DNA from: an uncultured virus (IMG/VR IMGVR_UViG_3300024999_000085)
Taxonomy: Duplodnaviria; Heunggongvirae; Uroviricota; Caudoviricetes
DNA length: 64,000 nucleotides
Virus record (IMG/VR): IMGVR_UViG_3300024999_000085
Reading direction: 5' to 3' (one strand)
Shown: piece by piece, positions 1 through 64,000 of the stretch
Layout of the letters: every line of letters starts with the position of its first letter
Position numbering within the stretch: the stretch's first letter is position 1
Made by a program: the position numbers and the translations under genes
The notes under the pieces: generated by a model
Seen by the model: the letters and a program-made list of their open reading frames with translations, nothing else
Databases searched by the model: none
What the model was told of the DNA's origin: nothing

Positions 1-105
1 CTTGACATTTCAATCCACATTCACCATTACACACCTGATTAGATTGCGTATAATAACAATATATTATATTATCGTCACAATAATTTTGTATTTCAAATCC
101 TTCCA

Positions 106-483
106 TTAGTTATTTTCCTCCTTTAATTCTAATTCATTCTCATTAACATCAACAATATTCCATTTATCACCTTTGCAAAATCCAACATATTCTTTATCCA
201 AATCATTATCAGTATAATAAATCTGAAATGACTTACCTGTGAAAATTAATTGATTCCCTTCTTGATCTTCGATAATAGCACCTTTAGGAATTAAATTTCT
301 ATCTACCATTCTCCATAATTCTGAATTATTATAATTTCTATCTAAAAATAATACTTCGTTTGGATAATGAAAATCTGAATCTTTTGGATTATCAAATTCA
401 ACAACTATCATATCAAAACCACTTTGTATTGTTTCTCCAATATATACACCAAATTTTTTGTGTTTTAATGAATAAACTTTCAT
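106..483 (-). CDS. hypothetical protein
   Basis: 125 aa ORF, AAGGAG RBS. Confidence 0.75.
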   Translation of the reverse strand: MKVYSLKHKKFGVYIGETIQSGFDMIVVEFDNPKDSDFHYPNEVLFLDRNYNNSELWRMVDRNLIPKGAIIEDQEGNQLIFTGKSFQIYYTDNDLDKEYVGFCKGDKWNIVDVNENELELKEENN

Positions 484-500
484 TAACTGATACTCCTTTT

Positions 501-1292
501 TTATTTATTATTCACTTCTAAATATTTTTCAATATAATTTCTGTCCTGAGTGAAAATAGGTATATCTTTATCTACTATCCATCTACTGCGTTCTGTACCA
601 TCTTTATCATAATATTCTTTAATAATACACGCACCACGTTTTTGATAAGTAGGATAATCATTAAAATTAATACCTTTTTGTTGGAATAACATCTCTTGAA
701 TCTGATTACAATTTATATTGTGTAATTGTTTGTGACTAAAATTAGCATGACCAACCATTTGAATAGCATTTCTAATTGCATCTTGTTGTCTCCAAATGAA
801 AGCATTGCATACTTCTTCTTTAGGTAAATTGAATACCCTAGAATCGAACATTGCTGTAAATATTTTATTTGTATATAGATTATTATATTCTTCCTTTGCT
901 TCTTTTGAAAATATGCTATCAATATTATTAATATAAAATTTATTAAATGCCAATGTTGCCATACTTGCAGATACAGAAACCATCTTTTGAATATTTTTAT
1001 CAAACCAAGATTGAGTAGTAATATTATCATAATCAGTAAGTAACAAAGATATTTCATCACTTTGTACGTATGCTATTTTACATCCCATAACATTTTCACA
1101 CAAATATTTTGCTGTTTCCCACATAGATTCCATTAATATCATATCAAATGGTTTTTGAAATCCTTTAGTAAATGTGTGGAAATTTTTACCGTCAATTCTA
1201 CAAATACAAGGTATTCTCCTAGTTAAATGTTTTCTTTCTACATTTTCATATTATTTCATTCTATTACCTAAATCATTTTTATTTTTCAACAC
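501..1292 (-). pseudogene. thg1: tRNA(His) guanylyltransferase Thg1-family, in-frame TAA at 1251-1253
   Basis: Frame extends upstream of ORF 501..1142: (V)LKNKNDLGNRMK*YENVERKHLTRRIPCICRIDGKNFHTFT...YVQSDEIS...FDSR...WRQQDA (Thg1 motifs); GAGGTG RBS before GTG at 1292. Confidence 0.85.
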
Positions 1293-2217
1293 TATTCACC
1301 TCATATAAATTATTTTTTATTAAATAATATTTAACTACATTTGGTTCAATATTATATATTTTTGCTATACTATAATATGTGTAACCTTGATTGTAATATT
1401 TTATAAATTCTTGCTCTTTATCTTTATAATTTCCTGGTTGTTTATTTTTATATTCTTTATATATCCATTTATATTTATATTCATCAAATGGACATTCTCC
1501 TATATAATTTAAAAATTCTTTTATTTTATGATGTGGAATATATATTATGTATTGATTATTTTTTTCAGTCTTTTTTAATTCTGCATTAAATATATTTAGT
1601 TGTGGTATTATAATACTATTTAATTCATTATATGTAAAACAATTAGTTGATAATTTTACATATTGACTATATTTTGAACAATTTAAACTTCCATCACCTA
1701 TATACCAAACTAAACAAGTTAATGGTGTTAATATCAAATAATTTGGTATTATTTTTATATTATTTTTATACCATATCTTTTTTAATTTTGTAAATGATAT
1801 ATTTAATTGTGTTCTTGCTGTATACCTAGTGTATACTTTATTAGTTCTTTTATCATAACATGAGTATTCTTTAATCCCTTCTTTTGTTGAATAATTGTTA
1901 AAATAATTATAAACATATTCTACATGATTTTTAATTTTTGAAGTATAAGAAAATTGAGAATTACCATGTTTTTGTTTTGTTAAATGACCATCTCCTAATA
2001 AAGCACCATTAATTACTTCTAATTGTATATCTGTTAATATTATTTCTTTATTTGTAAGCCATTCTTTTGGTTTCTTAGAACTAATATTATAATCTTTAAA
2101 ATTTCTTCTAATTGTATCTGTACTGCAATTTAATTGCTTTGCAATTGATTCTTGTGACATATTTTTATTAAAATACATATCTAACAATAATTCTTTATTT
2201 AAAATTATTTTATTTAT
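1279..2217 (-). CDS. free-standing LAGLIDADG homing endonuclease with terminal HTH-like segments
   Basis: INGALLGDGHL and WYIGDGSL motifs; probable ATA start at 2217, 7 nt after AAGGAGGTG (ORF track starts at 2187). Confidence 0.85.
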   Translation of the reverse strand: MNKIILNKELLLDMYFNKNMSQESIAKQLNCSTDTIRRNFKDYNISSKKPKEWLTNKEIILTDIQLEVINGALLGDGHLTKQKHGNSQFSYTSKIKNHVEYVYNYFNNYSTKEGIKEYSCYDKRTNKVYTRYTARTQLNISFTKLKKIWYKNNIKIIPNYLILTPLTCLVWYIGDGSLNCSKYSQYVKLSTNCFTYNELNSIIIPQLNIFNAELKKTEKNNQYIIYIPHHKIKEFLNYIGECPFDEYKYKWIYKEYKNKQPGNYKDKEQEFIKYYNQGYTYYSIAKIYNIEPNVVKYYLIKNNLYEVNSVEK

Positions 2218-2269
2218 AAAATAACACCTCCTTCATGCGATCTCCAAGAGAATCTTTACTATTATTCAT
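2210..2269 (-). pseudogene. thg1: orphan 5' fragment of thg1 (MNNSKDSLGDRMKEVLFYK*)
   Basis: AGGAGG RBS plus ATG; DSLGDRMK is the typical Thg1 N-terminus. Confidence 0.75.
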
Positions 2270-2596
2270 TATTATTTTCCTCCTCTAATACCCATTTTAA
2301 TATTAATTTTTGCTGTTCTAATCCATATATTCTAATATCTCTATTTTGAATATAATCACAATTTTTATTTATTCTTTCTCCTCTTTGTTTTTGATATTCC
2401 AAACATTCTATATTTCATTTTGCAGTTTTTTAATTTCATTATTAATATCACTTGCTTTATAAAGAATACTTAATTCATTTTTCATATATTATTCTCCTTT
2501 TCCAAATCATAACCAAACAAGAAATTTATCATGATTTTTCAATTTTTAAAATGCTGTAAACCCTTATAAATCAAGGGTTTGTGGGATCGTTAAAAA

Positions 2597-2995
2597 TCAA
2601 AAATGTATCGATAATGAATCTCCGTCACCAAAATGATTTGAAACTAAAAATTTATATCCTAATTCATTAAAGAATTTTTCTAATGATAATTTTGTTTTTG
2701 GTTTGATAAACATTTTATTAATTCCTTCAATATCTCTTGGGTATATCATAATAATTTTACAAGCATTCCAATACTTATAAACAGAAGAAGTACTATGTTT
2801 TTTATCAAGATATTTTACCACATATTCGTTTAATTCTTTATATAATTCTAATATTACATAATAAAAATTATTCTTTAAAGTTTGATTTTTTAACCATTTC
2901 ATATGTTCATTATAAATATAATTCCATAGGTTAATATCTTTTAAGTTTATAATCCTAATTAAATCTTTTTGTGATATAAAATGTATTCTTTTCAT
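2597..2995 (-). CDS. hypothetical protein
   Basis: 132 aa ORF, GGGAGG RBS. Confidence 0.7.
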   Translation of the reverse strand: MKRIHFISQKDLIRIINLKDINLWNYIYNEHMKWLKNQTLKNNFYYVILELYKELNEYVVKYLDKKHSTSSVYKYWNACKIIMIYPRDIEGINKMFIKPKTKLSLEKFFNELGYKFLVSNHFGDGDSLSIHF

Positions 2996-3012
2996 ATTAA
3001 CATCCTCCCAAT

Positions 3013-3417
3013 TTATTTACATTTAATAAAAACCCATTTCATACTTACATCTTCGACAAACCCATTCTTTAAATAAAATTTTCTATGCAAATCTGTCATC
3101 TCACTACCTACAATCAACGTCTTGCCTTTTGGCATTCTTTTATATATCTCAGTTAATATACTACTTCCTATACCTTGCTGTCTATATTCTGGATTTACTT
3201 CTAATAAATAAATCATCCATATCTCAGGATATAGGTGTTTTAATCTCCAATACTTACTAGTCTTAGTATTATACCATGCAAAACCTAATAGTGTATTGTC
3301 TTTATAATAACCTATTCCTTGTCCTAGTTTTGCATTTTCATATAGTATTATTTCTTCTTGATTCCAATATTGTCGTATGTATTGTTTAAATTGTTCATTA
3401 GTTAATTGTTTGAACAT
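3013..3417 (-). CDS. GNAT-family N-acetyltransferase
   Basis: VNPEYRQQGIGSSIL acetyl-CoA motif A and FYLKNGF motif. Confidence 0.85.
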   Translation of the reverse strand: MFKQLTNEQFKQYIRQYWNQEEIILYENAKLGQGIGYYKDNTLLGFAWYNTKTSKYWRLKHLYPEIWMIYLLEVNPEYRQQGIGSSILTEIYKRMPKGKTLIVGSEMTDLHRKFYLKNGFVEDVSMKWVFIKCK

Positions 3418-3622
3418 ATTAAAAACATTTTAATCCTAATACTGCTAATCCATAAAACATTCCAAATGTCAACATCCAAGGCCAAACTTTTGATGATACA
3501 TTAAATAACTTTTTATATAATTTAGATGTTTTAATTGGTTTAGATGATAAATTGATTGGTTTGAAATATAGTTTGTTATCAATAGTTATTCTCATAGTTT
3601 AATCATTCTCCTTTTTATAATA

Positions 3623-3907
3623 TTATTCTATCCCTAATTCTCTAAGTTTTTCATTAATCTCATGTGTATCCATATATAACTCAAAATAATCTTCAAACAC
3701 ATCACATGGTAAAACACAATATCCAAGTATATTACTAGTATATTCCATACCTTCAATATAAATATGCTTATAAACACATTGCATAATTTTATCACTATCT
3801 AAGGGATTTTTTGCAAATTCTTCTACTATAACATATTTACTAAGTTTTTCTTCCATATAACCTGTTGATTTACTATTTTTTAATTTGTAAATACAACATC
3901 TTTGCAT
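3623..3907 (-). CDS. hypothetical protein
   Basis: 94 aa ORF overlapping upstream stop. Confidence 0.6.
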   Translation of the reverse strand: MQRCCIYKLKNSKSTGYMEEKLSKYVIVEEFAKNPLDSDKIMQCVYKHIYIEGMEYTSNILGYCVLPCDVFEDYFELYMDTHEINEKLRELGIE

Positions 3908-4386
3908 TTAATTATTTCCTCCTCACTTTCACTCATATATTCTTCAAATAATTCCTGTGCATATTGTTTACCATGTTCATCTGCTAATACTCTAATTTTT
4001 GCTTCAAAAGATTTAATTAATGTTTCTTTATATGCTTTTCTTAATATATTTTTATCTGTTTTTGTTAATGATTCCAAAACATTTTCAGGTGTAATATCTT
4101 TAATAATTTCAAAAAATACTTTATTCCCAACATCATTAACAAGATTATTATAATCACTAAGCATATTTTTAAATTTACCAAAATTTTTAATTTCCCATTT
4201 TTTACTCCAATTATCTTGTTTAAATCCTAATTCTTCAAAAACAATACTTACACCAGATTTATTTAATTGATTTTGCATTATACTCCTAATATTTTCTTCA
4301 GTCATTTTCTTTCCTATATAATTCTTTAATTCTTCATTAGCAATTTTCCTTACTATCGCAATAGAAATTTCTTTATTATTAGACAT
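3880..4386 (-). CDS. hypothetical protein
   Basis: 168 aa ORF, AAGGAG RBS. Confidence 0.75.
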   Translation of the reverse strand: MSNNKEISIAIVRKIANEELKNYIGKKMTEENIRSIMQNQLNKSGVSIVFEELGFKQDNWSKKWEIKNFGKFKNMLSDYNNLVNDVGNKVFFEIIKDITPENVLESLTKTDKNILRKAYKETLIKSFEAKIRVLADEHGKQYAQELFEEYMSESEEEIIKCKDVVFTN

Positions 4387-4426
4387 AGTTTGTAGTCTCC
4401 TTTTTTAATTTTATTTGTATATTTAT

Positions 4427-4642
4427 CTACCCAACACTAATATAATCTACTTTATCCATATTAATAATTACTTTATATGTTTTATTATTATCAAATAATA
4501 TTAGTCCACCTTTAGATATTTCCTTATAAAACTTATCAAATATTTCAGGAAATTGGCTTTTATCTGTATACTCATCATACCAAATTTGATGTTGTATAGG
4601 TTTTTCACTACCAGAATATTTAATATTGACTAATAGATTCAT
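4427..4642 (-). CDS. hypothetical protein (similar to 17258..17470)
   Basis: RBS; both begin MNL(L/I)xxxxYxxG and end xNMxxVxxI. Confidence 0.7.
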   Translation of the reverse strand: MNLLVNIKYSGSEKPIQHQIWYDEYTDKSQFPEIFDKFYKEISKGGLILFDNNKTYKVIINMDKVDYISVG

Positions 4643-4701
4643 AATTAAAATCTCCTTTCTATATTATTTCTTATTTCCATAATTTATTATCTAACTAATA
4701 A

Positions 4702-5622
4702 CTATTCTATCTTATATCTTACTATATGTAAATTATTATTTTTATATTCTTTTAAATCTTTTTTGAATTTATCAACTGCTAAATCTTTTCCTTTTGCCTC
4801 AATCATAACATCAAATTTATAATCTTCCGACAATTTCAAAAAATCCCTACAATAATTAAAATCAATCATATTTGCATGACTTCTAAACTCTTTATTTGAC
4901 TTAGGAGAACTTATATGAATTTTTGGTATTTTATCACCCCAAGTATCAAATATAGACTTTAAATCTAATTCTAAATCATCATTATTACAGTACATATGGT
5001 GTATATCAAGCACAATCTTCAATCCAGTATATTTATGTATCTCCATAACATCATTTATAGTATAACTTTTATCATCGTTTTCTAATACAATATGATTCCG
5101 TAATTGCTCTGGTAACTTATTAAATACTCTAATAAATCGCTTCATTGCTTCTGTTTTATCACCATACACACCACCTACATGAATGATTATATTAAAATCA
5201 TCATCATTTCCTAATCGCATAGAATTCAGTATATTGTAATGATAGATTAAATCCTTTACTGAAGACTTAACAACATCTTTATTAGGTGAATTTATATTAA
5301 CTATTTGTGAAGGATGCATACTACAACGTATCCCATTATCTTTACATAATTCACCTATACGTTTTAAATCATGTCTAATCCAAGACAAATAATCTATACC
5401 TTTAGATATTTCATGAGTAGCAAATGGAACAATGTCTGAACTTAATCTAAACATTTTAATATCATCAATAATACACTGTCTGATTGTTCTTTCTGTTTCT
5501 TTTATATTGTGCATTACAGTTTGATGTAATCTATTTTCACTAAAATTAGCAAGTCTAAATGTTTTATATTTAGTATTACACTTTAAAGACATACACGCAA
5601 ATCCAATATTACGAATTGACAT
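4702..5622 (-). CDS. uvsE: UV DNA damage repair endonuclease
   Basis: IGFAC, FRLSSD, SMHP, IHVGG, LENDD, DIHH, KIHISS, SHA and MIEAK motifs. Confidence 0.92.
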   Translation of the reverse strand: MSIRNIGFACMSLKCNTKYKTFRLANFSENRLHQTVMHNIKETERTIRQCIIDDIKMFRLSSDIVPFATHEISKGIDYLSWIRHDLKRIGELCKDNGIRCSMHPSQIVNINSPNKDVVKSSVKDLIYHYNILNSMRLGNDDDFNIIIHVGGVYGDKTEAMKRFIRVFNKLPEQLRNHIVLENDDKSYTINDVMEIHKYTGLKIVLDIHHMYCNNDDLELDLKSIFDTWGDKIPKIHISSPKSNKEFRSHANMIDFNYCRDFLKLSEDYKFDVMIEAKGKDLAVDKFKKDLKEYKNNNLHIVRYKIE

Positions 5623-5709
5623 ATAAATTGCCTCCGATTAATTAAGTTTATAAATACATAATAAACTATATCAATTGTAATGTCAACATTTATTTTTATA
5701 TTTTAATGA

Positions 5710-6174
5710 TTATTTTATAATAATAACCTTTACATCTCTCCTGCCAAATTCTAATGCTTCTTTTTTAGTATCCATATATAAATCAATCCTATTACCTTTA
5801 ATTGCTCCACCAGTATCTAATGCTATCGCTTCACCGTAATCTTCTATGTATAACCTAGTTTTTAACGGTATTATTCTAGGGTCTACTGAAACAGTACCTC
5901 TACTAACTTGTGTACCTGATTTAGTAATTCCTTTATATGTACCTTCTTCAACTGATTTTGTATAAGCCGATGCTTCCATTATCATTATATGATTATTATT
6001 TTCTTCTTTTTTAATTATATTAAAATTAATTGATTCTTCTACTAAGGCAATAGGTTTATTCTCAATTAATTGATTATGTTGTTTATTAACCCTTTGACTA
6101 TAAGATAACTCTGTAGAAAACATAAGTACAAAAAATAAAGTGAATGTTACTACGATTATATTTTTCATCATCAA
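5710..6174 (-). CDS. secreted 3D-domain (cell-wall binding / lytic transglycosylase-like) protein
   Basis: Signal-like N-terminus; ASAYT, VDPRIIP, ALDTGGAIKGNRIDLY. Confidence 0.9.
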   Translation of the reverse strand: MMMKNIIVVTFTLFFVLMFSTELSYSQRVNKQHNQLIENKPIALVEESINFNIIKKEENNNHIMIMEASAYTKSVEEGTYKGITKSGTQVSRGTVSVDPRIIPLKTRLYIEDYGEAIALDTGGAIKGNRIDLYMDTKKEALEFGRRDVKVIIIK

Positions 6175-6236
6175 TTCCCTTCTAATTTATTTATACTTTA
6201 AAAGTTAATAAAAGTCTATTTGGTCATGATTTTATA

Positions 6237-6280
6237 ACTACATATAGTATATTATAAAACTGCTACATACTATATGTAGT
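6237..6280. promoter_or_regulatory. tandem NrdR-box-like pair
   Basis: ACTACATATAGT (6237) and ACTATATGTAGT (6269), 32 bp apart. Confidence 0.5.
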
Positions 6281-6293
6281 GTTTATATTTTTA

Positions 6294-7490
6294 TCATGCT
6301 AACATATGCAATCCTTTATCTATTTCTGCACCAGTTATAATTGAATTTCCAATATTAACACCTGCATTATCAATAGTATCACCAACATACTTTAATCCAG
6401 TTTTTAAATTATTAGCTATATTAGTATTAGCAATTGCAACATTATCAATAGATTCACTAATAGATTTTCCATGATTGTTAATGGCATTTATTTTATTATC
6501 TCTGTATTTCATATCTTCATAAATTTTATCAATATTTTGAATTTGAGACAAAATATTATAATCTATACTTTTAAATTTAAATGGTTCTCCTCCATTAATA
6601 TAAGGTATCACGGAATCATCATTTATTTCTGTATTTTTAAATCTAGATGCATATAAAATAGCATTACTTTTAGAATTAAAATATTGATTATCTATACTAC
6701 CATAAGAAGTTATAGTATGATTATTTTTAGTATTAGGATAAAAAGCATAACATGGTATTTGATTAGTAGAAATATTTAAAAGTTTGTAATTAGAAAAATA
6801 TAAAATATTGCTATCTAAATAATTCACAAACTCTATATTTGCATCAGGATAATATTCTGAAATTAATTCCAATAATAATTCAACACTATTAAAATTATAA
6901 TTACAAATACATTTAATTTCTTCTTCCTCTGTGATTACAAATGGCAAGTATCTACCTTTGTCTTCAGAAATAAACATTTGTTTATATTTATTGTGAACAT
7001 GCATATTTGGTGATTTAATAATACTATTAATATTGACTTCAATATGTTTTTGTAAATCAATACCTTCTATATTTAATAAATCTATATTGATATGCCTAGT
7101 CCCATCTTTTATTTTTGGTAACATTGGCATGAATTTATCTAAAGAAGATTGGAATTTATTTATTACAGCAAAATATAATTTATTATTTATATAACACCAT
7201 TCTAAATCTTCTTTAAGAAAATTGTCATTACTAAGGCTTAAAAAATCATTAATATGGTTTATATCTTTAATAGAATAATCAAATATTGTTGCAAAATTAT
7301 AATCAAAAACAGGATAAGTTAATATTACTTTATTATATAAAATAAATTTTTCTAGTGCAATATTTTCAGACCAAACAGTTTCTTCAAAACATAATCTTAT
7401 AATATCATATAATTTATTCATATTCTTTAAATTAAGTTTTTTTATAAAATATTCTTCTTTATTATAATTAATATATAAATAATAATTCAT
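6294..7490 (-). CDS. hypothetical protein
   Basis: 398 aa ORF, GGAGG RBS. Confidence 0.75.
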   Translation of the reverse strand: MNYYLYINYNKEEYFIKKLNLKNMNKLYDIIRLCFEETVWSENIALEKFILYNKVILTYPVFDYNFATIFDYSIKDINHINDFLSLSNDNFLKEDLEWCYINNKLYFAVINKFQSSLDKFMPMLPKIKDGTRHINIDLLNIEGIDLQKHIEVNINSIIKSPNMHVHNKYKQMFISEDKGRYLPFVITEEEEIKCICNYNFNSVELLLELISEYYPDANIEFVNYLDSNILYFSNYKLLNISTNQIPCYAFYPNTKNNHTITSYGSIDNQYFNSKSNAILYASRFKNTEINDDSVIPYINGGEPFKFKSIDYNILSQIQNIDKIYEDMKYRDNKINAINNHGKSISESIDNVAIANTNIANNLKTGLKYVGDTIDNAGVNIGNSIITGAEIDKGLHMLA

Positions 7491-7598
7491 AATGCATCCT
7501 CCATTTAATTTATTTTCTTTGGTTCACAACCTATTATATCACACTTAGTACAATCATGAATACATAAATTACAAGAACAATCAATACAACGAATTTTA

Positions 7599-7799
7599 TC
7601 ATTTCCTTCTTCTGGGCATTGTTTTTTTTGTATCATCTACAAATTCTTTTTCAATAACTAATCTATCTATTATTGTATCTACAATTTCAGACCATCCTAG
7701 TTCTGTATTTAAATCTTCTTCATTATTAATAAAATCTGATTCAAAAATAAATTCATCTGGTAGTTTTAACTTGTCAATTTTAACTTTAATTTTACCCAT
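7599..7799 (-). CDS. hypothetical protein
   Basis: AGGAGG RBS. Confidence 0.7.
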   Translation of the reverse strand: MGKIKVKIDKLKLPDEFIFESDFINNEEDLNTELGWSEIVDTIIDRLVIEKEFVDDTKKTMPRRRK

Positions 7800-7842
7800 A
7801 ATTTATAACCTCCTAAATTAATTATTTTATAATACCATACTT

Positions 7843-8325
7843 TTAAACAATTTTCCATTTACATTCTTGATATTCTTTTCTTTGAATCCTACTTTGCATA
7901 TGATGTTTTATTTTTACAAGTATCTTATTTACTTTATTTCTAATATGTTCATCCGTACAATTTATTCTTACTAGTTTAAATAAATCAGGTTTTCTTTCCC
8001 AATACTTATAAGGTTGACATATTCCTGTTGATATTTTTAGATACTCATCTTTAATTTCAAAATAAATATCTAATCCTGTTTCTTCATTTTTGTAAATTGG
8101 TTTTTCTCTTACTGTTATTTTATATTCTATATTTTCTTCTGAATAGTTATCTATAATACATTTAGAGTCAGTTAATCCACAATGTTGTTTAATACGTTCT
8201 TCAATTATATTTTTCTTATTGATAAAGTTTTCTACTTTAAGTTGTTCTATTTGTTTCTTAAAACCTTTAATTAGTTTTCTAAGATTTTTAATTTGCTTAT
8301 TGGGGTTAGGTTTAATATTCAACAT
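7843..8325 (-). CDS. hypothetical protein
   Basis: AAGGAG RBS. Confidence 0.7.
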   Translation of the reverse strand: MLNIKPNPNKQIKNLRKLIKGFKKQIEQLKVENFINKKNIIEERIKQHCGLTDSKCIIDNYSEENIEYKITVREKPIYKNEETGLDIYFEIKDEYLKISTGICQPYKYWERKPDLFKLVRINCTDEHIRNKVNKILVKIKHHMQSRIQRKEYQECKWKIV

Positions 8326-8364
8326 ATTATATTTCTCCTTTCTACATTATATATTAAAATATTA

Positions 8365-8523
8365 TTAATAATCTTGTCTAATACCAACTAATGATAGCAA
8401 TGCATATAAATTGTGTTCTTTTAATTCATAAAGTACAAACTTAATTGATAATTTATCGTTCCATTCTAAAAGCATATATGCATGTTTATGATTTATCTCT
8501 TTAAACTTTTCAAATGGTGTCAT
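8365..8523 (-). CDS. hypothetical protein
   Basis: start moved to MTPFEK after GAGGAG RBS; TTGACA promoter upstream. Confidence 0.55.
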   Translation of the reverse strand: MTPFEKFKEINHKHAYMLLEWNDKLSIKFVLYELKEHNLYALLSLVGIRQDY

Positions 8524-8612
8524 TTTATATCTCCTCTCATATATGTAATAAAAACAGTATAACATTATATTTCTATTCTGTCAACTGCTTTTATGATAGT
8601 TTATTAAATTAT

Positions 8613-8813
8613 TTAAATTATTTTTAAGTAAATACCACCTAATATATTAACACTTGTAATTATTGTTAACATAATCATATATGATTTAAAACTTAATAAT
8701 TGTGATTTTTTATTTTCTGTTTTGGATATAAAATACATTGACCAAAAACACAAACTAAAAATTATTGATTCACTTATGATTAGATAATTAATTAAATTGA
8801 TATTGTTTATCAT
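8613..8813 (-). CDS. small membrane protein
   Basis: two hydrophobic segments, RBS. Confidence 0.6.
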   Translation of the reverse strand: MINNINLINYLIISESIIFSLCFWSMYFISKTENKKSQLLSFKSYMIMLTIITSVNILGGIYLKII

Positions 8814-8836
8814 ATTAACCTACTCCTCGATAATAC

Positions 8837-9043
8837 TTATTTATCTTTTCCAGACAAAACCATTATTGCTTCTTCCACTCTTTCATTAGAAACTTTCTTA
8901 TAATACGTACAAGGTAAAATATTTCTGCCATCTTCCTTAATAAATTCTCCAACAAAAGGACAGTCTACACATGTTAATTTTCTACTTGCTACATGACAAA
9001 TTGCAAATGCTTTCAGTACGTCTAGTGCTTCTTGTTTGGTCAT
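8837..9043 (-). CDS. Cys-containing hypothetical protein
   Basis: CVDCPF, RBS. Confidence 0.7.
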   Translation of the reverse strand: MTKQEALDVLKAFAICHVASRKLTCVDCPFVGEFIKEDGRNILPCTYYKKVSNERVEEAIMVLSGKDK

Positions 9044-9089
9044 AGTTAGTTATCTCCTTCTTTATAATTTGAATATGATTGAATCATAT

Positions 9090-9296
9090 TTATTTGTAAC
9101 TCTGATATAATATATCAGATATTAAATATTTAAGAGTTTGGTAATACATATGCAAATTATCAAAATCACTATCTATAGTTGTTTGTCTTATCACATCTCT
9201 AACTTTTTTCTTTTGTTCTTCCACATCTTCAATTGTTTTAAAATTAGTTATAAATCTACCTTTATCATTTAAAAATTGATTAATTATATTTTCCAT
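9090..9296 (-). CDS. hypothetical protein
   Basis: AAGGAG RBS. Confidence 0.7.
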   Translation of the reverse strand: MENIINQFLNDKGRFITNFKTIEDVEEQKKKVRDVIRQTTIDSDFDNLHMYYQTLKYLISDILYQSYK

Positions 9297-9307
9297 TTTT
9301 ATCTCCT

Positions 9308-9772
9308 TTATCTTAAATATACTATTTGTTTATTAATTTCATTTTTGCTTAGTTTTTTCATAACTTTACTTGCATAAATAGCATCATTTAAAGCACGATG
9401 AAACTTATTGCCAATTTTAATGCCATAATGTTTAACTGCATCTTCTAAACTTACTTGAATATCATTTTCATTTTTAATAGAATGAATATATTGTAAATCT
9501 ACATATTTTTCTATAAAATTATAATTTACATTGTTATATATGCAATTACATATCAGTACAAAAATATCATCATTTCCCCATGTACAAAACACGTAGTTAT
9601 CTGTACCAATCCATTCTCTAAATTGTTTTATGCATTTCTTAAAACCTAAAGTTCCATTTAAATCTTCATTTGATATTTTTGTCATTCTTTTAAGTATAGG
9701 ATTTAACTTTTTATATAATTTTGGTCTTATAATTATTTGAAATGAATCCATATTTTTATTCAATTTTTTCAA
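9308..9772 (-). pseudogene. N-terminally truncated DEDDh 3'-5' exonuclease (KapD/ERI1-like)
   Basis: TWGNDD, YVDLQ, HRALNDA present; ExoI DxE motif absent; no RBS. Confidence 0.7.
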
Positions 9773-9938
9773 AATAATAAGTATAAAAATTTCCTACTGA
9801 TTTTAAAAATCTAAATTTATTATTATATTGGTCTAAAAGAGTAATAAAATCTCCTTCTTCAGAATAAATTTTATACTCATGTTTTCTATAAAATACTAAA
9901 TTATTTTCAAATAAATCATGTAAACATTTAACTGACAT
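9756..9938 (-). CDS. hypothetical protein
   Basis: AAGGAG RBS. Confidence 0.65.
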   Translation of the reverse strand: MSVKCLHDLFENNLVFYRKHEYKIYSEEGDFITLLDQYNNKFRFLKSVGNFYTYYFEKIE

Positions 9939-9962
9939 AATTAACTTCTCCTTTATATTTTA

Positions 9963-10334
9963 TTATGCAGTTTTCAAATATCCATCAAAATGAGTAAAAG
10001 TATATCCGTATCCTAAGATATCACAATGCTTTTTAAATAATTCTGCATCTTCTTTTTCCATCAGCAAGGAACAACATGGTAGTTTCTCTAAAAGTACAGT
10101 TAACCATTCTTCATCTATACCTTTATTTCCCCATCCAAATATTAAATCATCTGAGTTAAATACATTTACTAATCTATCATATCCACTAAGTTCTTTTAAA
10201 ATAACTCCCCAATTTACAACCTTTACATGATCATTATAATCCATTTTAGAATCAAAAATGAATCTAAATGATATTTTACCTGTCTGCCAAATTTCATTTG
10301 CTGTTACAATGTTGAATTTTAATTCTTTATCCAT
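9963..10334 (-). CDS. hypothetical protein
   Basis: start moved to MDKELK after AAGGAG. Confidence 0.7.
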   Translation of the reverse strand: MDKELKFNIVTANEIWQTGKISFRFIFDSKMDYNDHVKVVNWGVILKELSGYDRLVNVFNSDDLIFGWGNKGIDEEWLTVLLEKLPCCSLLMEKEDAELFKKHCDILGYGYTFTHFDGYLKTA

Positions 10335-10557
10335 TATCATTCTCCTTCGCAATAAATTTATCATAATATCTATTTGCATCTATCCATGCTTGCTCAGGTG
10401 TTACAGACCATCCACAGCCTCTATTATACCATGTAGTATTTCCCCATCCAAGAATACACCAAAAATAAGGTTCTTCTGCATTATCCCAAGGATGAGGATT
10501 CATAATAACTTCTATTTTGTATTCTGTTTCTGATATATTTTCAGTTTTAGTTGTCAT
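10327..10557 (-). CDS. hypothetical protein
   Basis: RBS, Trp-rich. Confidence 0.7.
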   Translation of the reverse strand: MTTKTENISETEYKIEVIMNPHPWDNAEEPYFWCILGWGNTTWYNRGCGWSVTPEQAWIDANRYYDKFIAKENDNG

Positions 10558-10639
10558 ATTGATTACTCCTTTCTGTTATATGTGGCAAGAATAAATTTTA
10601 ATAACAAATCAATCTTACCACATATTGTTTATATTAATC

Positions 10640-10828
10640 CTATTCAATCTCAACATAATCTGCAAATATTCTTAATACTTCGTTATAACTACTAGAATCA
10701 AAAACTCTATCAGTCATTTCTTTTACTTGGTCATGTAAATTATTTTCTTTTAATACTCTTGATACTTTACTGAGTAAGTTGAAAACATTACCATCTTCAC
10801 CTATAAATTTACATGTTGGTTTATTCAT
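10640..10828 (-). CDS. conserved small phage protein
   Basis: IGEDGNVFNL motif, RBS. Confidence 0.75.
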   Translation of the reverse strand: MNKPTCKFIGEDGNVFNLLSKVSRVLKENNLHDQVKEMTDRVFDSSSYNEVLRIFADYVEIE

Positions 10829-10883
10829 GATATGCTATTCATCCTCCTGTTATACTGTTATATGATTAATTTATATTATACCA

Positions 10884-11228
10884 TTAATCCCAAACAAATT
10901 CATCATGAATCGCGAATCCTTCCTCATCAAATATTCTATCAGAAGGCATATATTCGGTAAATATTATATTTATGTTATTTGACAATTCATCTGGCAATTT
11001 ACCAAACATTGCAGTAACATTTCTCTGTCCACTTCTCTCACCTGTGAAATAGATAAATTTATCGCCTTTTGAGAATTTTAATTTTCCTTTAATATTTTTC
11101 TGCAATGTGATAATTGCTCTAGGATATGCCATTACATACTCAAAATGTGATTTACCTAGTTTTTTGATGATGGGAATTAATTCGTCTACTTCACCATTCA
11201 TTGTGACGTAACTTTCTTGATAACCCAT
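10884..11228 (-). CDS. hypothetical protein
   Basis: GGGAGG RBS. Confidence 0.75.
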   Translation of the reverse strand: MGYQESYVTMNGEVDELIPIIKKLGKSHFEYVMAYPRAIITLQKNIKGKLKFSKGDKFIYFTGERSGQRNVTAMFGKLPDELSNNINIIFTEYMPSDRIFDEEGFAIHDEFVWD

Positions 11229-11302
11229 AATATTGTTCCTCCCTTAAATTTTAAAATTATGATCAAATCACGATTTGGTGTCAACTTTTCATTTATTATT
11301 TA

Positions 11303-11641
11303 TTAACTATAATCCAAAGGAACATCACTTTCCATCAAATCCTCATCAAATTCAAAATTATATTTTTCTTTAAGTTCTGCAATAAGTTTTTCTTTTAGTC
11401 TAAATAAATCTACTGCCAAACTACCACAACTATGTGAAGTATGTCTTAATAATATACATGATTGCTTCAATGCTATTATTTGATTCAACATTTCACACAT
11501 ATCATAATTTTCTTCATACAATTTTTCAATTTCTTCTTCTGTATATCCTTTTTCTTCTAGGTAAACTTCTACAACAAATATTCTATAAGGAATCATTCTA
11601 CCATCAATACTTAATGGTTTATTTATATACTTTCTTTTCAT
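11303..11641 (-). CDS. hypothetical protein
   Basis: AGGAGG RBS. Confidence 0.75.
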   Translation of the reverse strand: MKRKYINKPLSIDGRMIPYRIFVVEVYLEEKGYTEEEIEKLYEENYDMCEMLNQIIALKQSCILLRHTSHSCGSLAVDLFRLKEKLIAELKEKYNFEFDEDLMESDVPLDYS

Positions 11642-11889
11642 GTAATTACCTCCTTTAAATTTTAAAATTATTAATCAGCAAAATCTCACCACATATAAAT
11701 GCTATTATAAAAAGCAGTATAAAAATATTAATTACCCATACTCTTATTAGATATTCCCTGTTTAAAATGTTTTGTATAAAACACCATGAGAAACCAAGTA
11801 TGAGCATACCTAATATTATTATAAAACAAATATAGAGAATATTAAATAATATATCTAATCACCTCTTTAATTTAATTTATTCTTATACA

Positions 11890-12037
11890 GGAAGGAGATT
11901 CCTCTGAGATTTTACTCCCAGAGGAATGGATCACAATCTACCAAGCCATCATGCTAATGGTATTTATATTACTGACATTTATAACTTATTCGCTATTTGC
12001 CCGAATAGCAAGTTTTAAATGTCAAGGTTGGATTTAG
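11890..12037. ncRNA. putative structured intergenic RNA
   Basis: stems TGACATTTA/TAAATGTCA, GCTATT/AATAGC, CCAT/ATGG and ATTCCTCTG/CAGAGGAAT. Confidence 0.4.
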
Positions 12038-12038
12038 G

Positions 12039-12482
12039 TTAGAATCCTGTTTGTCTGGTATAAAAATTAATACTACCTTTACCAATCACTCTTACTTCTT
12101 CATCATTTTCTATATATCCTTCTTCATTTTTATATTCTACTCCAACAACTTCAATCACTACATCTCCATCAAAATCCTTAATCAATGTTGTTGTCCAAAG
12201 TCTATTAAGATGATAATCAAAATCAGGATTATATTTTAATACTTCATCTAATAAGAACACACTGACTAATCCTGCATCTGCACAAAATTGTCCTATTGGT
12301 TCATGAGTATCATTATTAAAAGTAGTACATGACCAATCACCATAAATTGTGTCTCTTGTGAGATATGTTTTAATACCTAACTTCTCCATATTCTCACCGT
12401 ATTCGCATAGCTCCCAATCATTTGTATCATTTTTTGTGATATAACATGGATCTGTTATGATAATGTCACCTTTAAATTTCAT
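12039..12482 (-). CDS. conserved phage hypothetical protein
   Basis: GDIIITDPCY, YGDWSC, FCADAG motifs; RBS. Confidence 0.8.
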   Translation of the reverse strand: MKFKGDIIITDPCYITKNDTNDWELCEYGENMEKLGIKTYLTRDTIYGDWSCTTFNNDTHEPIGQFCADAGLVSVFLLDEVLKYNPDFDYHLNRLWTTTLIKDFDGDVVIEVVGVEYKNEEGYIENDEEVRVIGKGSINFYTRQTGF

Positions 12483-12509
12483 ATTATCAATCTCCTTTAA
12501 TTTAATAGT

Positions 12510-12923
12510 TTACATACCAACCATCTTATAAAAATAGTTAGCTGCTTTGCTATCATCACCATCATACTTATAAACAATAGTGCCAACCAAACACCTATCT
12601 AAAGTATGGTAGGATGCAGGAATACTCTTATAATCTATATACGCATGGTATAAGGTTTCACCATTAAGACTACTTATATATTCAAAGATAACGTATTCAC
12701 CTACGCAATAAACATTAGTTACTACACCCCAATTAAATTCTAATCTTAAGTAATCAATTTTCTCATTATGTGTAGTTTCTTCAATACTATTTTCTGTTAC
12801 TACATCTAATTCATGATAAGAATATCTACCAAAATTAACAGGTAAGAATAATAAATTTCCTTTATCGTCTTTTACTAATTTGCCTAATACATGATTATGT
12901 TTTACAATATCGCCAGATTTCAT
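12510..12923 (-). CDS. hypothetical protein
   Basis: AAGGAG RBS. Confidence 0.75.
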   Translation of the reverse strand: MKSGDIVKHNHVLGKLVKDDKGNLLFLPVNFGRYSYHELDVVTENSIEETTHNEKIDYLRLEFNWGVVTNVYCVGEYVIFEYISSLNGETLYHAYIDYKSIPASYHTLDRCLVGTIVYKYDGDDSKAANYFYKMVGM

Positions 12924-12953
12924 TATATCAATCTCCTTTTCTTCTATTGTATT

Positions 12954-13145
12954 TTACTCTTTATCAATAATCTTAGTCAAGACTATCTGACTATATTCAT
13001 TGACTTCCATTAGCATTGAATCACCTTCGGACAAACTGTTCATACCTATCTTTTCTCTTATTTCTCTTGGAATATGTATTCTACACAAATCATCAAGTTT
13101 TCTTACTACTTTGTTTGCTGATTTATTATCAATTTTATTTTCTAT
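12954..13145 (-). CDS. AbrB/MazE/SpoVT-family DNA-binding protein (ATA start)
   Basis: Absent from the ORF track; translates ...VRKLDDLCRIHIPREIREKIGMNSLSEGDSMLMEVNEYSQIVLTK; TTGACT...TATAAT promoter upstream. Confidence 0.75.
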   Translation of the reverse strand: MENKIDNKSANKVVRKLDDLCRIHIPREIREKIGMNSLSEGDSMLMEVNEYSQIVLTKIIDKE

Positions 13146-13481
13146 GATTCACTCACTCCTTACAATAACAATTATATTATACTTCTGTTCAGAAGTCAAG
13201 AAAATCTTTACTAATATTTTTAATTTATTTTATGATTTATTGATTTATTTTTACATATTACATATTACATATTATTTACCACCAAATATTGCTAATAAGA
13301 TAATGCCAAGTATGATTGCACCCATTTTGAACACTCCCTTATATTTGTTTGGTTTGGTTATTATTATTTTATTTTTTATTTTATTTTATTAAGCCACACA
13401 TTGAAAATAGTATAATAAGTGCAAATATCGTAATCATTTTTAATCACTCCTTTCTTTTGGATTATTATGTAGGATTTTATA

Positions 13482-14364
13482 TTATATATAATTATGAATT
13501 TTTCTATGACATCTATCACATACTGCAATTAAATCTTCATCTCTTTCATTACCTCTACTATTATATGTATTATGATGAACACGTAATTTATCTTTGCTAC
13601 TACATATTTGACATTTGTGATTTGCTCTAATTAATGCTCTTTCTCTAACATTCTCCCAATGTTCTGTTTGTAGATATTCGTCATAAGACATAGTATTTAA
13701 TTTTATATATTCATCTAAATTAAAAAGTGGATTAATAGTTTTTTGATATTCAATAAATTTCTTTTCATCTTCTATATCTTCTTTTTCTTTTTCCCTTTTT
13801 AAATGTTCTTTTTCTATTATATTTTTTATTATATCATATTTACATTTTTTACATATAGGTTTAAATTCATTTGTATCTTTAATATTATCATAATTAGTAT
13901 AATTTATTAAATTCTCAAAATTATAAAAAGTGGTTATTATATTTTTTTCTATAATTATCTATAACATTTTTATATATTTTATTATTTTTAGTAAAGTTTT
14001 GTAATATATCATGTCTTGTTACTGGATAATATTCTAATTCTTCTATATTACAATTTCCACATTTATAAACAATTTTAACATAATCATTAGGCATTAATGT
14101 GAATTTATCTTTCTCTATACCTATATGTCCTTTTAAATAATCCATTGATAATCTGTAAGTTTCCCAAAAGTAATATTTAATTATATTCATATCAGTTATT
14201 ATTTTATTATCTAATTTATTATCTAAGATATCTTTTATGTAATCTTCCTTTTCTGTTTTATTTGTTGATTTATTATGTATATACTTAAATTTATTTAATA
14301 AATCAATATTACATTCGTCTACTATATTTTCTTTCCATATAAATTCCATAATATTTTCCTCCAT
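13482..14364 (-). pseudogene. Zn-finger plus C-terminal HNH endonuclease, frameshifted near 13925-13960
   Basis: ORF 13921..14364 (CGNC) continues in another open frame (CKKC) into 13482..13691 (CQIC...VHHNTY...CDRCH). Confidence 0.65.
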
Positions 14365-14402
14365 TTTTAATTATAATATTGTATATGTATAATTTGTAAT
14401 TA

Positions 14403-15860
14403 TTAAAATTCGTCTGCATAATTATATTCTTGATTATCTCTATATTTCTTGGCATTCCTATCTAAATTTTCTTGATTATCTATACATTTTTGACACCAAT
14501 TTTTTCTATTAGTTATTTCAGTATATTCTTTTCTACAGATGACACATATTTTAACTTTTATTTCTGATTCTAGTTCATCATCCCAAATATCATTAATATC
14601 TATTTCTTTTAATTCATCTTGGAGTTGTTTAGTTAATTTTAAACTCTCAGGAATATCTTTAAATATCTCATCATTATTTATAGTATTAATTATATCTGTC
14701 ATTATATCATCAGGATTCATTTGACCATCTTTATATTGTTGATCATTTTCTTCTTCATATGCTCTTTCTGCTTTAGCATCAAATCCCTTATCATCATATA
14801 TCTCAGATAAAGATTTATTAGGATTTTCAGATTTTAATTTGTTCTCTTCAATTTCCCTAATATCTATCCCTTCATTATATTCTACCTTCCACTTTTCTTG
14901 TTTCTTTTTTAATACTTTTAACTCTTTCTTTTGAGACTGAGTTAATGTTTTATTCTTAAATAATTTCTCTAGCATATTTATCTTTTGAGTTATCGATCTT
15001 TTCTCATCTGCTGATATTTCTTTTTCTTTAGTCAAAAATGACCATCCTTCTGCTCTTTTATGATTCTTAAATAAAGATATTGCATTTTCTAACTCAGTTT
15101 CACATCCTGATTTAAATACTACATAGGTAAAATTTGCTTTTCTTCTAATAGGTTTGTCGTTATTATTTTTCATAACCATATCTCCAGCATAACTAAACCT
15201 AATTAAATTCAATTTAACTAATTCATCAATATATAATCGTAAAGTTTTTGCAGATTCTATAAATATATCTTCCATAATAACTTTATAACTAGGATACGAT
15301 ACTTCTGGTTTTCTTTTTGAAACTAAAGTATCAGCAGAATTAATAAATATTCTACTCTTTATATTACAAAATAAATTCAATAGATTATACTTGTCTAATT
15401 CACCAAAATACTCATTCATAATTTTATTATACTCTGAATCAAGTAGAATAAAATATTTTATTTTTTGAGGTTTGCCGTTTTTATCATTTTTATAATCATA
15501 AATATTTAACTTTGCAACTATAAAATCATTAGAAGATAATGTCTTTAAATCAATTTCATTAATAAAACTAATTAAAGATATTTTATGTATATTTATTAGA
15601 AATTGTTTTAAATATTTTCTTTCTTTTTTAATATTTAAACTTTCTTTAAGTCCCATTTTCCATAAAATCATATCAATAGTAAAATGAATATCTCCTCTAA
15701 TATTTTGCAACTCAATTAATTGCTTAAAATATACTACTGATTTTTTACCATATAATTGAATTATACTAGGTTCATTTATAGTTTCATTTGTATCTTTATT
15801 GATAATATTTTGAACTATATTATTAGATATTTGATTAAAATTATTTACTTCATTGCTCAT
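14403..15860 (-). CDS. putative replication initiator / wHTH DNA-binding protein
   Basis: YPSYKVIMEDIFIESAKTLRLYIDELVKLNLI HTH-like segment; C-terminal CxxC...CxxC; palindromic repeats upstream. Confidence 0.5.
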   Translation of the reverse strand: MSNEVNNFNQISNNIVQNIINKDTNETINEPSIIQLYGKKSVVYFKQLIELQNIRGDIHFTIDMILWKMGLKESLNIKKERKYLKQFLINIHKISLISFINEIDLKTLSSNDFIVAKLNIYDYKNDKNGKPQKIKYFILLDSEYNKIMNEYFGELDKYNLLNLFCNIKSRIFINSADTLVSKRKPEVSYPSYKVIMEDIFIESAKTLRLYIDELVKLNLIRFSYAGDMVMKNNNDKPIRRKANFTYVVFKSGCETELENAISLFKNHKRAEGWSFLTKEKEISADEKRSITQKINMLEKLFKNKTLTQSQKKELKVLKKKQEKWKVEYNEGIDIREIEENKLKSENPNKSLSEIYDDKGFDAKAERAYEEENDQQYKDGQMNPDDIMTDIINTINNDEIFKDIPESLKLTKQLQDELKEIDINDIWDDELESEIKVKICVICRKEYTEITNRKNWCQKCIDNQENLDRNAKKYRDNQEYNYADEF

Positions 15861-16001
15861 TATTATTTATATTATCCTTTCTTATTAGATTCTTTTGTGT
15901 TAAATTCTGAAATATTTCAGAATTTTAATATACTTATTATATTTTTGTTATTTATTATTCTCATATTGTTATATATTAGTTGTTATTATTACACTTATAT
16001 G

Positions 16002-16107
16002 GAGTACCCTAGTAGGGACTAAAAACTAATTTTTTACTTAAACTAATAGTCCCTATTGGGTACTCAAAATCAATTTACACTTATATTAATAGTCCCTACT
16101 AGGGACT
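16002..16107. repeat. three related palindromic sites AGTCCCTAnTAGGGACT (iteron/operator-like)
   Basis: 16002-16021, 16047-16065, 16091-16107. Confidence 0.8.
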
Positions 16108-16138
16108 TTTAGAAAAACACTCCTATTTTTCAATGGTT

Positions 16139-16315
16139 TTATGTATTATAATTTTGCATTACCTTTCCAATCTTACCTTCAGTATCATCAAATACAAATA
16201 CTGTTCTTTTATGATCATCTCTTAATGGTTTAAGATCAATAATTCTGAAACCTTGTTTCAATAAATATTTAGCCATTGTTGATGCGACAATACATTTTAC
16301 TTTATTATCATTCAT
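16139..16315 (-). CDS. DUF5659-like small protein
   Basis: 58 aa, below the ORF cutoff: MAKYLLKQGFRIIDLKP...TVFVFDDT; RBS and promoter upstream. Confidence 0.65.
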   Translation of the reverse strand: MNDNKVKCIVASTMAKYLLKQGFRIIDLKPLRDDHKRTVFVFDDTEGKIGKVMQNYNT

Positions 16316-16947
16316 AATTAATCTTCCTTTCTAACTCTATAAGTATTTCTTTGTAGATCTATAATTGATTGATTATTATACCATATTCTTCAAGTCATAA
16401 TACCACATCCCTTCACTTAATATTTTACAAATACAAAATACAAATAGAGTATTTTTCAACTCTATTTGTATTATACAATTATATTTAACATTTGTCAACA
16501 ACTATTTTCTCATTATAAATTTATACTGTTTGCCATTCTTGGTATTTAGTAACCGTTGCCTATATTATATATCTTTCATTAAAAAATTCAAAATGGTTGA
16601 TACTAAGCCAGTTCCTACAACTCCTGCACCTAAAATAATTATTGAATTATCAATATGTAATCCATATATACCCAATCCTAAAAATAATAAATCAAGTATT
16701 ACTAACAAATATATTATAATCATAATTTACACCTCATTCTTCTATTATTTTATAATTTATTAATGCATCTGTAAGTGCATTAATAATATCTTGTTTTTCT
16801 TCATAATTCATATCATCCCAACCTCTAAGATACCTTCTCTTTGCATTAAGATTATGAGAATTACTAAATTTCTCTGCAATTTTTATAATTTGTTTTTCTT
16901 TCATAATTGTTTTTCTCCTTATATATTATAATTTTGTAAATATTTAA

Positions 16948-17241
16948 TTATTCAATCCTTTTAACATATTCTAATATATTACACACTTCATCTTCAGTAT
17001 AACAAATAACTGCACCACTTTTTTCATTCTCATTGAATCTATCTAGCAAACTCCAGTTAAAATATCCATCATAATCACAAACCGCAACGGAATATGAATA
17101 TTCTTTGTTAATAATACTTACAACATATCCATTAGGAAATATAATAGAACTTCCATAAATAGAGTGTTCCGTCATTCTAACTTCTCTCATTTGATTAATC
17201 ACATATTCTAAACCTTCGTTAACATAATCTTGTATTGTCAT
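16948..17241 (-). CDS. conserved phage hypothetical protein
   Basis: FPNGYVVSII...YSVAV, RBS. Confidence 0.75.
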   Translation of the reverse strand: MTIQDYVNEGLEYVINQMREVRMTEHSIYGSSIIFPNGYVVSIINKEYSYSVAVCDYDGYFNWSLLDRFNENEKSGAVICYTEDEVCNILEYVKRIE

Positions 17242-17257
17242 AATTTACATTCCTCCT

Positions 17258-17470
17258 TTAAGTTATATTAATTCTTTCAATATTTTTCATGTTTAAATAA
17301 GTATATTGTTTTTGCCCAGTTTTAATTACTATACTATCAATATTTACTAAATTATCATAAAGTTTTTTAGTAATTTCTTCATACTGATTTTCATTTGTAT
17401 ACTCTTCAACAAACAAATAAAATTTTTCTTGTGTACCACTTTTATAAAGAACATCTAAAATAAGATTCAT
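17258..17470 (-). CDS. hypothetical protein
   Basis: AGGAGG RBS. Confidence 0.7.
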   Translation of the reverse strand: MNLILDVLYKSGTQEKFYLFVEEYTNENQYEEITKKLYDNLVNIDSIVIKTGQKQYTYLNMKNIERINIT

Positions 17471-17912
17471 ATTATTCTCCTCCTATTGTAATTTTCTCAT
17501 TTCATTTCTTTTCTTAATCAATTTCTTTATTATTTCACTCTGACTATTTAACCTATGCCTTATATCCTCCGCACATCTCTCAGGATTATTATAATACTCA
17601 GATCCACCTACAGTTAATCCTTCTAGTGCTTTTCTGTATCTGTGCAATAAGTATTCATTCATAAATTCACCTCAATTTAAATAATAATCTATGACAATTT
17701 TAATAATAGTTTTCTTGAATTATCTTTCTCACCGTCCGTTGTTGCATGGTCGTTAATCATTGCTAATAATTTTTCACGTTTACCTTCAATTTTCTTACGT
17801 CTTTTTCTATCTTCTATTATTGCTTCATCCCATTCATATGAAAAACGCAATTAATATCACCTCTTAGTTTTAACAAACTTTCTCTTTTATAATGATTTTA
17901 CATAATTTAACT

Positions 17913-17956
17913 ACTACATATAGTATAAGTTAAAACACTTAAATACTATATGTAGT
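17913..17956. promoter_or_regulatory. tandem NrdR-box-like pair
   Basis: ACTACATATAGT (17913) and ACTATATGTAGT (17945), 32 bp apart. Confidence 0.5.
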
Positions 17957-18192
17957 AGTTATAGGATATCTCATATGATATTTATTTTATTTCAATTACA
18001 AAACAACCACCAACATCATTCATATAAATTCCTGCATCTTCCATAGAATCAAATTCAATTCCTTTTTCTTCAACCATTCCATAATCTAAATCCTTTTTAA
18101 CAATAATCATATTATTTCCTCCTTAAAATTATATTATAATACTCATCCTCTCAAAGAACACTAAATACATTTCTTCAAGAGAATGATAAATA

Positions 18193-18879
18193 CTACAAAT
18201 TACATCCAATCATTTTACTACTTCCGTTAAAATTATTACCACTCCTATAACCTGCACTCCTTGCATTTTCATCCCTATTAGCAGTTATCTTACTTCTTTG
18301 CCCTGTTCTTAACTTCATTTTTTCAACTTCCGCAACAACTAATGCATCCTTAACAAGTATCAATCCATATTCTTTCACAGATTCTACTTGCTTTTTAAAC
18401 TTATCCTCTAATCCCTTTAGCCAACCAATGATAAAATCATTCTTTAAACCTGCTGATTTACCTGTTTTCTTATTCATTTTAACATACATTTTACTTTGGT
18501 GTTCTATTGTTCTTACTGCACAATTATAAATCTCAGTAGCAATATTAACATCTTCTTCTAATCCAATGATGCAGATTCTAGTATTCGTACTCATAAAAGA
18601 TGTAAATGATTTACAACGGAAGTTATTGCTAATTATATTTGCTAATTGTTTCTTCCACCATGCCATTCTGGAGGATTCATCTATAGAGGTATTTAAGACA
18701 TTCTTTGTATTTGATTCTTCAATGTTATCAACATCATTCATAGTTAGACCATGTTTAATTAAAAGCATTTGAGCCTTGAGAAAAGAATTTTGTGATTCAT
18801 CTGCTGAAGTATTATTTTCTGCAAGTGCTAATAGTTTTTTAACTTTACTTAGGATTGTTTCTTGTTGCTCTTGTGTCAT
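18193..18879 (-). CDS. DUF2786-domain protein
   Basis: ILSKVKKLLALA...ESQ...KAQMLLIKHGL N-terminus; own promoter. Confidence 0.8.
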   Translation of the reverse strand: MTQEQQETILSKVKKLLALAENNTSADESQNSFLKAQMLLIKHGLTMNDVDNIEESNTKNVLNTSIDESSRMAWWKKQLANIISNNFRCKSFTSFMSTNTRICIIGLEEDVNIATEIYNCAVRTIEHQSKMYVKMNKKTGKSAGLKNDFIIGWLKGLEDKFKKQVESVKEYGLILVKDALVVAEVEKMKLRTGQRSKITANRDENARSAGYRSGNNFNGSSKMIGCNL

Positions 18880-19091
18880 TGTTGTATTCCTCCTTAGATT
18901 TCATATGTAATTTTGCTTAATTATTATATTTACATTCTTATTATAGCATTTCTATATTTACATTGCAAGAGTTAATTTAAATTTCTGAATAATATTTTAA
19001 ATAAATTTAGCAAACTAAATAGATAATTTTTTTTAATTAATCTTAAAGTTTGCTAAATGTTAGAATGTATTAAATTATAGAATTCTTTGTA

Positions 19092-19322
19092 TTACCTTTG
19101 ACTTTTATATTCTTCTGCTAATTCTAATGCTTTATTATATTCTTCGGGATTATTTTCTATACCTCTATTCCATCCTGCACTTATAAATATTAAATCATTA
19201 ACATTTTTATTAACCATTGCTAATTGCGCTAATAAATCTGCTTCTTTAATGTCATTTATACAATCATATAGAATAGTTTTCTTGTTTGTATTAAAATTTA
19301 TTTTAAATATTGAATATCCCAT
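19092..19322 (-). CDS. hypothetical protein
   Basis: RBS. Confidence 0.7.
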   Translation of the reverse strand: MGYSIFKINFNTNKKTILYDCINDIKEADLLAQLAMVNKNVNDLIFISAGWNRGIENNPEEYNKALELAEEYKSQR

Positions 19323-19432
19323 TATAATTTCTCCTTCCTTAAATTCTTCATAAATATCACATTTTATACTGTTTTTGGATTTTACAAACCCTTATTTTAT
19401 AGGTGTTTAGAGGGTATGGTATTTTTGACTTT

Positions 19433-20035
19433 TTACTCAAATAACTTTATACTCTCTAATTCCTTCATCAAACTAATTTTCCTTGCCATATCTTGAATTT
19501 TCATAACAACATTAACTATATTACCTTTATTCAATACAGAATTTGAACTATAATTTGCATTATTATAATCAATTCTAATAATATTATTTTCATCTCTAGG
19601 TAACTTAATACCTGCAAGGTAAATACTAAAGAATCTACTACCTTTTACTTTATGGTCGAATAATCTTTCCTCATCTGTATATGTGAAATATAAACACTTC
19701 TCAGAATATCCTTGTCTTACATACCATTGATCGATTTTATTGTCACCAATCGGAAATGCCCACAGTGTATCATATTTAAATCCTTCACAATAAGTATTCC
19801 CATCATCTTCAAAGTTAGCACGTTCACCGTATGTTCTTTTAATATCAAAAATCATATTATCAATATTCAATTTTACTTCTTCTGGTAAAATTTTATTGAT
19901 GACATTGACATATTCATTGATATATTTTGAATAGTTTTCAATGTTGTCTTTGATTGTGCTTTGAATATCATCTACTGAAATATGTGTTGTTGTTTCACCT
20001 GTATATAGTTTATCTCTTAAATCTGTGCTTATCAT
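19433..20035 (-). CDS. hypothetical protein
   Basis: GAGGAGG RBS. Confidence 0.75.
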   Translation of the reverse strand: MISTDLRDKLYTGETTTHISVDDIQSTIKDNIENYSKYINEYVNVINKILPEEVKLNIDNMIFDIKRTYGERANFEDDGNTYCEGFKYDTLWAFPIGDNKIDQWYVRQGYSEKCLYFTYTDEERLFDHKVKGSRFFSIYLAGIKLPRDENNIIRIDYNNANYSSNSVLNKGNIVNVVMKIQDMARKISLMKELESIKLFE

Positions 20036-20206
20036 GTTATTTTACCTCCTCAATTTTAATTATAATAGCACTACTCCAACCTCTCCACACAACACCCCAA
20101 TATTTAATATAATTTTTAAAGTATTCTTCTGCATCAGTTATTGATTTAGATTCTACTTCTAATTCAACTATTTTTCCATTAACTTTAATATTTGCAATGT
20201 ATTTAT

Positions 20207-20413
20207 TCATTTTGATTCTCCTCCTTTATTTAATACTAACTTCTGACCATAACCTACACCTAACTTAATCCCATGATATTTATGATTCTCACAAACATAT
20301 GCCCAATAACCACCTCTGGATAATTTCATGTCGTAACATGCTTTATTATTACAGAAATCGCATTTTGGTAGTTCATCAACTATAATTTCATTTTTAGTAT
20401 TGTTATTGCTCAT
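20207..20413 (-). CDS. small Zn-finger protein
   Basis: CDFC...CENH, GYGQKL. Confidence 0.75.
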   Translation of the reverse strand: MSNNNTKNEIIVDELPKCDFCNNKACYDMKLSRGGYWAYVCENHKYHGIKLGVGYGQKLVLNKGGESK

Positions 20414-20440
20414 TATTATTCCTCCTATTCATTTATTACA

Positions 20441-20716
20441 TTAACTATACCATCTTTCAACAATCTCAATTGCCATTTCTTTACCACCTAAATCACTACA
20501 ATCAATCATACCATAATTTATTCTGTCTAGGTAATCATGTTTGCATAATACTCTGGAAATAGTCTCAAAGTCAAATGGTGGATTGTTATTATTAATTCTG
20601 CTTTGACTATGCTGTAACCAACATTTTAGTTTAATTTTGGTCATATCATTCACTATATTATACATAGTATTGTATTCTGATTGTACTTCTTCAAGTTTTT
20701 CTTGGATTGTTGGCAT
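20441..20716 (-). CDS. hypothetical protein
   Basis: AGGAGG RBS. Confidence 0.7.
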   Translation of the reverse strand: MPTIQEKLEEVQSEYNTMYNIVNDMTKIKLKCWLQHSQSRINNNNPPFDFETISRVLCKHDYLDRINYGMIDCSDLGGKEMAIEIVERWYS

Positions 20717-20753
20717 TGTGTTATTGCCTCCTTTGAGTTAATACTAAAATAGT

Positions 20754-21353
20754 TTATTGCCATTTTTCAATACTATAATCTGTGATATCCATATTTTTTG
20801 CAAACAAATTAGCTTTTACTTGTGTTTCAAATAAAAAAGGATGTTCTTTTGTATTATTTCCTTCTTTCAATATCTTCACTATAGTATCTTTTGAAGTCCA
20901 AAAATATCCATTCTCATCCCATGCTGGATTTTGCCAACCAAGATAATCAATTCTATCTGGTTGTGTTCCAAATAATCCACCTTTTGAAGTTATAATATAC
21001 ATATTATTTCTAGATTCTTTTCTTTTATCTCTGCAACTTTTACATCTTTTAGGTTTATGTAATCCTTTTTTATTATAGAAATCAATTTCTCCACCTTTAA
21101 GGATAAACATATTATTACAATCAGCACAATATAGTGTTTCATCTTGCGTTAACCATTCTATACTTTCATTGCCCAATTCTAAATCTTTCATTGTGCAATA
21201 ATGACCATTATCAAGATATAGACAATTTTCATCTGCCTTTATTACTATACCTTCTAATTTTCCTATTTCAGTTCCTCCATATGATTCACGTTTTATTAAT
21301 CTTAGTTTTCTACCTATACAATTTTCTGGATTAAACTTATGAAATGTTGTCAT
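20754..21353 (-). CDS. zinc-ribbon (zf-trcl-like) domain protein
   Basis: CADCNNMF...EIDFYNKKGLHKPKRCKSCR. Confidence 0.8.
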   Translation of the reverse strand: MTTFHKFNPENCIGRKLRLIKRESYGGTEIGKLEGIVIKADENCLYLDNGHYCTMKDLELGNESIEWLTQDETLYCADCNNMFILKGGEIDFYNKKGLHKPKRCKSCRDKRKESRNNMYIITSKGGLFGTQPDRIDYLGWQNPAWDENGYFWTSKDTIVKILKEGNNTKEHPFLFETQVKANLFAKNMDITDYSIEKWQ

Positions 21354-21409
21354 TATTATTTCCTCCTTTTAATTTAAAGTTATGACCAAATAATCACTTC
21401 ATTAAATTA

Positions 21410-21820
21410 TTATATAACTTTTCTGTTCAAAGGTACAACTAATTTTAAATCTGTACTTTTCAACACTCTAGGATTATAAACTTTATCTTCTCTCAGTCTC
21501 AGTAATATTTCATCTTGCCTTTTAATTCTGTTATGAGTATCTTTTAAATCATAAATATTCTTATCACAGAATGATTTTTTAAGATTAACTAATGTTTCTA
21601 CTTCCATCTTACAATCTCTGCGTTTGTTTCTTGCATCTTTAATCATTTTGGCAAGTTTATAACCTTCGGCAACATTAAATTTTCCATTTTCTATAGTATG
21701 TAATAAATCCTGTTCAAGTAAAACCAATTCACGAATATGATAATTGTAATATTTTAAATCATTTTCAATTTCGTCATAGATATTGAGTAATTGCTCAGTA
21801 TACTTTTTAGCTTTACACAT
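21410..21820 (-). CDS. conserved phage coiled-coil protein
   Basis: QDLLHTIE...EGYKLAK...RRDCK...YNPRVL. Confidence 0.75.
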   Translation of the reverse strand: MCKAKKYTEQLLNIYDEIENDLKYYNYHIRELVLLEQDLLHTIENGKFNVAEGYKLAKMIKDARNKRRDCKMEVETLVNLKKSFCDKNIYDLKDTHNRIKRQDEILLRLREDKVYNPRVLKSTDLKLVVPLNRKVI

Positions 21821-21933
21821 TTATATCACCATTCCTTTATTTATTTATTAACTATATTATATCATAGTATATAAACAATGCAACAATTATATTTAAGTTT
21901 TGTTAAATATATTATGATACTTTTGTTATACAA

Positions 21934-23043
21934 TCATACAACATCTTCATATTTCGGACTAATTCCAAATTTATCAATTGAATCTTGAATAAGTTTATTT
22001 ATATGTTCAATGCCATAATGGTCTACAAGTGATTTTAATTTACTCATTAATTCTGTTTTAGTGTTAACTTTAGAAACAAGCAAATTGCCACCTTTACATT
22101 CAAGTATGGAATATTCACCGTTATTATGTGCTATAAACATTTCTAAACCATACTTTGTTATAGACTCACCTGTTATAGCTTCAAAGTGATAATCTGGATA
22201 CTTTTTTACAAGTTTATAGAAGGTGTCAGTTAATATTTCCTTGTTTACTTTTTGTTGTTTCTTCTTGTAAAGTATAATACCTTGATAGCTTGATAAGGAT
22301 AAACTATCCAATATAGCTACTGTGCCTTTATTAGTTGATGGTAGTTTGATACCTGTTATATGATAAAACAATTTCTTACTTGTTGTATTATCGCTATGCA
22401 ACCAATTCTGTAGTTGATTTTTACACATAGGATTGTCAATATTATCTATTAATACAAGCAATTTACATAGATATAATTCGTTATAATCACCTTGACAATC
22501 TAAAAATATATCTTTTGCAAGATCAAGTTTAGTATTATCTGAGTAGTTTTCAACTTGTTCAGATAACCAATTATTAAATTCTTGCTTTTGTTGTTGTAGT
22601 AATTCCTTGTGTTGTTTCTCTTCTTGTTTCTTGTCAAATTCAATCTGTGCTAATTGAGCAAGTTTAGTTTGTTCTGCATCTATGTATTGTTTAACCTTTA
22701 CAACGTCTAAGAAGTCATTCTGAATAATGTAAACAGCAAAATTATATTCAGTCTTTGTTATTGAATAGTAACTACCTTCTTGATTAGATATCCTATATTC
22801 TGATTTAGGCTTAGTGTAGTCTTGAATTTTTCTACTATAATATGAAACATCTTCTTCAATATGTGGAGTATATCCTTCATTGAGTTTGATGTATATGAAT
22901 TGTTTCTTAGGCATAATGACGTTATTGTGCTTAATTTGCGTGTCTAGTGTTGTTTGTATTTTGGATTTTTGAAGAGGTGTAATGGTGTCTGTGAAGCCTA
23001 AATATGTGGATTGTAGATTAATTGTGGGGTTATTTAATGGCAT
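21934..23043 (-). CDS. hypothetical protein
   Basis: long ORF, ATG after AAGGAG. Confidence 0.75.
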   Translation of the reverse strand: MPLNNPTINLQSTYLGFTDTITPLQKSKIQTTLDTQIKHNNVIMPKKQFIYIKLNEGYTPHIEEDVSYYSRKIQDYTKPKSEYRISNQEGSYYSITKTEYNFAVYIIQNDFLDVVKVKQYIDAEQTKLAQLAQIEFDKKQEEKQHKELLQQQKQEFNNWLSEQVENYSDNTKLDLAKDIFLDCQGDYNELYLCKLLVLIDNIDNPMCKNQLQNWLHSDNTTSKKLFYHITGIKLPSTNKGTVAILDSLSLSSYQGIILYKKKQQKVNKEILTDTFYKLVKKYPDYHFEAITGESITKYGLEMFIAHNNGEYSILECKGGNLLVSKVNTKTELMSKLKSLVDHYGIEHINKLIQDSIDKFGISPKYEDVV

Positions 23044-23256
23044 TGTAGTATTCACTCCTTAAATGTATTAATATTCTACCATGCTTTAGATATGAAATGA
23101 TATAAGGTATATATGCCAACACCTAATAGACTTCCCGCACCTAAAATACATATTACAATTATTAATTCAATTAAAGTATAACCTTTTTCATTATTAACAA
23201 AATTCATATTGTAAAGACTCCTATTATTTTTATATTCATCATCTATCAATTCAGGA

Positions 23257-23292
23257 TAAAGGGAGGATATATGTATATTAATCCTCCCTTTA
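23257..23292 (-). terminator. intrinsic terminator
   Basis: AAAGGGAGGAT...ATCCTCCCTTT hairpin after the DUF262 stop. Confidence 0.7.
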
Positions 23293-23297
23293 TTAAA

Positions 23298-24662
23298 CTA
23301 ACTGGCCTGTTCTTCTAATCCGTCAGTCTCAGGAATATCGTCAATGGTTAATTCTTCAACTTCAATACCATCATCCTGTGTACTATCTCCTGCAATTTCT
23401 TCGTTCTCAGATGCATCAGAAGTATCTAATAATGTCTCTGCATTATCTTCGCCCAAAACAGTATCATTTACCAATTCATTACCTAATTCTTTTGTCTCAT
23501 TTTCTGGATTGGTGTTTTCTGAAATATTAGCAGAATCGTCAGTGTTAGGAGTTTCATTCATAACTTCGTTAATAATACTTAAAACGTCATTATGTGTTAC
23601 TGGTTTTACTTCTTGTTGTTCTGTTTCAGTTTGTGCTTTAGTCTTAGGTGTTATCACCCATGCAAATGCATTATAATCATCATTGACTGCATTTAATCTC
23701 TTTTTCACACTCTCAACTTTTCCACTTGAACTTCTAGCAGCTTCATTGTAAATTTCGCTAATTGTAGCTGATTTAGTCCCTGCAAAAAACTTTCTAGTCC
23801 ATGCGGTGAACTTTTCTGTATTCCAAGTATCATTGGCAATTAACTTAGCCACTATAGGCATGATAGAAACTAAGTGAGTACGTGTAATCAATCTCTTAGC
23901 AACTTTGGCATCCTGTTTCTCACCTGTACCTGTTATTGCAGTATATGTTTCAAGAACTTTATCATACACTGTTGTTATTACTTCAGCCTGTTCTGGTGTT
24001 ATTTCAGCAGATTCAAGAATTGGCCTGATTTGCTTAGTTTCAAAACTTGGATTTTCACTATTCAGAATCACCCATGATTTAATAACAATATCTTCATTGG
24101 TGTATTTATTCATTGCCTTTTCGGTAAGTGCTGAATTAAATATTGAGTGTCTGCCAATTTCTTTGATGATTTCTATAGACTTGGCTTTAACTCTGGTTAA
24201 TTCAATCGAAGTAAGAGGTTTACCATTATTTAAACGGAAAAACATTTCATTTACTTCCTCATCTGTGATCCCGTCAAAATAGTAAATTGTTAAGGAATAA
24301 TCTTTAATTTCATCCTGTAATTCAATGGGAAGTTTTTCAAAAGTTAAACCATTAACATCCATAGTTTCATCAGATTCTAATGCAACTTCCGGCAAACCAA
24401 TCAATTCATACTGGTTATTTATGTATTTGCTAATTGCTTCTGATCTTTGTTTGCCATCAAGCATACTATAAATATTATCTTCTTTAGTTGCATAAAATGG
24501 CGGTATTGGATAACCTTCAATCATCGAATGAATCAAAAGTGATTTTCTTGATTGATCCCACACATAGCCACGTTGTACGGCGTTATCAAATTTAACTGTG
24601 CCTTTATCAATAGACTTAGTTAGTTGCTTTGCGCTCCAAGGAATATTAGCTTTCTTTAACAT
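23298..24662 (-). CDS. DUF262 (ParB/Srx-like, GmrS-type) domain protein with acidic tail
   Basis: VQRGYVW, LLIHSM...YPIP, LDGKQR, FFRLNNGKPL motifs. Confidence 0.85.
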   Translation of the reverse strand: MLKKANIPWSAKQLTKSIDKGTVKFDNAVQRGYVWDQSRKSLLIHSMIEGYPIPPFYATKEDNIYSMLDGKQRSEAISKYINNQYELIGLPEVALESDETMDVNGLTFEKLPIELQDEIKDYSLTIYYFDGITDEEVNEMFFRLNNGKPLTSIELTRVKAKSIEIIKEIGRHSIFNSALTEKAMNKYTNEDIVIKSWVILNSENPSFETKQIRPILESAEITPEQAEVITTVYDKVLETYTAITGTGEKQDAKVAKRLITRTHLVSIMPIVAKLIANDTWNTEKFTAWTRKFFAGTKSATISEIYNEAARSSSGKVESVKKRLNAVNDDYNAFAWVITPKTKAQTETEQQEVKPVTHNDVLSIINEVMNETPNTDDSANISENTNPENETKELGNELVNDTVLGEDNAETLLDTSDASENEEIAGDSTQDDGIEVEELTIDDIPETDGLEEQAS

Positions 24663-24807
24663 TTATCAACATCTCCTTTTCGTTTTACAATTATATTTAC
24701 CTTCTATAGATATATTACCACACTTGAAACAAGAAAGCAATACCTAAATTAAAAATAATTGATTAAATTTTAAAGAATTTTATTGACTTAAAAACTATTA
24801 CTCTCTA

Positions 24808-25179
24808 TTAAACCAAATGAACACATACATCATAAGAAGTCCTATAAACCTCAACAGTATGCGTATCCTCAGATTCAATGATATACTCAGGCTTCCATGT
24901 ACAATAATCCAATTCCACACTTATAGACTTAATAATTGCTATTCTTCCAGTCATGTAATAGATTATAATCTTATCTCCAATTGAAAGTATTTCATCGTAT
25001 AAATTTAAACTATCATATTCACCTTGAACACTGTTTATTACTTTACTCATTTCTTCATTATACATCTTCCATCTATCTTCCTTACTACATAAACTATAAA
25101 TTTCGGAAATAATGATATTTGAGTATAGCCTTTCACATTTCTTATGAATCTCATTATAATTAAATACTCTACTTGTCAT
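24808..25179 (-). CDS. hypothetical protein
   Basis: AAGGAG RBS. Confidence 0.7.
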   Translation of the reverse strand: MTSRVFNYNEIHKKCERLYSNIIISEIYSLCSKEDRWKMYNEEMSKVINSVQGEYDSLNLYDEILSIGDKIIIYYMTGRIAIIKSISVELDYCTWKPEYIIESEDTHTVEVYRTSYDVCVHLV

Positions 25180-25541
25180 TGCATCTACTCCTTAATAATT
25201 ATATTTAATATCTATTCTTATAATATCACAAATAGAACAGTATTGCAATACCTTTTTACACTTGCTCAATGGCTTTAATAGCCTTGGTGACGAATATATA
25301 GACTGTCTATAAGGTATGTACGGACATGAAGCACAGACACATGGTATTAAGGATTTCCATATAATGTGATCAAATATCTGTTTCATTCAAACTTTTTTAG
25401 AATAATTTTGAAATTGTGATTTAAACGTCAAAAAACCCTTGTATATCAAGGGTTTAAGGTACTTATTTTACAGTTTTATTGATTATTGTGATTTTAGGTG
25501 AAATTTGGCATATTGTGATAAAACCGATCTTTCATGCAAAC

Positions 25542-25766
25542 TTAATATTTATTCAATATACCATGATTACTAATTGCATATCCACACCAAGGACAATAAT
25601 CAATACTTGTAATATATTTTGCTTCATTTTTATAACTTTTTAAACTTACACTTGCACCATTACCATTTTTACTCATACCAAAAAAGTTATCATTAATAAC
25701 ATATGCAAATTGCTCACACATACTAACCATTATATTAGTTTTAACATCATATTTACATTTATTCAT
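25542..25766 (-). CDS. small Cys-motif protein
   Basis: IDYCPWCG; AAGGAGG RBS directly after the ribozyme. Confidence 0.75.
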   Translation of the reverse strand: MNKCKYDVKTNIMVSMCEQFAYVINDNFFGMSKNGNGASVSLKSYKNEAKYITSIDYCPWCGYAISNHGILNKY

Positions 25767-25790
25767 TTATATAAACCTCCTTCTAATTCT

Positions 25791-25861
25791 AACTACCTCC
25801 TGCCTATTTAAGACAGGAACGCTTCTGGCCTAAAGTTCTATTTATACTCACCAGAATGAGT
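25791..25861 (-). ncRNA. pistol self-cleaving ribozyme
   Basis: P1 ACTCA[TTCTGG]TGAGT, ATAAATAG, P2 AACT, TTAGG, pseudoknot CCAGAA, GCG, P3 TTCCTGTCT/AGGCAGGAG, GT cleavage site, P2' AGTT. Confidence 0.9.
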
Positions 25862-25898
25862 TACTGTTAAATGGTTTACGCCACAACACACATTATCT

Positions 25899-26111
25899 TT
25901 AGTCTTGTAAACTTTTTTGCTTTAAAACATAACTAAAACTATATTGGTTGTTTTTACTTTCAACATTTCCAGTTGTATAACATCCACTACTGTCTAGTTT
26001 TTGTTTTACTTTCTGAGAATTTTCTTTTGTGTTAAAGTTTGCCATATTATTATGAATACCTATTGATATTGTTCCTTTATTGTCTCTGATGACTTTTGGA
26101 GTATTAATCAT
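25899..26111 (-). CDS. hypothetical protein
   Basis: GGAGG RBS, TTGACA/TATAAT promoter. Confidence 0.7.
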   Translation of the reverse strand: MINTPKVIRDNKGTISIGIHNNMANFNTKENSQKVKQKLDSSGCYTTGNVESKNNQYSFSYVLKQKSLQD

Positions 26112-26537
26112 TATACATACCTCCATTTATTTAATTTCTAATTCATTATAGCACACCTTAATACTAATGTCAACAATTATTTTTACTTTCTTACTTACAT
26201 ATTATAATGAATTGAAGTTTTTATTCCATAATTTACCTATTTAATATTCTTCCTTTCCCAATCTGCATCGTCACTAATCGGCTCTCCGCAAAATGATTAC
26301 ACATACTAATCATTTTACTAGTCTCAATATCGTATTTACATTTTTGCATGTCAATTTATTTCCTCCTCACCTTTAATTTATAATAAACAATTGATCCTGA
26401 CAACAATACAACCAAAGATACAATAACAAATAATTTTAACATTCTATATCTCCTTTCAATCCAATCTCACCTCTTCCGCATACTTATATTATATCAAATA
26501 TGCAGAGTTGATAGACTAGATATAATTTGTGTTGCTC

Positions 26538-27184
26538 TTATTCTTCATCCTCATTTTCTACTTCATAACCAATTTCTATAAGGTGTGCATCTAATTCATC
26601 CTGAGTCATAATCACAGCAGTTTCATGATCTCCTTGGTATTGTGACCACTGACATAACATAAACATATCGTCTACCTTGCTACCATCCATCTCTACTACT
26701 TTGTATACTGTTTCATGGTAAAACTTATTACTACCAGTACACCAATTGCTACCATCATATTCATCTAAATCAAGGTATTTTTCATTCTCAACTAATACCT
26801 TCGTGACAGTAATGTTTTCTCCTGCCCATTCTTCTTTATAATTACTTCCGTCATGCCATTGATACCAAGGAGTAGTTTCAAATAAATTTAAATCATCAAA
26901 AGATTTATTATGAAAATCAAAGCAAACAATTTCTTCTAGTGATTCTGAATTACTGAGAAAGTCAATACTGCCAAATGTGAAACCTTCATCAGCTAAAAAC
27001 ATTCTTAAATCTTCTTCATTAGATAGATGATTCCACAATTTTAATTTTTCATTTAATTTATCAATATCAGCAACAGGTAAATCGGCAATACTGCAAATTG
27101 AGAAATTTCATTAGATGGTATTAACATTCCACCACGATCAGGATTTTGATTAAAATCTGATTCCCATATTTCAAAGTTTTTCAT
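26538..27184 (-). pseudogene. acidic hypothetical protein, frameshift near 27090-27110
   Basis: RBS plus ATG at 27184 (MKNFEIWES...) is out of frame with 26538..27038. Confidence 0.6.
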
Positions 27185-27206
27185 TAATATAGTCCTCCTT
27201 TAGATT

Positions 27207-27422
27207 TTATAAATTTGAATTATTAAACCTGTCAAACTCGGCAATTGCATTTTTAATAACTTCATGGTATTCCTGCTCTGTACCAAGGAAATAAAGTCCT
27301 GCATCATCATGCAAAAACCTTTCATCAAGTGATGCAACAAAATCAGGATTATCTAAAAAATCATAATCATACTCAGGATTAAATTCAAATATATTATCTT
27401 CATATGTTCCGATTGTTAGCAT
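27207..27422 (-). CDS. acidic hypothetical protein
   Basis: start moved to MLTIG after AAGGAGG. Confidence 0.7.
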   Translation of the reverse strand: MLTIGTYEDNIFEFNPEYDYDFLDNPDFVASLDERFLHDDAGLYFLGTEQEYHEVIKNAIAEFDRFNNSNL

Positions 27423-27435
27423 TTTTAATTCCTCC

Positions 27436-27822
27436 TTATTTACTCTCAATAATTTTCTTATCATAGTAAACGGTAATGGTGTCAATATCATCATATTCTG
27501 CTTCAAAATACTTATTTTGTTCAACATCGACACCTTTATCAGCCAACCATTGAAAAATAGGTTTGCAATGTATACCCATAATTTTCAATGTTGTCATGGT
27601 TAATTTCATATTTCCATCATTTGATATTTTTATTTTAAATATTTTTTCATCAATATCAATACCTACCATACATTTTTGAGGAATAGTATGGTTTTCTTTG
27701 ATTTTATCAGCAAGGACTTTATTAAACATGAATCTTGCATATTTTTTATTCAATTTCACAGCAGGATCTTTATCAACAAGTTTGGTCGAACCTGTGAACC
27801 ATTCTATAGACATTTGAAACAT
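27436..27822 (-). CDS. hypothetical protein
   Basis: 128 aa ORF. Confidence 0.7.
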   Translation of the reverse strand: MFQMSIEWFTGSTKLVDKDPAVKLNKKYARFMFNKVLADKIKENHTIPQKCMVGIDIDEKIFKIKISNDGNMKLTMTTLKIMGIHCKPIFQWLADKGVDVEQNKYFEAEYDDIDTITVYYDKKIIESK

Positions 27823-27843
27823 CTCCTATAACATAATTGCAAT

Positions 27844-28221
27844 TTATTCTACTTCTCTGTATCCATGAACATTACTATCAAATCTAGTTGCAACATCCAT
27901 TTCACTTCCTGTAGTTTCAATTTCTACTGCCCAGTCATCAGGAATGTCAAATTTCATACCTTTGGAAATTGCATACTCTGTTGCTTCCTCGGAAGATTCA
28001 CCTTGACGGATTAATTCAGATTCAGCAATACCAGAACCATAAACATAGAATTTTTTAATTATAACATCTGATTCTCTAAATTGCCAGTGTTCACCACATT
28101 CAGGACAGACAGTTTTATAAAGTTGATCGTCTTGTAGATTGTCTAAAACATGACCATCAATGTTACTGTCAAAAGTTAATTCTGCTCCGCAATCACATAT
28201 TTGATTTAAATCTACTTTCAT
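27844..28221 (-). CDS. Zn-finger hypothetical protein
   Basis: CDCG...CPECG. Confidence 0.75.
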   Translation of the reverse strand: MKVDLNQICDCGAELTFDSNIDGHVLDNLQDDQLYKTVCPECGEHWQFRESDVIIKKFYVYGSGIAESELIRQGESSEEATEYAISKGMKFDIPDDWAVEIETTGSEMDVATRFDSNVHGYREVE

Positions 28222-28226
28222 TTATA

Positions 28227-28448
28227 TCACTCCTTAGTTTTATCCTTATATTTTCTTCTTTCTTCCCTCATTTCCTCAAGATTAATACCCAAAACATCAG
28301 CAACGTCAAACAATTCCTCTGCGGTAAAACTATTATGCTTAAGTTTGTAACCTGCTGTTTGCTTAGAAATATTAACCTTTTCAGCAAGCCAATTCTTTTG
28401 ACGTTCTCGGTGTTTTAAGATGTTTGAAATGTATTCTGATACAAACAT
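28227..28448 (-). CDS. XRE/Cro-like HTH regulator
   Basis: KNWLAEKVNISKQTAGYKLKHNSFTAEELFDVADVLG; own promoter. Confidence 0.8.
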   Translation of the reverse strand: MFVSEYISNILKHRERQKNWLAEKVNISKQTAGYKLKHNSFTAEELFDVADVLGINLEEMREERRKYKDKTKE

Positions 28449-28757
28449 TATGTCGTTTTCCTTTCCTGACTTTCTTTGCTTCATTTGTTATATTTACTAC
28501 TAAATATAGTATACACTATGAAGTAAAGAAAGTCAATAGTTTTGAATGAATATTTTTACTTGATAATAAATGGGTATATTTTGAATATTAATCACAACAA
28601 TATATAAGATAATAATCAATGTGCATTGCTTGATATTTTAAATTATCATCATAGAAATACACCATTCCAAAATCAGTTATTCTTTTAATCCAGTATCTAC
28701 TTCTCTTAACATAATTTATCACCTACTTCCAAATAATGTTATAAATGCGTTAATTTA

Positions 28758-29069
28758 TCACAACATAAATTTTTTAAATTCTTCATAGTATTCTTTTAAA
28801 TAATTTTGACAATCATGTTCTGCAATAATTTTACCTACTTCCAATGATGTTACTTCATCATGTTTTATTACATTGCCATCATCAAGAATAAGTAAAAACC
28901 ATCTATCCTGTGTTTCAGACGTTGCACCTCTACTTACATTATAACTTCTGAATATCTTATAACTTCCATTTTTAAATCTCAATTCGATACTTGCTTTTGC
29001 ACGTTGTAATACTCCTTTCATACTATAATCATTTTTGCCGACATCCATTCTAAAGGTTTAAATTTCATT
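28758..29069 (-). pseudogene. hypothetical protein with probable 1-nt frameshift near start
   Basis: RBS plus MKFKPLEWMSAK is out of frame with 28758..29048 at an A-run. Confidence 0.5.
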
Positions 29070-29276
29070 ATGTATTCCTCCTTATTTTTTATTAGTGTTG
29101 ATTTCATATGTATTACCTCCAATGTTTGATCTTTTAATTTAACTACATCAATTATAGCACAATGTAAATATAATTGCAACAAATATTTTATAATTCTTTA
29201 CTATTAGCTTCTTACTACCTGCCAATTAAGACAGATAGTAGATTAGCCAATGTCTAACACTCATCTGGTAGGATGA

Positions 29277-29612
29277 TTATTTATAATACTTCTTTAAATC
29301 CTCCATATAATCTGGTTCTTCATATTTCTGAACAAATTCAATATCCATCATGAAAATAATATCCGGTAAATCTCTGTTAACAATTAACCAAGCACCAGAT
29401 ATATAAATATTATCTGGATATTTATTAATGGCTGTTAAAACTGTTTCCTTATTAATCTTAAAAGTATCACTCTCAGCACCACCAATTGAGTGATCACCTG
29501 TAAGATTTCTGTAAACTAAACGGTCAATATTCTTTTGGCGAATATTTTCACCTGATTCATCGACCATTTTTAAAGCTGTTTCTAAGTCAATTTTACTTAA
29601 GATAATTTGCAT
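29277..29612 (-). CDS. hypothetical protein
   Basis: GGAGG RBS. Confidence 0.75.
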   Translation of the reverse strand: MQIILSKIDLETALKMVDESGENIRQKNIDRLVYRNLTGDHSIGGAESDTFKINKETVLTAINKYPDNIYISGAWLIVNRDLPDIIFMMDIEFVQKYEEPDYMEDLKKYYK

Positions 29613-29641
29613 TTTGCATACCTCCGTTTATTTATTTTAAT

Positions 29642-29830
29642 TTATGAATTAAATTCAATTACATTTCTTACTAAAACTTTTACATCAGGTGTCACAATAA
29701 CAGACATAGTTTCAACTGCAAATTTTCCTGCTTGCTCCTCATCATCTGCTGACATTTCTATACTAATATGTCTGCATCCTATATATCTTCCAGTAGGTAT
29801 AAGAGTTAATTCAATTTTATATTTTTTCAT
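29642..29830 (-). CDS. hypothetical protein
   Basis: AGGAGG RBS. Confidence 0.7.
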   Translation of the reverse strand: MKKYKIELTLIPTGRYIGCRHISIEMSADDEEQAGKFAVETMSVIVTPDVKVLVRNVIEFNS

Positions 29831-29964
29831 AGATAAATTCCTCCTTTAAAATATCGTTATGAAATTTAGATTCATTATGATTTATAATTTTGATACTTAA
29901 AACTATTGATTTTATTATGTTTATAAGATTGAAATGTTTTAATAAAATTATGCATTTGTTAAAA

Positions 29965-30228
29965 CTAACCACCATACACACAGGTTACTACTTCACCTTC
30001 ACTTCTCAAATAATTATATACTTTTAATGCCAATACATCCAACCTTTTCTCAAATATATTACCTAACTCAAAATCTGAAAAGGTATAAATATCAACATTA
30101 TCTTCACCTTCTGTATAAAACAATTTACCAGCAACTATTTTATATTCTTCTCCGTCCTCTGTTTCAATTGTTATTTCACAAGAATCATTATTTTCAAGTA
30201 TCTCTTTAATAAATTCCTGTTCGTTCAT
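29965..30228 (-). CDS. acidic hypothetical protein
   Basis: RBS, promoter. Confidence 0.75.
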   Translation of the reverse strand: MNEQEFIKEILENNDSCEITIETEDGEEYKIVAGKLFYTEGEDNVDIYTFSDFELGNIFEKRLDVLALKVYNYLRSEGEVVTCVYGG

Positions 30229-30294
30229 ATTATATATTACCTCCTTTCCTTATATTTAATTATAACAGATATTAAATATAATTGCAAGATGTTT

Positions 30295-30900
30295 TTACTT
30301 CATAATACAATCAATTTTCTTACTAAACATTTCAAACAATATTTCTTCTTCGTCTTTATCGCAAATACCTTCTGCATAAACAAATGAAGGACTTGTATTC
30401 CAGTATTCATCATTATTAAACTCTGATACTTTTTCTAATTGCACTTCAATCCATGTTTTAAATTCTTCTCTTTCGTCAATCATACATCCACTGTAAAACC
30501 TATGTTGCCTAGTATATATATCGCCTTTTACTTCACCACAAAATAATATAACATAAGAAGTTAAGATAATTTGGTCTGAATGTTCAGAAGTTGGTAATAA
30601 TGTTTTATGTCTGTGTATTTCCAATTCCCAAGAATCTCCTGCATTTAATTCTGTGGAATTAACAAGTACAGATATTCTACCATTATTTTTAAGCAATGAA
30701 TTAAATAACTTTTCCTGCCAATTTTCAAAATAATCAATATTAAAATGAATACCTGATTCAAATAAGTTTACTTCACCAATTGATTCACCGTTTTCATTTT
30801 CAACGACAAATAAATTTGTATTAGGGTTAAACTGTGCTAAATAAGCGTCTTGACCTTTAAAATTAAAATTGTGTTCCATATCAGTTATGTATTTAAACAT
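30295..30900 (-). CDS. hypothetical protein
   Basis: AGGAGG RBS. Confidence 0.75.
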   Translation of the reverse strand: MFKYITDMEHNFNFKGQDAYLAQFNPNTNLFVVENENGESIGEVNLFESGIHFNIDYFENWQEKLFNSLLKNNGRISVLVNSTELNAGDSWELEIHRHKTLLPTSEHSDQIILTSYVILFCGEVKGDIYTRQHRFYSGCMIDEREEFKTWIEVQLEKVSEFNNDEYWNTSPSFVYAEGICDKDEEEILFEMFSKKIDCIMK

Positions 30901-31015
30901 TGGTGAATTCCTCCTTTAGTTTAGATTGATTTTTAGATTAACTTAGTTATTATATCCTCTATTATACCTTACTGAGTGCTTAAAAAGTGCTGGTGTAAGG
31001 CAGATACAAAATATA

Positions 31016-31429
31016 TTAACTGTTTAATTTTTCTAATTGTTTTTCAATCCTTTGTTTATTTGTTTCTAGAATTACTACTGCCCATTCTTGATCTGTTTCG
31101 TCGACAGTAGATAAAACAGATTTGATGTTTCTTAGATCACTCAGCAAATCCCTTTCATAACTTTCTTTTTTACTGTAAGAAGTTTTAAGACTATGCGGAA
31201 TAAATACAGAAAGTGCATTTCTAGGGATAATATAAAACTCCCCAACAGGTTCACAAAAACAATGGATATTAACAACTGGTTTATCACTAGACATACTACT
31301 ATTATAAGTTCCACCAATCTCATAAGTACCACTAGTACCTAATGAGATTGCCAAAACTTCTTTTTTTATTTCAGTGGCAAGAGATAATTCTGTTGCCAAT
31401 TCAATTAAACTATTAACTTTTTTAAACAT
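31016..31429 (-). CDS. hypothetical protein
   Basis: AGGAGG RBS. Confidence 0.7.
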   Translation of the reverse strand: MFKKVNSLIELATELSLATEIKKEVLAISLGTSGTYEIGGTYNSSMSSDKPVVNIHCFCEPVGEFYIIPRNALSVFIPHSLKTSYSKKESYERDLLSDLRNIKSVLSTVDETDQEWAVVILETNKQRIEKQLEKLNS

Positions 31430-31490
31430 TATATCTTCCTCCTAATTTAAATTTATAAATACTGGATAAAATCTTTGGTTGATCATGATT

Positions 31491-31736
31491 TTACTGTCTC
31501 TCACCGTCAATAACAATTTCAATATAACCAAAATCCAAGTTAGTATTAATATAGTTAAAATCGGCAAGTTTTAAATCTTTTTCATCTGCACCATATCTCA
31601 TATTACCATCTTCAATCTGTGATTTAATTTCTTTCCTGATTTTATTTTCACTCGTTGATACCATTACTAAACTCATACTACTGTGCATTTTGTGGATGTC
31701 ACAAGAGTAAAGTAAATATATGTTTTTGGGTTTCAT
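31491..31736 (-). CDS. hypothetical protein
   Basis: RBS, TTGACA promoter. Confidence 0.75.
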   Translation of the reverse strand: MKPKNIYLLYSCDIHKMHSSMSLVMVSTSENKIRKEIKSQIEDGNMRYGADEKDLKLADFNYINTNLDFGYIEIVIDGERQ

Positions 31737-31949
31737 GTGGTCAACTCCTTTGAGAGAATGTAAATATAATTTCTATAACTATATTAACATAGCCATTCTG
31801 TTATGTCAATACTAATTTTAAAACTTCATCAACTATTTTTAGATTGCTGTTATACAAATATTGGGACTTTGTAATTCCCAAAAGGTGGTCATATTGTCGC
31901 TGTTATAGGATCATATAACTTCCATACCTATAAACTATCTACAAAACTC

Positions 31950-32378
31950 CTAAAACTCTCTAATAAAGTTTTTGTTATACTCTGTAGCTGTTCTTTGTGT
32001 TATATTGTATTTCCTGCATAATTCTTCTATTTCTAATTTATTATAATCATAAACAAATTCTTGTTTAGCTTTTATATTCCACTTTGTTTTCGACTCTGGA
32101 ATATTTAAGCCTTGGATTGGTTTTATGGCTTCTGTTATTGACACTTTTAACAAATCACATAAAACCATAGTAGTTATAAAATCCGGTTTGTATGCGTTGT
32201 TATGTTTTCTTAATTGATAAATTGTTTGTACTGGAATACCAGTCCATTCTGATACTATAGAAGGTTTTAAGTCCTCGTCATCCATAAGCGATCTTAGATT
32301 AGCTTTGATTATGTCTTTGTTTGTGACCTGATACTGCTTATACAATTTTAATAATTCCTTCTGTTGGTCTAGTGTCAT
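31950..32378 (-). CDS. HTH DNA-binding protein
   Basis: VSEWTGIPVQTIYQLRK...PDF...LCDLLKVSI. Confidence 0.7.
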   Translation of the reverse strand: MTLDQQKELLKLYKQYQVTNKDIIKANLRSLMDDEDLKPSIVSEWTGIPVQTIYQLRKHNNAYKPDFITTMVLCDLLKVSITEAIKPIQGLNIPESKTKWNIKAKQEFVYDYNKLEIEELCRKYNITQRTATEYNKNFIREF

Positions 32379-32922
32379 TATGTCGGATACTCCTTCCTAT
32401 TAGACTTAGATTATATATGTATTTTCGTTAATTTAATAGTATATGTATTTATGTTTTTGTATGTACTTTATTCTTTGCAGGATTGATTTTAAGACGGTTT
32501 AATTTGTTTGTCTATGTGTTTTTAACCTTTTTCTAATATGTGGCCTTAAATCGCTTTATATAAAGAGGTTACAAACAAAAAACCACTAACAAGTATTATA
32601 AAAAATACTTCGTTAATGGCTCATAGGCTCTAAAGTTTATTCAGTTTTATACTATGACTATTTCCTTCTTACATCTTTTACAATAGACTGCTATATTCTC
32701 AACTTTAGCACCTACCAAAAGTTTAAACAACTTCTGCCTACAATGAGGACATAAAAACCATTCAAATGTCATTATTTGTTATACTCCTTTACTGCATTTA
32801 TTACACTCTCTAACTGCTCAAATCCAAAACTCATACAAACAAAATTTTGTCTAGCTGATATTTCCATTGAATAAATATTACCTTCCCTATCCCATACAAG
32901 AGTAGTATAATAATTAAACTTT

Positions 32923-33547
32923 TTAAAGTCCTCCTGCTCTTTTTTTGGTTCTTTCCTGCATCCAACTTTTTAAAAATGGCATTTCTTTAACGAATTCATA
33001 AGGCAGTGCGTAACGTGCTAGACGGTTACTTTCATAATACTGCTGAGATTGTACGCCGTCAAGGACATTGATATTAACTTTTGTTTCTTCAAAGGGTGTA
33101 TATCCTTCTTTTGAGCAATTACATAAAGGCTCTTTTGTACTGTGAACATGTAAACCTTTGTTAACTACTTCCATACTTTCAAAATTACAATTTAATTCCT
33201 CATTGACAAGTTTTAATATGTTTTCTTTGTTATACTCAAAATGAAACTTGGTAATATGTGCTAATTTACTCGAAGTGTTATTCCTGGTATCCCATGTATG
33301 ATCATCATAAAAGCAACAATCAACATGACCGACAGTGTTTAAACCTTTGGCATAATTTGGTGTTTTATTGGTATTCTGAAATCCATTTATTTCTATGTAA
33401 ATCAAGTAACATCTCATTGAATACCTTCTTAATGGTTTGTTCTGTTATTACTGATTCATTGCTTAATACTGTAGTAACTAGATCATCATGAGTAAAACCA
33501 CTCAATAGATCGTCTAGAATATGAAATGGAAATTTATTATTATTCAT
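32923..33547 (-). pseudogene. probable out-of-frame fusion of two gene fragments
   Basis: 33365..33547 has an RBS; overlapping 32923..33417 lacks one. Confidence 0.45.
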
Positions 33548-33573
33548 TTTGTCACCTCCTTTTAATTCCTGTT

Positions 33574-33641
33574 TAACAGGTTAAGCGGAAAGGCTTTTCA
33601 GCCTCGCCGGAATTCTCGGCCTATGCTCCCTAGCCCTGTTA
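33574..33641 (-). ncRNA. twister-sister-like ribozyme (3-way junction)
   Basis: P1 TAACAGG/CCTGTTA, GCTAG, P2 GGA/TCC, P4 GCCG[AGAATTC]CGGC, P5 AGGC/GCCT, GCTTAA. Confidence 0.65.
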
Positions 33642-34127
33642 TTTTATAAAATTATGTCCCCAAGTTTCCTTATCAGTAACATCAACAATTTTATGATAAT
33701 ATTTATTTGTTCCTTTATCGTGCATATACTGAGAAGTGTAAAAACCTGTTAACATCTCGGACATGCAAAACATTTCTATACCATCTATTGTACACCATTT
33801 TATGGGTGGTAGTACATTAAGCATATCCTCAAAAGTCTCTTCTGTTATTTCTTTCAATGGTTCTCCTAACAAATGTTTCCTTTCTAATTTAACAAATTCC
33901 TCATATGTCATAATTTCATATTTTTTACCCTGTGCCTGTTTTAAATATATTTTGAATTGCTCAGTGTCAGGATAATTATTACAATGACTGCCCAATGTTT
34001 CAATGTCTTCTTTATTTGATTCAATGGCTCTTACTAATGTTTCTTCCGCTTGCTCTTGGCTATTTGAAAAATTATAAATATTAAGTCCTACAGTATCAAC
34101 CACACATAAACTATTATTTTGTAACAT
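33639..34127 (-). CDS. DUF1419-like protein
   Basis: EITEETFEDMLNVLPP...FCMSEMLTG. Confidence 0.6.
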   Translation of the reverse strand: MLQNNSLCVVDTVGLNIYNFSNSQEQAEETLVRAIESNKEDIETLGSHCNNYPDTEQFKIYLKQAQGKKYEIMTYEEFVKLERKHLLGEPLKEITEETFEDMLNVLPPIKWCTIDGIEMFCMSEMLTGFYTSQYMHDKGTNKYYHKIVDVTDKETWGHNFIK

Positions 34128-35058
34128 TATTATCAATCTCCTTTAAATTTATATTTTTATTTGGTGGTTCGCTCCCTCAACAATTATAATTATATAGTAT
34201 ATCAATACTAAAGTCAAGCAAATTGATATAATTATTTTTACATTATCAAATAAAAATAAGAGGTTTTACCCTCTTATAATTAATCTACATTATTAACCGC
34301 TAAATTATAACTTACATGATCTGAATATGTCCAGTTTCTTTTGCTCCCTTCTTTTTAATTTTTCTTCTAGTGTTAATTTTGACATAATTTCCTCCTTTGA
34401 ATTTAATTTTTTAGATACATTTGTATTATAACATATTATAAATATAATTGTAAATGCTTTTGAGAAAATAAAAAAGAGTGCTTTTTAGGCACTCAGTTAA
34501 CTTATAGATACAATTCTAAAACCGTCTTTCCTTCTGTTGATTCTAAAAGTTATTTCTCCATCTTCCTCTACATCTATTTTTAGTTTTATTGATTTACCGT
34601 TTACTACCTTTCTAATACTTTATAATCTACGTTGTTAATTTTCTTTTTTACATATGCTAACAATTTTAATCTTTTTACCTCATTTTTACCTCAGTTAATT
34701 CATTATCAAATTTCATTTAAGTATAACTTCCTATATCATTATAAATTCGTTATTTGATTTTAACTAAGTAAATATCAAGATAATTATAATCTCCTCCATG
34801 CTTTTTCTGCAACGATTCAACTATTCTGTTTAGTGGATATTGTTTATTAAATATGTCTGAATACTCTGTTTTATCATTGCCTACTGTATAAACTATAGTT
34901 ATCATTAAACAACCTCCCTCAAAAATATGTATTAACTACCTGCCAATAAATACAATATAGACTATAAATATAATATTGTCAAGGGTTAATTTATAGATTG
35001 TTATAGGCAAAAAGAAAGAGCTTAAAGGCTCAGTTAACTTATATAACATTATTTTAAT

Positions 35059-35400
35059 TTAACGAGTTCCTACAAATGACATTATTTCTTTTTTCGTTCT
35101 GTTCTCTGCTCTTTTATATCCGTTACATGTTATTTCTCTTGTTGTAGCTTCGCCAAAACTATTAACAAATGTTTTACCTTTGATTGTTGCATTTGAAGAA
35201 GACTTTTCTACTTTCTCCATCTCATGTAATTTATTAAGCAATTCTTTTAATTTTTTACTGCCCTCTCTCCATTGTTTTAATATTGATTCAGCTTTTTCAT
35301 TTAGTGGGTCTTCATGTGATGCAAGCGGTATTAATTTATAAAGTATCATATTACTTTCTTTTTGTTTTTCTATTTCTTTTTTTAATTCATTTATTTTCAT
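35059..35400 (-). CDS. hypothetical protein
   Basis: start moved to MKINEL after AGGAGG. Confidence 0.7.
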   Translation of the reverse strand: MKINELKKEIEKQKESNMILYKLIPLASHEDPLNEKAESILKQWREGSKKLKELLNKLHEMEKVEKSSSNATIKGKTFVNSFGEATTREITCNGYKRAENRTKKEIMSFVGTR

Positions 35401-35430
35401 TTTAAAACCTCCTAAATTAATTTTATATAC

Positions 35431-35473
35431 CATATATATAGTATTGTTAAAATATCTAACCACTAAATATAGT
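35431..35473. promoter_or_regulatory. tandem NrdR-box-like pair (degenerate)
   Basis: CATATATATAGT and ACTAAATATAGT, 31 bp apart. Confidence 0.4.
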
Positions 35474-35712
35474 ATTTAACTTTGAATGAAATACTAGTTT
35501 TATCTATTTTATTACTTCTACTTTATCAATAAGCCATTCTAGATCCATACCATTTTTTAGTTGTTTTAATTGGTCGAAACATTGGATTGCAATTTGATTC
35601 GCTGTATTCCAATCATAACCTTTTTGCACAATTATTTTAGTAGCTTTTTCCATATTTTTTAATGTTCTACGTTTCATATTCAAAACCGTCCTTTCCTTTT
35701 GGGATTATGTAT

Positions 35713-35907
35713 TTATTCAATATTATGCTTTTTTACTATATCTTTCCTGTACTGTTTTATATAATTTTTACCTACTACACTGGTTTTATGACATATTAAT
35801 TCATCTTCTAAATAAAAATTATTATCTTTTAAACTTAAAATAGTTCCTTTCTCTACTACCTTAGTTAATCCTATGTCAAAGCCTTTTATTACTACATATT
35901 TGGTCAA
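35713..35907 (-). CDS. hypothetical protein
   Basis: TTG start after GGAGG. Confidence 0.65.
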   Translation of the reverse strand: MTKYVVIKGFDIGLTKVVEKGTILSLKDNNFYLEDELICHKTSVVGKNYIKQYRKDIVKKHNIE

Positions 35908-36056
35908 TCGCTCCACCTCCAAATTATTAACCTTAATCTGATAACTTATTATAGCACAGTGTTAATATAATTGTCTACTGTTATTTATACTATTTTACTA
36001 TGTCTGAGCAAAAAATAAAGGCCACTATTGACCTTTAAATGACTGGTGTTATACTG

Positions 36057-36344
36057 TTAAGCTACTTTTAATAAGTCTTTATAGTTATTTACTTCTATCA
36101 AACAATTAGACAAATCTCTAACTTTCTGCGGTAAATAATAGCCTTTCCCTGATTGCCTTAATCTTTCGTTTAATTCATACCATTTCAAAAAATATTTGTG
36201 TTGTTGGGTCTTAAAATGGTCTTTTAATCCGTTTTCGTCAGGTGTTTTTATTTCTGAAAGTTGCTGATGAATCTTGAAATTATTTTTAATTTCTGTTTCT
36301 AATAGGTGCATATATTGATTAAATTCTACTTCAGTTATATTCAT
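36057..36344 (-). CDS. hypothetical protein
   Basis: RBS, promoter, terminator. Confidence 0.7.
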   Translation of the reverse strand: MNITEVEFNQYMHLLETEIKNNFKIHQQLSEIKTPDENGLKDHFKTQQHKYFLKWYELNERLRQSGKGYYLPQKVRDLSNCLIEVNNYKDLLKVA

Positions 36345-36459
36345 TGCTCAAGCACTCCTTTATGTATTATTATTTTCTATGTTTATTATACACGATGGGA
36401 ATATAATTGTAAAGGTTATTCAGTTAATAAACAAAAAAATAACCTGCTAATGTGCAGGT

Positions 36460-36876
36460 TAAAATTGAATATATTCATTATCGGCACTAAATTTAAATAT
36501 TGAATGTCCGTCCGTTGAGTGAATTTTTTCAGGTATTCCAATTGACCGCAATACATCAATTAGAATATTTTCATTCGGATATCTTGGATCTGCATGTACT
36601 GTATATAATTTTTTGGTTTCATCCCAAGGCATTAGGGGTGTTTGTTATTGATAAAGAAGGAATGCAAAGATACATACTGGTAAATTCTGGGTCTGTGGAT
36701 TTTGTGTTAGTATGAGTATCAAGGCTATACCTCCTTTGTGTTTTTAACACAAATATTACTTCGTATTCAAGGATATTGGATTTATTCTCTACTTTCGAAA
36801 TTGTTTCATAACCTGAAGCATACCTACTCGGCCCCATTGTGGGATAATTCTTGTCTGCATCATAAAAATGTCCCAT
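36460..36876 (-). pseudogene. hypothetical protein, frameshifted
   Basis: 36619..36876 continues in another frame (PWDETKKLYTVHADPRYP...EYIQF*) up to the terminator. Confidence 0.5.
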
Positions 36877-36894
36877 TGTTATACCTCCTTTATT

Positions 36895-37371
36895 TTACCA
36901 TCTTTTATTTATGTGTATCATTGTTCCTGTTAACTCCAACTGTTTAATTATATACATAAAACATCTTTCTGCAAATTTATTTAATTTTCCATTTTGCCAA
37001 GGATTACATATTTTGCATAATTCTGCATCTGCCATATACGTCCCATACTCAAAAATGGCACTGAGTATAAAACTAAACAAAATATCTTGTGTTACACCTA
37101 TACCATAGTTTTTAAATCTTGAACATTGATATACTGACTTATTTGTAGAATTTCCAAATGGACGTTTTTGATCTTTCATCATGTGAAGTAATATTCCGAA
37201 TCCAATTTGTGGGAAAATTTTAATTCTGTCTGTCGGATAATCAGGATGAGAAATAATTTCAAACCTGTCACCAATAAAAACTAGGTAATCAGTCCTTTCT
37301 CCTACTGTTAATTCCATCATGGGATACTTATCACTGTTATAATTCAACACTGATATTTCTCCAAATTTCAT
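36895..37371 (-). CDS. hypothetical protein
   Basis: AGGAGG RBS. Confidence 0.75.
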   Translation of the reverse strand: MKFGEISVLNYNSDKYPMMELTVGERTDYLVFIGDRFEIISHPDYPTDRIKIFPQIGFGILLHMMKDQKRPFGNSTNKSVYQCSRFKNYGIGVTQDILFSFILSAIFEYGTYMADAELCKICNPWQNGKLNKFAERCFMYIIKQLELTGTMIHINKRW

Positions 37372-37387
37372 AAAAGCAACCTCCTCC

Positions 37388-37870
37388 TTATTTTCTTCTC
37401 CATCTACTTACACCAAAATTCTCTTCCAAATAGATGGTAATTTCATTTAATTTCTTGACAATATACTCACGGTTCTTAACATCTGATTTAAATTTTTTAT
37501 TACAAATAACCTCATATCTAGTTATTTTAATCTCATCTTCTGCCTCCGTTAATTCATCTAAAACTAACTCTAAGATGATTGACGGATCTTTGATTTGATT
37601 TAATAACCACCACAAAGTTGTTAACGGTGAAAATTCTCCGTTTTCTGCAAATAAAAATTTACCATCTTCAATCGGTTTAATTTCTGGTTTAACAATCTTA
37701 CTATTTAAATATTCCTGGCACTGGTCACATGTACCAGAAAATACTGTTTTAATCCCTAGTTGGAGAATTTTAGTTATGTGCATCATGGAATTTCTTTCTG
37801 TAATACACCATATTTTCTTTTCTTCTTCTGTTAATGGTGATATTACTTCCTCTGTTTGAAATAATTTCAT
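37388..37870 (-). CDS. hypothetical protein
   Basis: GAGGTG RBS. Confidence 0.75.
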   Translation of the reverse strand: MKLFQTEEVISPLTEEEKKIWCITERNSMMHITKILQLGIKTVFSGTCDQCQEYLNSKIVKPEIKPIEDGKFLFAENGEFSPLTTLWWLLNQIKDPSIILELVLDELTEAEDEIKITRYEVICNKKFKSDVKNREYIVKKLNEITIYLEENFGVSRWRRK

Positions 37871-37998
37871 TGAATCACCTCTTTTGATTTGTTATTTATT
37901 ACTTTTAATTTAATCAAAATACTTATCATGGGATACTGTTATATAAAATATACATAATATAGCAGTATCCACAAATAAATATTCTAACTATTTAAAAC

Positions 37999-38391
37999 TT
38001 AAAATATGGTGAATTTCTCAGCCTGCATTTTCTTCTGATCCACTGGTACACGTTCTAAACCAGGATAAGGGATAAGTCCGTAAACTCTCTTAGGGTATGC
38101 CTGAGCAGCTATGATAGAACCAATAACAATAGCACAAGGAAACATATCATTAAGTATATTTAGTTTTACATAATCTTCATGGTTAGATGTAAAAGTAGTT
38201 TGAACAAATTTTATACTACCATTGCCTCCTACTACTGATTCTTCCGGTTTGCTGTTAATCAGAACACCACTGGCTGGTAAGGTGAATTCTTCCTCTGTCA
38301 AAATTGATTTTAAGGTTATACTATGCGGTGTTGTGTTAATGTAGGTATTGCCTTGGAATTTTATTACGTTCTCAGGAATTAAGTTTTTCAT
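37999..38391 (-). CDS. conserved viral hypothetical protein
   Basis: INTTPHSITL...PASG...IGSIIAAQAYP. Confidence 0.75.
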   Translation of the reverse strand: MKNLIPENVIKFQGNTYINTTPHSITLKSILTEEEFTLPASGVLINSKPEESVVGGNGSIKFVQTTFTSNHEDYVKLNILNDMFPCAIVIGSIIAAQAYPKRVYGLIPYPGLERVPVDQKKMQAEKFTIF

Positions 38392-38424
38392 TGTTATACC
38401 TCCTATTATATTATTTTAATTTTA

Positions 38425-38463
38425 CTGGTAAGCGGTTTTTAACCAGATACCGCTGTAAACTGG
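38425..38463 (-). ncRNA. H-type pseudoknot motif, copy 1
   Basis: CCAG TTTAC AGCGGT AT CTGG TTAAAA ACCGCT TACCAG. Confidence 0.6.
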
Positions 38464-38475
38464 ATAATACTTAAT

Positions 38476-38664
38476 TTAGATTTTTGAAAGTGCTTCTCTG
38501 AGCCATAAGGCTGCCTCATCAATCTTCGTTATTACTAAAGCCTTCTCCCTGCTGTTCGGCAAGGTTTCAACTGCAGTATAGAAAGAATCTAATATTTCCT
38601 GATAGGCTTCGACTGTTTGAATTTGACCTTTACTTGCTAATGTCTGAGAATTTAATTTAATCAT
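38476..38664 (-). CDS. hypothetical protein
   Basis: SREKALVITKIDEAALW motif, RBS, promoter. Confidence 0.75.
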   Translation of the reverse strand: MIKLNSQTLASKGQIQTVEAYQEILDSFYTAVETLPNSREKALVITKIDEAALWLREALSKI

Positions 38665-38826
38665 GTTAAAAATTCCTCCCTCAAATTTAAATTATTTTTA
38701 ATTTACTTGCTCGATTAACTGATTTACTAACAATGTAAGTATAGCACACTATAAATATAATTGCAATAGTTTTTTAAATAATTTTATGACTCGGACAAAC
38801 AAAAAAGGAGTTAATTATAACTCCTT

Positions 38827-39174
38827 TTAATATTCGCCAAAATCCTCAAAATACCAGCCTAAACTAGTAAAATATACATTATTATTTGTTCCATTCATAA
38901 TTTCTAATTTTAATGTATCTATTTCCTGTTGAGTTAAGTATTTATTTAAATTTTGATATAAAATATTTTGTGCTATTGGCCTATCTGTTAAAAATTCTAA
39001 GGCAGACAGTCCTTTTTCAATTATACTGATTACGCAATGAAAATTAAGTTTAAATTGATCATCATTAGTATATCTTTTATAATTTTTACAAAATTGTTTT
39101 AATTCTGGTATCCATCCGGTAAATTGAGCATCTATAATATTATCAATAATTTTTTGAATTTGATTATTTAACAT
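38827..39174 (-). CDS. hypothetical protein
   Basis: start moved to MLNNQ after AAGGAGG. Confidence 0.7.
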   Translation of the reverse strand: MLNNQIQKIIDNIIDAQFTGWIPELKQFCKNYKRYTNDDQFKLNFHCVISIIEKGLSALEFLTDRPIAQNILYQNLNKYLTQQEIDTLKLEIMNGTNNNVYFTSLGWYFEDFGEY

Positions 39175-39394
39175 AGTTAAAGACCTCCTTAGATTCAATT
39201 TTCGATTAACTAAGTTTAACACATAGTAAATATAAAAGCAACTACTTTTCAATATTTCCGATTTTTAAAAGTATTGATTTATAATGGTTTTCAGTACCTC
39301 AGATCATTATGAAATTAACATTTTGTTACATTATTTTACATTTTTGTTATATTACTGTTATACAATCAGACAAATAAAAAGAGGCCATAAGCCT

Positions 39395-39688
39395 CTAAAA
39401 TAATAATTCATTTAAAGTTCTAATTTCTTTATCTGTGGCTTGGTGTTTTCCTGCTTTTTCACTAAGTGTATCAAGATGCATATTGGCAATACCCCAATGA
39501 ATTAAATGTATAATTTGACCTGCTTTGTCGGAAAGAGAATAATTTACATCATTAACTATTAATTTTGCTTCGTTTAAAATTCTCTCTAAATCATTTTGTG
39601 CTTTATCTAGTCCACTTTTTAATGATCTTTCATCATATTTTAAATTAGATTGTGCTTCCTTTAATAATTCTTCAATTTTAGATCTCAT
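39395..39688 (-). CDS. hypothetical protein
   Basis: RBS, promoter, terminator. Confidence 0.7.
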   Translation of the reverse strand: MRSKIEELLKEAQSNLKYDERSLKSGLDKAQNDLERILNEAKLIVNDVNYSLSDKAGQIIHLIHWGIANMHLDTLSEKAGKHQATDKEIRTLNELLF

Positions 39689-39803
39689 TGTATCCACTCC
39701 TCAAATTTATGTATTCGTTTAACTTTCTAACATTGTTATAATAACATATGATTAATATAATTGTCAAGTCTTAATTAATAATAAAAACCTACTAATTAGT
39801 AGG

Positions 39804-40007
39804 TTAAAAAGTATAATTATCTAAATTAAAAGTTAATGGCTCATTGTCTTCAAATTGATCTATATTACCGGATAATATCCCTTCCTTAATTTGTTTTCTA
39901 ATGAATTCTATTGTTTTAGTATTGAGTCTTGTTTTATCTATTGTTAAGTGCTTATCTGAACAAAAAAATTTAATTTTTCTGCCATCTAATACAGTGCCTA
40001 AAAACAT
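39804..40007 (-). CDS. hypothetical protein
   Basis: AGGAGG RBS. Confidence 0.7.
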   Translation of the reverse strand: MFLGTVLDGRKIKFFCSDKHLTIDKTRLNTKTIEFIRKQIKEGILSGNIDQFEDNEPLTFNLDNYTF

Positions 40008-40019
40008 TAAATTTACCTC

Positions 40020-40205
40020 CTATAATTTATCTTCAATGTATATTATTAAATCACTCTTGGAATATCCTTTTAAAGTTGTCTTGATGAATTCGGTCATTTC
40101 CTTATTAGTATTATCTAAATTACCTTTGACATTTTTCATCCTGTCAAGTTTAGATTTAATAATATGTTCTAATAATTGCTTCTTGGTTAATTTATTCAAT
40201 GTCAT
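40020..40205 (-). CDS. hypothetical protein
   Basis: RBS, promoter. Confidence 0.7.
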   Translation of the reverse strand: MTLNKLTKKQLLEHIIKSKLDRMKNVKGNLDNTNKEMTEFIKTTLKGYSKSDLIIYIEDKL

Positions 40206-40323
40206 TTATGTTCCACTCCTTGAATATTTATATTCGATATTTACAAGTATACAGACACTAATTATAATTGTCAACAACTATTTTCACTTCATAATAAAAA
40301 TAAAACCTGCTAATTAATGCAGG

Positions 40324-40794
40324 TTAATTTACTTCCATTAAATTGTTATTTCTTAAAAATTCCTGAATATAACCTAATTCGCTATTATTGATATAATTTA
40401 TACTTTTCTCTACAATAGCATACCATAGGCCAACTATTGCCATCCTAGTATTTTGATGTTTCTTTTCATCTAACTTCTTATAAGCAGGTAATATTTTGTC
40501 TTTATAAAATTCCTCTGTTATGTTATTAATTATTTCTTGTTTCTCTTGGTCAATGTTTCTTTTTGCTTCGATTCGTTTAACTGTCTGTAAATATGTATTG
40601 TTATTTTTATCCTTACTTACTGCAATAAAATCCTTTATACCATTTACATAATATGGTAAACTTTTGCCACTCAGTAAATGATCTTTGATAAGCAAATTAT
40701 AGGCTGCGTGAGGGTTATTGTTATTAAGTAGTAGATAAGAATTAACGGTATCCCTCATTTGTTCCATGTCGTGCTTATCTCTTCTTCTTACCAT
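40324..40794 (-). CDS. hypothetical protein
   Basis: RBS, promoter, terminator. Confidence 0.75.
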   Translation of the reverse strand: MVRRRDKHDMEQMRDTVNSYLLLNNNNPHAAYNLLIKDHLLSGKSLPYYVNGIKDFIAVSKDKNNNTYLQTVKRIEAKRNIDQEKQEIINNITEEFYKDKILPAYKKLDEKKHQNTRMAIVGLWYAIVEKSINYINNSELGYIQEFLRNNNLMEVN

Positions 40795-41416
40795 TTGTTC
40801 GGCCTCCTTCTGTTATTATCTCTCAGTAATAGAATACAATAATAATTGTTATGTGTCAATATAGAATTAAGTATTGATCATGATATTGTTATCTTTTGCA
40901 ATAAAGAAAATAATAGCCTACAATTTAGTAAACTATTATAATTAATATGTATGCTATTATATTTAATGTGATAACTGTAATATCATCTGAGCGGTTACTT
41001 GTTTTACTGGTGTTTTTGTCTGTTTAATTGTTTTGGTTAACTGTTCAATCAATTCGCTGGTTACTTGCTTAATATTAGTTTTCATACGTGTTAACCTCCT
41101 ATTTGTTATATTATGCACCTGTATTGATTGTTATAAGTCTATCAAATGTAAATATAATTGTCAATAGTTTTCTGTTAATTGTTATGGATAATTTTAACCT
41201 ATATTTTTACAAAAAAAAAGAAGGTGTTGTTCACCCTCTAAAAGTCTTGATTATGGTTTATGTATGCGTGAGCCATACTATGTAGCTTACAAGCTGTGTT
41301 ATACTCAAATTGTTCTGAGTATAATTTGACTTGTTCGCTCCAATAACCATATTTATAAATTAACTTTTTGAATTCATTCTTGACCGTTTTTGTTATTTTG
41401 CTTTTTTGTTTCATTG

Positions 41417-41665
41417 TTATTCACCTCCCAAAATTGGCTTTATGATAGTTTTTAGTATTGTTACCGGGGTCTTACTGATTAATTCATTAAAGATTATTTC
41501 ACCTTTGTATTTTACCTTGCAATTGTTACCGGAAATATAGACTATTATATTTTTATAGATACCTTTAGCAATCCAATTCCCGGCTTGATTTTGTTTAAAT
41601 CCTACACTCTGAAGGTATTCTATGTATTGCTCTAAGTACTTTTCTTTCTTAGTCAACGTGTTCAA
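41417..41665 (-). CDS. hypothetical protein
   Basis: promoter, GGGAGG. Confidence 0.65.
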   Translation of the reverse strand: MNTLTKKEKYLEQYIEYLQSVGFKQNQAGNWIAKGIYKNIIVYISGNNCKVKYKGEIIFNELISKTPVTILKTIIKPILGGE

Positions 41666-41759
41666 CCTCCCACAAAGTTAATTTATACTTATTATTATAA
41701 TTGCTATCTGTTATAATGTCAATATAATTGGACAAAAAATAAAGGCTCATTGCTGGCCT

Positions 41760-42047
41760 TTATTTTAGATATTGTTTTGATTTTTCTATAGCTGCATTTA
41801 TAATCATTTCTTGCTGACTACTATTTAAATTTCCTTTCTTTGGTAGCCCTTTGCTATTATAATTATCCCATAATATCACTGGTTCGTTTTTACCGTTAAA
41901 TTCTACCATTGTGATATAATGGTTATTACTTTCTATTGCTGGATTATAGTTATTCATATCTTCAATTCTAACAGTTAACCATAATTTGAATTTTTTCTTA
42001 CTATGATAGTTTACGTGTTTTACTTGCCAGTTTTCAGTTATTTGCAT
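41760..42047 (-). CDS. hypothetical protein
   Basis: RBS, promoter, terminator. Confidence 0.75.
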   Translation of the reverse strand: MQITENWQVKHVNYHSKKKFKLWLTVRIEDMNNYNPAIESNNHYITMVEFNGKNEPVILWDNYNSKGLPKKGNLNSSQQEMIINAAIEKSKQYLK

Positions 42048-42276
42048 CTTATTACCTCCCCAGTGATTTAATTATTGTATGTATCTCTCGATTGATACAA
42101 TAATAACAGATAATAAAGATAATTGCAAGCATTATTTTTAATCGTTTTAAGGCTGTTTTAGAGGGGTCAATTGCTCCCCAGGTATGATTGTATTCGTTGG
42201 ATGTTTAAAGGTGCTGTGTGGTGTTAGTGTGAGGTGTGGCTGGGTTTTAGGCAAAAGAAAAGCCCCTATTAAGGGA

Positions 42277-42768
42277 CTATTTGATTATTTCTAATATTTC
42301 ACTATTACTTACATAATGTTTATTGCCGTTTTCTTCAGCTATGGTATACATTAAACATCCTGCGTAACTGTCCTGCTCCTTCTTCTCTATAGTTCCGGTT
42401 AATACTTCATTATCTCCAAGTTTGCCGGATTTAAAATTTACCTTGTCACCTATACGAGTCTTAATACTTTTATTGTATTTATGTTTTTTGGTTGGTGGGT
42501 ATTTGTTAAGCAATTCTAAATGGTTTAAAGGTTTGCTGGTTGACTCTATAGGTGTTATTACTTTTTGCGGTTTTACTTCTATTACTTCTTCCTGCCCTAT
42601 CTCCTTCCTGCCTTCATTTTTTAGATACTCATGGATTTTTGAAGCTATTTCCATTGTGGCCTCGTTTACCATTGTTTTACCTAATACAATATTAAGCAAT
42701 GAATTTAAATCTAATTCCCTTGCTGCACTCTGTTTCTGATCTTCTGTAAGTGTAACATGAATAATCAT
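42277..42768 (-). CDS. hypothetical protein (C-terminal SH3/KOW-like segment)
   Basis: IGDKVNF...GTIEK; RBS, promoter, terminator. Confidence 0.7.
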   Translation of the reverse strand: MIIHVTLTEDQKQSAARELDLNSLLNIVLGKTMVNEATMEIASKIHEYLKNEGRKEIGQEEVIEVKPQKVITPIESTSKPLNHLELLNKYPPTKKHKYNKSIKTRIGDKVNFKSGKLGDNEVLTGTIEKKEQDSYAGCLMYTIAEENGNKHYVSNSEILEIIK

Positions 42769-42873
42769 TCGGTCAACCTCCTTAGAAAATATGTATTCGA
42801 TTAATTATCATTATACAGAACATTAATATAAATGTCAAGGTATTTTTACAAAAAAATAAAAGCCTTTCGGCCT

Positions 42874-43314
42874 TTATATAATCATTGCTTTTTCATAATT
42901 TAAAATTTGCTCATATGTTAACCATTCTGGCTTTTCACCAGCAGGAAAACCGTTATATAATTCCTTCATTCTGTCAATGTGCAATTGCTCATTTTCATAG
43001 TATAACCGTTTTTTACTTCTGTTCCCATTTCCAAGGTAATAATCACAGTCACTCCTGAGTCTATCAAGCATCATGTAATTGAATCTGTTTTTGTTCTCAG
43101 TGTATTGATTAATATATTTTATTTCCAGAGATGATTTAATTGGACAATCTGGCTCACCATCAAAAACATTTTGGCAACTGTATAATTCTGGTCTTTCATT
43201 TCCAAGAGTTGTGTCCTTCCATAATTGACCTGTTTCTTGACATTTATAAACGGGTCTATTCCAGTCATCAAGACCTTTAAATTCCATTGTTCTGATATTG
43301 TTGTTATTTTCCAT
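42874..43314 (-). CDS. LPD11-domain (polyvalent protein-associated) protein
   Basis: FNYMMLDRLRSDCDYYLGNG...MKELYN...KPEWLT. Confidence 0.8.
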   Translation of the reverse strand: MENNNNIRTMEFKGLDDWNRPVYKCQETGQLWKDTTLGNERPELYSCQNVFDGEPDCPIKSSLEIKYINQYTENKNRFNYMMLDRLRSDCDYYLGNGNRSKKRLYYENEQLHIDRMKELYNGFPAGEKPEWLTYEQILNYEKAMII

Positions 43315-43445
43315 TGATATTCCTCCTCAGAAATATGTATTTGATATTCAATTAATAATAGTATACACAATATGATTATAATTGTCAAGGTGTTTAAATA
43401 AAAAATATAAGGCCAATAGCCTTACATTAATAAATAATTACTTTT

Positions 43446-43757
43446 CTATGCAGGTAAAATTTTATATCTTCTGTGCTGTTTATCCATAACAATAAACTGA
43501 TCGCAAAGATTATAGAATTTATTTTCACTTTCCTGATTAGGTAAAATTATTAACTCTTTTCGTTTCTTGCTGTCAATTCCAACAATCTTAAATCCTTTAT
43601 AACATTCATATTGCTTAATACCTCCAACTGCTGTCACTCTAAAAATATCGGTTATTTCATCCTCTATAATAATTTCTTTTGGATTTTCGGTAAAATATCC
43701 GTCAATCACCTTTTTAATTCCAACAATTTTCAACTGCTGATTTTTACATATTTCCAT
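43446..43757 (-). CDS. hypothetical protein
   Basis: promoter, RBS. Confidence 0.7.
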   Translation of the reverse strand: MEICKNQQLKIVGIKKVIDGYFTENPKEIIIEDEITDIFRVTAVGGIKQYECYKGFKIVGIDSKKRKELIILPNQESENKFYNLCDQFIVMDKQHRRYKILPA

Positions 43758-43957
43758 ATTTTAACCACCTTTTAATTATACTATATTTAATTAAATATAG
43801 TATAATACATAATAAATATAATTGTCAACACCCAAATTAAAATATTTTGATAACCATATGTCCAAAATATCAACTTTGAATAAAAACTATATTTTGTCAT
43901 GTTTTGGCAAAAATAAAATCCTTGATTTTCAAGGGTTTTTAGGGTGCTGTTATACTG

Positions 43958-44194
43958 TTACACTTCCTCATATCTTATAATATTTTCAATCCCTCCCATA
44001 CTTTTAATTATATACTGAATCGCTCCTTCTAATGTGTTAAAATATCTATTATCGTCTGTTGTGTATCCTCCTTCTTCACCTCCTAAGTAATATTCTGAAG
44101 GGTGTACTTCCATGATTAACTCTTCTGATTCTATTTGTAAACCTTCTGATATTTCATATTCGTCAATTAAATCCTGAATAGTTAAGTTTTCCAT
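43958..44194 (-). CDS. highly acidic small protein
   Basis: E/D-rich, AGGAGG RBS. Confidence 0.75.
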   Translation of the reverse strand: MENLTIQDLIDEYEISEGLQIESEELIMEVHPSEYYLGGEEGGYTTDDNRYFNTLEGAIQYIIKSMGGIENIIRYEEV

Positions 44195-44234
44195 ATGTTA
44201 TATTACCTCCTGTTATAGATTAATTTTAAATTTT

Positions 44235-44274
44235 CTGGCAGGAGGTTTTTAACGGGTATACCTCCATAAACCGT
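44235..44274 (-). ncRNA. H-type pseudoknot motif, copy 2
   Basis: ACGG TTTAT GGAGGT ATA CCCG TTAAAA ACCTCC TGCCAG. Confidence 0.6.
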
Positions 44275-44292
44275 AAACCGTAAAACAAAAAG

Positions 44293-44538
44293 TTAAATTA
44301 ACCCTAACAAACTACCAGGAATTCCATCTTTTGACTCATATCCCTGCACTAAAGCCTCATAAACTTCTTTTTCTGTGCATAATACAGAAAAGGCAATCCA
44401 AACAGGTTTTTGTGCCTCCCATGATCCAGTAACTACTGTAAAGGTAAAATCTGTAAAAACTATAACTGTTCTTGAATCGTTGTAGGTGTTTTCTGCAATT
44501 TCACCGGCTAATTTCTGGATTTTTTCTTTTAATGTCAT
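44293..44538 (-). CDS. hypothetical protein
   Basis: start moved to MTLKEK after AGGAGG. Confidence 0.7.
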   Translation of the reverse strand: MTLKEKIQKLAGEIAENTYNDSRTVIVFTDFTFTVVTGSWEAQKPVWIAFSVLCTEKEVYEALVQGYESKDGIPGSLLGLI

Positions 44539-44615
44539 AGGTGTATTACCTCCTATTAATTTAATCTTTCGCATATCCTCACCAGTCATAAAACATAATG
44601 AGGATAAACCAGAAA

Positions 44616-44942
44616 TTAAATTTCTACTATATATTCTTCTTCCTGTTCCCATTGTGATCCTCTGTGTTTATTAACTTCTTCCCTAATCTCTGACAGTGTT
44701 TTCTCAATAAATTCCTCAGCCTCTTCAGGTGTTAAAAATCCCTCCTCAACATAATAGGTTGAATAATGATACTGGCCATCATCACCGGAAAGATCAACTT
44801 TCATAAAATTATTACTATCTACATCATGCCTAAAGATATTGGCCGTTGGAATCTCTTGGTTAATTTCCTTAACCTCGATACGCGCAACAACGGGGCAAAC
44901 TCTGGTAAAATCGTTAAACTTCTTTACTGTTAATTCTATCAT
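44616..44942 (-). CDS. acidic hypothetical protein
   Basis: GGGAG RBS. Confidence 0.7.
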   Translation of the reverse strand: MIELTVKKFNDFTRVCPVVARIEVKEINQEIPTANIFRHDVDSNNFMKVDLSGDDGQYHYSTYYVEEGFLTPEEAEEFIEKTLSEIREEVNKHRGSQWEQEEEYIVEI

Positions 44943-46750
44943 GTGTATTATCTCCCTTCGGCTTATAGCCGTTTATTATTTTAATTCTACCTGTTATCAC
45001 CTGTTATAACAATATACAAGCACAATTAAGATAATATTTAATGTTGCCTTGCTAACAATTAACACATAGTAACCATTTAAGGTATTGCTTCCATATTTAG
45101 ACTATTTACTTTAACTCTGCAATCCCGCCCGCGAGTGTTTGGGAAGTTTGTTTCCAGTAAATTGCTAATGATGGCTATTCTAGTTAATTGTTAGCTGGTT
45201 TCTATGTCTGGTTTGACTCTGTTAAACTTTTAAATCGGTAAGCTGTTATTACTGTTATTCCCTACTACATAAGATTGTATTAAATGTAGATGTCTATTAT
45301 TATTTTTCTGATTCTGTCAACCTTCTCACCTCCTGCACACTGTTATAAAAAACCAGTGTATTGAGTAAGGCCAACTTGTTATATTACCATTGCAACAAAT
45401 AGACAAAAATAATAGTAAATACAATAGAACGAATATAATAATTAAGTATCTTATGTAGTCAGAATTAAAGGTTTCTGTGTACCTTTTTGTAAGTTGTTAT
45501 ATGTCCTTACAGTAACATTTTTAAGGTGTTATATGTCCTTAATACGTTTATACTCTCTATAATATCCCTCCTTTTTATTTTAACCCTAGATTCAAGGCTC
45601 TAGTAACCTTTTAGGCTCATTTAACTTGCCTATAGCTTTAACGATTTTTTACGGTTATCGTCCAACGTATTCAATATATTATTTTTTGTTTCTATAAAAT
45701 ACCTCCTATTTATTTGATTTTTAACTCCCCATAGTACCTTCGCCATAGTAAATATATGTATTATGCAAAGGATTTTTACAAGTATTGCTGTTAAGGTGAA
45801 GCATACCTACCCTTCTGATTGTTCCATTAAAAGGAATTCCGTTTTAGGCTCTGAGGGTTAGAGACTACCAGTTAATATAAATGTTAGAACGAATAAAGTA
45901 TATAGCCGAAGGACTATTTTATATAGTTGTGTGACAACTGGATTTATTTATTGTTGTTTGTTTCCGTTTTGAAGTTAACTTATTCTATCATAATTAAATT
46001 AGTATGTCAATACTATTTAGATAATTATTTTTACTTTCTTGCTTAAATTTTTTACTGAGATAATAACTTTCAATACTTTTAATACTCCCAGTGACCTTAA
46101 TCAGTTTAATTTTCCTTACATTCTATCTAAAATCAATTATAAAACCTCTGACAGTCCCATACAGCAAATGCAGGTATAATGACACCTAATTCAATTTTTA
46201 ACTGCATTGTGGCCGATTCTGAGAAGGTGAATTTATAGATATGAGGTAAATGAGCAAAAGAATAACCGCTAACAATGGCGGTTAAACTTGTTTATTGACT
46301 TCTTTTTCCTCTAAATACCATTTTAATATTGTTTCGTATGGCAGTTTATTTAGTTCCTCTAATGTATATCTAGTTTCTTTAAGTAAATATTTTAATATTT
46401 TATCCCTTTTAATTTCCATGTGTTCAGCCTCCCATAAAATTAATTTTTAATACTATGTATTTACTATTTATTACCCTGCAACCTTTCCCTTAATTCCTTC
46501 TCACTTATTCTCCCAGCAACAAACAATTTAATTAAATTTAGATTAGGCACTTGATCAACTCCTTTCTGACTGGCTGAGATTGTTATAAATTTGATTGGCT
46601 ATGTAGTAAATACAGTATAGCAAATTAGTTTTCATTTGTCTACAATTATTTTTATAATTTTGTGTCTGATGTGGTGGTGCTGTTATAGCTGTTATAGATT
46701 ATTTACAGAAATAAAAAGTGGAAAAATATATAAAAACTAGTTTTATTCAG

Positions 46751-46954
46751 CTAGTTTTTATATATTTTTATTATTAAGCATTTACCTTCTTTTATTTTTT
46801 GTCTAGCTTCTTTTGCTGAGAAGGCCAATACTTCAACTATCTTTTTAATACCATCTTCAACACAGCCAAAAGTATAGAGCATATCATATTTACCTTTAAG
46901 ATTCATACAAGCACCATTTTTCCTTTTATTTAATATTATTATAGGATTTAACAT
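46751..46954 (-). CDS. hypothetical protein
   Basis: AGGAGG RBS. Confidence 0.5.
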   Translation of the reverse strand: MLNPIIILNKRKNGACMNLKGKYDMLYTFGCVEDGIKKIVEVLAFSAKEARQKIKEGKCLIIKIYKN

Positions 46955-47140
46955 TTTAAATAGCCTCCTATATTTTGTTATTTTTATTTAAACCAATTTA
47001 AGTAATACTTACATTTATTAACTATTATATACTGACCAAAGGTATCCGTTAAAATTTGAGTAGTAAACTTTTGATCGTCTACTACTCCTGACACAATATC
47101 ATTTTTAATGTCATAATTTGTTATAACCACATTTTTGTAT

Positions 47141-47425
47141 TTAAACTGCATCTAAACAACTCCTTAATTTTCTGATTGCTACATAAAATCCTATATAGTT
47201 ATTTTTTGCGTATTTTTTAATTTTGCTAGTATAGGTATTTGTAAAGCAAGTAGTAATAATTATATTATTTTTAGTGTCGATTATGACATATAGATCATTA
47301 TATGTATATTTTGTTAAATTGTTTTTGGCTGGTGTTGAAGTTCCCAACTTGACACAATTATAAACGTCCTGTAGGGTAATAATACGTTCGGTCATACGTT
47401 GTTTTGCGTGGGTTGTTAGTGTCAA
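47141..47425 (-). CDS. DUF4258-domain protein
   Basis: LTTHAKQRMTERIITLQDV...G...IIITCF; TTG start after AGGAGGTG. Confidence 0.75.
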   Translation of the reverse strand: MTLTTHAKQRMTERIITLQDVYNCVKLGTSTPAKNNLTKYTYNDLYVIIDTKNNIIITTCFTNTYTSKIKKYAKNNYIGFYVAIRKLRSCLDAV

Positions 47426-47534
47426 GCTGTTCACCTCCTGAGCAGTAAAATTATATTGATAACAGTATATCAAATCGGCCTTGAAATGTCTATAGTTTGG
47501 AGATAAATTATTTGAGTTTTTTATATTTACCTTT

Positions 47535-47550
47535 TGTTCCACGTGGAACA
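47535..47550. promoter_or_regulatory. parS site
   Basis: perfect palindrome TGTTCCACGTGGAACA matching the Spo0J/ParB consensus. Confidence 0.85.
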
Positions 47551-47583
47551 CTGGGAAAAAGAAAAACCTGCTAAATTAGCAGG

Positions 47584-48027
47584 TTAACTTTTAAATCTTA
47601 TTTGATTTAAATCTCCTCTGACTTCCCAAGATATAACTTTTACCAAATGTAGTTTTTGGAGTATGGTATATAATTCCTTTCTGTTTATAAATTTAAATTC
47701 TTTTTCTAACCCTTCTATTTCAATCGCTGTAGCTGTTTTATAAATAGAAGTATTTTTATATATAAGTAATATAATGTTAAATACTTCTATACTGCTAATT
47801 TCTTCTGTAAATTTTATTCTTTTATCTATTCTTGAGGCTGCATAATTTACTATGTTTTTTCTATCTCTTTCGTTTTCTAATATTACATATTCATTTTTAG
47901 GGATAATATTTCTTATTGCTGTATATCTTTTCAATTCCTTTTGTTGCCATTTGCTGTTATAAATATTTTCTAATGTGTTCCTTTCATAAATCCATTCTGC
48001 ATCAAGAGGACAACTTTCTAAATTCAT
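47584..48027 (-). CDS. hypothetical protein
   Basis: RBS, promoter, terminator. Confidence 0.7.
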   Translation of the reverse strand: MNLESCPLDAEWIYERNTLENIYNSKWQQKELKRYTAIRNIIPKNEYVILENERDRKNIVNYAASRIDKRIKFTEEISSIEVFNIILLIYKNTSIYKTATAIEIEGLEKEFKFINRKELYTILQKLHLVKVISWEVRGDLNQIRFKS

Positions 48028-48236
48028 TCGCTACGCCTCCAATAAATAAAATCATAACTAATTATATTCCTATTCCTTCAATATGTCAACAAAAAACATA
48101 AAAATTTTGTTTGAACAAAACAATACTTTTATCATGTTTTTAGAGGTAAATTAGTGTATATATTTATATAGTTATGTATAAGTTTATCTAAGTATTTTTA
48201 TGGTATTTTTACAAAGAAAAAGAGCCATTTTAGGCT

Positions 48237-48587
48237 CTACATTAATTCTTCTACCTTTTGCATTATTTTTAAGATTCTATCATCTAGATCTGCCATTTCA
48301 TAGGCTTTTTCTAGTTTTTGCATAACATCAAGTAAAATACTTTTAACTTTTTCTTTCTTTTCACAGTTTAGAATTTGTAATACTTTTTCCATTTCTTGCC
48401 CCGCTTCTTCCCTAGTGTCAAATGGTCTTAATTGATTTTTATTCCAACTGGTATAAATAATTTTATCTATTTCTTTGTTTTTGGCTCTTGTAATACTTGA
48501 GCCATTTTGACAACTAACAAGAATATGAAACCAATCGCCTATTTTTTCCACCCATACTTTAGGCATTTTAGTATTTATATTTTTCAT
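48237..48587 (-). CDS. hypothetical protein
   Basis: RBS, terminator. Confidence 0.75.
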   Translation of the reverse strand: MKNINTKMPKVWVEKIGDWFHILVSCQNGSSITRAKNKEIDKIIYTSWNKNQLRPFDTREEAGQEMEKVLQILNCEKKEKVKSILLDVMQKLEKAYEMADLDDRILKIMQKVEELM

Positions 48588-48741
48588 TTATAAAGACCTC
48601 CTAAAATTAATATAATTTTCCCGTTGAATAAGTATAACATAATCGTGTTTAACTGTACAGATATTTTTAGTAAATTTATAGGGTTTATTATTTTTATTAT
48701 CTCTTGTATCAGACAAAAGAAAAATCCTTCATATTGAAGGA

Positions 48742-48993
48742 TTAATCAAATATTCTTAATTCCCATTTACTATTATCTGGAAAACATGAATCTTTTAATT
48801 GTAATCCAAACTTTGTAATATCTTCTTTCTGCTTATTTACCCAATCTTTAGCTTTTTTAATTAATTCCTGTTCGGTATCTCCGCTAATATATTGATTTTG
48901 TACCCTACCATCGTAATAAATAGCACCTGTAAAATATTCACCGCCAATTATAACTCCGTTTACTTCTTCTATTCCTTTATGTGTTCCATGCAT
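48742..48993 (-). CDS. hypothetical protein
   Basis: RBS, terminator. Confidence 0.7.
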   Translation of the reverse strand: MHGTHKGIEEVNGVIIGGEYFTGAIYYDGRVQNQYISGDTEQELIKKAKDWVNKQKEDITKFGLQLKDSCFPDNSKWELRIFD

Positions 48994-49087
48994 GTAATAA
49001 CCTCCTTAGAAATAATTTAATAATACTATTATAAACGATGCACTCAGTTAATGCAAGCATTTTTTATTAATTATTATATTCTTAATT

Positions 49088-49103
49088 TGTTCTACGTGGA
49101 ACA
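49088..49103. promoter_or_regulatory. parS site
   Basis: TGTTCTACGTGGAACA (1 mismatch). Confidence 0.75.
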
Positions 49104-49917
49104 TTAAACACTTTAACAAAAAACAACAAATTAACATACAATCTAATATATATTTATGTAGTTTTATACAAGTATTTTATGATAAATAATCAGTAAACAA
49201 TCAATAAATTATAATAATCAGTATATCTAACTTTATCTAATTATCGTCATAGCAAGCCATTTCAGGAATTGAAGGTGATTTGTATGTAGAATGGATTTAA
49301 TGAGGCTTAAAATTGATTGTGGGAAGGTGAATAGTTGTTTTTGTTGTGTTAGAATTGAGTTGTGACAGGATAAGAAGAAGGATAATGAGAAAAAATAAAC
49401 CCTATCTAATAGAGTTTAGAATTTACCTACATTTGCCATTGTTACCCAAAAGATATAAACAAAAATTGACGGGATACTTGCAATACATAATATTTATCTC
49501 ATTCAACTTCTTTTTATTTTATAAAATCCATATTTAAAATACTGTTTCTAATTCGTTGCAATCTTCATCAATCAGAATAACATTAAATAAAGTGCCATAT
49601 TCTTCCTCATAACTAAAACCTTCTTGAATAGCTTCTTCATGAGATTCAGCTTCATATATTGCCATTTGACACTCATCTTCAAATAATGCTTTATATAACA
49701 TTCGTTCAACCTCCTAAAACTTAATATTATATTACTATCTATATTAACATAGAGTAGTTTATATTACAACTATTATTTTTATTTTCTTTAATCAATTTAT
49801 CCGGTCAATACTAGTCAGAACACAAAAACAAAACACCTATAAAATAAGGCTTTTCAGTCTCCATTTTCTGTACAAAATCGCTGTTTTGTCATGAAATTAA
49901 AATAACCCCAATTGGGG

Positions 49918-50118
49918 TTATAATATTTCTAAGTATTGGCAATATTCACCGGAATATTTATTGTATAATTTTGTATCCTGCATGGATTTATAATTTCCTT
50001 CCTGCTTACATTGGATTAATAAAATTATCTCCTTTATTGATGCTTTTGCATCGGCTCTAAGGGTAAGCATTTTTTGTTTTAATTGTTTGGCCTTTTTGGT
50101 TAGTTCCGTTTTAGTCAT
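49918..50118 (-). CDS. basic hypothetical protein
   Basis: RBS, promoter. Confidence 0.7.
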   Translation of the reverse strand: MTKTELTKKAKQLKQKMLTLRADAKASIKEIILLIQCKQEGNYKSMQDTKLYNKYSGEYCQYLEIL

Positions 50119-50447
50119 TTTGTTGACCTCCTATAGTTTTTATTATATTTTGGTTCTGTATATAATTATACTGATTTTTAGGATAAAGTAAAGCATTATT
50201 TTTATATTTATTATCTTTAATTTTATAGCTGATACTGAGCAATTAAGATCTACTTATTACCTGTCACAAAACAAGCTATAATAAGATATAACAAGCAAGT
50301 TAATAAAACAGGTACATAGACACATAAAAGATAATTAGTAAGCTAATAAGCCATTGTAAGGACATATAGAGAGATATATAGACACATAATAAAACCCTGT
50401 TAGCTTAACTAGATTTAACTAGCTACTAACAGGGTTTTAAGTTTAAT

Positions 50448-51281
50448 TTATACTGCCATTCCGTTTTTAAGTTGTCTCATACCGTCCGCTAAAATCCATA
50501 GAGCCTTATTTAGTTTAACATTATTATCTATACTTTTAACTTCTCTTGTCGTTGTTCTTGAACCATTTGCAGTTCTACCCCTCAAACCACCTCTTAATAA
50601 ATTTTCCTGTATGCGGTTAAAATTTGACCATACATCGGTATTTCTGTCTGCTATTCTTCTAGTGCCTAAAAGCTGATTTGGAGTGATAGGTGCTTCATTT
50701 TCATCATATTTCAGGCTTAAAGCTGCTGTAGCAAATATTTTCTGCTCGGCTGGTAATAACAGTGTAGACTTCATATTGTCAATGCTTTCGGTCACTGTTT
50801 CAAAGTCATCTACAATTGTATAGGCTGCATCAATAACATTGTGGATAATATTACCTTTGTGTCTTACTCTTATATCTTCTACAATATCCCCAGTGACCAT
50901 GCCATTTTGACATACAAACCGGAAACAACCTGCCATCATTTGGTAACTGCTTGTTCCGTCATGTGAATTGATAAGAATAATCTCGTTGGCTTCTGCCTTT
51001 TCGATTTCTCCTGTTTGGCGTAACCGTAACATATGCTTGGTGAATTCTGATTTACCTTCAATTCTACTTCTTGACTGTGCCACAAAAAACGGCTGAAAAC
51101 CTTCTTTTCTTAGGCCGTCTAATACGTCAATGGTCGGTATATAGGTATAACGGCTTGAGCGTGATTCGTGAGCCTCATTTGCGAATATACTTGGTGCTAT
51201 TCTGTAAAGTTGTGAATTATCCAAAGGTGCAGGAGACCTCAAAGCGTTACTATTCTTACCAAATCTTGTTGCTAATGCCAT
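50448..51281 (-). CDS. DUF932 (DUF945)-family protein
   Basis: APSIFA..AHESRSSRYTYIPT, KHMLRLR, NSHDGTSSYQM, FRFVCQNG, FNRIQENL, LNKALW. Confidence 0.9.
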   Translation of the reverse strand: MALATRFGKNSNALRSPAPLDNSQLYRIAPSIFANEAHESRSSRYTYIPTIDVLDGLRKEGFQPFFVAQSRSRIEGKSEFTKHMLRLRQTGEIEKAEANEIILINSHDGTSSYQMMAGCFRFVCQNGMVTGDIVEDIRVRHKGNIIHNVIDAAYTIVDDFETVTESIDNMKSTLLLPAEQKIFATAALSLKYDENEAPITPNQLLGTRRIADRNTDVWSNFNRIQENLLRGGLRGRTANGSRTTTREVKSIDNNVKLNKALWILADGMRQLKNGMAV

Positions 51282-51305
51282 AATAAAAACCTCCTAAAAT
51301 TTATA

Positions 51306-51324
51306 TTTAATTTTCAAAGAATTC
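51306..51324 (-). promoter_or_regulatory. rrn-type boxA-like element
   Basis: TTCTTTGAAAATTAAA in the leader of DUF932. Confidence 0.55.
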
Positions 51325-51524
51325 TTTCAAAGGTATCCGTTCAAGGTGTTTTATGTATTTCTTATTGTGCTAGTACCTATTATATCAGATTCCACAAGTA
51401 TGTCAATACTATTTTGATAATTATTATTTTAATAATCTTTTATATTTTGCTGAGTAAAAAAGGACAAAATAAAATCCCTTATTGATTTTACCTTTTTAGG
51501 CTATCAATAAGGGATTAAGTTAAT

Positions 51525-52001
51525 TTAAGCTAATTTTTCGGTTAACAGGTTTATATGGTTTTTGTGGATTAAACCAGCTTGCAGATCCTTGATTAACTCT
51601 TCTTTTAATTTTGCAAAATACTTATCTAACGTGGCAACAATCTTTTTAGCATTTCCTTTTGTCTTTCTAAAACTTAAATTTCTACGATCAAATGCCATAT
51701 GAGGGTTAGCAGGTTTTAGTAGATAACTTTTACTATCTATTTCCATCCTTAGATTCTCAGGGACTTCTGACATTTCATTGATATTTTTAAAAGCTCCTTT
51801 ATCAGTGTCAATTGAAAATCTGATTCTAAATATATCGTTTTCCCAATATCCATTGTACAACTCTGTTTTATCTCCTGCAAGATGACAGTCTATAAAAATA
51901 GAACTGTATAAATTCGTTGATAGTTTAACAAAGCATTTACTTAATGGAAAGTGTTTGTTGTAGGTATTTTCAATTTGCTGGATTAATTCATTAATTTTCA
52001 T
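51525..52001 (-). CDS. hypothetical protein
   Basis: RBS, promoter, terminator. Confidence 0.75.
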   Translation of the reverse strand: MKINELIQQIENTYNKHFPLSKCFVKLSTNLYSSIFIDCHLAGDKTELYNGYWENDIFRIRFSIDTDKGAFKNINEMSEVPENLRMEIDSKSYLLKPANPHMAFDRRNLSFRKTKGNAKKIVATLDKYFAKLKEELIKDLQAGLIHKNHINLLTEKLA

Positions 52002-52027
52002 GTGTGAAGACCTCCCAATATATTATA

Positions 52028-52046
52028 TTTAGTTTTCAAAGAGTGC
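52028..52046 (-). promoter_or_regulatory. rrn-type boxA-like element
   Basis: GCACTCTTTGAAAACTAAA in the leader. Confidence 0.6.
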
Positions 52047-52486
52047 TTACAATATGTAAAAAATAATGTGTTCCGTTTGCTGATATTAATTATATCAAAT
52101 TCAATAAATATGTCAATAATTATTTTTACATTCCTTATTCAATATACAGCATCAATTTTATTTACATATGTTCATTATATCCCATAAACACCCCACTATA
52201 AACCTTCCCAACCTCAATTAATTTCCACATACTACCAATTATCTAGCAAAATAAATAATTACTATATCCAATTATTTTATAATTTTGATGATTTTTTATC
52301 TAATTATTGCTGTAGGAGGCTTTTTGGTAGTGTAGGAAATTGAGAGGTAGTAAGGGGAAGGGAATTAGGTTTTTTGTTGGTGTATGGGGATTGTGTGGAG
52401 TTGTGGAGGGATTGAGGAAGGGAATAAATTTTGTTGGAGGAATAGAAGGGAAAAGGACAAAAAATAAACCCTCTTGTTAGAAGGTT

Positions 52487-52921
52487 TTAAGCGGTTATTT
52501 TATCATCCTTATTAACAAAATCCCATAATCCCTTTTCTACTACGATCCAAGCTGGGATATACTTTTTATCATCCTGTCTAATTATTAGGCTGTCTGCAAT
52601 CCATTCTACATATTCTCTGTAGCCAGATCCATGTAAATGATTAGTTCCGGTAATAAAACCTATTGCCTTTTCGGTTACTCTATCACATTTAGCAACTAAA
52701 GCATAATAGGCTTTTTTAGTAGCTTTTCTGGTCTTAGTAGTTTTTTTAATTTTATACCCTTCAACAAGTGCTCTAGCTTCTCCCTGACTGATTTTATCAA
52801 ATTCTTCTACTGGTATTAATTCGCATTTATCGGCCATACGGTTATAATATTCTCTGTCTTCTCCGTCAGATTCATCAGCAAATTTTAAAAACTTTTGCTT
52901 GATTAATTCCTTAGATGCCAT
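52487..52921 (-). CDS. hypothetical protein
   Basis: RBS, promoter, terminator. Confidence 0.75.
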   Translation of the reverse strand: MASKELIKQKFLKFADESDGEDREYYNRMADKCELIPVEEFDKISQGEARALVEGYKIKKTTKTRKATKKAYYALVAKCDRVTEKAIGFITGTNHLHGSGYREYVEWIADSLIIRQDDKKYIPAWIVVEKGLWDFVNKDDKITA

Positions 52922-53454
52922 TTGTAAAACCTCCTTATTAACTTAAAAATATGTATACCTTCTATATATAATAGCAAAATTAAGGCTGAATAGCAATAGT
53001 ATTTTGATAGATTATTATATTTATTTTTCTTGGTGTTTAAGGTATTTGAGCAAAGAAAAAACACCTTTTAACAGGTGTTTAATATTCACTAATTTTTATT
53101 TCTACATTGTGTAAGTCTGCACATGGCCTATAAGATTGAATTCTTTTTAATACGTTGTCAATATTGTTCGCTCTTCTTTTGCTCATAAAAAATGTCAATT
53201 CACATTTCGGCACTTGGATTTTAACTTTTTCAATTTTCATTTGAGCAACCACCTTTTTAATTAATTTAGTTTTTATTATTTTACTACTTTATAGTATTCT
53301 ACATGGAAAAGAAAAATCCTTTTTTATTTAGAAATTATTTTTAAATTTTATGAATAATTTTAAAGGATTATTTGTTCGGATACATTCAAAGCAACAAAGT
53401 AAAATAAAAAGTTAACATTTGTTTACTATATATCGTGTTTTCTCGATATTGTAA

Positions 53455-53495
53455 TATTGAATTATTGTAATATATCAATATTACAATAATTCAAT
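53455..53495. repeat. AT-rich inverted repeat
   Basis: TATTGAATTATTGTAATA...TATTACAATAATTCAATA. Confidence 0.7.
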
Positions 53496-53607
53496 ATACA
53501 TTTATTACCTACTATTAATTCATCAATTCCCTACATAATTTCATAACTATAATTTATGATTATTTCCGGTAATATCCATATTGATATGATGTTGAAATGA
53601 AAAGTAT

Positions 53608-54190
53608 AATGGTAACATGATACTAAATAACGCTGAGACAGAGTATAAATATAATAATTTTAGGGTCAATGTAGGCTAAAATTGATGTGAATTATACATT
53701 TATGCATGTATAATAGAGTGAATATGTATAATTATACTGAATATTGGTAGGAATTGGAATGAGTGTGACTTGTACCTATGATTATATAAGGGTTTTTTAT
53801 GTGTCGTCAGAATGCCCATGAATGGCTGTATAAAATATTCAGTGTGTATTTGTACCTTGAGGAAATAGAGGAAGGATTGAGGTAAATTGATGATTAGAGA
53901 AGGAGAAATTGAGGAATGAATGGATTGGTGATATTTGGATGATACCAAGATGATGTTAAATTTTTAGTGGTGGATGGTAGCATGATAAGTAATAGGTTGG
54001 TAGCATAAACGGTATCATGATGTTAATATTAATGGTAACAAGATATTTTGTTGCTACTATTATTTATGGTAATATAATAGGTAACATACTGGTAATAGAA
54101 AAATATATTAATATTAATATAGACATTTTTACTGCGGTAGCAAGTAAAAATTCAAAGGTTGTCGACTAGACTATATTTAATGGTAACAAT
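53608..54190 (+). repeat. dispersed GGTA(A/G/T)CA motif array 1
   Basis: copies near 53611, 53976, 53999, 54011, 54034, 54080, 54136, 54182. Confidence 0.55.
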
Positions 54191-54335
54191 GAGAAAAGAA
54201 AAATAAAAAAGTTGAACATTTAAACGGCATATAAAGTCGGATATTTTACTAGTAGAAATTTATCATAGTGTGATAGCATGAGCCGTATTATATATTTATA
54301 TATCCTTATAAATGTTCAATTTTTATTTTACTAAT

Positions 54336-55373
54336 TTATATTTTTAACAATGTTCCTGATAGTTCAAATTGTGCATCTAAATAGGTATCATCTAACTTAA
54401 AAAACTTTTTCAATGCTAAACTATTTGCTACTCCTAATATACTTTTTAAATACTCTTCAACTTGCTCATTATAATTATTTATACTCTTATCTAAATTATA
54501 TCTTGCTTGCTCATTTACAGCAGTTATTATTTTATCATTTAGTAAATACTTTTGCATGGTTAACTCAGCTTGCTCTAGTGCTTCAATGATATATTTATGA
54601 GTGAATAATATTTTTATATCAGTGTAAACATAGTTAATATTATAATACTCTTTTAATAGATCATTTACCCTATTATAAAAGTCTTCATGCTTAAATTTTA
54701 GGTGTACTAATGTAATACTATCTATATTCATTTCATTAAGAACAATCTTTTTAATATTATCTATGTTTTTCTTTTCTTCAATGGTAGCAATCCTGGTAAC
54801 AGTATATAATATTTTACTATCTATTGCTACTTCTGAAATGTTAATTATGGTTAGTTCTTCATAGTCAATCATACACCTATTTTTTAGATTCCTAAGAGTA
54901 TCAAATATTATTTTTCTTAGCTTTTGATAGGTGCGTTGGTAGAAATGATTAATCTGGTAATCTGTGATATATTCATTACTCTTTTTTAGTTTTTCTTTAT
55001 CCTCTTTTATATATTCATTATTTATCATACCCATTAATAGATATAACTTTTTTAATGTTAATGTAGCTTTATATCCTGGTTGTTTTAACAAATAATCTAG
55101 TAATAATAATTCAATATGTTGAACATAGATAGAATTATTACCAAGTGATCTTTTATCATCATTTTTCATTGGTTCATCGTACACTTCTATTATAATATAT
55201 TTCTGTTTATCCTTTTCAAAATTAAAGTATCTGAGCCAGTTCTTTTCCTGTGCTTTTTTACTATTACCTGTTTTTACTTCTTCATTAAGTAAAATACACA
55301 TTAATTTATAATTTTTTACTGTTAAGCCTACATATAAACTATTTTTAACTATATTATATAATTTATCATTCAA
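54336..55373 (-). CDS. conserved phage/plasmid protein, putative replication initiator
   Basis: KNYKLMCILLNEEVKTGNSKKAQEKNWLRYF N-terminus; long repeat-rich non-coding region downstream. Confidence 0.5.
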   Translation of the reverse strand: MNDKLYNIVKNSLYVGLTVKNYKLMCILLNEEVKTGNSKKAQEKNWLRYFNFEKDKQKYIIIEVYDEPMKNDDKRSLGNNSIYVQHIELLLLDYLLKQPGYKATLTLKKLYLLMGMINNEYIKEDKEKLKKSNEYITDYQINHFYQRTYQKLRKIIFDTLRNLKNRCMIDYEELTIINISEVAIDSKILYTVTRIATIEEKKNIDNIKKIVLNEMNIDSITLVHLKFKHEDFYNRVNDLLKEYYNINYVYTDIKILFTHKYIIEALEQAELTMQKYLLNDKIITAVNEQARYNLDKSINNYNEQVEEYLKSILGVANSLALKKFFKLDDTYLDAQFELSGTLLKI

Positions 55374-55675
55374 TAATTATTTTCTCCTTTTCTTATTTTT
55401 ACATTTCTTTTTTTTGCTTGTTCTTCTTGTCTCTGTCTATCGAATGCATCAATCATATTACAGATACCTTGATAATAAATTTCTAAAACTAATTTATCTT
55501 TTGTGGTCTCTATAACTGTCATAGGTTCATTATCTCCCATATATTGCAATAAATGGAAAAATACTTCGTCAACTGGCTTACCATTTTTCATTTTATAGGG
55601 TATTTGTAAACTTTCTCCTTTTTCATCTCTTACAGTTTTTAATATCTCGATAAATTGTTTTGGTGCATTTTTCAT
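55370..55675 (-). CDS. hypothetical protein
   Basis: RBS, coupled to 54336..55373. Confidence 0.7.
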   Translation of the reverse strand: MKNAPKQFIEILKTVRDEKGESLQIPYKMKNGKPVDEVFFHLLQYMGDNEPMTVIETTKDKLVLEIYYQGICNMIDAFDRQRQEEQAKKRNVKIRKGENNY

Positions 55676-56071
55676 AATAAGTTATCTCCTTTTAATTTTA
55701 AATTTAGTTTAATTGATTAGATTATTATTTTCTTTCTCCTACATATTATTTATACAATTCTTACATTAAAACTATTGACATTTAGCAAAATATTTATATC
55801 TATTTTTCTGCCCTCCTTTCTGATTTAATTTTTTGATTTGTTGTTGATGAATTGATAGATTTTTGATAGATTGTATATATAATAGTGTCGGTAAACTTTA
55901 TTATAACATTTATGAGGTGGAATGTAAAGAGTTATTTTGTGGGAATTTATGGTAGTTTGGATTATGGGTTGCTGTTATGGGATTATATGGAAGGTGGTTT
56001 TTGGTGATCTGTTATAGAGGATTTGGATATATTTAGGGATTTAAAAATGGACAAAAAATAAAGAGTAGCTT

Positions 56072-56542
56072 TTACACTACTCTTATTAATTCCCATTGTT
56101 TGGCTATCTCAGGATTAAGTATAATATCTGTTATTACCATATTACCGTTATCAGTATAAATATGGATATTTTTAGTATTAATTTGTATATGCCTTTTATT
56201 GGTGGAATAGTAAAGTTCTGGATATGTTTTCCCTGGTATAGTTTTAATCAATGTACCATTTTCCATTGCTTCACATGAGGCTATAAGCTCATAACCAGCA
56301 ATTATTGGAGATATACCAGATAATTTAATTTGGTGGTAAGTTGTTGTTATGTCATGGTAAAAATAGTAATCATTCATGTCCTGGGAATTTGATACTGGGG
56401 TTTTTTCAAAAGTACTAATAGTTTCTAGTGTTATTGGAGCACAATTTAATTTTAAGGCTTTACGGTTAAGTTTTTTGATTTTTTGCTCTAAGGTTTCAAG
56501 GTTACAAGCTGGTATTTCAAAAGTATTGGTTATTTGTTCCAT
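56072..56542 (-). CDS. phage protein, probably truncated or fused
   Basis: NLETLEQKIKKLNRKALKL N-terminus resembles a normally longer phage family. Confidence 0.6.
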   Translation of the reverse strand: MEQITNTFEIPACNLETLEQKIKKLNRKALKLNCAPITLETISTFEKTPVSNSQDMNDYYFYHDITTTYHQIKLSGISPIIAGYELIASCEAMENGTLIKTIPGKTYPELYYSTNKRHIQINTKNIHIYTDNGNMVITDIILNPEIAKQWELIRVV

Positions 56543-56696
56543 TTGGTTAACCTCCTTATATTTGGTTGATATTGTTATATTATGTAAAAATACCTTTAGA
56601 TTACATATTGCCGGGTGATTGGTGGTGAGTTGTTATAGGGATTTTTGGCAATATGCAAATTAAAGATATCTCTGTAAAAGTGAGAATTAATTATAT

Positions 56697-57857
56697 TTAA
56701 TCTGTTATAATTTTTCTTATTTTGGAATACTCAATAAATTCAGTATAACCTTTTTCTGAGGCTATTTCAACTAAGTTATTCCAAGTTAATTTTAATGTAT
56801 CTTGTAAACTAATGGTAGGTATCAACTCAGTAAGTAAATGTGTAAATTGTAAAGATGCTTTGAAAGTTTCAATTTTTAACGTACCGCGAAAAATTCTAAT
56901 TTCTACAGTATCATCATTTTTTAAGTTAACGGCAAAATATCGGCCCTCAGCCTTAGCCTTTTTACAGATCTCAGCAGGTTCTTCCTCTGTTGATAAATTG
57001 TTATAACGGTTACAATATTCTACAATTTGACTATTTTTTCTTCTGGAAAACTTTTTAATGTTATCCCAATTAGTCTCAAAAAATAATAATAGTTTAGCAA
57101 TATTTAAATCCTGCTCATGTTCTGATTTGCCAAAAGCTAACTTGCTAATGTGTATATGCATCCCACAAGTGCCTAAGTCATGGCTAGAATAGCCTTTTGT
57201 ATCGCATTCATCCAATATATATTGCCATCCCATATTTTTCATATGGTAAGAATATGTACAAGGATGACTAACTAATTCCATACCGCGCTTAATTGAACCA
57301 TCTTTTTTAATGTAAAGGTATTTTTCATACTCGGTAAGGTCAGTCCCGTTGGCTTGATCATGAATTTCTAAAGCATGATCTTCCTTAGATTCATAACAAT
57401 CACGTTCCTGTTCTTCTGTTCTGTCAATTTCTAACTCTATTCCATAATATGTATTTGTTACTTCATTAGTCATAGAATGGAAATTTAAGGTTTCTGGTGT
57501 ATATTTATAGTCGTGAATAAAGGTTAGATTATTTTTAATGTCATTTTGACAACTACAACAAACTGGTTCATTCTGCCATATTTCAGTGTTATCACGTTCT
57601 ACAATATTTTCGCATTCGGAACAAATTATTAAATCTAATTCCTCAATGCAGTTATGACAAGCATAATTATTATGTCCTTCTGTTATATTACTTTCGTGAT
57701 ACTCAGTATTACAAAAACTACAAGTTTTAATTTCCTGTGCGCACTCATCGCAATAATATTCATCCTCTGTAAAATTTCCATCTCGTTGGTACATATTGTC
57801 AGATATATCAGTAAAACCACAATGGAAACAACTTACTAATTCTTCCTGTTCTGGCAT
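56697..57857 (-). CDS. putative amidoligase (COOH-NH2 ligase) with N-terminal CxxC repeats
   Basis: YGIELEI, KDGSI..GMELVSHP, TCGMHIHIS, RYFAVN, TVEIRIFRGT. Confidence 0.85.
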   Translation of the reverse strand: MPEQEELVSCFHCGFTDISDNMYQRDGNFTEDEYYCDECAQEIKTCSFCNTEYHESNITEGHNNYACHNCIEELDLIICSECENIVERDNTEIWQNEPVCCSCQNDIKNNLTFIHDYKYTPETLNFHSMTNEVTNTYYGIELEIDRTEEQERDCYESKEDHALEIHDQANGTDLTEYEKYLYIKKDGSIKRGMELVSHPCTYSYHMKNMGWQYILDECDTKGYSSHDLGTCGMHIHISKLAFGKSEHEQDLNIAKLLLFFETNWDNIKKFSRRKNSQIVEYCNRYNNLSTEEEPAEICKKAKAEGRYFAVNLKNDDTVEIRIFRGTLKIETFKASLQFTHLLTELIPTISLQDTLKLTWNNLVEIASEKGYTEFIEYSKIRKIITD

Positions 57858-58010
57858 TGTAAAACCTCCTTCTTGTTATATTTATAATTTGTAGTATGTT
57901 TAAAAATTATGCAAAAAATTAAAACTTCTTATAAAATCCTTCTTTTGTTATATGTTGTTTGTTGGGAGTGTTAAGAAGGACTTTATAAGAGGTTTTTAGC
58001 CTCTTAATAG

Positions 58011-58199
58011 TTATAAGCTAGTTTTGCAATATTTACAATTAATATCTTTTTCAGTATGCCACATTCCACAATTTGGGCAAAATACTACTTTTTTGTAGCA
58101 ATCTCCACAAATGATATTATTTGTATAAGGTGACTCTGCAATCAAACTGTCAATATCGCGCTCATTATTGCATTTAGGACAGATAAAAAATTTTTCCAT
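58011..58199 (-). CDS. double Zn-ribbon small protein
   Basis: four CxxC motifs. Confidence 0.75.
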   Translation of the reverse strand: MEKFFICPKCNNERDIDSLIAESPYTNNIICGDCYKKVVFCPNCGMWHTEKDINCKYCKTSL

Positions 58200-58324
58200 T
58201 TATATGCATCTCCTTTTTATAGTTTTATTATATTATAGGTTAAACCTCTTGTAAAACACCTGTTATTCTTATAGATGCTTTACAAGGGATTTAATTTAAT
58301 ACCCTTGTTTTGGTTGGTGTTATG

Positions 58325-58651
58325 CTATTTATAATATTTTGTAGGCTCAGTACTATAATAATATATATGCCATTTTTTATACATTTCATTGCTCATGTCC
58401 TTAAGTTTAAAATTGTTAGGATAAGAGTAAGGAACAAATAAACCAAATTTAATATAATCTTCATTTGTTAAATAATACTGTCTTTTCTTATACTTAATAT
58501 AGCGTGAATCAGCTACGCCACCAGTATCACTTTTTTCTTCAGTCCATATTTTGCACTTTTGACCTTTTATTGTTGCGTGAGTGTCTGTTAGGTTATCAAG
58601 TTCAATGCTTGCATCTTCCTTGTGATATATGCTTTTGTGTGAGAATGCCAT
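58325..58651 (-). CDS. hypothetical protein
   Basis: AGGAGG RBS. Confidence 0.75.
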   Translation of the reverse strand: MAFSHKSIYHKEDASIELDNLTDTHATIKGQKCKIWTEEKSDTGGVADSRYIKYKKRQYYLTNEDYIKFGLFVPYSYPNNFKLKDMSNEMYKKWHIYYYSTEPTKYYK

Positions 58652-58768
58652 AATGTTACCTCCTGTTATGTAATTGTTATATGGTTAAATCCTTTATAAA
58701 ATCCCTGTTATCAAGTGTTATACTGTTATTACTATTCAGGGACTTTATAAGGGATTTGATACCCTTAT

Positions 58769-59092
58769 TTACTGCCATATTCCTTCTACTGCTTCTTGAA
58801 TCAACTCTTTAGCTGCTTTTAAGGTTTTTACTTCACCCATGATTACTTTATAACTACTATAAATACAATCTAGTGAAATTATACCGTATTCCTGTACATA
58901 ATCGTTAGCTCTTTTATACATCATGGGAATGTATTTATTATTTTGTTTTAAAATGATATACTCAGGTACTTCTATGTTAAAAACTTCATCCCCTATTACG
59001 CATACTTCACGAACAATTATTTTAGTGTTACTAGTATATGTTATTCCAAAGGTTAAAGGTTGTTTAGTCATTGTTACTGTCGTTTTGGTCAT
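58769..59092 (-). CDS. hypothetical protein
   Basis: AGGAGG RBS. Confidence 0.75.
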   Translation of the reverse strand: MTKTTVTMTKQPLTFGITYTSNTKIIVREVCVIGDEVFNIEVPEYIILKQNNKYIPMMYKRANDYVQEYGIISLDCIYSSYKVIMGEVKTLKAAKELIQEAVEGIWQ

Positions 59093-59588
59093 TGTGTTGA
59101 CCTCCTATTAAAATTATATAGATCTTCCCTTCCCTAAAGTATAACAGAATGTAGATTGATTGTATATAGATTTTAGGTAAATATTTTAAGAAAATTATAT
59201 TTATTTTCTATTAGTTGTATCGTGTTAATTAGTGCTGAATAGGTTTATATATTGTTAGGATTGGATTTAAGGGTAGTTTGTTTGATTTAGGTATTAGATT
59301 ACCTATTTTATTTTTAAAGTGTTTATGTGGGGTTTATATGAAGGTGTACTAGTTTATTAATACAGTGTGTCAGTGATGGTGTAAATAAGTATATGATAGT
59401 TTAATAATATTGTTTTAATTGGATTGGTGTATAAATTGCAGGAATAGGCTTTATTCGTGTTAGGATTAGATATAAGATGTTTTATTATGATTTAGGTATA
59501 ATATGAAGTGTTAGAGATGAATTAAGATTGTTTGGTATTTGATTATGTGTTTATGTATTGGGTATCTAGTAGCAAGGAATAAATATAG

Positions 59589-59795
59589 TGGTAATAGGTT
59601 GGTATTGTGTATTGATAATATAGATAGTATATCAGATAGCATATAGGTATTATATATTTAGTAGTATGATATGTTAAAAGTGGTAACAAGGTTAGTAATA
59701 TTGTTAGTAGTATTGTGGTAATATGATACTGATATAAACGGTAGCATAGTATGGTAGCATAGAAGTAATATTATATAGTGTGATATGGTAGCATT
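59589..59795 (+). repeat. dispersed GGTA(A/G)(C/T)A motif array 2
   Basis: copies near 59590, 59682, 59717, 59740, 59753, 59787. Confidence 0.5.
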
Positions 59796-60369
59796 GTATA
59801 GTATATAGTATATGTATATAGATAGTATAGCTTTGTTTGGAGTGTTGTATAGTTGTTAGTGTATTTATATGTGTTAGTGATGCTTAGTGTTAGCTGTAGC
59901 TGTGGTGGTATGTATAGATAGATTGTATAGAGGTTATAGAGGTTATAGATTGTATAGAGGTTATATTATAGGTGTATTAGGTAGATAGTACACTTATAAA
60001 TATGTGGTGTATAGTGTTAGATAGTATAGATATAGATATTATAGATATATTGCTAGTATGTTTATGTATTTTATAGATAGTATTATAATTTGTTTATGGT
60101 ATTGGTATTATTTTATATGTGGTTTGTAATCCCAATTTTGATGTATAATTTATATGTAAAGTGGGGAGTTGATGGTTAAATTGTGAGGAATTTAGGGTTA
60201 AAGTGGGGAAAATATCTATATCGTAATATTGAGATATATGGATATATAGATATATAGATAAGAAATGTTCTTTGTTAGGAAATTTTACTAGATAGGAATG
60301 ATTCTTATTTAGGATTTATTCTTAGGTGTGATTTATTATTATTTAATATGGCTGGTTGATGGTTGGTTA

Positions 60370-60552
60370 GATAGTTAATATGATTAATAGTTAAGCAGGT
60401 TAATAGTTAACTATGTAAAGTATTTTTTTAAAGTAGATAGTTTGATTATACAATATAGTTAAGTATGTTAATTGTTTAAATAGTTAATTATTAAGTAGGT
60501 AAATAGTTAAGGTAATAAATAGTTAAGTAGGTTAAGTATATTAATAGTTCAA
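60370..60552 (+). repeat. ATAGTTAA motif array
   Basis: about 8-9 copies of ATAGTT(A/C/T) in roughly 180 bp. Confidence 0.7.
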
Positions 60553-60612
60553 CAAAAAATTTCTTGTTATAACTTTCGATGGACTGACAAGGCAAAATAC
60601 TTGACAGTCAAG

Positions 60613-60628
60613 TGTTCCACGTGGAACA
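60613..60628. promoter_or_regulatory. parS site
   Basis: perfect TGTTCCACGTGGAACA; half-sites follow at 60649-60666. Confidence 0.85.
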
Positions 60629-61001
60629 TAAAAATTATAATTATAGTTTGTTCCACATGTTCCACAGGTTTTATATTTTTCTATAGGTACGATAAATTTT
60701 ATTAATCCGGTGGTCATAGCTTCACCTGTGGCGATACATCTATAGTTTATAGTTTACCTATACTATCTATTCATCTATCAAAATAATCCGATATATAACC
60801 TCTATTCTATTTCTTAGGTTATATTATACCTAATTAAATTTTACTCTTCAAATAGAGGCTATATTTCAATCAAAATTTAGCGTTCTAATTGAGCTTTAAT
60901 ATGTTTAATTAATTAACACCAGTCAAACAGACTATTCACCTACACATCATACACAACAAACAACCTAACAATTCCCTATAATACCACAATTTACCATAAT
61001 A

Positions 61002-61029
61002 ACTTCGCATAAGGTTTATTATGTGGAGA
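61002..61029 (+). other. dif-like XerC/XerD site
   Basis: ACTTCGCATAA-GGTTTA-TTATGTGGAGA, 11-6-11 architecture. Confidence 0.7.
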
Positions 61030-61074
61030 GATTCAAAGGAGATGGGGGCAGGACGGGGCATGGTTTACAAAAAT

Positions 61075-61093
61075 GATAGTGATTATCATTATC
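61075..61093. promoter_or_regulatory. Fur box
   Basis: minus strand GATAATGATAATCACTATC, 18/19 match to the classical consensus. Confidence 0.65.
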
Positions 61094-61559
61094 ATATGCC
61101 ACCACATCTATTATCCACTTAGACCTTAGTAGTAAAACGATGCGACTCTCGCATATTAATCGTATAACCATACAAATAATAAATATTTCTATAATATATA
61201 ATCCTTATTCCAATCTCACTCCATTCTTATACAATACTATCCCAATTATAATTAAATCTACCGTATTCATTCTTCTTACTCTCTTCTATCTCCTTCCATG
61301 AATATCTTCTAAACACACTAATATCAATACGTTTATATCTTATCACATCCTATCACAAATAACCAATATTATTAATAATACATCAATTAAATCATACTCA
61401 AATCTTAATCAAATAACAACAAAATTATAAATATCGAATACTAATTTAATAATAAATTTTAAATTAATTTATAGTTATAAATTTGCTTAAAAAACATTAT
61501 ATAATGTACCTTATTATTAATTTTAAACCTTTCAAATAATATAACTAAATAAAATTACA

Positions 61560-61808
61560 TTAGTTAAATTTTTTAAAATTAACATTCTTATTCACATTTT
61601 CACCAAATAACATCCAACCTCTAACCCATATCCTTTCTATCTCATATATCCTCTCAATTTCTTCTCTAACAATAAATTCACTTAAAAAATCAAATAAGTC
61701 ATCTTTATCTTTTAATAATTCTTCATACTTAGTATCAATCACACAACTAAATTCTTTCAACAATATATTACAAAAATGTTCTCCTATATAAACTGTATAT
61801 ATTTTCAT
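61560..61808 (-). CDS. hypothetical protein
   Basis: 82 aa ORF, weak RBS. Confidence 0.5.
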   Translation of the reverse strand: MKIYTVYIGEHFCNILLKEFSCVIDTKYEELLKDKDDLFDFLSEFIVREEIERIYEIERIWVRGWMLFGENVNKNVNFKKFN

Positions 61809-61863
61809 TTTTTATATTTCTCATTTAATTTTATTATATTTTACTTTAGTTTTATATATTAAT

Positions 61864-62172
61864 CTACATATTCAATATCTCATCTATACTTTTATATTCA
61901 TAATCAAAATAAATCAATACAATTTCTATTCCCTTCTCCAAAACAAAATTATAATTAATCCATACTTCCAATATTTCATTATTAATAACAATCTCTAATG
62001 ATGCACCTTCTTTTATAAACTTATTACCTTCCCTCACATCATTTATATACTCTGCAAAATCAACAATATATTCTATACAATTATTAAAATCAATTTCACT
62101 TATCTCATAACCAACTCTACTGCTCAAATAATTTTTCATTTTTGATTTATTTAATAGTCTATAATTTATCAT
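61864..62172 (-). CDS. hypothetical protein
   Basis: AAGGAGTG RBS. Confidence 0.7.
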   Translation of the reverse strand: MINYRLLNKSKMKNYLSSRVGYEISEIDFNNCIEYIVDFAEYINDVREGNKFIKEGASLEIVINNEILEVWINYNFVLEKGIEIVLIYFDYEYKSIDEILNM

Positions 62173-62414
62173 ATTAATTTCACTCCTTATACTTTATTAT
62201 ATTTTTAATTTGTTGATATTAATCTACCCATAATATTAAACTTTATTCTTTAATTTATTCTTTGAATTTATTTACATTATAAAAACCAACCAACTTATCA
62301 AAATACAGTTTATCTACCTTAAATGCCTATTATACCTATTTTTATTAACATTAACATTCTAATTTAAACTTTAACAAAAAATAATCTCCCATTTAGAGAG
62401 ATTAAATAATTCAT

Positions 62415-62735
62415 CTATTTACAATGTATTCTTATAGAGGAGGTTGAATCCATTCTTCCATTACTATTCCTATCTCTATTTCCATTATCCCTATACACAT
62501 ATCCAAAATACCACAATAAACTTCCACTAAATACACCTAACCCATAACAAATAAAACTTATATATCTAAATAAATCACTTAATCCTAATATCCCAATTCC
62601 ATTCCTACTTCCCATATCTCCTATCATTAATCCACTTATAGAGAATAAAATTAAACATATTATCGCTGATCCATACATTATATTTTTCACATTAACATCA
62701 ATACTTGTCTTACTTACACTTTCTATATTCTCCAT
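62415..62735 (-). CDS. membrane protein
   Basis: two TM segments, AAGGA RBS, terminator downstream. Confidence 0.65.
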   Translation of the reverse strand: MENIESVSKTSIDVNVKNIMYGSAIICLILFSISGLMIGDMGSRNGIGILGLSDLFRYISFICYGLGVFSGSLLWYFGYVYRDNGNRDRNSNGRMDSTSSIRIHCK

Positions 62736-63273
62736 TTAAATTTATCCTTTCTATTACTATTCTATTTATTGTTTTATCTTGTATTTATCTTGTCCATTAA
62801 ATTTTAATCTATGCACATAATAATAAATATTTTTATTATTTCAATCAACTATCTAATTAATATTTTAATAACTTAATAATATAATTATTTGCCTAATTAT
62901 TTATCTTTCTATTTAATCATATATTTATCTAATTAACTATTCACGCAATAAATAATCTAATCAATCAACTAGCCATATGGGGCATATTAAACAATTTAAC
63001 AATCTACCCATCCCACCTATTACTTCACTCCCATCAAATCCAACCTAAAAAACTATACCACAGAAGTTTTCATACTTCTAACTTCTTACTCCTGAATCAC
63101 CTGATAAGTAATTAATAGTATTGGACAAACTAATTTATATCTTCTACAATATATATCCTTATATATATCCTAACTCATATTTTCTATCATATTGTATGAC
63201 ATATTGTACTATTTCATAATATATCTATACAACAATATTATAATGTACAACCAATAAATTTACAAAAAAAATA

Positions 63274-63984
63274 TCACAATCCTAAATATAATTTTATCTC
63301 ATCAACAGTTTTAACTATAAATTTAATTCCTAATTTCTTCTTTACACCATTATCAATATAATCATATTTGATATTATCTATCTCTACACTTCTTAAAACC
63401 TTCAACTTCTTATTCTCACTATTGCACACAATCAATATATTAGGGAATCTCTTAACTCTATCACACCAATATTCATTTAAATACAATTTATTTTTAAATA
63501 TATCATTATAATTAATAACTTTCATAAATTTATTATTGCTCTCAACTTTATCACTCTCAATAATATAATACTTATATTCATTTGTTACATAGTTAATAAA
63601 TCCTATAATACCGTCTGGTCTTTTACCACATTCCATAACATACTCTATCTCGATATCATTAAACTTATAATACTTATAGTTAATACTCACATATCTCAAC
63701 AAATAAATAAATCCCCAATTTCTATTTATATCATGTGAAATAAACCTATTATTCTTATACTTTTTATTTGTAAAATAAATATTACACTCATTTATATCTA
63801 ATCTAATATTATTAATTTTCCCTTTACCTTTCAATATCCTCAATCTCTCCCTACACTTAACTATTCCATATTTTATTGAAGAAAAAAACAACAAATAAAT
63901 TTGTAATGTTGTCAATACTCCAAACTCCTCTATTATATCAATTATACACTTATCTCGGTAATAACCTTTTTGTCTCGTTGTCAT
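63274..63984 (-). CDS. replication-relaxation (Replic_Relax) family protein
   Basis: N-terminal wHTH (VLTTLQIY...RERLRIL), SHD, RPDG, IESD, FPNILIV. Confidence 0.75.
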   Translation of the reverse strand: MTTRQKGYYRDKCIIDIIEEFGVLTTLQIYLLFFSSIKYGIVKCRERLRILKGKGKINNIRLDINECNIYFTNKKYKNNRFISHDINRNWGFIYLLRYVSINYKYYKFNDIEIEYVMECGKRPDGIIGFINYVTNEYKYYIIESDKVESNNKFMKVINYNDIFKNKLYLNEYWCDRVKRFPNILIVCNSENKKLKVLRSVEIDNIKYDYIDNGVKKKLGIKFIVKTVDEIKLYLGL

Positions 63985-64000
63985 TGATCTGAAATTGAAT

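Follow-up and report, generated by a model that had tools for sequence, protein, structure and literature searches.

Near one end of the window, a 64,000-nucleotide stretch of DNA from an uncultured virus of the Caudoviricetes (IMG/VR record IMGVR_UViG_3300024999_000085), a gene for a Thg1-like protein on the minus strand is parted from its native 5′ end by a free-standing LAGLIDADG endonuclease gene and begins anew from a replacement start that overlaps the end of the nuclease frame (Table 1). The native ATG at 2269 opens a frame encoding MNNSKDSLGDRMKE followed by five foreign codons (VLFYK), and the stub frame stops at 2212-2210. The stub itself is identical to the N-terminus of proteins from an uninterrupted, empty allele (P0123 and P0124). 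At the junction stub and insert together form the nonamer AAGGAGGTG, whose position is given by the sequence and the junction and whose role as the Shine-Dalgarno sequence (SD) of the nuclease is presumptive. The replacement thg1 start is either GTG (1292) or TTG (1289) and gives KNKNDLGNRMK before reaching a TAA, the frame being the same as that of the 249-codon Thg1 body (Pfam Thg1 match), which ends at 501 and has BtTLP as its closest structure (4kgk, E 4e-84). This layout agrees with the earlier note on this DNA, which from the letters alone had described a Thg1 N-terminus with its own ribosome binding site halted at the endonuclease gene, a nuclease SD formed by three codons, a second, likewise equipped N-terminus lying over the nuclease 3′ end in frame with the thg1 body, and an insert without space for an intron.

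Table 1. Features of the thg1 locus and accessory genes of the same array, in positions of the whole window
Feature	Position	Strand	Details
SD of native thg1 start	2279..2286	-	AGAGGAGG, 9 nt 5′ of ATG
Native thg1 5′ stub	2229..2269	-	MNNSKDSLGDRMK plus two bases of codon 14
Probable hybrid SD of nuclease	2225..2233	-	AAGGAGGTG; stub gives first 5 nt, insert last 4
Insert without counterpart in empty allele	1252..2228	-	977 nt; one base of ambiguity
LAGLIDADG endonuclease, free-standing, two-motif	1279..2217	-	312 aa from probable ATA
SD of replacement thg1 start	1297..1302	-	GAGGTG, within nuclease 3′ end
Replacement thg1 5′ end	1182..1292	-	about 37 codons, through catalytic R-I-D-G
TAA codon	1251..1253	-	GAA (Glu) in other assemblies
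thg1 (Thg1-like protein) body	501..1181	-	common to empty allele; identical to P0123
UvdE UV endonuclease gene	4702-5622		same array
GmrSD N-terminal domain gene	23298-24662		same array
DUF932 gene	50448-51281		same array
Amidoligase gene	56697-57857		same array

The window has 27% GC, and its genes form an array that lies almost wholly on one strand and includes accessory genes of phage type; no tRNA was found in it, and no structural gene among the 40 ORFs scanned. The named Thg1 homologs of its protein belong to Clostridium and Tissierella, and we infer that the source is a large Firmicutes phage or prophage. A promoter scan returned 20 sites against 26.0 expected, the same scan found no terminator, and neither of the two starts lies in an SD-hiding hairpin (z 0.70 and 0.40).

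The nuclease frame matches LAGLIDADG_2 (PF03161; E 4e-23, 82.6 bits against a cut-off of 25) and PHROG 11023, has an HTH at each end and fits an I-SceI-like profile (E 5e-13), while its catalytic LAGLIDADG aspartates D76 and D175 are invariant in 28 of 28 aligned homologs. It thus holds a homing-nuclease domain with intact catalytic residues, and with a frame and stop of its own it lies outside any intron or intein. The expected start has no ATG, GTG or TTG; an ATA at 2217 aligns with the Met of the homologs and is unchanged in the contigs of two further samples (X1 and X3) over 1996-2307. Several relatives likewise have no ATG at the homologs' Met, reading ATT (L050, L053), ATC (L030) or TTG (L036), and the ATH starts among them (L050, L053 and L030) each stand a few bases 3′ of an SD at the stub junction. 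By analogy with these non-ATG starts behind junction SDs, the ATA of the window is probably a real, weak nuclease start. Used as a single query the nuclease of the window had no match in viral contigs or in 50,697 phage records, and relatives had to be reached with an alignment as the query.

The uninterrupted counterpart of the locus is present in close relatives. Four of ten runs (X1, X3, X5 and X6) were compared as assembled contigs, in which rare variants are lost; X1 and X3, two samples from a single study, may contain the source of the window itself. One contig in X1 (depth 62.1) and one in X3 (depth 24.4) join 1251 to 2229, skipping the entire insert, and as proteins the empty allele is represented by P0123, P0124, P0247, P0248 and P0250. 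P0123 carries the stub N-terminus on the thg1 body of the window. Relative to it the cassette allele has other first residues and the changes T27I, L31C, L33I and S37N, and is identical afterwards. Since the differences end at S37N, the replaced tract spans, on this comparison of alleles, about 37 codons and brackets the catalytic R-x-D-G; the replacement of the 5′ end that the earlier note proposed is thus present, and it reaches to about 1182 rather than merely to 1254, which would have been 12 codons. A second thg1 body, 86% identical to the first, occurs both empty (P0124, P0247, P0248 and P0250) and with the same replacement start (P0249), although two of the four combinations of body and cassette (P0123 and P0249) come from one contig each and could be chimeric assemblies. 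Upstream, between 2580 and 3010, the X1 and X3 contigs and L049, a locus that equals window positions 1-2580 at all but one base, diverge from the window, marking a variable slot among co-occurring strains that in the window holds a 132-aa ORF without Pfam or PHROG match.

Removal of 1252-2228 restores the frame of the empty allele, which is also what would be seen if the insert were a cryptic self-splicing intron and stub and body were spliced to give DRMKEYEN. We regard splicing as extremely improbable, since coding frames fill the insert end to end and leave no non-coding space for a ribozyme core flanking the nuclease ORF. An Rfam scan of 300-2700 gave no intron match (one chance snoRNA match, E 0.74), nor was there an intron match in any of the 16 related loci tested. 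Moreover, the second thg1 start has an SD of its own, intact in all of the relatives with a recoded motif described below, and the stubs, at lengths between a few and some 30 codons, do not share one end point as a splice site would.

The replacement frame of the window is closed by the TAA, whose standing differs between assemblies. In X1 and X3 the base at 1253 is changed from A to C at full depth (109.3 of 109.3 and 53.3 of 53.3), turning the codon into GAA (Glu). X5 has no cover at 1253; X6, which holds only 0.13 of the words, has a depth of 29.2 there without the C variant and with no listed piece spanning the site, a signal that may stem from unrelated sequence or may support the TAA. 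Full-length cassette alleles with Glu are on record as P0244 (10 contigs) and P0246 (3 contigs), and P0249 carries the Glu too. The TAA is shared by L049, and among the fetched loci these two are the only ones with a stop at this codon. The stop that the earlier note saw at the junction is therefore a property of the window and L049, with a sense codon at full depth in X1 and X3, and it probably reflects a rare nonsense allele, or else an error that two assemblies have in common; on either view it is a minority state. The change itself is probably an incidental point change from GAA to TAA.

Readthrough or bypass at this TAA had also been suggested. The presence of the stop in two assemblies, the intact thg1 body 3′ of it and the truncated Thg1 calls P0243 (213 aa, 3 contigs) and P0245 (210 aa, 7 contigs) are compatible with a programmed site, although the 210-aa calls may be contig-edge truncations. 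GAA is the only reading in X1 and X3, full-length Glu alleles exist, no further fetched locus has a stop here, and the site offers neither a matching codon for a hop nor a stable fold (z 0.40), which together make programmed readthrough or bypass very improbable. The products of the TAA allele have no equivalents of BtTLP E12, R28 and D30, residues tied to activity, GTP binding and metal binding in the available text of the BtTLP 4kgk paper, and on this ground the thg1 copy of the window, as it stands with its TAA, is most likely null. By comparison with BtTLP the Glu allele P0244 holds R-x-D-G and the SDE carboxylates in one chain, and the TAA allele does not.

The association of this nuclease with thg1 extends across its clade. 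An alignment of 28 nuclease homologs led to 73 loci, of which several are the same or near-identical contigs. A nuclease of at least 42% identity is present in 55 of them, seven of which end inside the nuclease, and thg1 lies directly downstream in 47 of the 48 informative loci, the exception being L071; the 18 more distant nucleases have no thg1 match. L071 (1950-3010) has the look of a broken cassette: behind its stub and truncated nuclease come part of another gene and a transposase-like ORF, and thg1 is missing. In many linked loci the upstream stub matches the empty thg1 starts of related phages (L030 with L127, L033 with L172). By eye, stubs end between a few codons into the gene and the R-L before D-G (about 30 codons), never past it, and about 12 loci are stubless. 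In L061 the stub closes, at about 217-310, with a short duplication of P-V-I-I-R-L and then TAG, exactly at the position between L and D.

The clearest trace of movement is found in eight L036-type loci, in which identity is 100% across 122 nt of the replacement start and 97.9% in the nuclease, whereas it is 86.8% in the stub, 61% in the upstream DNA and 82% and then 74% in the thg1 body, divergence resuming a few bases 3′ of the D-G codons. We read this pattern, with 98-100% identity between flanks of 61-87%, as the footprint of recent homing with co-conversion, its 3′ boundary lying just past the motif. Support for lateral spread of the window's own cassette is weaker than for the L036 group. 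A nuclease tree was drawn from 27 hand-chosen rows, with L073 mistranslated owing to a frameshift; its base does not resolve, and origins cannot be counted from it. Taken with the empty allele and the clade-wide link of the nuclease to the thg1 5′ end, this identity between divergent flanks bears out the earlier proposal of intronless homing with N-terminal replacement, as does the comparison of loci with and without the endonuclease, in which P0123 and P0124 appear as the stub N-terminus joined directly to a body. It is thus very likely that the locus is a free-standing LAGLIDADG homing cassette, composed of a nuclease and a replacement thg1 5′ end, of large Firmicutes-type phages. A second nuclease family may perhaps act on the same target: in L008 and L009 (2225-2950) an HNH gene (Pfam HNH_2, E 1e-4) lies directly 5′ of thg1, and the thg1 motif region of both, K-C-F-S-S-F, resembles that of the nuclease-linked L073.

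The likely mechanism can be outlined from this anatomy. During mixed infection the nuclease would cut an empty thg1 at or near the R-x-D-G codons, and repair would copy the cassette, guided by homology to the thg1 body downstream and to the recipient's 5′ end upstream. That 5′ end would stay behind as the stub, lending SD bases and a coupled stop to the weak ATA start, so that nuclease output would probably be low. The replacement 5′ end would bring an altered target and restore a full Thg1 from the new start. In the window 11 codons with four substitutions would make up the alteration, and in relatives it would be a change of D-G to D-M, a +1 insert at CTT-TGA or CTT-CGA, or CTT-stop-CTN, the last two of which would need ribosomal frameshifting or hopping. 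Since the motif of the window is the plain R-I-D-G, its putative resistance would rest on the flanking substitutions.

A target at the insertion point itself, the N-terminal DRMK-YEN codons, had been proposed earlier; the comparative data favour the R-x-D-G codons some 55-70 nt further downstream. The stub does end at or near RMK in the window, L050, L073, L033 and L067, and the subclade of the window has a plain motif. Specificity can also shift between related LAGLIDADG enzymes. Yet stubs of about 30 codons retain an intact DRMK-YE right beside the nuclease (L034, the L036 group, L066 and L086), R-x-D-G lies within the replaced tract of the window, and the tract of the L036 group ends just 3′ of the motif, leaving the DRMK-YEN target distinctly unlikely.

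Of the 46 nuclease-linked thg1 loci with the motif in view, 37 have it in altered form. A +1 insert between L and D (CTT-TGA or CTT-CGA) is present in 15, CTT-stop-CTN in two (both CTT-stop-CTA) and D-M for D-G in 20, while eight, including L049, are plain and L079 is ambiguous. Candidates for recoding thus make up 17 of the 46, and the rows of the set are redundant, by eye amounting to about five cassettes of the +1 type, two of the hop type and four or five of the D-M type. The D-M change, in which Met takes the place of a near-invariant Gly after the catalytic Asp, is seen in the groups of L030, L040, L044, L054 and L066 and in one unlinked locus (L166). The window, with its plain motif and no recoding insert, stands with the eight, and it is a plain member of a thg1-homing cassette family whose candidate recoding signals sit in other members. 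In control sets the motif is rarely altered: it is plain in all 28 loci found with the Thg1 of the window that lack this nuclease, L008 and L009 with their HNH gene included. A body-only profile matched at least 575 viral thg1 loci, and among the best 80 of these the 79 nuclease-free ones comprise 78 plain, one D-M and none recoded, the single nuclease-bearing locus being the L033 contig.

Pattern scans of viral contigs that left the take-off and landing codons free returned six stop-type and eight +1-type contigs, with the nuclease upstream in nine of the 14; L110 keeps a remnant of the nuclease tail, and L103, L104 and L106 show no nuclease. L113, compared with L035 (1848-3004), has lost the nuclease by a clean deletion, bounded by short purine-rich sequences that resemble each other, and keeps the +1 allele with its SD. 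L103, L104 and L106, from GC-richer phages, have a perfect CTT-TAG-CTT stop-hop candidate near 1801 and no nuclease within 1.8 kb upstream. Two further hits (L105 and L107) were chance pattern matches without thg1. In phage BCP12 (L117, about 1670) an unannotated thg1, with no nuclease, has a frameshift far 3′ of the motif and so stays outside the recoding set; it is likely a sequencing error or pseudogene.

The +1 and stop inserts could be plain knock-outs, the nuclease spreading dead copies of a dispensable gene. That thg1 is accessory and that the window's own copy appears null would fit such a reading. At 12 shift sites inspected by eye there is no RF2-like internal SD on the 5′ side, behind the shift sites there is no consistent structure (one of four folds was notable), and intact bodies are to be expected from recent homing alone. 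The sequence around the inserts is harder to reconcile with loss of function. The take-off codon is CTT at 8 of 8 +1 sites and 6 of 6 stop sites, against a background of 8 of 65 distinct plain alleles, the landing codon is CTN at 6 of 6 stop-type sites, and 7 of the 8 viral +1 sites are CTT-TGA, a CUU_U shift site with a stop in the A site, the remaining one being CTT-CGA. The recoded 5′ segments are open for 31-34 codons from the start codon in 10 of 10 checked, even though they share a mean of 51% identity over their last 16 residues, and 13 of the 14 bodies checked are open to the end, L034 showing a late frame shift. The identity of the stop also appears to follow the code of the phage. 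The nuclease genes of L046 and L109 contain seven and eight in-frame TAG codons, some of them where the alignment has a conserved Gln, and the coding cover of both loci rises when TAG is read as Gln; in-frame TAG, several at conserved Gln columns, was observed in the nuclease of L034, L046, L072, L086 (by eye only) and L109, phages that probably read TAG as Gln. The hop stop is TAA in L046 and L109 and TAG in L033 and in L103, L104 and L106, which apparently use the standard code. On balance we hold the knock-out reading to be fairly unlikely.

Functional recoding accounts for these features more readily, and the +1 inserts of the relatives probably work as such. For the stop inserts the choice of hopping over readthrough is close to an even one: a hop would restore R-L-D-G exactly, and readthrough would shift the GTP-binding Arg two residues further from the Asp. 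With similarly balanced confidence we suggest that the catalytic codons of thg1 are the homing target of the clade and that its means of self-protection include a 1-nt insert offset by RF2-like +1 frameshifting and a 6-nt insert offset by a natural in-frame stop-hop, with a stop that tracks the genetic code of the phage.

In this family a single target occurs in four putative states of escape (substitution, a DG-to-DM change, a +1 insert and a stop insert), together with empty alleles and derivatives that have lost the nuclease, making the origin of programmed recoding directly testable. The family also shows the catalytic N-terminus of a reverse polymerase being reshuffled by homing. For annotation the consequence is that gene callers shorten both genes, owing to the non-ATG starts of the nuclease and the recoding of thg1. 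Of two reviews on intronless homing (PMC2988022 and PMC10448857), the available portion of the latter holds nothing on a thg1-type replacement, and pyrrolysine in archaeal Thg1 (PMC8211752) is a different matter. The literature searched, mostly the main text of open-access papers, contained no thg1-linked homing endonuclease and no recoding of a phage thg1, and the thg1-homing cassette family is apparently undescribed.

Known systems share parts of this arrangement. The seg and mob genes of T-even phages have in common with the thg1 nuclease the absence of an intron and of a promoter, an overlap with the upstream ORF, a cut site away from the insertion and co-conversion of flanks, and differ in encoding GIY-YIG or HNH enzymes, in being mostly intergenic and in starting with AUG or GUG (PMC2988022). 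The thg1 nuclease, in contrast, sits inside the 5′ end of its target, duplicates that end and probably starts with ATA. Duplicated host-gene ends also accompany the mobile inserts of Allomyces atp6 and Ophiostoma rps3. The nuclease-linked inserts in the fungal mitochondria of Tremella (PMC7315562) and Endoconidiophora (PMC6279837) carry a foreign version of a host gene end that takes the place of part of the gene, as here; these differ in being mitochondrial, in involving introns or C-terminal duplications and in affecting other genes, and the available text of the two papers describes no recoding signal.

The candidate shift sites can be set beside the RF2 +1 site and synthetic stop-hops (PMC5009743). 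CUU_U was by far the most efficient +1 site tested there, and the relatives share with these systems a CUU_U before the stop, usually with C next; with the synthetic stop-hops they further share matched codons flanking the stop and the reading of 9 nt as one residue (PMC5009743). That 2016 review, in its available text, knew of no natural in-frame stop-hop, so that the stop-type sites, if they hop, would possibly be the first (PMC5009743). Compared with RF2, the relatives have by eye no stimulatory internal SD, and they have no autoregulatory role.

The T4 mobA/gene 60 cassette, reportedly the subject of work by Bonocora in 2011, resembles the thg1 cassette in pairing a free-standing nuclease with a modified segment of its target gene that moves along with it (bioRxiv 10.1101/2022.08.31.505936). 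MobA is an HNH nickase in a topoisomerase gene, whereas a LAGLIDADG enzyme resides in thg1, and the T4 host gene is divided into two functional ORFs that have gained tails, whereas in the thg1 cassette the old 5′ end gives way to an entirely new one, a stub is left and full-length Thg1 is encoded behind the nuclease. In T4 a recoding insert of 50 nt blocks self-cleavage and leaves the protein unchanged; the candidate counterparts in the thg1 relatives measure 1 or 6 nt, and the window has none. The T4 insert also persists after loss of the nuclease, as the +1 allele does in L113. The gene 60 bypass cassette is called unique in the available part of the same preprint (bioRxiv 10.1101/2022.08.31.505936). 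By analogy with it, the +1 and stop inserts look like target-protecting recoding, and if they are, the thg1 cassettes would provide a second, minimal example of recoding born from escape from a homing nuclease.

Follow-up and report, generated by a model that had tools for sequence, protein, structure and literature searches.

The window analysed here is a stretch of 64,000 nucleotides from an uncultured virus assigned to the Caudoviricetes (IMG/VR record IMGVR_UViG_3300024999_000085). Its open reading frames are nearly all short and on the minus strand, with a GC content of 21-32%, and most belong to no Pfam family. Among the genes that could be named are Thg1, UvdE, a LAGLIDADG nuclease, a GmrSD-like domain and DUF932. 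The minus strand carries eleven near-consensus promoters of the TTGACW-N16-18-TAWAAT type, the plus strand none, and a repeated family of TTGCAA-type promoter-like sequences is also found; together these suggest many short transcription units. The locus described here follows the prevailing orientation, a point that the earlier sequence-only reading had left unstated, and consists of a promoter, the small gene ORF70, a pistol ribozyme, a Shine-Dalgarno sequence (SD) and a second small gene, ORF74 (Table 1). The promoter is the best of 21 sites, is found upstream of ORF70 in those related loci that extend far enough, and would place the transcription start near 26138; between 24600 and 27200 we found no terminator-like site. 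ORF70 has no Pfam or PHROG family and no usable Atlas match, while two homologue searches with it gave two strong clusters each. ORF74 likewise has no Pfam or PHROG family and no relative among the viral contigs searched, and shows a weak feature likeness to small prophage/DUF6980 proteins. A truncated paralogue of ORF74 lies upstream of the promoter, and an imperfect 80-nt direct repeat (75%) shared by the two copies (26349-26233 and 25766-25542) flanks the promoter-ORF70-pistol block. In one related locus (L131), ORF74 itself is shortened to 47 aa.

Table 1. Features of the pistol locus, in window positions.
Feature	Position	Strand	Basis
Truncated ORF74 paralogue, 38 aa, occupant of the variable slot that precedes the promoter	26233..26349	-	13/21 identical, E 2e-9
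Sigma-70/sigma-A-type promoter, TTGACA-17-TATAAT with TG extension	26145..26173	-	12/12 match
ORF70, 70-aa protein, own SD GGAGGT; the fixed neighbour on the upstream side of the ribozyme	25899..26111	-	Loci of relatives
Pistol ribozyme (RF02679)	25791..25861	-	55.2 bits and base-by-base check
P1, 5 bp, with 6-nt loop forming the pseudoknot 5' strand (25856-25851)	25846..25861	-	Base-by-base check
Catalytic core	25820..25833	-	Window sequence; residue roles from PMC6154101, PMC6795133
P3 hairpin, 9 bp; would remain on the 5' cleavage product, at its 3' end	25797..25819	-	Base-by-base check, folding
Predicted scissile G^U linkage, 2-nt P3/P2 junction G25796-U25795	25795..25796	-	Homology with G53-U54
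Shine-Dalgarno AAGGAGGU of the downstream gene	25775..25782	-	SD-like sequence kept in 16/16 complete loci
ORF74, 74 aa, occupant of the variable slot behind the ribozyme	25542..25766	-	ORF list, loci of relatives

The ribozyme had been proposed from the letters of the sequence as a complete pistol with intact pairing, and this is borne out by covariance search and base-by-base inspection. Rfam cmscan of the whole window returned a single match at gathering score, to the pistol family (RF02679), running from 25861 to 25791 on the minus strand with 55.2 bits against a cut-off of 34.5 (E 2.6e-7) and covering the model end to end (positions 1-68 of 68); five further matches that a laxer scan reported at E<=5 each lie far under their own cut-offs. 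P1 forms all five of its pairs (25861-57 with 25850-46), P2 all four (25837-34 with 25794-91) and P3 all nine when G-U is allowed (25819-11 with 25805-797). The 6-bp pseudoknot (TTCTGG/CCAGAA) is Watson-Crick throughout, UUCUGG at 25856-51 pairing with CCAGAA at 25828-23 and so linking the P1 loop to the P2-P3 junction. When env25 numbering is transferred to the window ribozyme by position, U29 falls on 25833, purine 32 on G25830, G33 on 25829, the pseudoknot 3' strand on 25828-23 and G40-C41-G42 on G25822, C25821 and G25820. U29, purine 32, G33, G40, C41 and G42 are active-site residues of pistol (PMC6154101, PMC6795133), and A32G is tolerated (PMC6154101). The window copy has these residues in common with RF02679 and env25 (5K7C), as well as the three stems, the pseudoknot and the 2-nt G-U junction, to which the cleavage site had already been assigned and where homology also places it. 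Compared with known pistols it shows no structural departure, G at position 32 being the tolerated variant. The earlier statement that the ribozyme lies about 15 nt upstream of a ribosome-binding site holds for the cut, which is 13 nt from AAGGAGG (25782-76), 15 nt from GGAGG and 29 nt from the ATG at 25766, but not for the 3' end of the element (25791), which is 8 nt from the SD.

Membership in the pistol class is thus virtually certain. From its sequence the ribozyme very probably also cleaves; cleavage and the end groups assumed for its products are taken from established pistol chemistry, in which a 2',3'-cyclic phosphate and a 5'-OH arise under physiological conditions at a rate above 10 per minute, and four natural pistols from other organisms cleaved on testing (PMC4604425). 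The marks of a glmS-type riboswitch-ribozyme are absent, with no glmS match in Rfam anywhere in the window and no Pfam family for ORF74. In GenBank phages, a query with the ribozyme sequence found no related ribozyme, its only matches being 20-nt stretches within HNH genes (E 0.9), and blastn with a 2.3-kb region including it gave only short, weak matches.

The low-GC, phage-like setting is typical for this class, which has been linked to phage genes and Firmicutes and is frequent near phage genes (PMC4604425; Harris et al. 2015). The single IMG/VR relative of the window (locus L001 in record G001; 142.8 kb, 71% complete) runs collinear with it, with 19,215 of the 64,000 window bases covered. 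Scanning 29 of the 36 G001 ORFs of at least 230 aa for families, we found an integrase, an MrpR-family protein, FtsK, DNA and RNA ligases and helicases, and no virion protein among these 29. The best GenBank phage match of a ligase is Clostridium phage c-st (42%), those of window ORF 23298-24662 are Enterocloster phages (36%), and the best-matching sequencing runs are groundwater metagenomes from one study, which may itself be the source. We infer a large, temperate, phage-like element whose host is a low-GC, clostridial Firmicute; the element may instead be a phage-plasmid. Judged on the window and G001, the ribozyme is a single-copy feature, with one match in the 64-kb window and one pistol above cut-off in G001. 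Three of the scanned G001 ORFs are TnpB-like, one of them about 390 nt behind the pistol, and in G001 a RAGATH-18 RNA (L271, 12989-13058; 70.3 bits) stands right behind an IS605/TnpB-like gene (11819-12898). A CRISPR-like repeat searched for in the window gave one match with three mismatches, which 8 of 100 shuffles equalled. L001 contains one CRISPR-DR2-like repeat at 424-453 (32 bits against a cut-off of 37; also in L132, L137 and L138), which has no second copy in G001 and is absent from the window.

A metagenome scan with ORF70 yielded 16 loci (L131-L146), which with the window and L001 make 18 loci examined. The ribozyme is whole in 16 of them, L136 and L139 ending inside it; among the metagenome loci, 12 of 16 score above the Rfam cut-off, and L132 and L134 hold the element yet fall below. 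The loci are partly non-independent, L001, L137 and L138 being identical over 6,225 nt, and represent nine distinct ribozyme haplotypes. Throughout the 16 complete loci the ORF70-pistol-SD block is constant, the cut lies 27-31 nt from the AUG and a strong SD follows 13-17 nt from the predicted new 5' end. The proteins encoded downstream, however, fall into seven groups that BLASTP at E 1e-3 does not connect, and in the sole pairwise DNA alignment, that of the window with L001, similarity ends at the ATG. Because the spacing is constant, the downstream genes are exchanged and similarity stops at the start codon, the ribozyme belongs with the promoter-ORF70 block and not with one downstream gene. 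Swapping is not peculiar to the ribozyme, since the region is mosaic throughout and the gene upstream of the promoter varies between related loci too. Across the nine haplotypes 97.6% of the alignment cells pair and five pairs change on one side with pairing kept, two-sided compensatory changes number 0, and the result as a whole is no better than the shuffle control (500/500); the pattern is consistent with the fold, yet it is not covariation evidence. L143 has one broken P3 pair, one relative has a U-G in the pseudoknot, and position 32 varies only between A and G. A scan with a 17-nt pattern returned four loci, namely L001 again and three unrelated ones.

Some further details of the relatives are worth recording. 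An 80-aa ORF70 homologue known as a protein record (P0002) has terminal residues that match the translation of ribozyme P1, and its stop codon would then fall in the conserved junction. In L144 and L145 the spacer between ORF70 and P1 is about 32 nt shorter. In the runs X1 and X2 contig depth piles up over window positions 25796-25883 and loose ends start at 25862, the 5' edge of the ribozyme, so that near-identical ribozymes seem to follow other upstream sequences in the same samples. The identical 6,225-nt copies L137 and L138 lie 272 kb apart on one 541-kb contig, in which a genome of about 270 kb was probably assembled in duplicate.

A cut within a polycistronic mRNA fits this arrangement, given the 12/12 promoter, the co-oriented ORF70 in between and the lack of a terminator-like site in the region searched. 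Bacterial and phage ribozymes have been proposed to process polycistronic RNA (PMC6765202, PMC3088659, PMC8782182), although what intergenic ribozymes do in bacteria and phages is described as a matter of proposal rather than demonstration (PMC6765202). For the locus studied here, we lean slightly towards a reading in which constitutive cutting uncouples ORF70 from the cargo gene and gives the latter a standard short 5'-OH leader. RNA from the promoter at 26173 would run through ORF70, and the ribozyme, once folded, would cut itself at G25796^U25795 with no ligand needed. The upstream piece, about 343 nt for a start near 26138, would be the ORF70 message and would end in the P3 hairpin and a 2',3'-cyclic phosphate, an end that is terminator-like without halting transcription. 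The downstream piece would begin with the 5'-OH expected from pistol chemistry (PMC4604425), followed by a 13-nt A/U-rich leader and the strong SD, and its stability would rest on ribosome loading against attack by a 5'-exonuclease of the RNase J type. The fixed ORF70 unit would in this way be uncoupled from whichever cargo follows, and the cargo would start translation in the same standard way whatever its context. Transcription of the locus, the stability of the products and any benefit are what we infer, and whether the effect is to stabilise or to destabilise is not readable from sequence.

It is conceivable that the same cut damps the cargo gene in a glmS-like manner, opening an entry for 5'-exonucleases and lowering cargo expression relative to ORF70. 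RNase J1 degrades the 5'-OH glmS product, and 5'-OH products are its substrates (PMC3997798). In the present case no hairpin stands at the 5' end of the 3' product, whose first bases form only weak pairs (-6.4 kcal/mol over 66 nt), and the promoter is a perfect consensus. Nevertheless, we regard damping as improbable: the strong SD 13-17 nt from the new end in all complete loci is a named stabiliser, a strong SD near the 5' end stabilising mRNA in Bacilli (PMC3997798), and the available text of PMC4604425 reports no ligand dependence for pistol. Hardly any credence is given to a translational switch in which the uncut ribozyme masks the SD and cleavage frees it. In folding predictions, cutting raises the unpaired probability at four SD positions from about 0.67 to 0.98-0.99 or leaves it level. 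However, none of the four helices includes the SD, most of the SD core is already unpaired in the uncut RNA, and the sole hairpin touching the SD is identical in both states (pseudoknots not modelled).

Short-leader formation by constitutive cutting, as favoured here, can be set against the position of other pistols. An exact core pattern, which biases the sample of contexts, matched at least 123 loci in IMG/VR and at least 120 in GTDB. Requiring the pseudoknot, P1, P2, P3 and the G-U site kept 72 of 126 listed IMG/VR matches and 36 of 121 listed GTDB matches, and removal of near-duplicates and short flanks left 38 and 15 pistols, respectively, among the matches listed. In the IMG/VR set, 27 of the 38 listed pistols have the ATG of an ORF of at least 40 aa no more than 60 nt from the cut (median 35 nt), compared to 10.0±2.8 for random positions (maximum 19 in 200 draws) and 5 on the opposite strand; 14 of the 38 also have an SD-like motif (control 2.5, maximum 8). 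Among the listed GTDB matches the count is 7 of 15 against a control of 3.4 (maximum 7) and 6 on the opposite strand, an enrichment that is weak and not clear. A looser parser, which mis-parsed some cuts, found an SD and start within 50 nt in 11 of 49 listed pistols including that of the window (control 3.1). The 29 nt from cut to AUG in the window is therefore typical for viral pistols, and the 27 of 38 suggests that making short leaders is the usual job of the class. In the literature searched we found no such count of cut-to-start distances, and Weinberg et al. (2015) may already give the gene context.

A second form of the ribozyme complicates this picture. In five of the 16 complete loci, or three of the nine haplotypes (L001/L137/L138, L132 and L134), the core differs from that of the window by three clustered changes after the pseudoknot strand, an inserted U and two C→A. 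The G40-C41-G42 sequence is lost, leaving L001, L132, L134, L137 and L138 without the full set of catalytic residues. All three changes turn the strand into the reverse complement of the ribozyme's own 5' strand and flank, and the 6-bp pseudoknot helix grows to 17 contiguous pairs. Clustered changes that perfect a hairpin have been described for replication template switching (PMC8794818), and this three-change overwrite would be the pattern expected from a template switch. In folds of three loci per allele, with pseudoknots not modelled, pairing of the P1 5' strand with the core goes from a predicted 0.00 to 1.00 in the variant, and P3 falls from 0.98-0.99 to 0.06-0.28; ViennaRNA handles no pseudoknots, and near-zero probabilities for P1 and P2 were given no weight. 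Because the variant loses P1 and C41, each of which is reported to be important for pistol (PMC4604425, PMC6154101, PMC6795133), it is predicted to be inactive.

The window allele itself is only three changes short of a perfect 16-17-bp hairpin, and folds computed without pseudoknots allow its 5' flank to pair with the core and with the 3' strand of P2. This raises the thought that the element has a pistol-like fold but does not cleave, trapped by the near-palindrome with its own 5' flank. We consider such a trap very unlikely, as the extended helix has a probability of 0.00 and P3 one of 0.99 in the window allele, all core residues are present, and the four natural pistols from other organisms did cleave on testing (PMC4604425).

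How widespread the variant is bears on what cleavage is worth to the element. In X1 and X2, contigs with the two C→A changes reach depths of 2.4 of 1,880-2,155 and 4.7 of 775, values that are summed contig depths and differ from allele frequency, and the form with the two C→A changes is the only one recovered from run X6, which belongs to a different study. The variant occurs with three different downstream genes and three different P3 loops. When IMG/VR was scanned for the variant core, 11 loci matched; on inspection by eye, the L001 copy alone is built like a pistol, and thus the allele was not found outside the window's lineage; in the literature searched, we found no inactive or template-switch ribozyme allele in a phage.

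Since a core-overwriting allele is carried by a good part of the loci, cleavage may be dispensable. One explanation is a near-neutral passenger, a ribozyme that cuts, barely changes expression, rides along with the promoter-ORF70 block and decays in some lineages. The spread of the predicted-inactive allele over several cargo genes and P3 loops speaks for this, as does its being the only form from X6 and the only above-cut-off pistol in the 142.8-kb G001. We nevertheless think a passenger rather unlikely: six of the nine haplotypes keep the full core, variant contigs are at low depth in X1 and X2 (contig depth, not allele frequency), and the bias towards positions just before start codons among the listed IMG/VR pistols suggests selection on placement. 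A more speculative extension, which we offer tentatively, is that the pistol forms the fixed junction of a natural plug-in expression cassette (promoter, ORF70, ribozyme and SD), which would standardise the 5' end of any of many exchangeable cargo genes placed behind it. On this cassette reading a single template switch, by making a 17-bp hairpin out of the pseudoknot, would have produced the second allele, either as a natural knock-out or as a change to another kind of control, for example a site for a double-strand nuclease. If both the cassette and the allele were as proposed, the role of a pistol in vivo would be directly testable in its native context.

The leader produced by constitutive cutting recalls synthetic ribozyme insulators such as RiboJ, in which upstream RNA is cut away to leave a fixed leader before the ribosome-binding site. 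RiboJ is engineered, belongs to another ribozyme class and has an added hairpin. The window element, in contrast, has no hairpin at the new 5' end, and the likeness is one of function only. Hammerheads of phages and prophages likewise lie within phage polycistronic RNA beside small genes of no assigned function (Perreault et al. 2011, PMC3088659), and the 5' end of the HF2 transcript maps within 3 nt of the hammerhead cut (PMC3088659). Compared to these phage hammerheads the window element is of a different class and occurs as a single copy rather than in tandem (PMC3088659). With glmS and STAB-SD of Bacilli it shares a 5'-OH end before the coding region and a strong SD near the 5' end, respectively (PMC3997798). 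However, glmS is ligand-gated and located in a 5' UTR, whereas the window pistol is intercistronic and has no known ligand, and STAB-SD ends are made by nucleases, whereas the end considered here would be made by predicted self-cleavage (PMC3997798). The element itself is ordinary for its class. The value of the locus is that of a test case, which combines a defined promoter, a near-constant distance from cut to AUG over seven cargo genes and a natural allele predicted to be dead.

Two other roles, in tRNA processing and in cut-and-religate reactions, were considered for the window copy and rejected, as the window has no tRNA genes and G001 (71% complete) no RtcB. Elsewhere in IMG/VR, pistols do occur inside tRNA gene clusters (L072, L073 with tRNA-Asp at 670, and L105 with tRNA-Pro at 142). 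Several of these end a few bases before a tRNA 5' end, and one contig holds four copies. They possibly serve 5'-side tRNA processing, and in this they would presumably recall theta ribozymes.

What the first reader, a model, noticed from the sequence alone, without database searches (positions are those of the whole stretch)
33574..33641. Variant twister-sister-like ribozyme starting at a stop codon
The topology matches three-way twister-sister, but conserved positions differ from reference sequences as I recall them: GCUAG for GCAAG, loop AGAAUUC for UGCAAG(C/U) (a possible swap of the T-loop U-A pair), and GCUUA for GCUCA at the cleavage site. It fills the gap between a stop codon and the next RBS, making a second ribozyme class in the same transcription region.
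Basis: partly seen in the sequence, partly recalled or inferred. Interest (0 to 1): 0.75.

Follow-up and report, generated by a model that had tools for sequence, protein, structure and literature searches.

The report
Divergent twister-sister ribozyme between phage genes
A 68-base RNA between two small genes of a large groundwater phage belongs to an overlooked branch of the twister-sister self-cutting ribozymes and probably cuts the long phage message between the two genes.

Summary
On the minus strand, 33641-33574 folds into a three-way junction. It starts on the UAA stop of a 165-aa ORF and ends 26 nt before the start of the next ORF.

Rfam's Twister-sister model (RF02681) reports nothing there. 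Pattern and covariance-model searches nevertheless recovered 43 distinct relatives from viral, metagenome and bacterial contigs. On the 34-sequence alignment, 96.4% of cells pair and 16 of 22 pairs change on both sides, which no shuffle reached (0 of 500).

The catalytic loop (GCUAG / GCUYAA) matches that of a three-way Rfam twister-sister member. In one phage contig that canonical form sits in tandem with variant copies.

The variant differs in the docking loop: AGAAUUC for UGCAAGY. The other two differences he listed are tolerated in published assays of the four-way ribozyme, and GCUAG is also natural.

I read it as a divergent twister-sister subclass, predicted to cut between U33583 and A33582. 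Cleavage is untested and no RNA data exist.

In related phages such ribozymes separate every gene of an array. The window-type unit (stop, ribozyme, hairpin, ribosome-binding site) sits at shuffled gene junctions.

The parts
33635..33641 (-). P1 5' strand (UAACAGG). Its first three bases are the UAA stop codon of the 165-aa ORF 33639..34136.
   Evidence: All 7 P1 pairs change on both sides among relatives.
33630..33634 (-). L1 5' strand GCUAG, the counterpart of G5 C6 A7 A8 G9 of the four-way twister-sister ribozyme.
   Evidence: Kept in every copy listed, including those found by covariance model rather than by my DNA patterns.
33626..33629 (-). P2 5' strand GGAG.
33621..33625 (-). Junction between P2 and P4 (CAUAG). 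Length and sequence vary among relatives.
33606..33620 (-). P4 stem (GCCG/CGGC) with the 7-nt SL4 loop AGAAUUC at 33616-33610. This is the divergent docking loop.
   Evidence: 2 of 4 P4 pairs change on both sides; table of loop types.
33591..33604 (-). P5 hairpin (AGGCU/AGCCU) with a GAAA loop.
   Evidence: 5 of 5 pairs change on both sides. Loop-length variants appear in the metagenome runs.
33587..33590 (-). P2 3' strand UUCC.
33581..33586 (-). L1 3' strand GCUUAA. The predicted scissile bond lies between U33583 and A33582.
   Evidence: Placed by homology to C62-A63 of the four-way ribozyme. Not measured.
33574..33580 (-). P1 3' strand (CCUGUUA).
33568..33580 (-). Alternative hairpin CCUGU-UAA-ACAGG. 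It uses the P1 3' strand and a downstream repeat of the P1 5' strand, and would sit at the 5' end of the 3' cleavage product.
   Evidence: A hairpin of at least 5 bp occurs in 16 of 27 distinct flanks, against 11% in controls.
33545..33567 (-). A-rich spacer, AGGAGG ribosome-binding site (33560-33555) and ATG (33547-33545) of the 60-aa ORF. Spacer and ribosome-binding site travel with the ribozyme.
25791..25861 (-). Pistol ribozyme in another intercistronic gap of the same gene row.

Best explanation
The element is a three-way-junction self-cleaving ribozyme of the twister-sister family. It belongs to a divergent subclass that keeps the catalytic internal loop L1 (GCUAG / GCUYAA) but carries a different docking loop (SL4 AGAAUUC in place of UGCAAGY) and a characteristic P2 (GGAG/UUCC).

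Inferred mechanism: as the long minus-strand phage transcript is made, P1, P2, P4 and P5 form and SL4 docks on L1. The 2'-OH of U33583 then attacks the phosphate before A33582, leaving a 2',3'-cyclic phosphate and a 5'-OH.

This separates the mRNA of the 165-aa ORF, which keeps the folded ribozyme as its 3' end, from the mRNA of the 60-aa ORF. The freed P1 3' strand of the downstream fragment can refold with the adjacent ACAGG into a 5'-terminal hairpin, just ahead of an unpaired A-rich spacer and the AGGAGG site.

Shown here: the fold, its covariation, the homology to twister-sister, and the intercistronic placement. Inferred: cleavage itself, the cut site, and the effect on the stability or translation of the two messages.
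For: (1) Fold. The MFE structure gives the three-way junction.

(2) Homologues. A metagenome scan recovered 25 true copies among 100 pattern matches. An IMG/VR scan that left SL4 free gave 15 of 17. A scan of 185,579 species genomes gave 4 of 39, all in Clostridia-type MAGs. Covariance-model scores separate true copies (at least 32 bits) from chance pattern matches (at most 21.6 bits).

(3) Covariation. Alignment A4 (34 distinct rows) has 96.4% of cells paired, 16 of 22 pairs changed on both sides and 136 such cells. No shuffle of 500 reached this, and slid controls paired 40.6-56.0%. The smaller A2 set gave 13 of 22 pairs and 0 of 500.

(4) Link to the known family. The L1 strands equal those of Rfam member URS0000D6A998, whose SL4 is canonical. 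The core of that member sits at G015:5101-5169 in tandem with UGAAAGC and AGAAUCC copies and scores 62.7 bits on RF02681. Variant relatives pass RF02681's gathering score of 34: L262 37.9, L314:1040 35.7, L319:1499 40.3, L321:1086 39.9.

(5) Catalytic loop under constraint. Every copy listed keeps GCUAG and GCUCAA, including those found by covariance model rather than by my DNA patterns.

(6) Tolerated changes. A7U behaves like wild type and C62U stays active in the four-way ribozyme. An L1 of the same type cleaves even without SL4 in the LINE-1 ribozyme.

(7) Loop positions 1 and 5 covary: A:U 30, U:A 7, G:G 3, A:G 2 distinct sequences, and no other combination.

(8) Context. Across the 33 distinct sequence contexts examined, an upstream stop codon was located in 31 and lies 17 nt before to 8 nt after the element's start. 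A ribosome-binding site and start codon were located in 27 and lie 17-48 nt after its end. In contig G014, seven ribozymes (5 of this type, 2 Hammerhead_II) are separated by six single ORFs.
Against: There is no biochemical or RNA-end evidence, and no RNA run holds the sequence.

RF02681 reports no match to the element itself, even on an 80-nt stretch at E up to 10. Most AGAAUYC copies given to Rfam were also not reported: of the 18 variant loci, only L262's variant element was (L259's match is a separate UGAAAGC copy).

Three SL4 positions described as highly conserved or structurally used (U30, A34, G35) differ. G35 makes a tertiary contact that the variant must replace in some other way.

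C at -1 is replaced by U. The matching C10U change gave only partial activity in the minimal LINE-1 ribozyme.

Relatives were fished with patterns that fix L1, and in some scans SL4 or P2. Conservation of those parts is therefore partly built in. The alignments were also fitted to the model's structure.

The distinct P1 types are few, and many rows are close kin.

Some conserved RNAs found near ribozymes did not cleave when tested (review).
Confidence: 0.77

Rival explanations
1. It is a twister-sister-derived structured RNA that no longer cleaves. In this reading it serves as an intercistronic stabiliser, a protein-binding site, or simply a conserved linker at which gene cassettes recombine.
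For: The SL4 positions used for docking in the crystal structure differ. RF02681 does not report the element. The window-type unit sits between 8 upstream and 7 downstream sequence clusters in 14 combinations. Breakpoints in the metagenome contigs fall at its borders. That pattern would fit a recombination linker whether or not the RNA cleaves.
Against: L1 is kept letter for letter in every copy listed, including those not selected by my patterns. L1 is the part that matters only for catalysis. SL4 changes are patterned (positions 1 and 5 covary; the last two loop bases go with the P2 class) rather than decayed. Variant and canonical copies occupy equivalent gaps in the same arrays.
Confidence: 0.17
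2. It is an intrinsic terminator or a generic pair of stabilising hairpins at the end of the upstream gene.
For: The P5 hairpin is GC-rich and is followed by UUU. The element starts at a stop codon.
Against: Only three U follow P5, and they pair in P2. Relatives conserve the unpaired L1 strands and the 7-nt SL4 loop rather than a U-tract. A translated gene with its own ribosome-binding site follows at 26 nt, in a row of about 115 same-strand ORFs.
Confidence: 0.04
3. It is a chance resemblance with no function.
For: The fold z-score alone is modest (-2.54). The loose descriptor is expected 0.05 times per window, which is not negligible over many windows.
Against: There are 43 distinct homologues with compensatory changes in three of the four helices. 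They are enriched in viral contigs: 15 of 17 pattern matches were true there, against 4 of 39 in bacterial genomes.
Confidence: 0.01

Closest known systems
Twister-sister ribozyme, three-way-junction form (Rfam RF02681; member URS0000D6A998, as listed in supplementary file 2 of PMC11620745)
   Same: Same order of helices (P1, L1, P2, junction, P4-SL4, P5). Same L1 strands GCUAG / GCUCAA except for U at -1. Same 7-nt SL4 closed by a G-C pair, with G at loop position 2 and A at position 4. Same phage-like intergenic setting. The core of the Rfam member lies in tandem with variant copies in one contig.
   Different: SL4 is AGAAUUC rather than UGCAAGC. P2 is GGAG/UUCC rather than GCC(C)/(C)GGC. 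The nucleotide at -1 is U rather than C. The Rfam model reports no match.
Four-way-junction twister-sister ribozyme (crystal structure paper PMC5660989; examples L043, L102, L152)
   Same: L1 counterparts of G5, C6, A8, G9, G59, C60, U61 and A63 are all present. The closing G-C pair of SL4 is present.
   Different: No P3 hairpin. A7 becomes U, U64 becomes A and C62 becomes U. SL4 U30, A34 and G35 become A, U and U. My model R3 does not match the four-way examples at E up to 0.01.
LINE-1 and OR4K15 'twister sister-like' minimal ribozymes (PMC11620745)
   Same: As I read the paper's account of its differences from the four-way ribozyme (U for A7, A for U64), LINE-1's internal loop is GCUAG / GCUCAA. 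The element has the same loop apart from the -1 base.
   Different: Those are two-stem RNAs without a docking loop, from human DNA fragments, and are slow (about 0.11 per min). This element keeps a conserved SL4 and P5, and C10U was only partly active in LINE-1.
RAGATH-36 RNA (Rfam RF03104)
   Same: Weak matches (25-32 bits against a gathering score of 70) overlap the GUUC/UAAC-type relatives. The consensus printed by cmscan contains a 7-nt-loop hairpin, a second hairpin and the string UAAC-GCUUA, that is, a P2 3' strand followed by an L1 3' strand with U at -1.
   Different: No match to the window element. The model lacks the 5' half (P1, GCUAG) in that order. The relationship was not worked out.

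Membership tests
Twister-sister ribozyme (RF02681) | Helix order P1, internal loop L1, P2, multi-helix junction, P4 with terminal loop SL4, P5 | tested here: met
   MFE fold. Covariation in P1 (7 of 7 pairs), P4 (2 of 4) and P5 (5 of 5); 96.4% of cells paired; 0 of 500 shuffles reach the observed values.
Twister-sister ribozyme (RF02681) | Conserved L1 nucleotides: G5 C6 (N7) A8 G9 on the 5' strand and G59 C60 U61 (N62) A63 on the 3' strand | tested here: met
   GCUAG at 33634-33630 and GCUUA at 33586-33582, compared with the structure paper and an Rfam member.
Twister-sister ribozyme (RF02681) | C at the -1 position of the C-A cleavage step | tested here: not met
   The element has U33583. 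C62U keeps pronounced activity in the four-way ribozyme. In one search, 18 of 43 distinct relatives have U at this position and 25 have C.
Twister-sister ribozyme (RF02681) | SL4 loop consensus: G-C closing pair, then U30 G31 N32 A33 A34 G35 Y36 | tested here: not met
   The closing pair, G31, A33 and Y36 are present. U30, A34 and G35 are A, U and U. Relatives show graded loop types: UGCAAGC, UGAAAGC, UGAAACC, AGAAUGC, AGAAUCC, AGAAUUC.
Twister-sister ribozyme (RF02681) | Score at or above Rfam's gathering threshold of 34 bits | tested here: not met
   No match to the element at gathering threshold, nor at E up to 10 on 401 nt or 80 nt. Relatives in the same alignment pass: 37.9, 35.7, 40.3 and 39.9 bits.
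Twister-sister ribozyme (RF02681) | Homology chain to accepted members | tested here: met
   Model R3, built from the variants, scores the canonical three-way copy G015:5101-5169 at 40 bits. RF02681 scores the same copy at 62.7 bits. It shares P1 and L1 with its tandem variant neighbours.
Twister-sister ribozyme (RF02681) | Mg2+-dependent self-cleavage in L1 giving a 2',3'-cyclic phosphate and a 5'-OH | not testable with these tools
   No RNA run holds the sequence.
   55.2 bits against 34.5 at 25791-25861 on the minus strand.

The most novel reading that the evidence does not exclude
The twister-sister fold has at least three natural, interchangeable solutions for docking SL4 on the P2/L1 helix. 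In each, the last two loop bases go with the P2 sequence: GC with GCC/GGC, YC with GGA/UCC, UU with GUU/AAC. The U-A pair of the loop can be replaced by A-U, A-G or G-G.

In these phages the ribozyme is one part of a portable intercistronic unit made of a stop codon, the ribozyme, a 5'-end hairpin and a ribosome-binding site. This unit cuts every gene of an array into its own message. Because it is the only conserved stretch between variable genes, it also serves as the crossover point for gene-cassette shuffling.
Probability: 0.35. Interest if true: 0.72.

Novelty: new variant of a known kind. Interest (0 to 1): 0.55.

Why it matters
First, it shows that the reference model of a small ribozyme class misses a whole branch of it. 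AGAAUYC copies were mostly unreported by Rfam, yet they were the commonest type in my scans of viral and metagenome contigs. Censuses of twister-sister ribozymes may therefore be too low.

Second, the branch changes nucleotides that the crystal structures use for tertiary docking, and it does so in a patterned way. That gives structural biologists natural swap experiments on how the active site is held together.

Third, the setting makes an old open question testable, namely what self-cleaving ribozymes do in phages. The relevant features are one ribozyme per intergenic gap in related arrays, a start on the stop codon, a hairpin plus ribosome-binding site after the cut, and the same unit at shuffled gene junctions. 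Each predicts defined RNA ends and measurable effects on the stability and translation of the neighbouring genes.

Tried and rejected
**Searches that found nothing**
- No whole genome is held for the window.
- BLAST of 32900-34200 against GenBank phages gave no match.
- RF02681 gave nothing on five whole related contigs, although four of the 14 control genomes 'rang' below the cut-off.
- The first pattern scan of IMG/VR, with all three of the window's own motifs, gave 27 matches and none with the fold.
- The single-sequence model R1 found no second copy in the window or in G001-G005.
- None of the seven IMG/VR relatives of the upstream protein carries the element. The closest (L001, 82% identity) has the two genes abutting, so the element is optional.
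- No tRNA in the window. A whole-window Rfam scan at E up to 5 showed only Pistol as credible.
- Earlier notes of this scan held nothing.

**RNA evidence**
- No RNA holder was listed for the stretch, so expression and RNA ends could not be examined. The runs laid are DNA contigs only.

**Ideas dropped**
- I considered that loop position 6 (U) pairs with a junction A, as G27-C14 does in the three-way crystal form. I dropped this because junctions of relatives share no base that could follow the loop (for example UUC, AU, A).
- The GAAUUC palindrome in the loop as a kissing-dimer site is unlikely, because most relatives have the non-palindromic AGAAUCC.
- My first test of the downstream hairpin allowed pairing anywhere in 28 nt and did not discriminate, because the purine-rich ribosome-binding site pairs with CCU by chance. 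I replaced it with an adjacent-hairpin test using in-locus controls.

**Literature limits**
- Searches found no description of this SL4 variant. The original discovery paper (Weinberg et al. 2015, recalled) and its alignments were not read and may contain such sequences.

Full report
**What is there.** The window is a row of about 115 small ORFs, nearly all on the minus strand. It carries phage-type genes: an endonuclease, a LAGLIDADG homing endonuclease, a peptidase and a tRNA-His guanylyltransferase-like protein. It occurs in groundwater metagenome DNA runs.

The finding lies on the minus strand. Positions 33641-33639 are the UAA stop of a 165-aa ORF, and the structured stretch runs to 33574. 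AGGAGG (33560-33555) and the ATG (33547) of a 60-aa ORF follow. The minimum-free-energy fold of the stretch, without any guidance, is a three-way junction:
- a 7-bp P1;
- an asymmetric internal loop, GCUAG opposite GCUUAA;
- a 4-bp P2;
- a hairpin with the 7-nt loop AGAAUUC;
- a GAAA-capped hairpin.

The fold energy is -26.7 kcal/mol with z -2.54.

Rfam's Twister-sister model (RF02681, 81 positions, gathering score 34) reports nothing on the element. This held at the gathering threshold on the whole window and at E up to 10 on 401 nt and on 80 nt. The only Rfam family over threshold in the window is Pistol at 25791-25861 on the same strand, at 55.2 bits. That confirms his remark about a second ribozyme class. 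Taken alone, the negative Rfam result would argue against his reading.

**Relatives.** The seven IMG/VR relatives of the upstream protein lack the element. In the closest one the two genes abut, so the element is an optional insert. Their flanks nevertheless hold Pistol, Hammerhead_II and Twister-P5, so this is a ribozyme-rich kind of phage.

Contigs of the metagenome runs showed about two- to three-fold more depth on the element than on most of its flanks. They also showed joints at its borders, a form in which 33542-33634 is replaced by 15 other letters, and length variants in the P5 loop.

I then ran three pattern scans:
- A metagenome scan that fixed the L1 5' strand, the SL4 loop and the L1 3' strand gave 100 matches. 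Of the 99 of these loci that I gave it, model R1 matched 25; L254 was left out because the call takes 100 sources.
- An IMG/VR scan that fixed only L1 and P2, leaving SL4 free, gave 17 matches, 15 with a P1 helix.
- The same pattern over 185,579 species genomes gave 39 matches. Only 4 were true: a Tissierellia MAG, an uncultured Butyrivibrio, and two copies in a Halanaerobiales MAG. The other 35 had P1 of 2 bp or less.

Covariance-model scores separate the two kinds cleanly: at least 32 bits for true copies and at most 21.6 bits for chance matches.

**Covariation.** On alignment A4 (47 matches, 34 distinct), 96.4% of cells form standard pairs, 16 of 22 pairs change on both sides, and 136 cells carry such a change. 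None of 500 shuffles reached any of these values, and sliding the partners by one to three columns drops pairing to 40.6-56.0%.

By helix, P1 covaries at 7 of 7 pairs, P5 at 5 of 5 and P4 at 2 of 4. P2 is nearly invariant. The smaller first set gave the same picture.

Three caveats apply. The alignments were fitted to the model. Conservation of L1, SL4 or P2 is partly imposed by the patterns. The independent P1 types are few.

**Link to twister-sister.** Three lines tie the group to the known family.

First, the L1 strands. The structure paper of the four-way ribozyme gives G5 C6 A7 A8 G9 opposite G59 C60 U61 C62|A63 U64. It reports A7U as comparable to wild type and C62U as still clearly active. 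A three-way Rfam member listed in a supplementary table of the LINE-1 ribozyme paper has GCUAG and GCUCAA with the canonical SL4.

Second, tandem paralogues. Searching whole contigs with model R3 found several copies per contig: 4 in G006, 3 in G008, 5 in G014 and 3 in G015. In G015, the copy at 5101-5169 has the same core as that Rfam member and scores 62.7 bits on RF02681. It lies about 450 and 830 nt upstream of a UGAAAGC copy (38.4 bits) and an AGAAUCC copy that Rfam does not report.

Third, some variant copies pass Rfam's threshold:
- L262, loop AGAAUCC: 37.9 bits;
- L314:1040, loop AGCAUCC: 35.7 bits;
- L319:1499, loop AGAAUGC: 40.3 bits;
- L321:1086, loop UGAAAUU: 39.9 bits, but only when a short stretch was given.

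The group therefore grades into the accepted family, and the window's element sits at its far end.

**What is really different.** Across 43 distinct sequences the SL4 loop and P2 fall into classes:

| P2 | SL4 loops (number of distinct sequences) |
|---|---|
| GCCC/CGGC | UGCAAGC (1), AGAAUGC (1) |
| GGA(G/A)/UUCC | AGAAUUC (16), AGAAUCC (12), UGAAACC (3), AGAAGUC (2), AGCAUCC (1, with P2 3' strand CUCC); one row's loop was not parsed |
| GUUC/UAAC | UGAAAUU (3), GGAAGUU (3) |

[quoted passage not shown] Here they occur only as A:U (30), U:A (7), G:G (3) and A:G (2).

Position 6 is the "highly conserved" G35, which contacts P2. It is G only with the GCC-type P2, C or U with GGA/UCC, and U with GUU/AAC. 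This looks like co-variation of a tertiary contact. The three classes may simply be three clades, however, and Rfam members with P2 GUA/UAC also carry the canonical loop. I therefore give this as a hypothesis only.

Every copy listed keeps GCUAG and GCUCAA exactly, including those found by covariance model rather than by my DNA patterns. That is what one expects if catalysis is under selection.

**Setting and likely role.** I examined 33 distinct sequence contexts. An upstream stop codon was located in 31 of them; it lies between 17 nt before and 8 nt after the element's start, and in several the stop is the UAG inside GCUAG. A ribosome-binding site and start codon were located in 27, and these follow the element's end at 17-48 nt.

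In G014, seven ribozymes (five of this type and two Hammerhead_II) are separated by six single ORFs. G006 has four copies plus two twister-P1-like matches within 2 kb.

Directly after the P1 3' strand, many copies repeat the P1 5' strand. The 5' end of the downstream cleavage product can then fold into a hairpin: CCUGU/ACAGG in the window, and CCUGC/GCAGG, GGCU/AGCC or GGUGG/CACC elsewhere. A hairpin of at least 5 bp is present in 16 of 27 distinct flanks, against 11% for control tails from the same loci. It is absent from the AUCAA-type lineage.

The window-type unit, together with its spacer and ribosome-binding site, lies between 8 upstream and 7 downstream sequence clusters in 14 combinations. 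It therefore marks mosaic junctions.

Processing of polycistronic messages has been suggested for bacterial hammerhead and twister ribozymes but not shown (review PMC6765202, passages read). I infer the same role here. Cleavage would leave the upstream message with a folded 3' end and the downstream message with a 5'-OH hairpin ahead of an open ribosome-binding site. None of this is measured.

**Verdict.** The element is best filed as a divergent subclass of twister-sister rather than a plain member. It fails the family's operational threshold and three consensus positions of SL4, while meeting the fold, the catalytic loop and a homology chain to accepted members. Cleavage between U33583 and A33582 is a prediction.

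On prior description: I found none of this SL4 variant in five full-text searches. I did not read the 2015 discovery paper or its alignments.

Noticed in passing
window 25791-25861 (-): A Pistol ribozyme (55.2 bits) lies in the 132-nt gap between ORFs 25899..26126 and 25542..25766. This is the same kind of intercistronic position as the twister-sister variant, 7.7 kb further along the same strand.
   Followed up: partly
L321/L332 (IMG/VR contig behind G014, about 4500-7330) and L312 (G006, about 1450-3510): These are gene arrays in which every intergenic gap holds a ribozyme. G014 has five twister-sister-type copies and two Hammerhead_II separating six single ORFs. G006 has four twister-sister-type copies and two twister-P1-like matches (57 and 54 bits, under the gathering score of 67.2).
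   Followed up: partly
L321:1103-1187, L312:1133-1233, L332:1517-1573: Weak RAGATH-36 (RF03104) matches overlap the GUUC/UAAC-type twister-sister copies. The RAGATH-36 consensus printed by cmscan contains a 7-nt-loop hairpin, a second hairpin and UAAC-GCUUA. That motif may be a twister-sister relative or a rearranged form.
   Followed up: no
window 33568-33580 (-) and the matching place in relatives: The P1 3' strand is followed by a repeat of the P1 5' strand. This gives an alternative hairpin that would cap the 5' end of the downstream cleavage product. It changes in step with P1 in several lineages but is missing in others.
   Followed up: yes
L002:2475-2570 and L005:2484-2580: In two relatives, the gap after the homologous upstream gene holds other GC-rich structured-looking stretches. 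The one in L005 includes a tRNA T-arm-like GGTTCGACTCC. Rfam at gathering threshold reported nothing there.
   Followed up: no
window 44943-46294 and 59093-60540: Two stretches of about 1.4 kb have no ORF of 50 aa or more on the coding strand. There are also many 200-600-nt gaps elsewhere in the row. No Rfam family or tRNA was found in them.
   Followed up: no
window 33402-33643, in metagenome runs X1, X3, X5, X6: Contig joints and context changes fall at the element's borders (33402>33574, 33541>33635, 33643). Depth on the element is roughly two to three times that of most of its flanks, consistent with copies in several contexts.
   Followed up: partly
window 501-1142 (-) and 1279-2187 (-): A tRNA-His guanylyltransferase-like gene (phrog_4717, E 2e-74) lies next to a LAGLIDADG homing-endonuclease gene, although the window has no tRNA genes.
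   Followed up: no
L321:225-296 (-): A tRNA gene (74.3 bits) sits on the opposite strand about 800 nt upstream of the first ribozyme of the G014 array.
   Followed up: no
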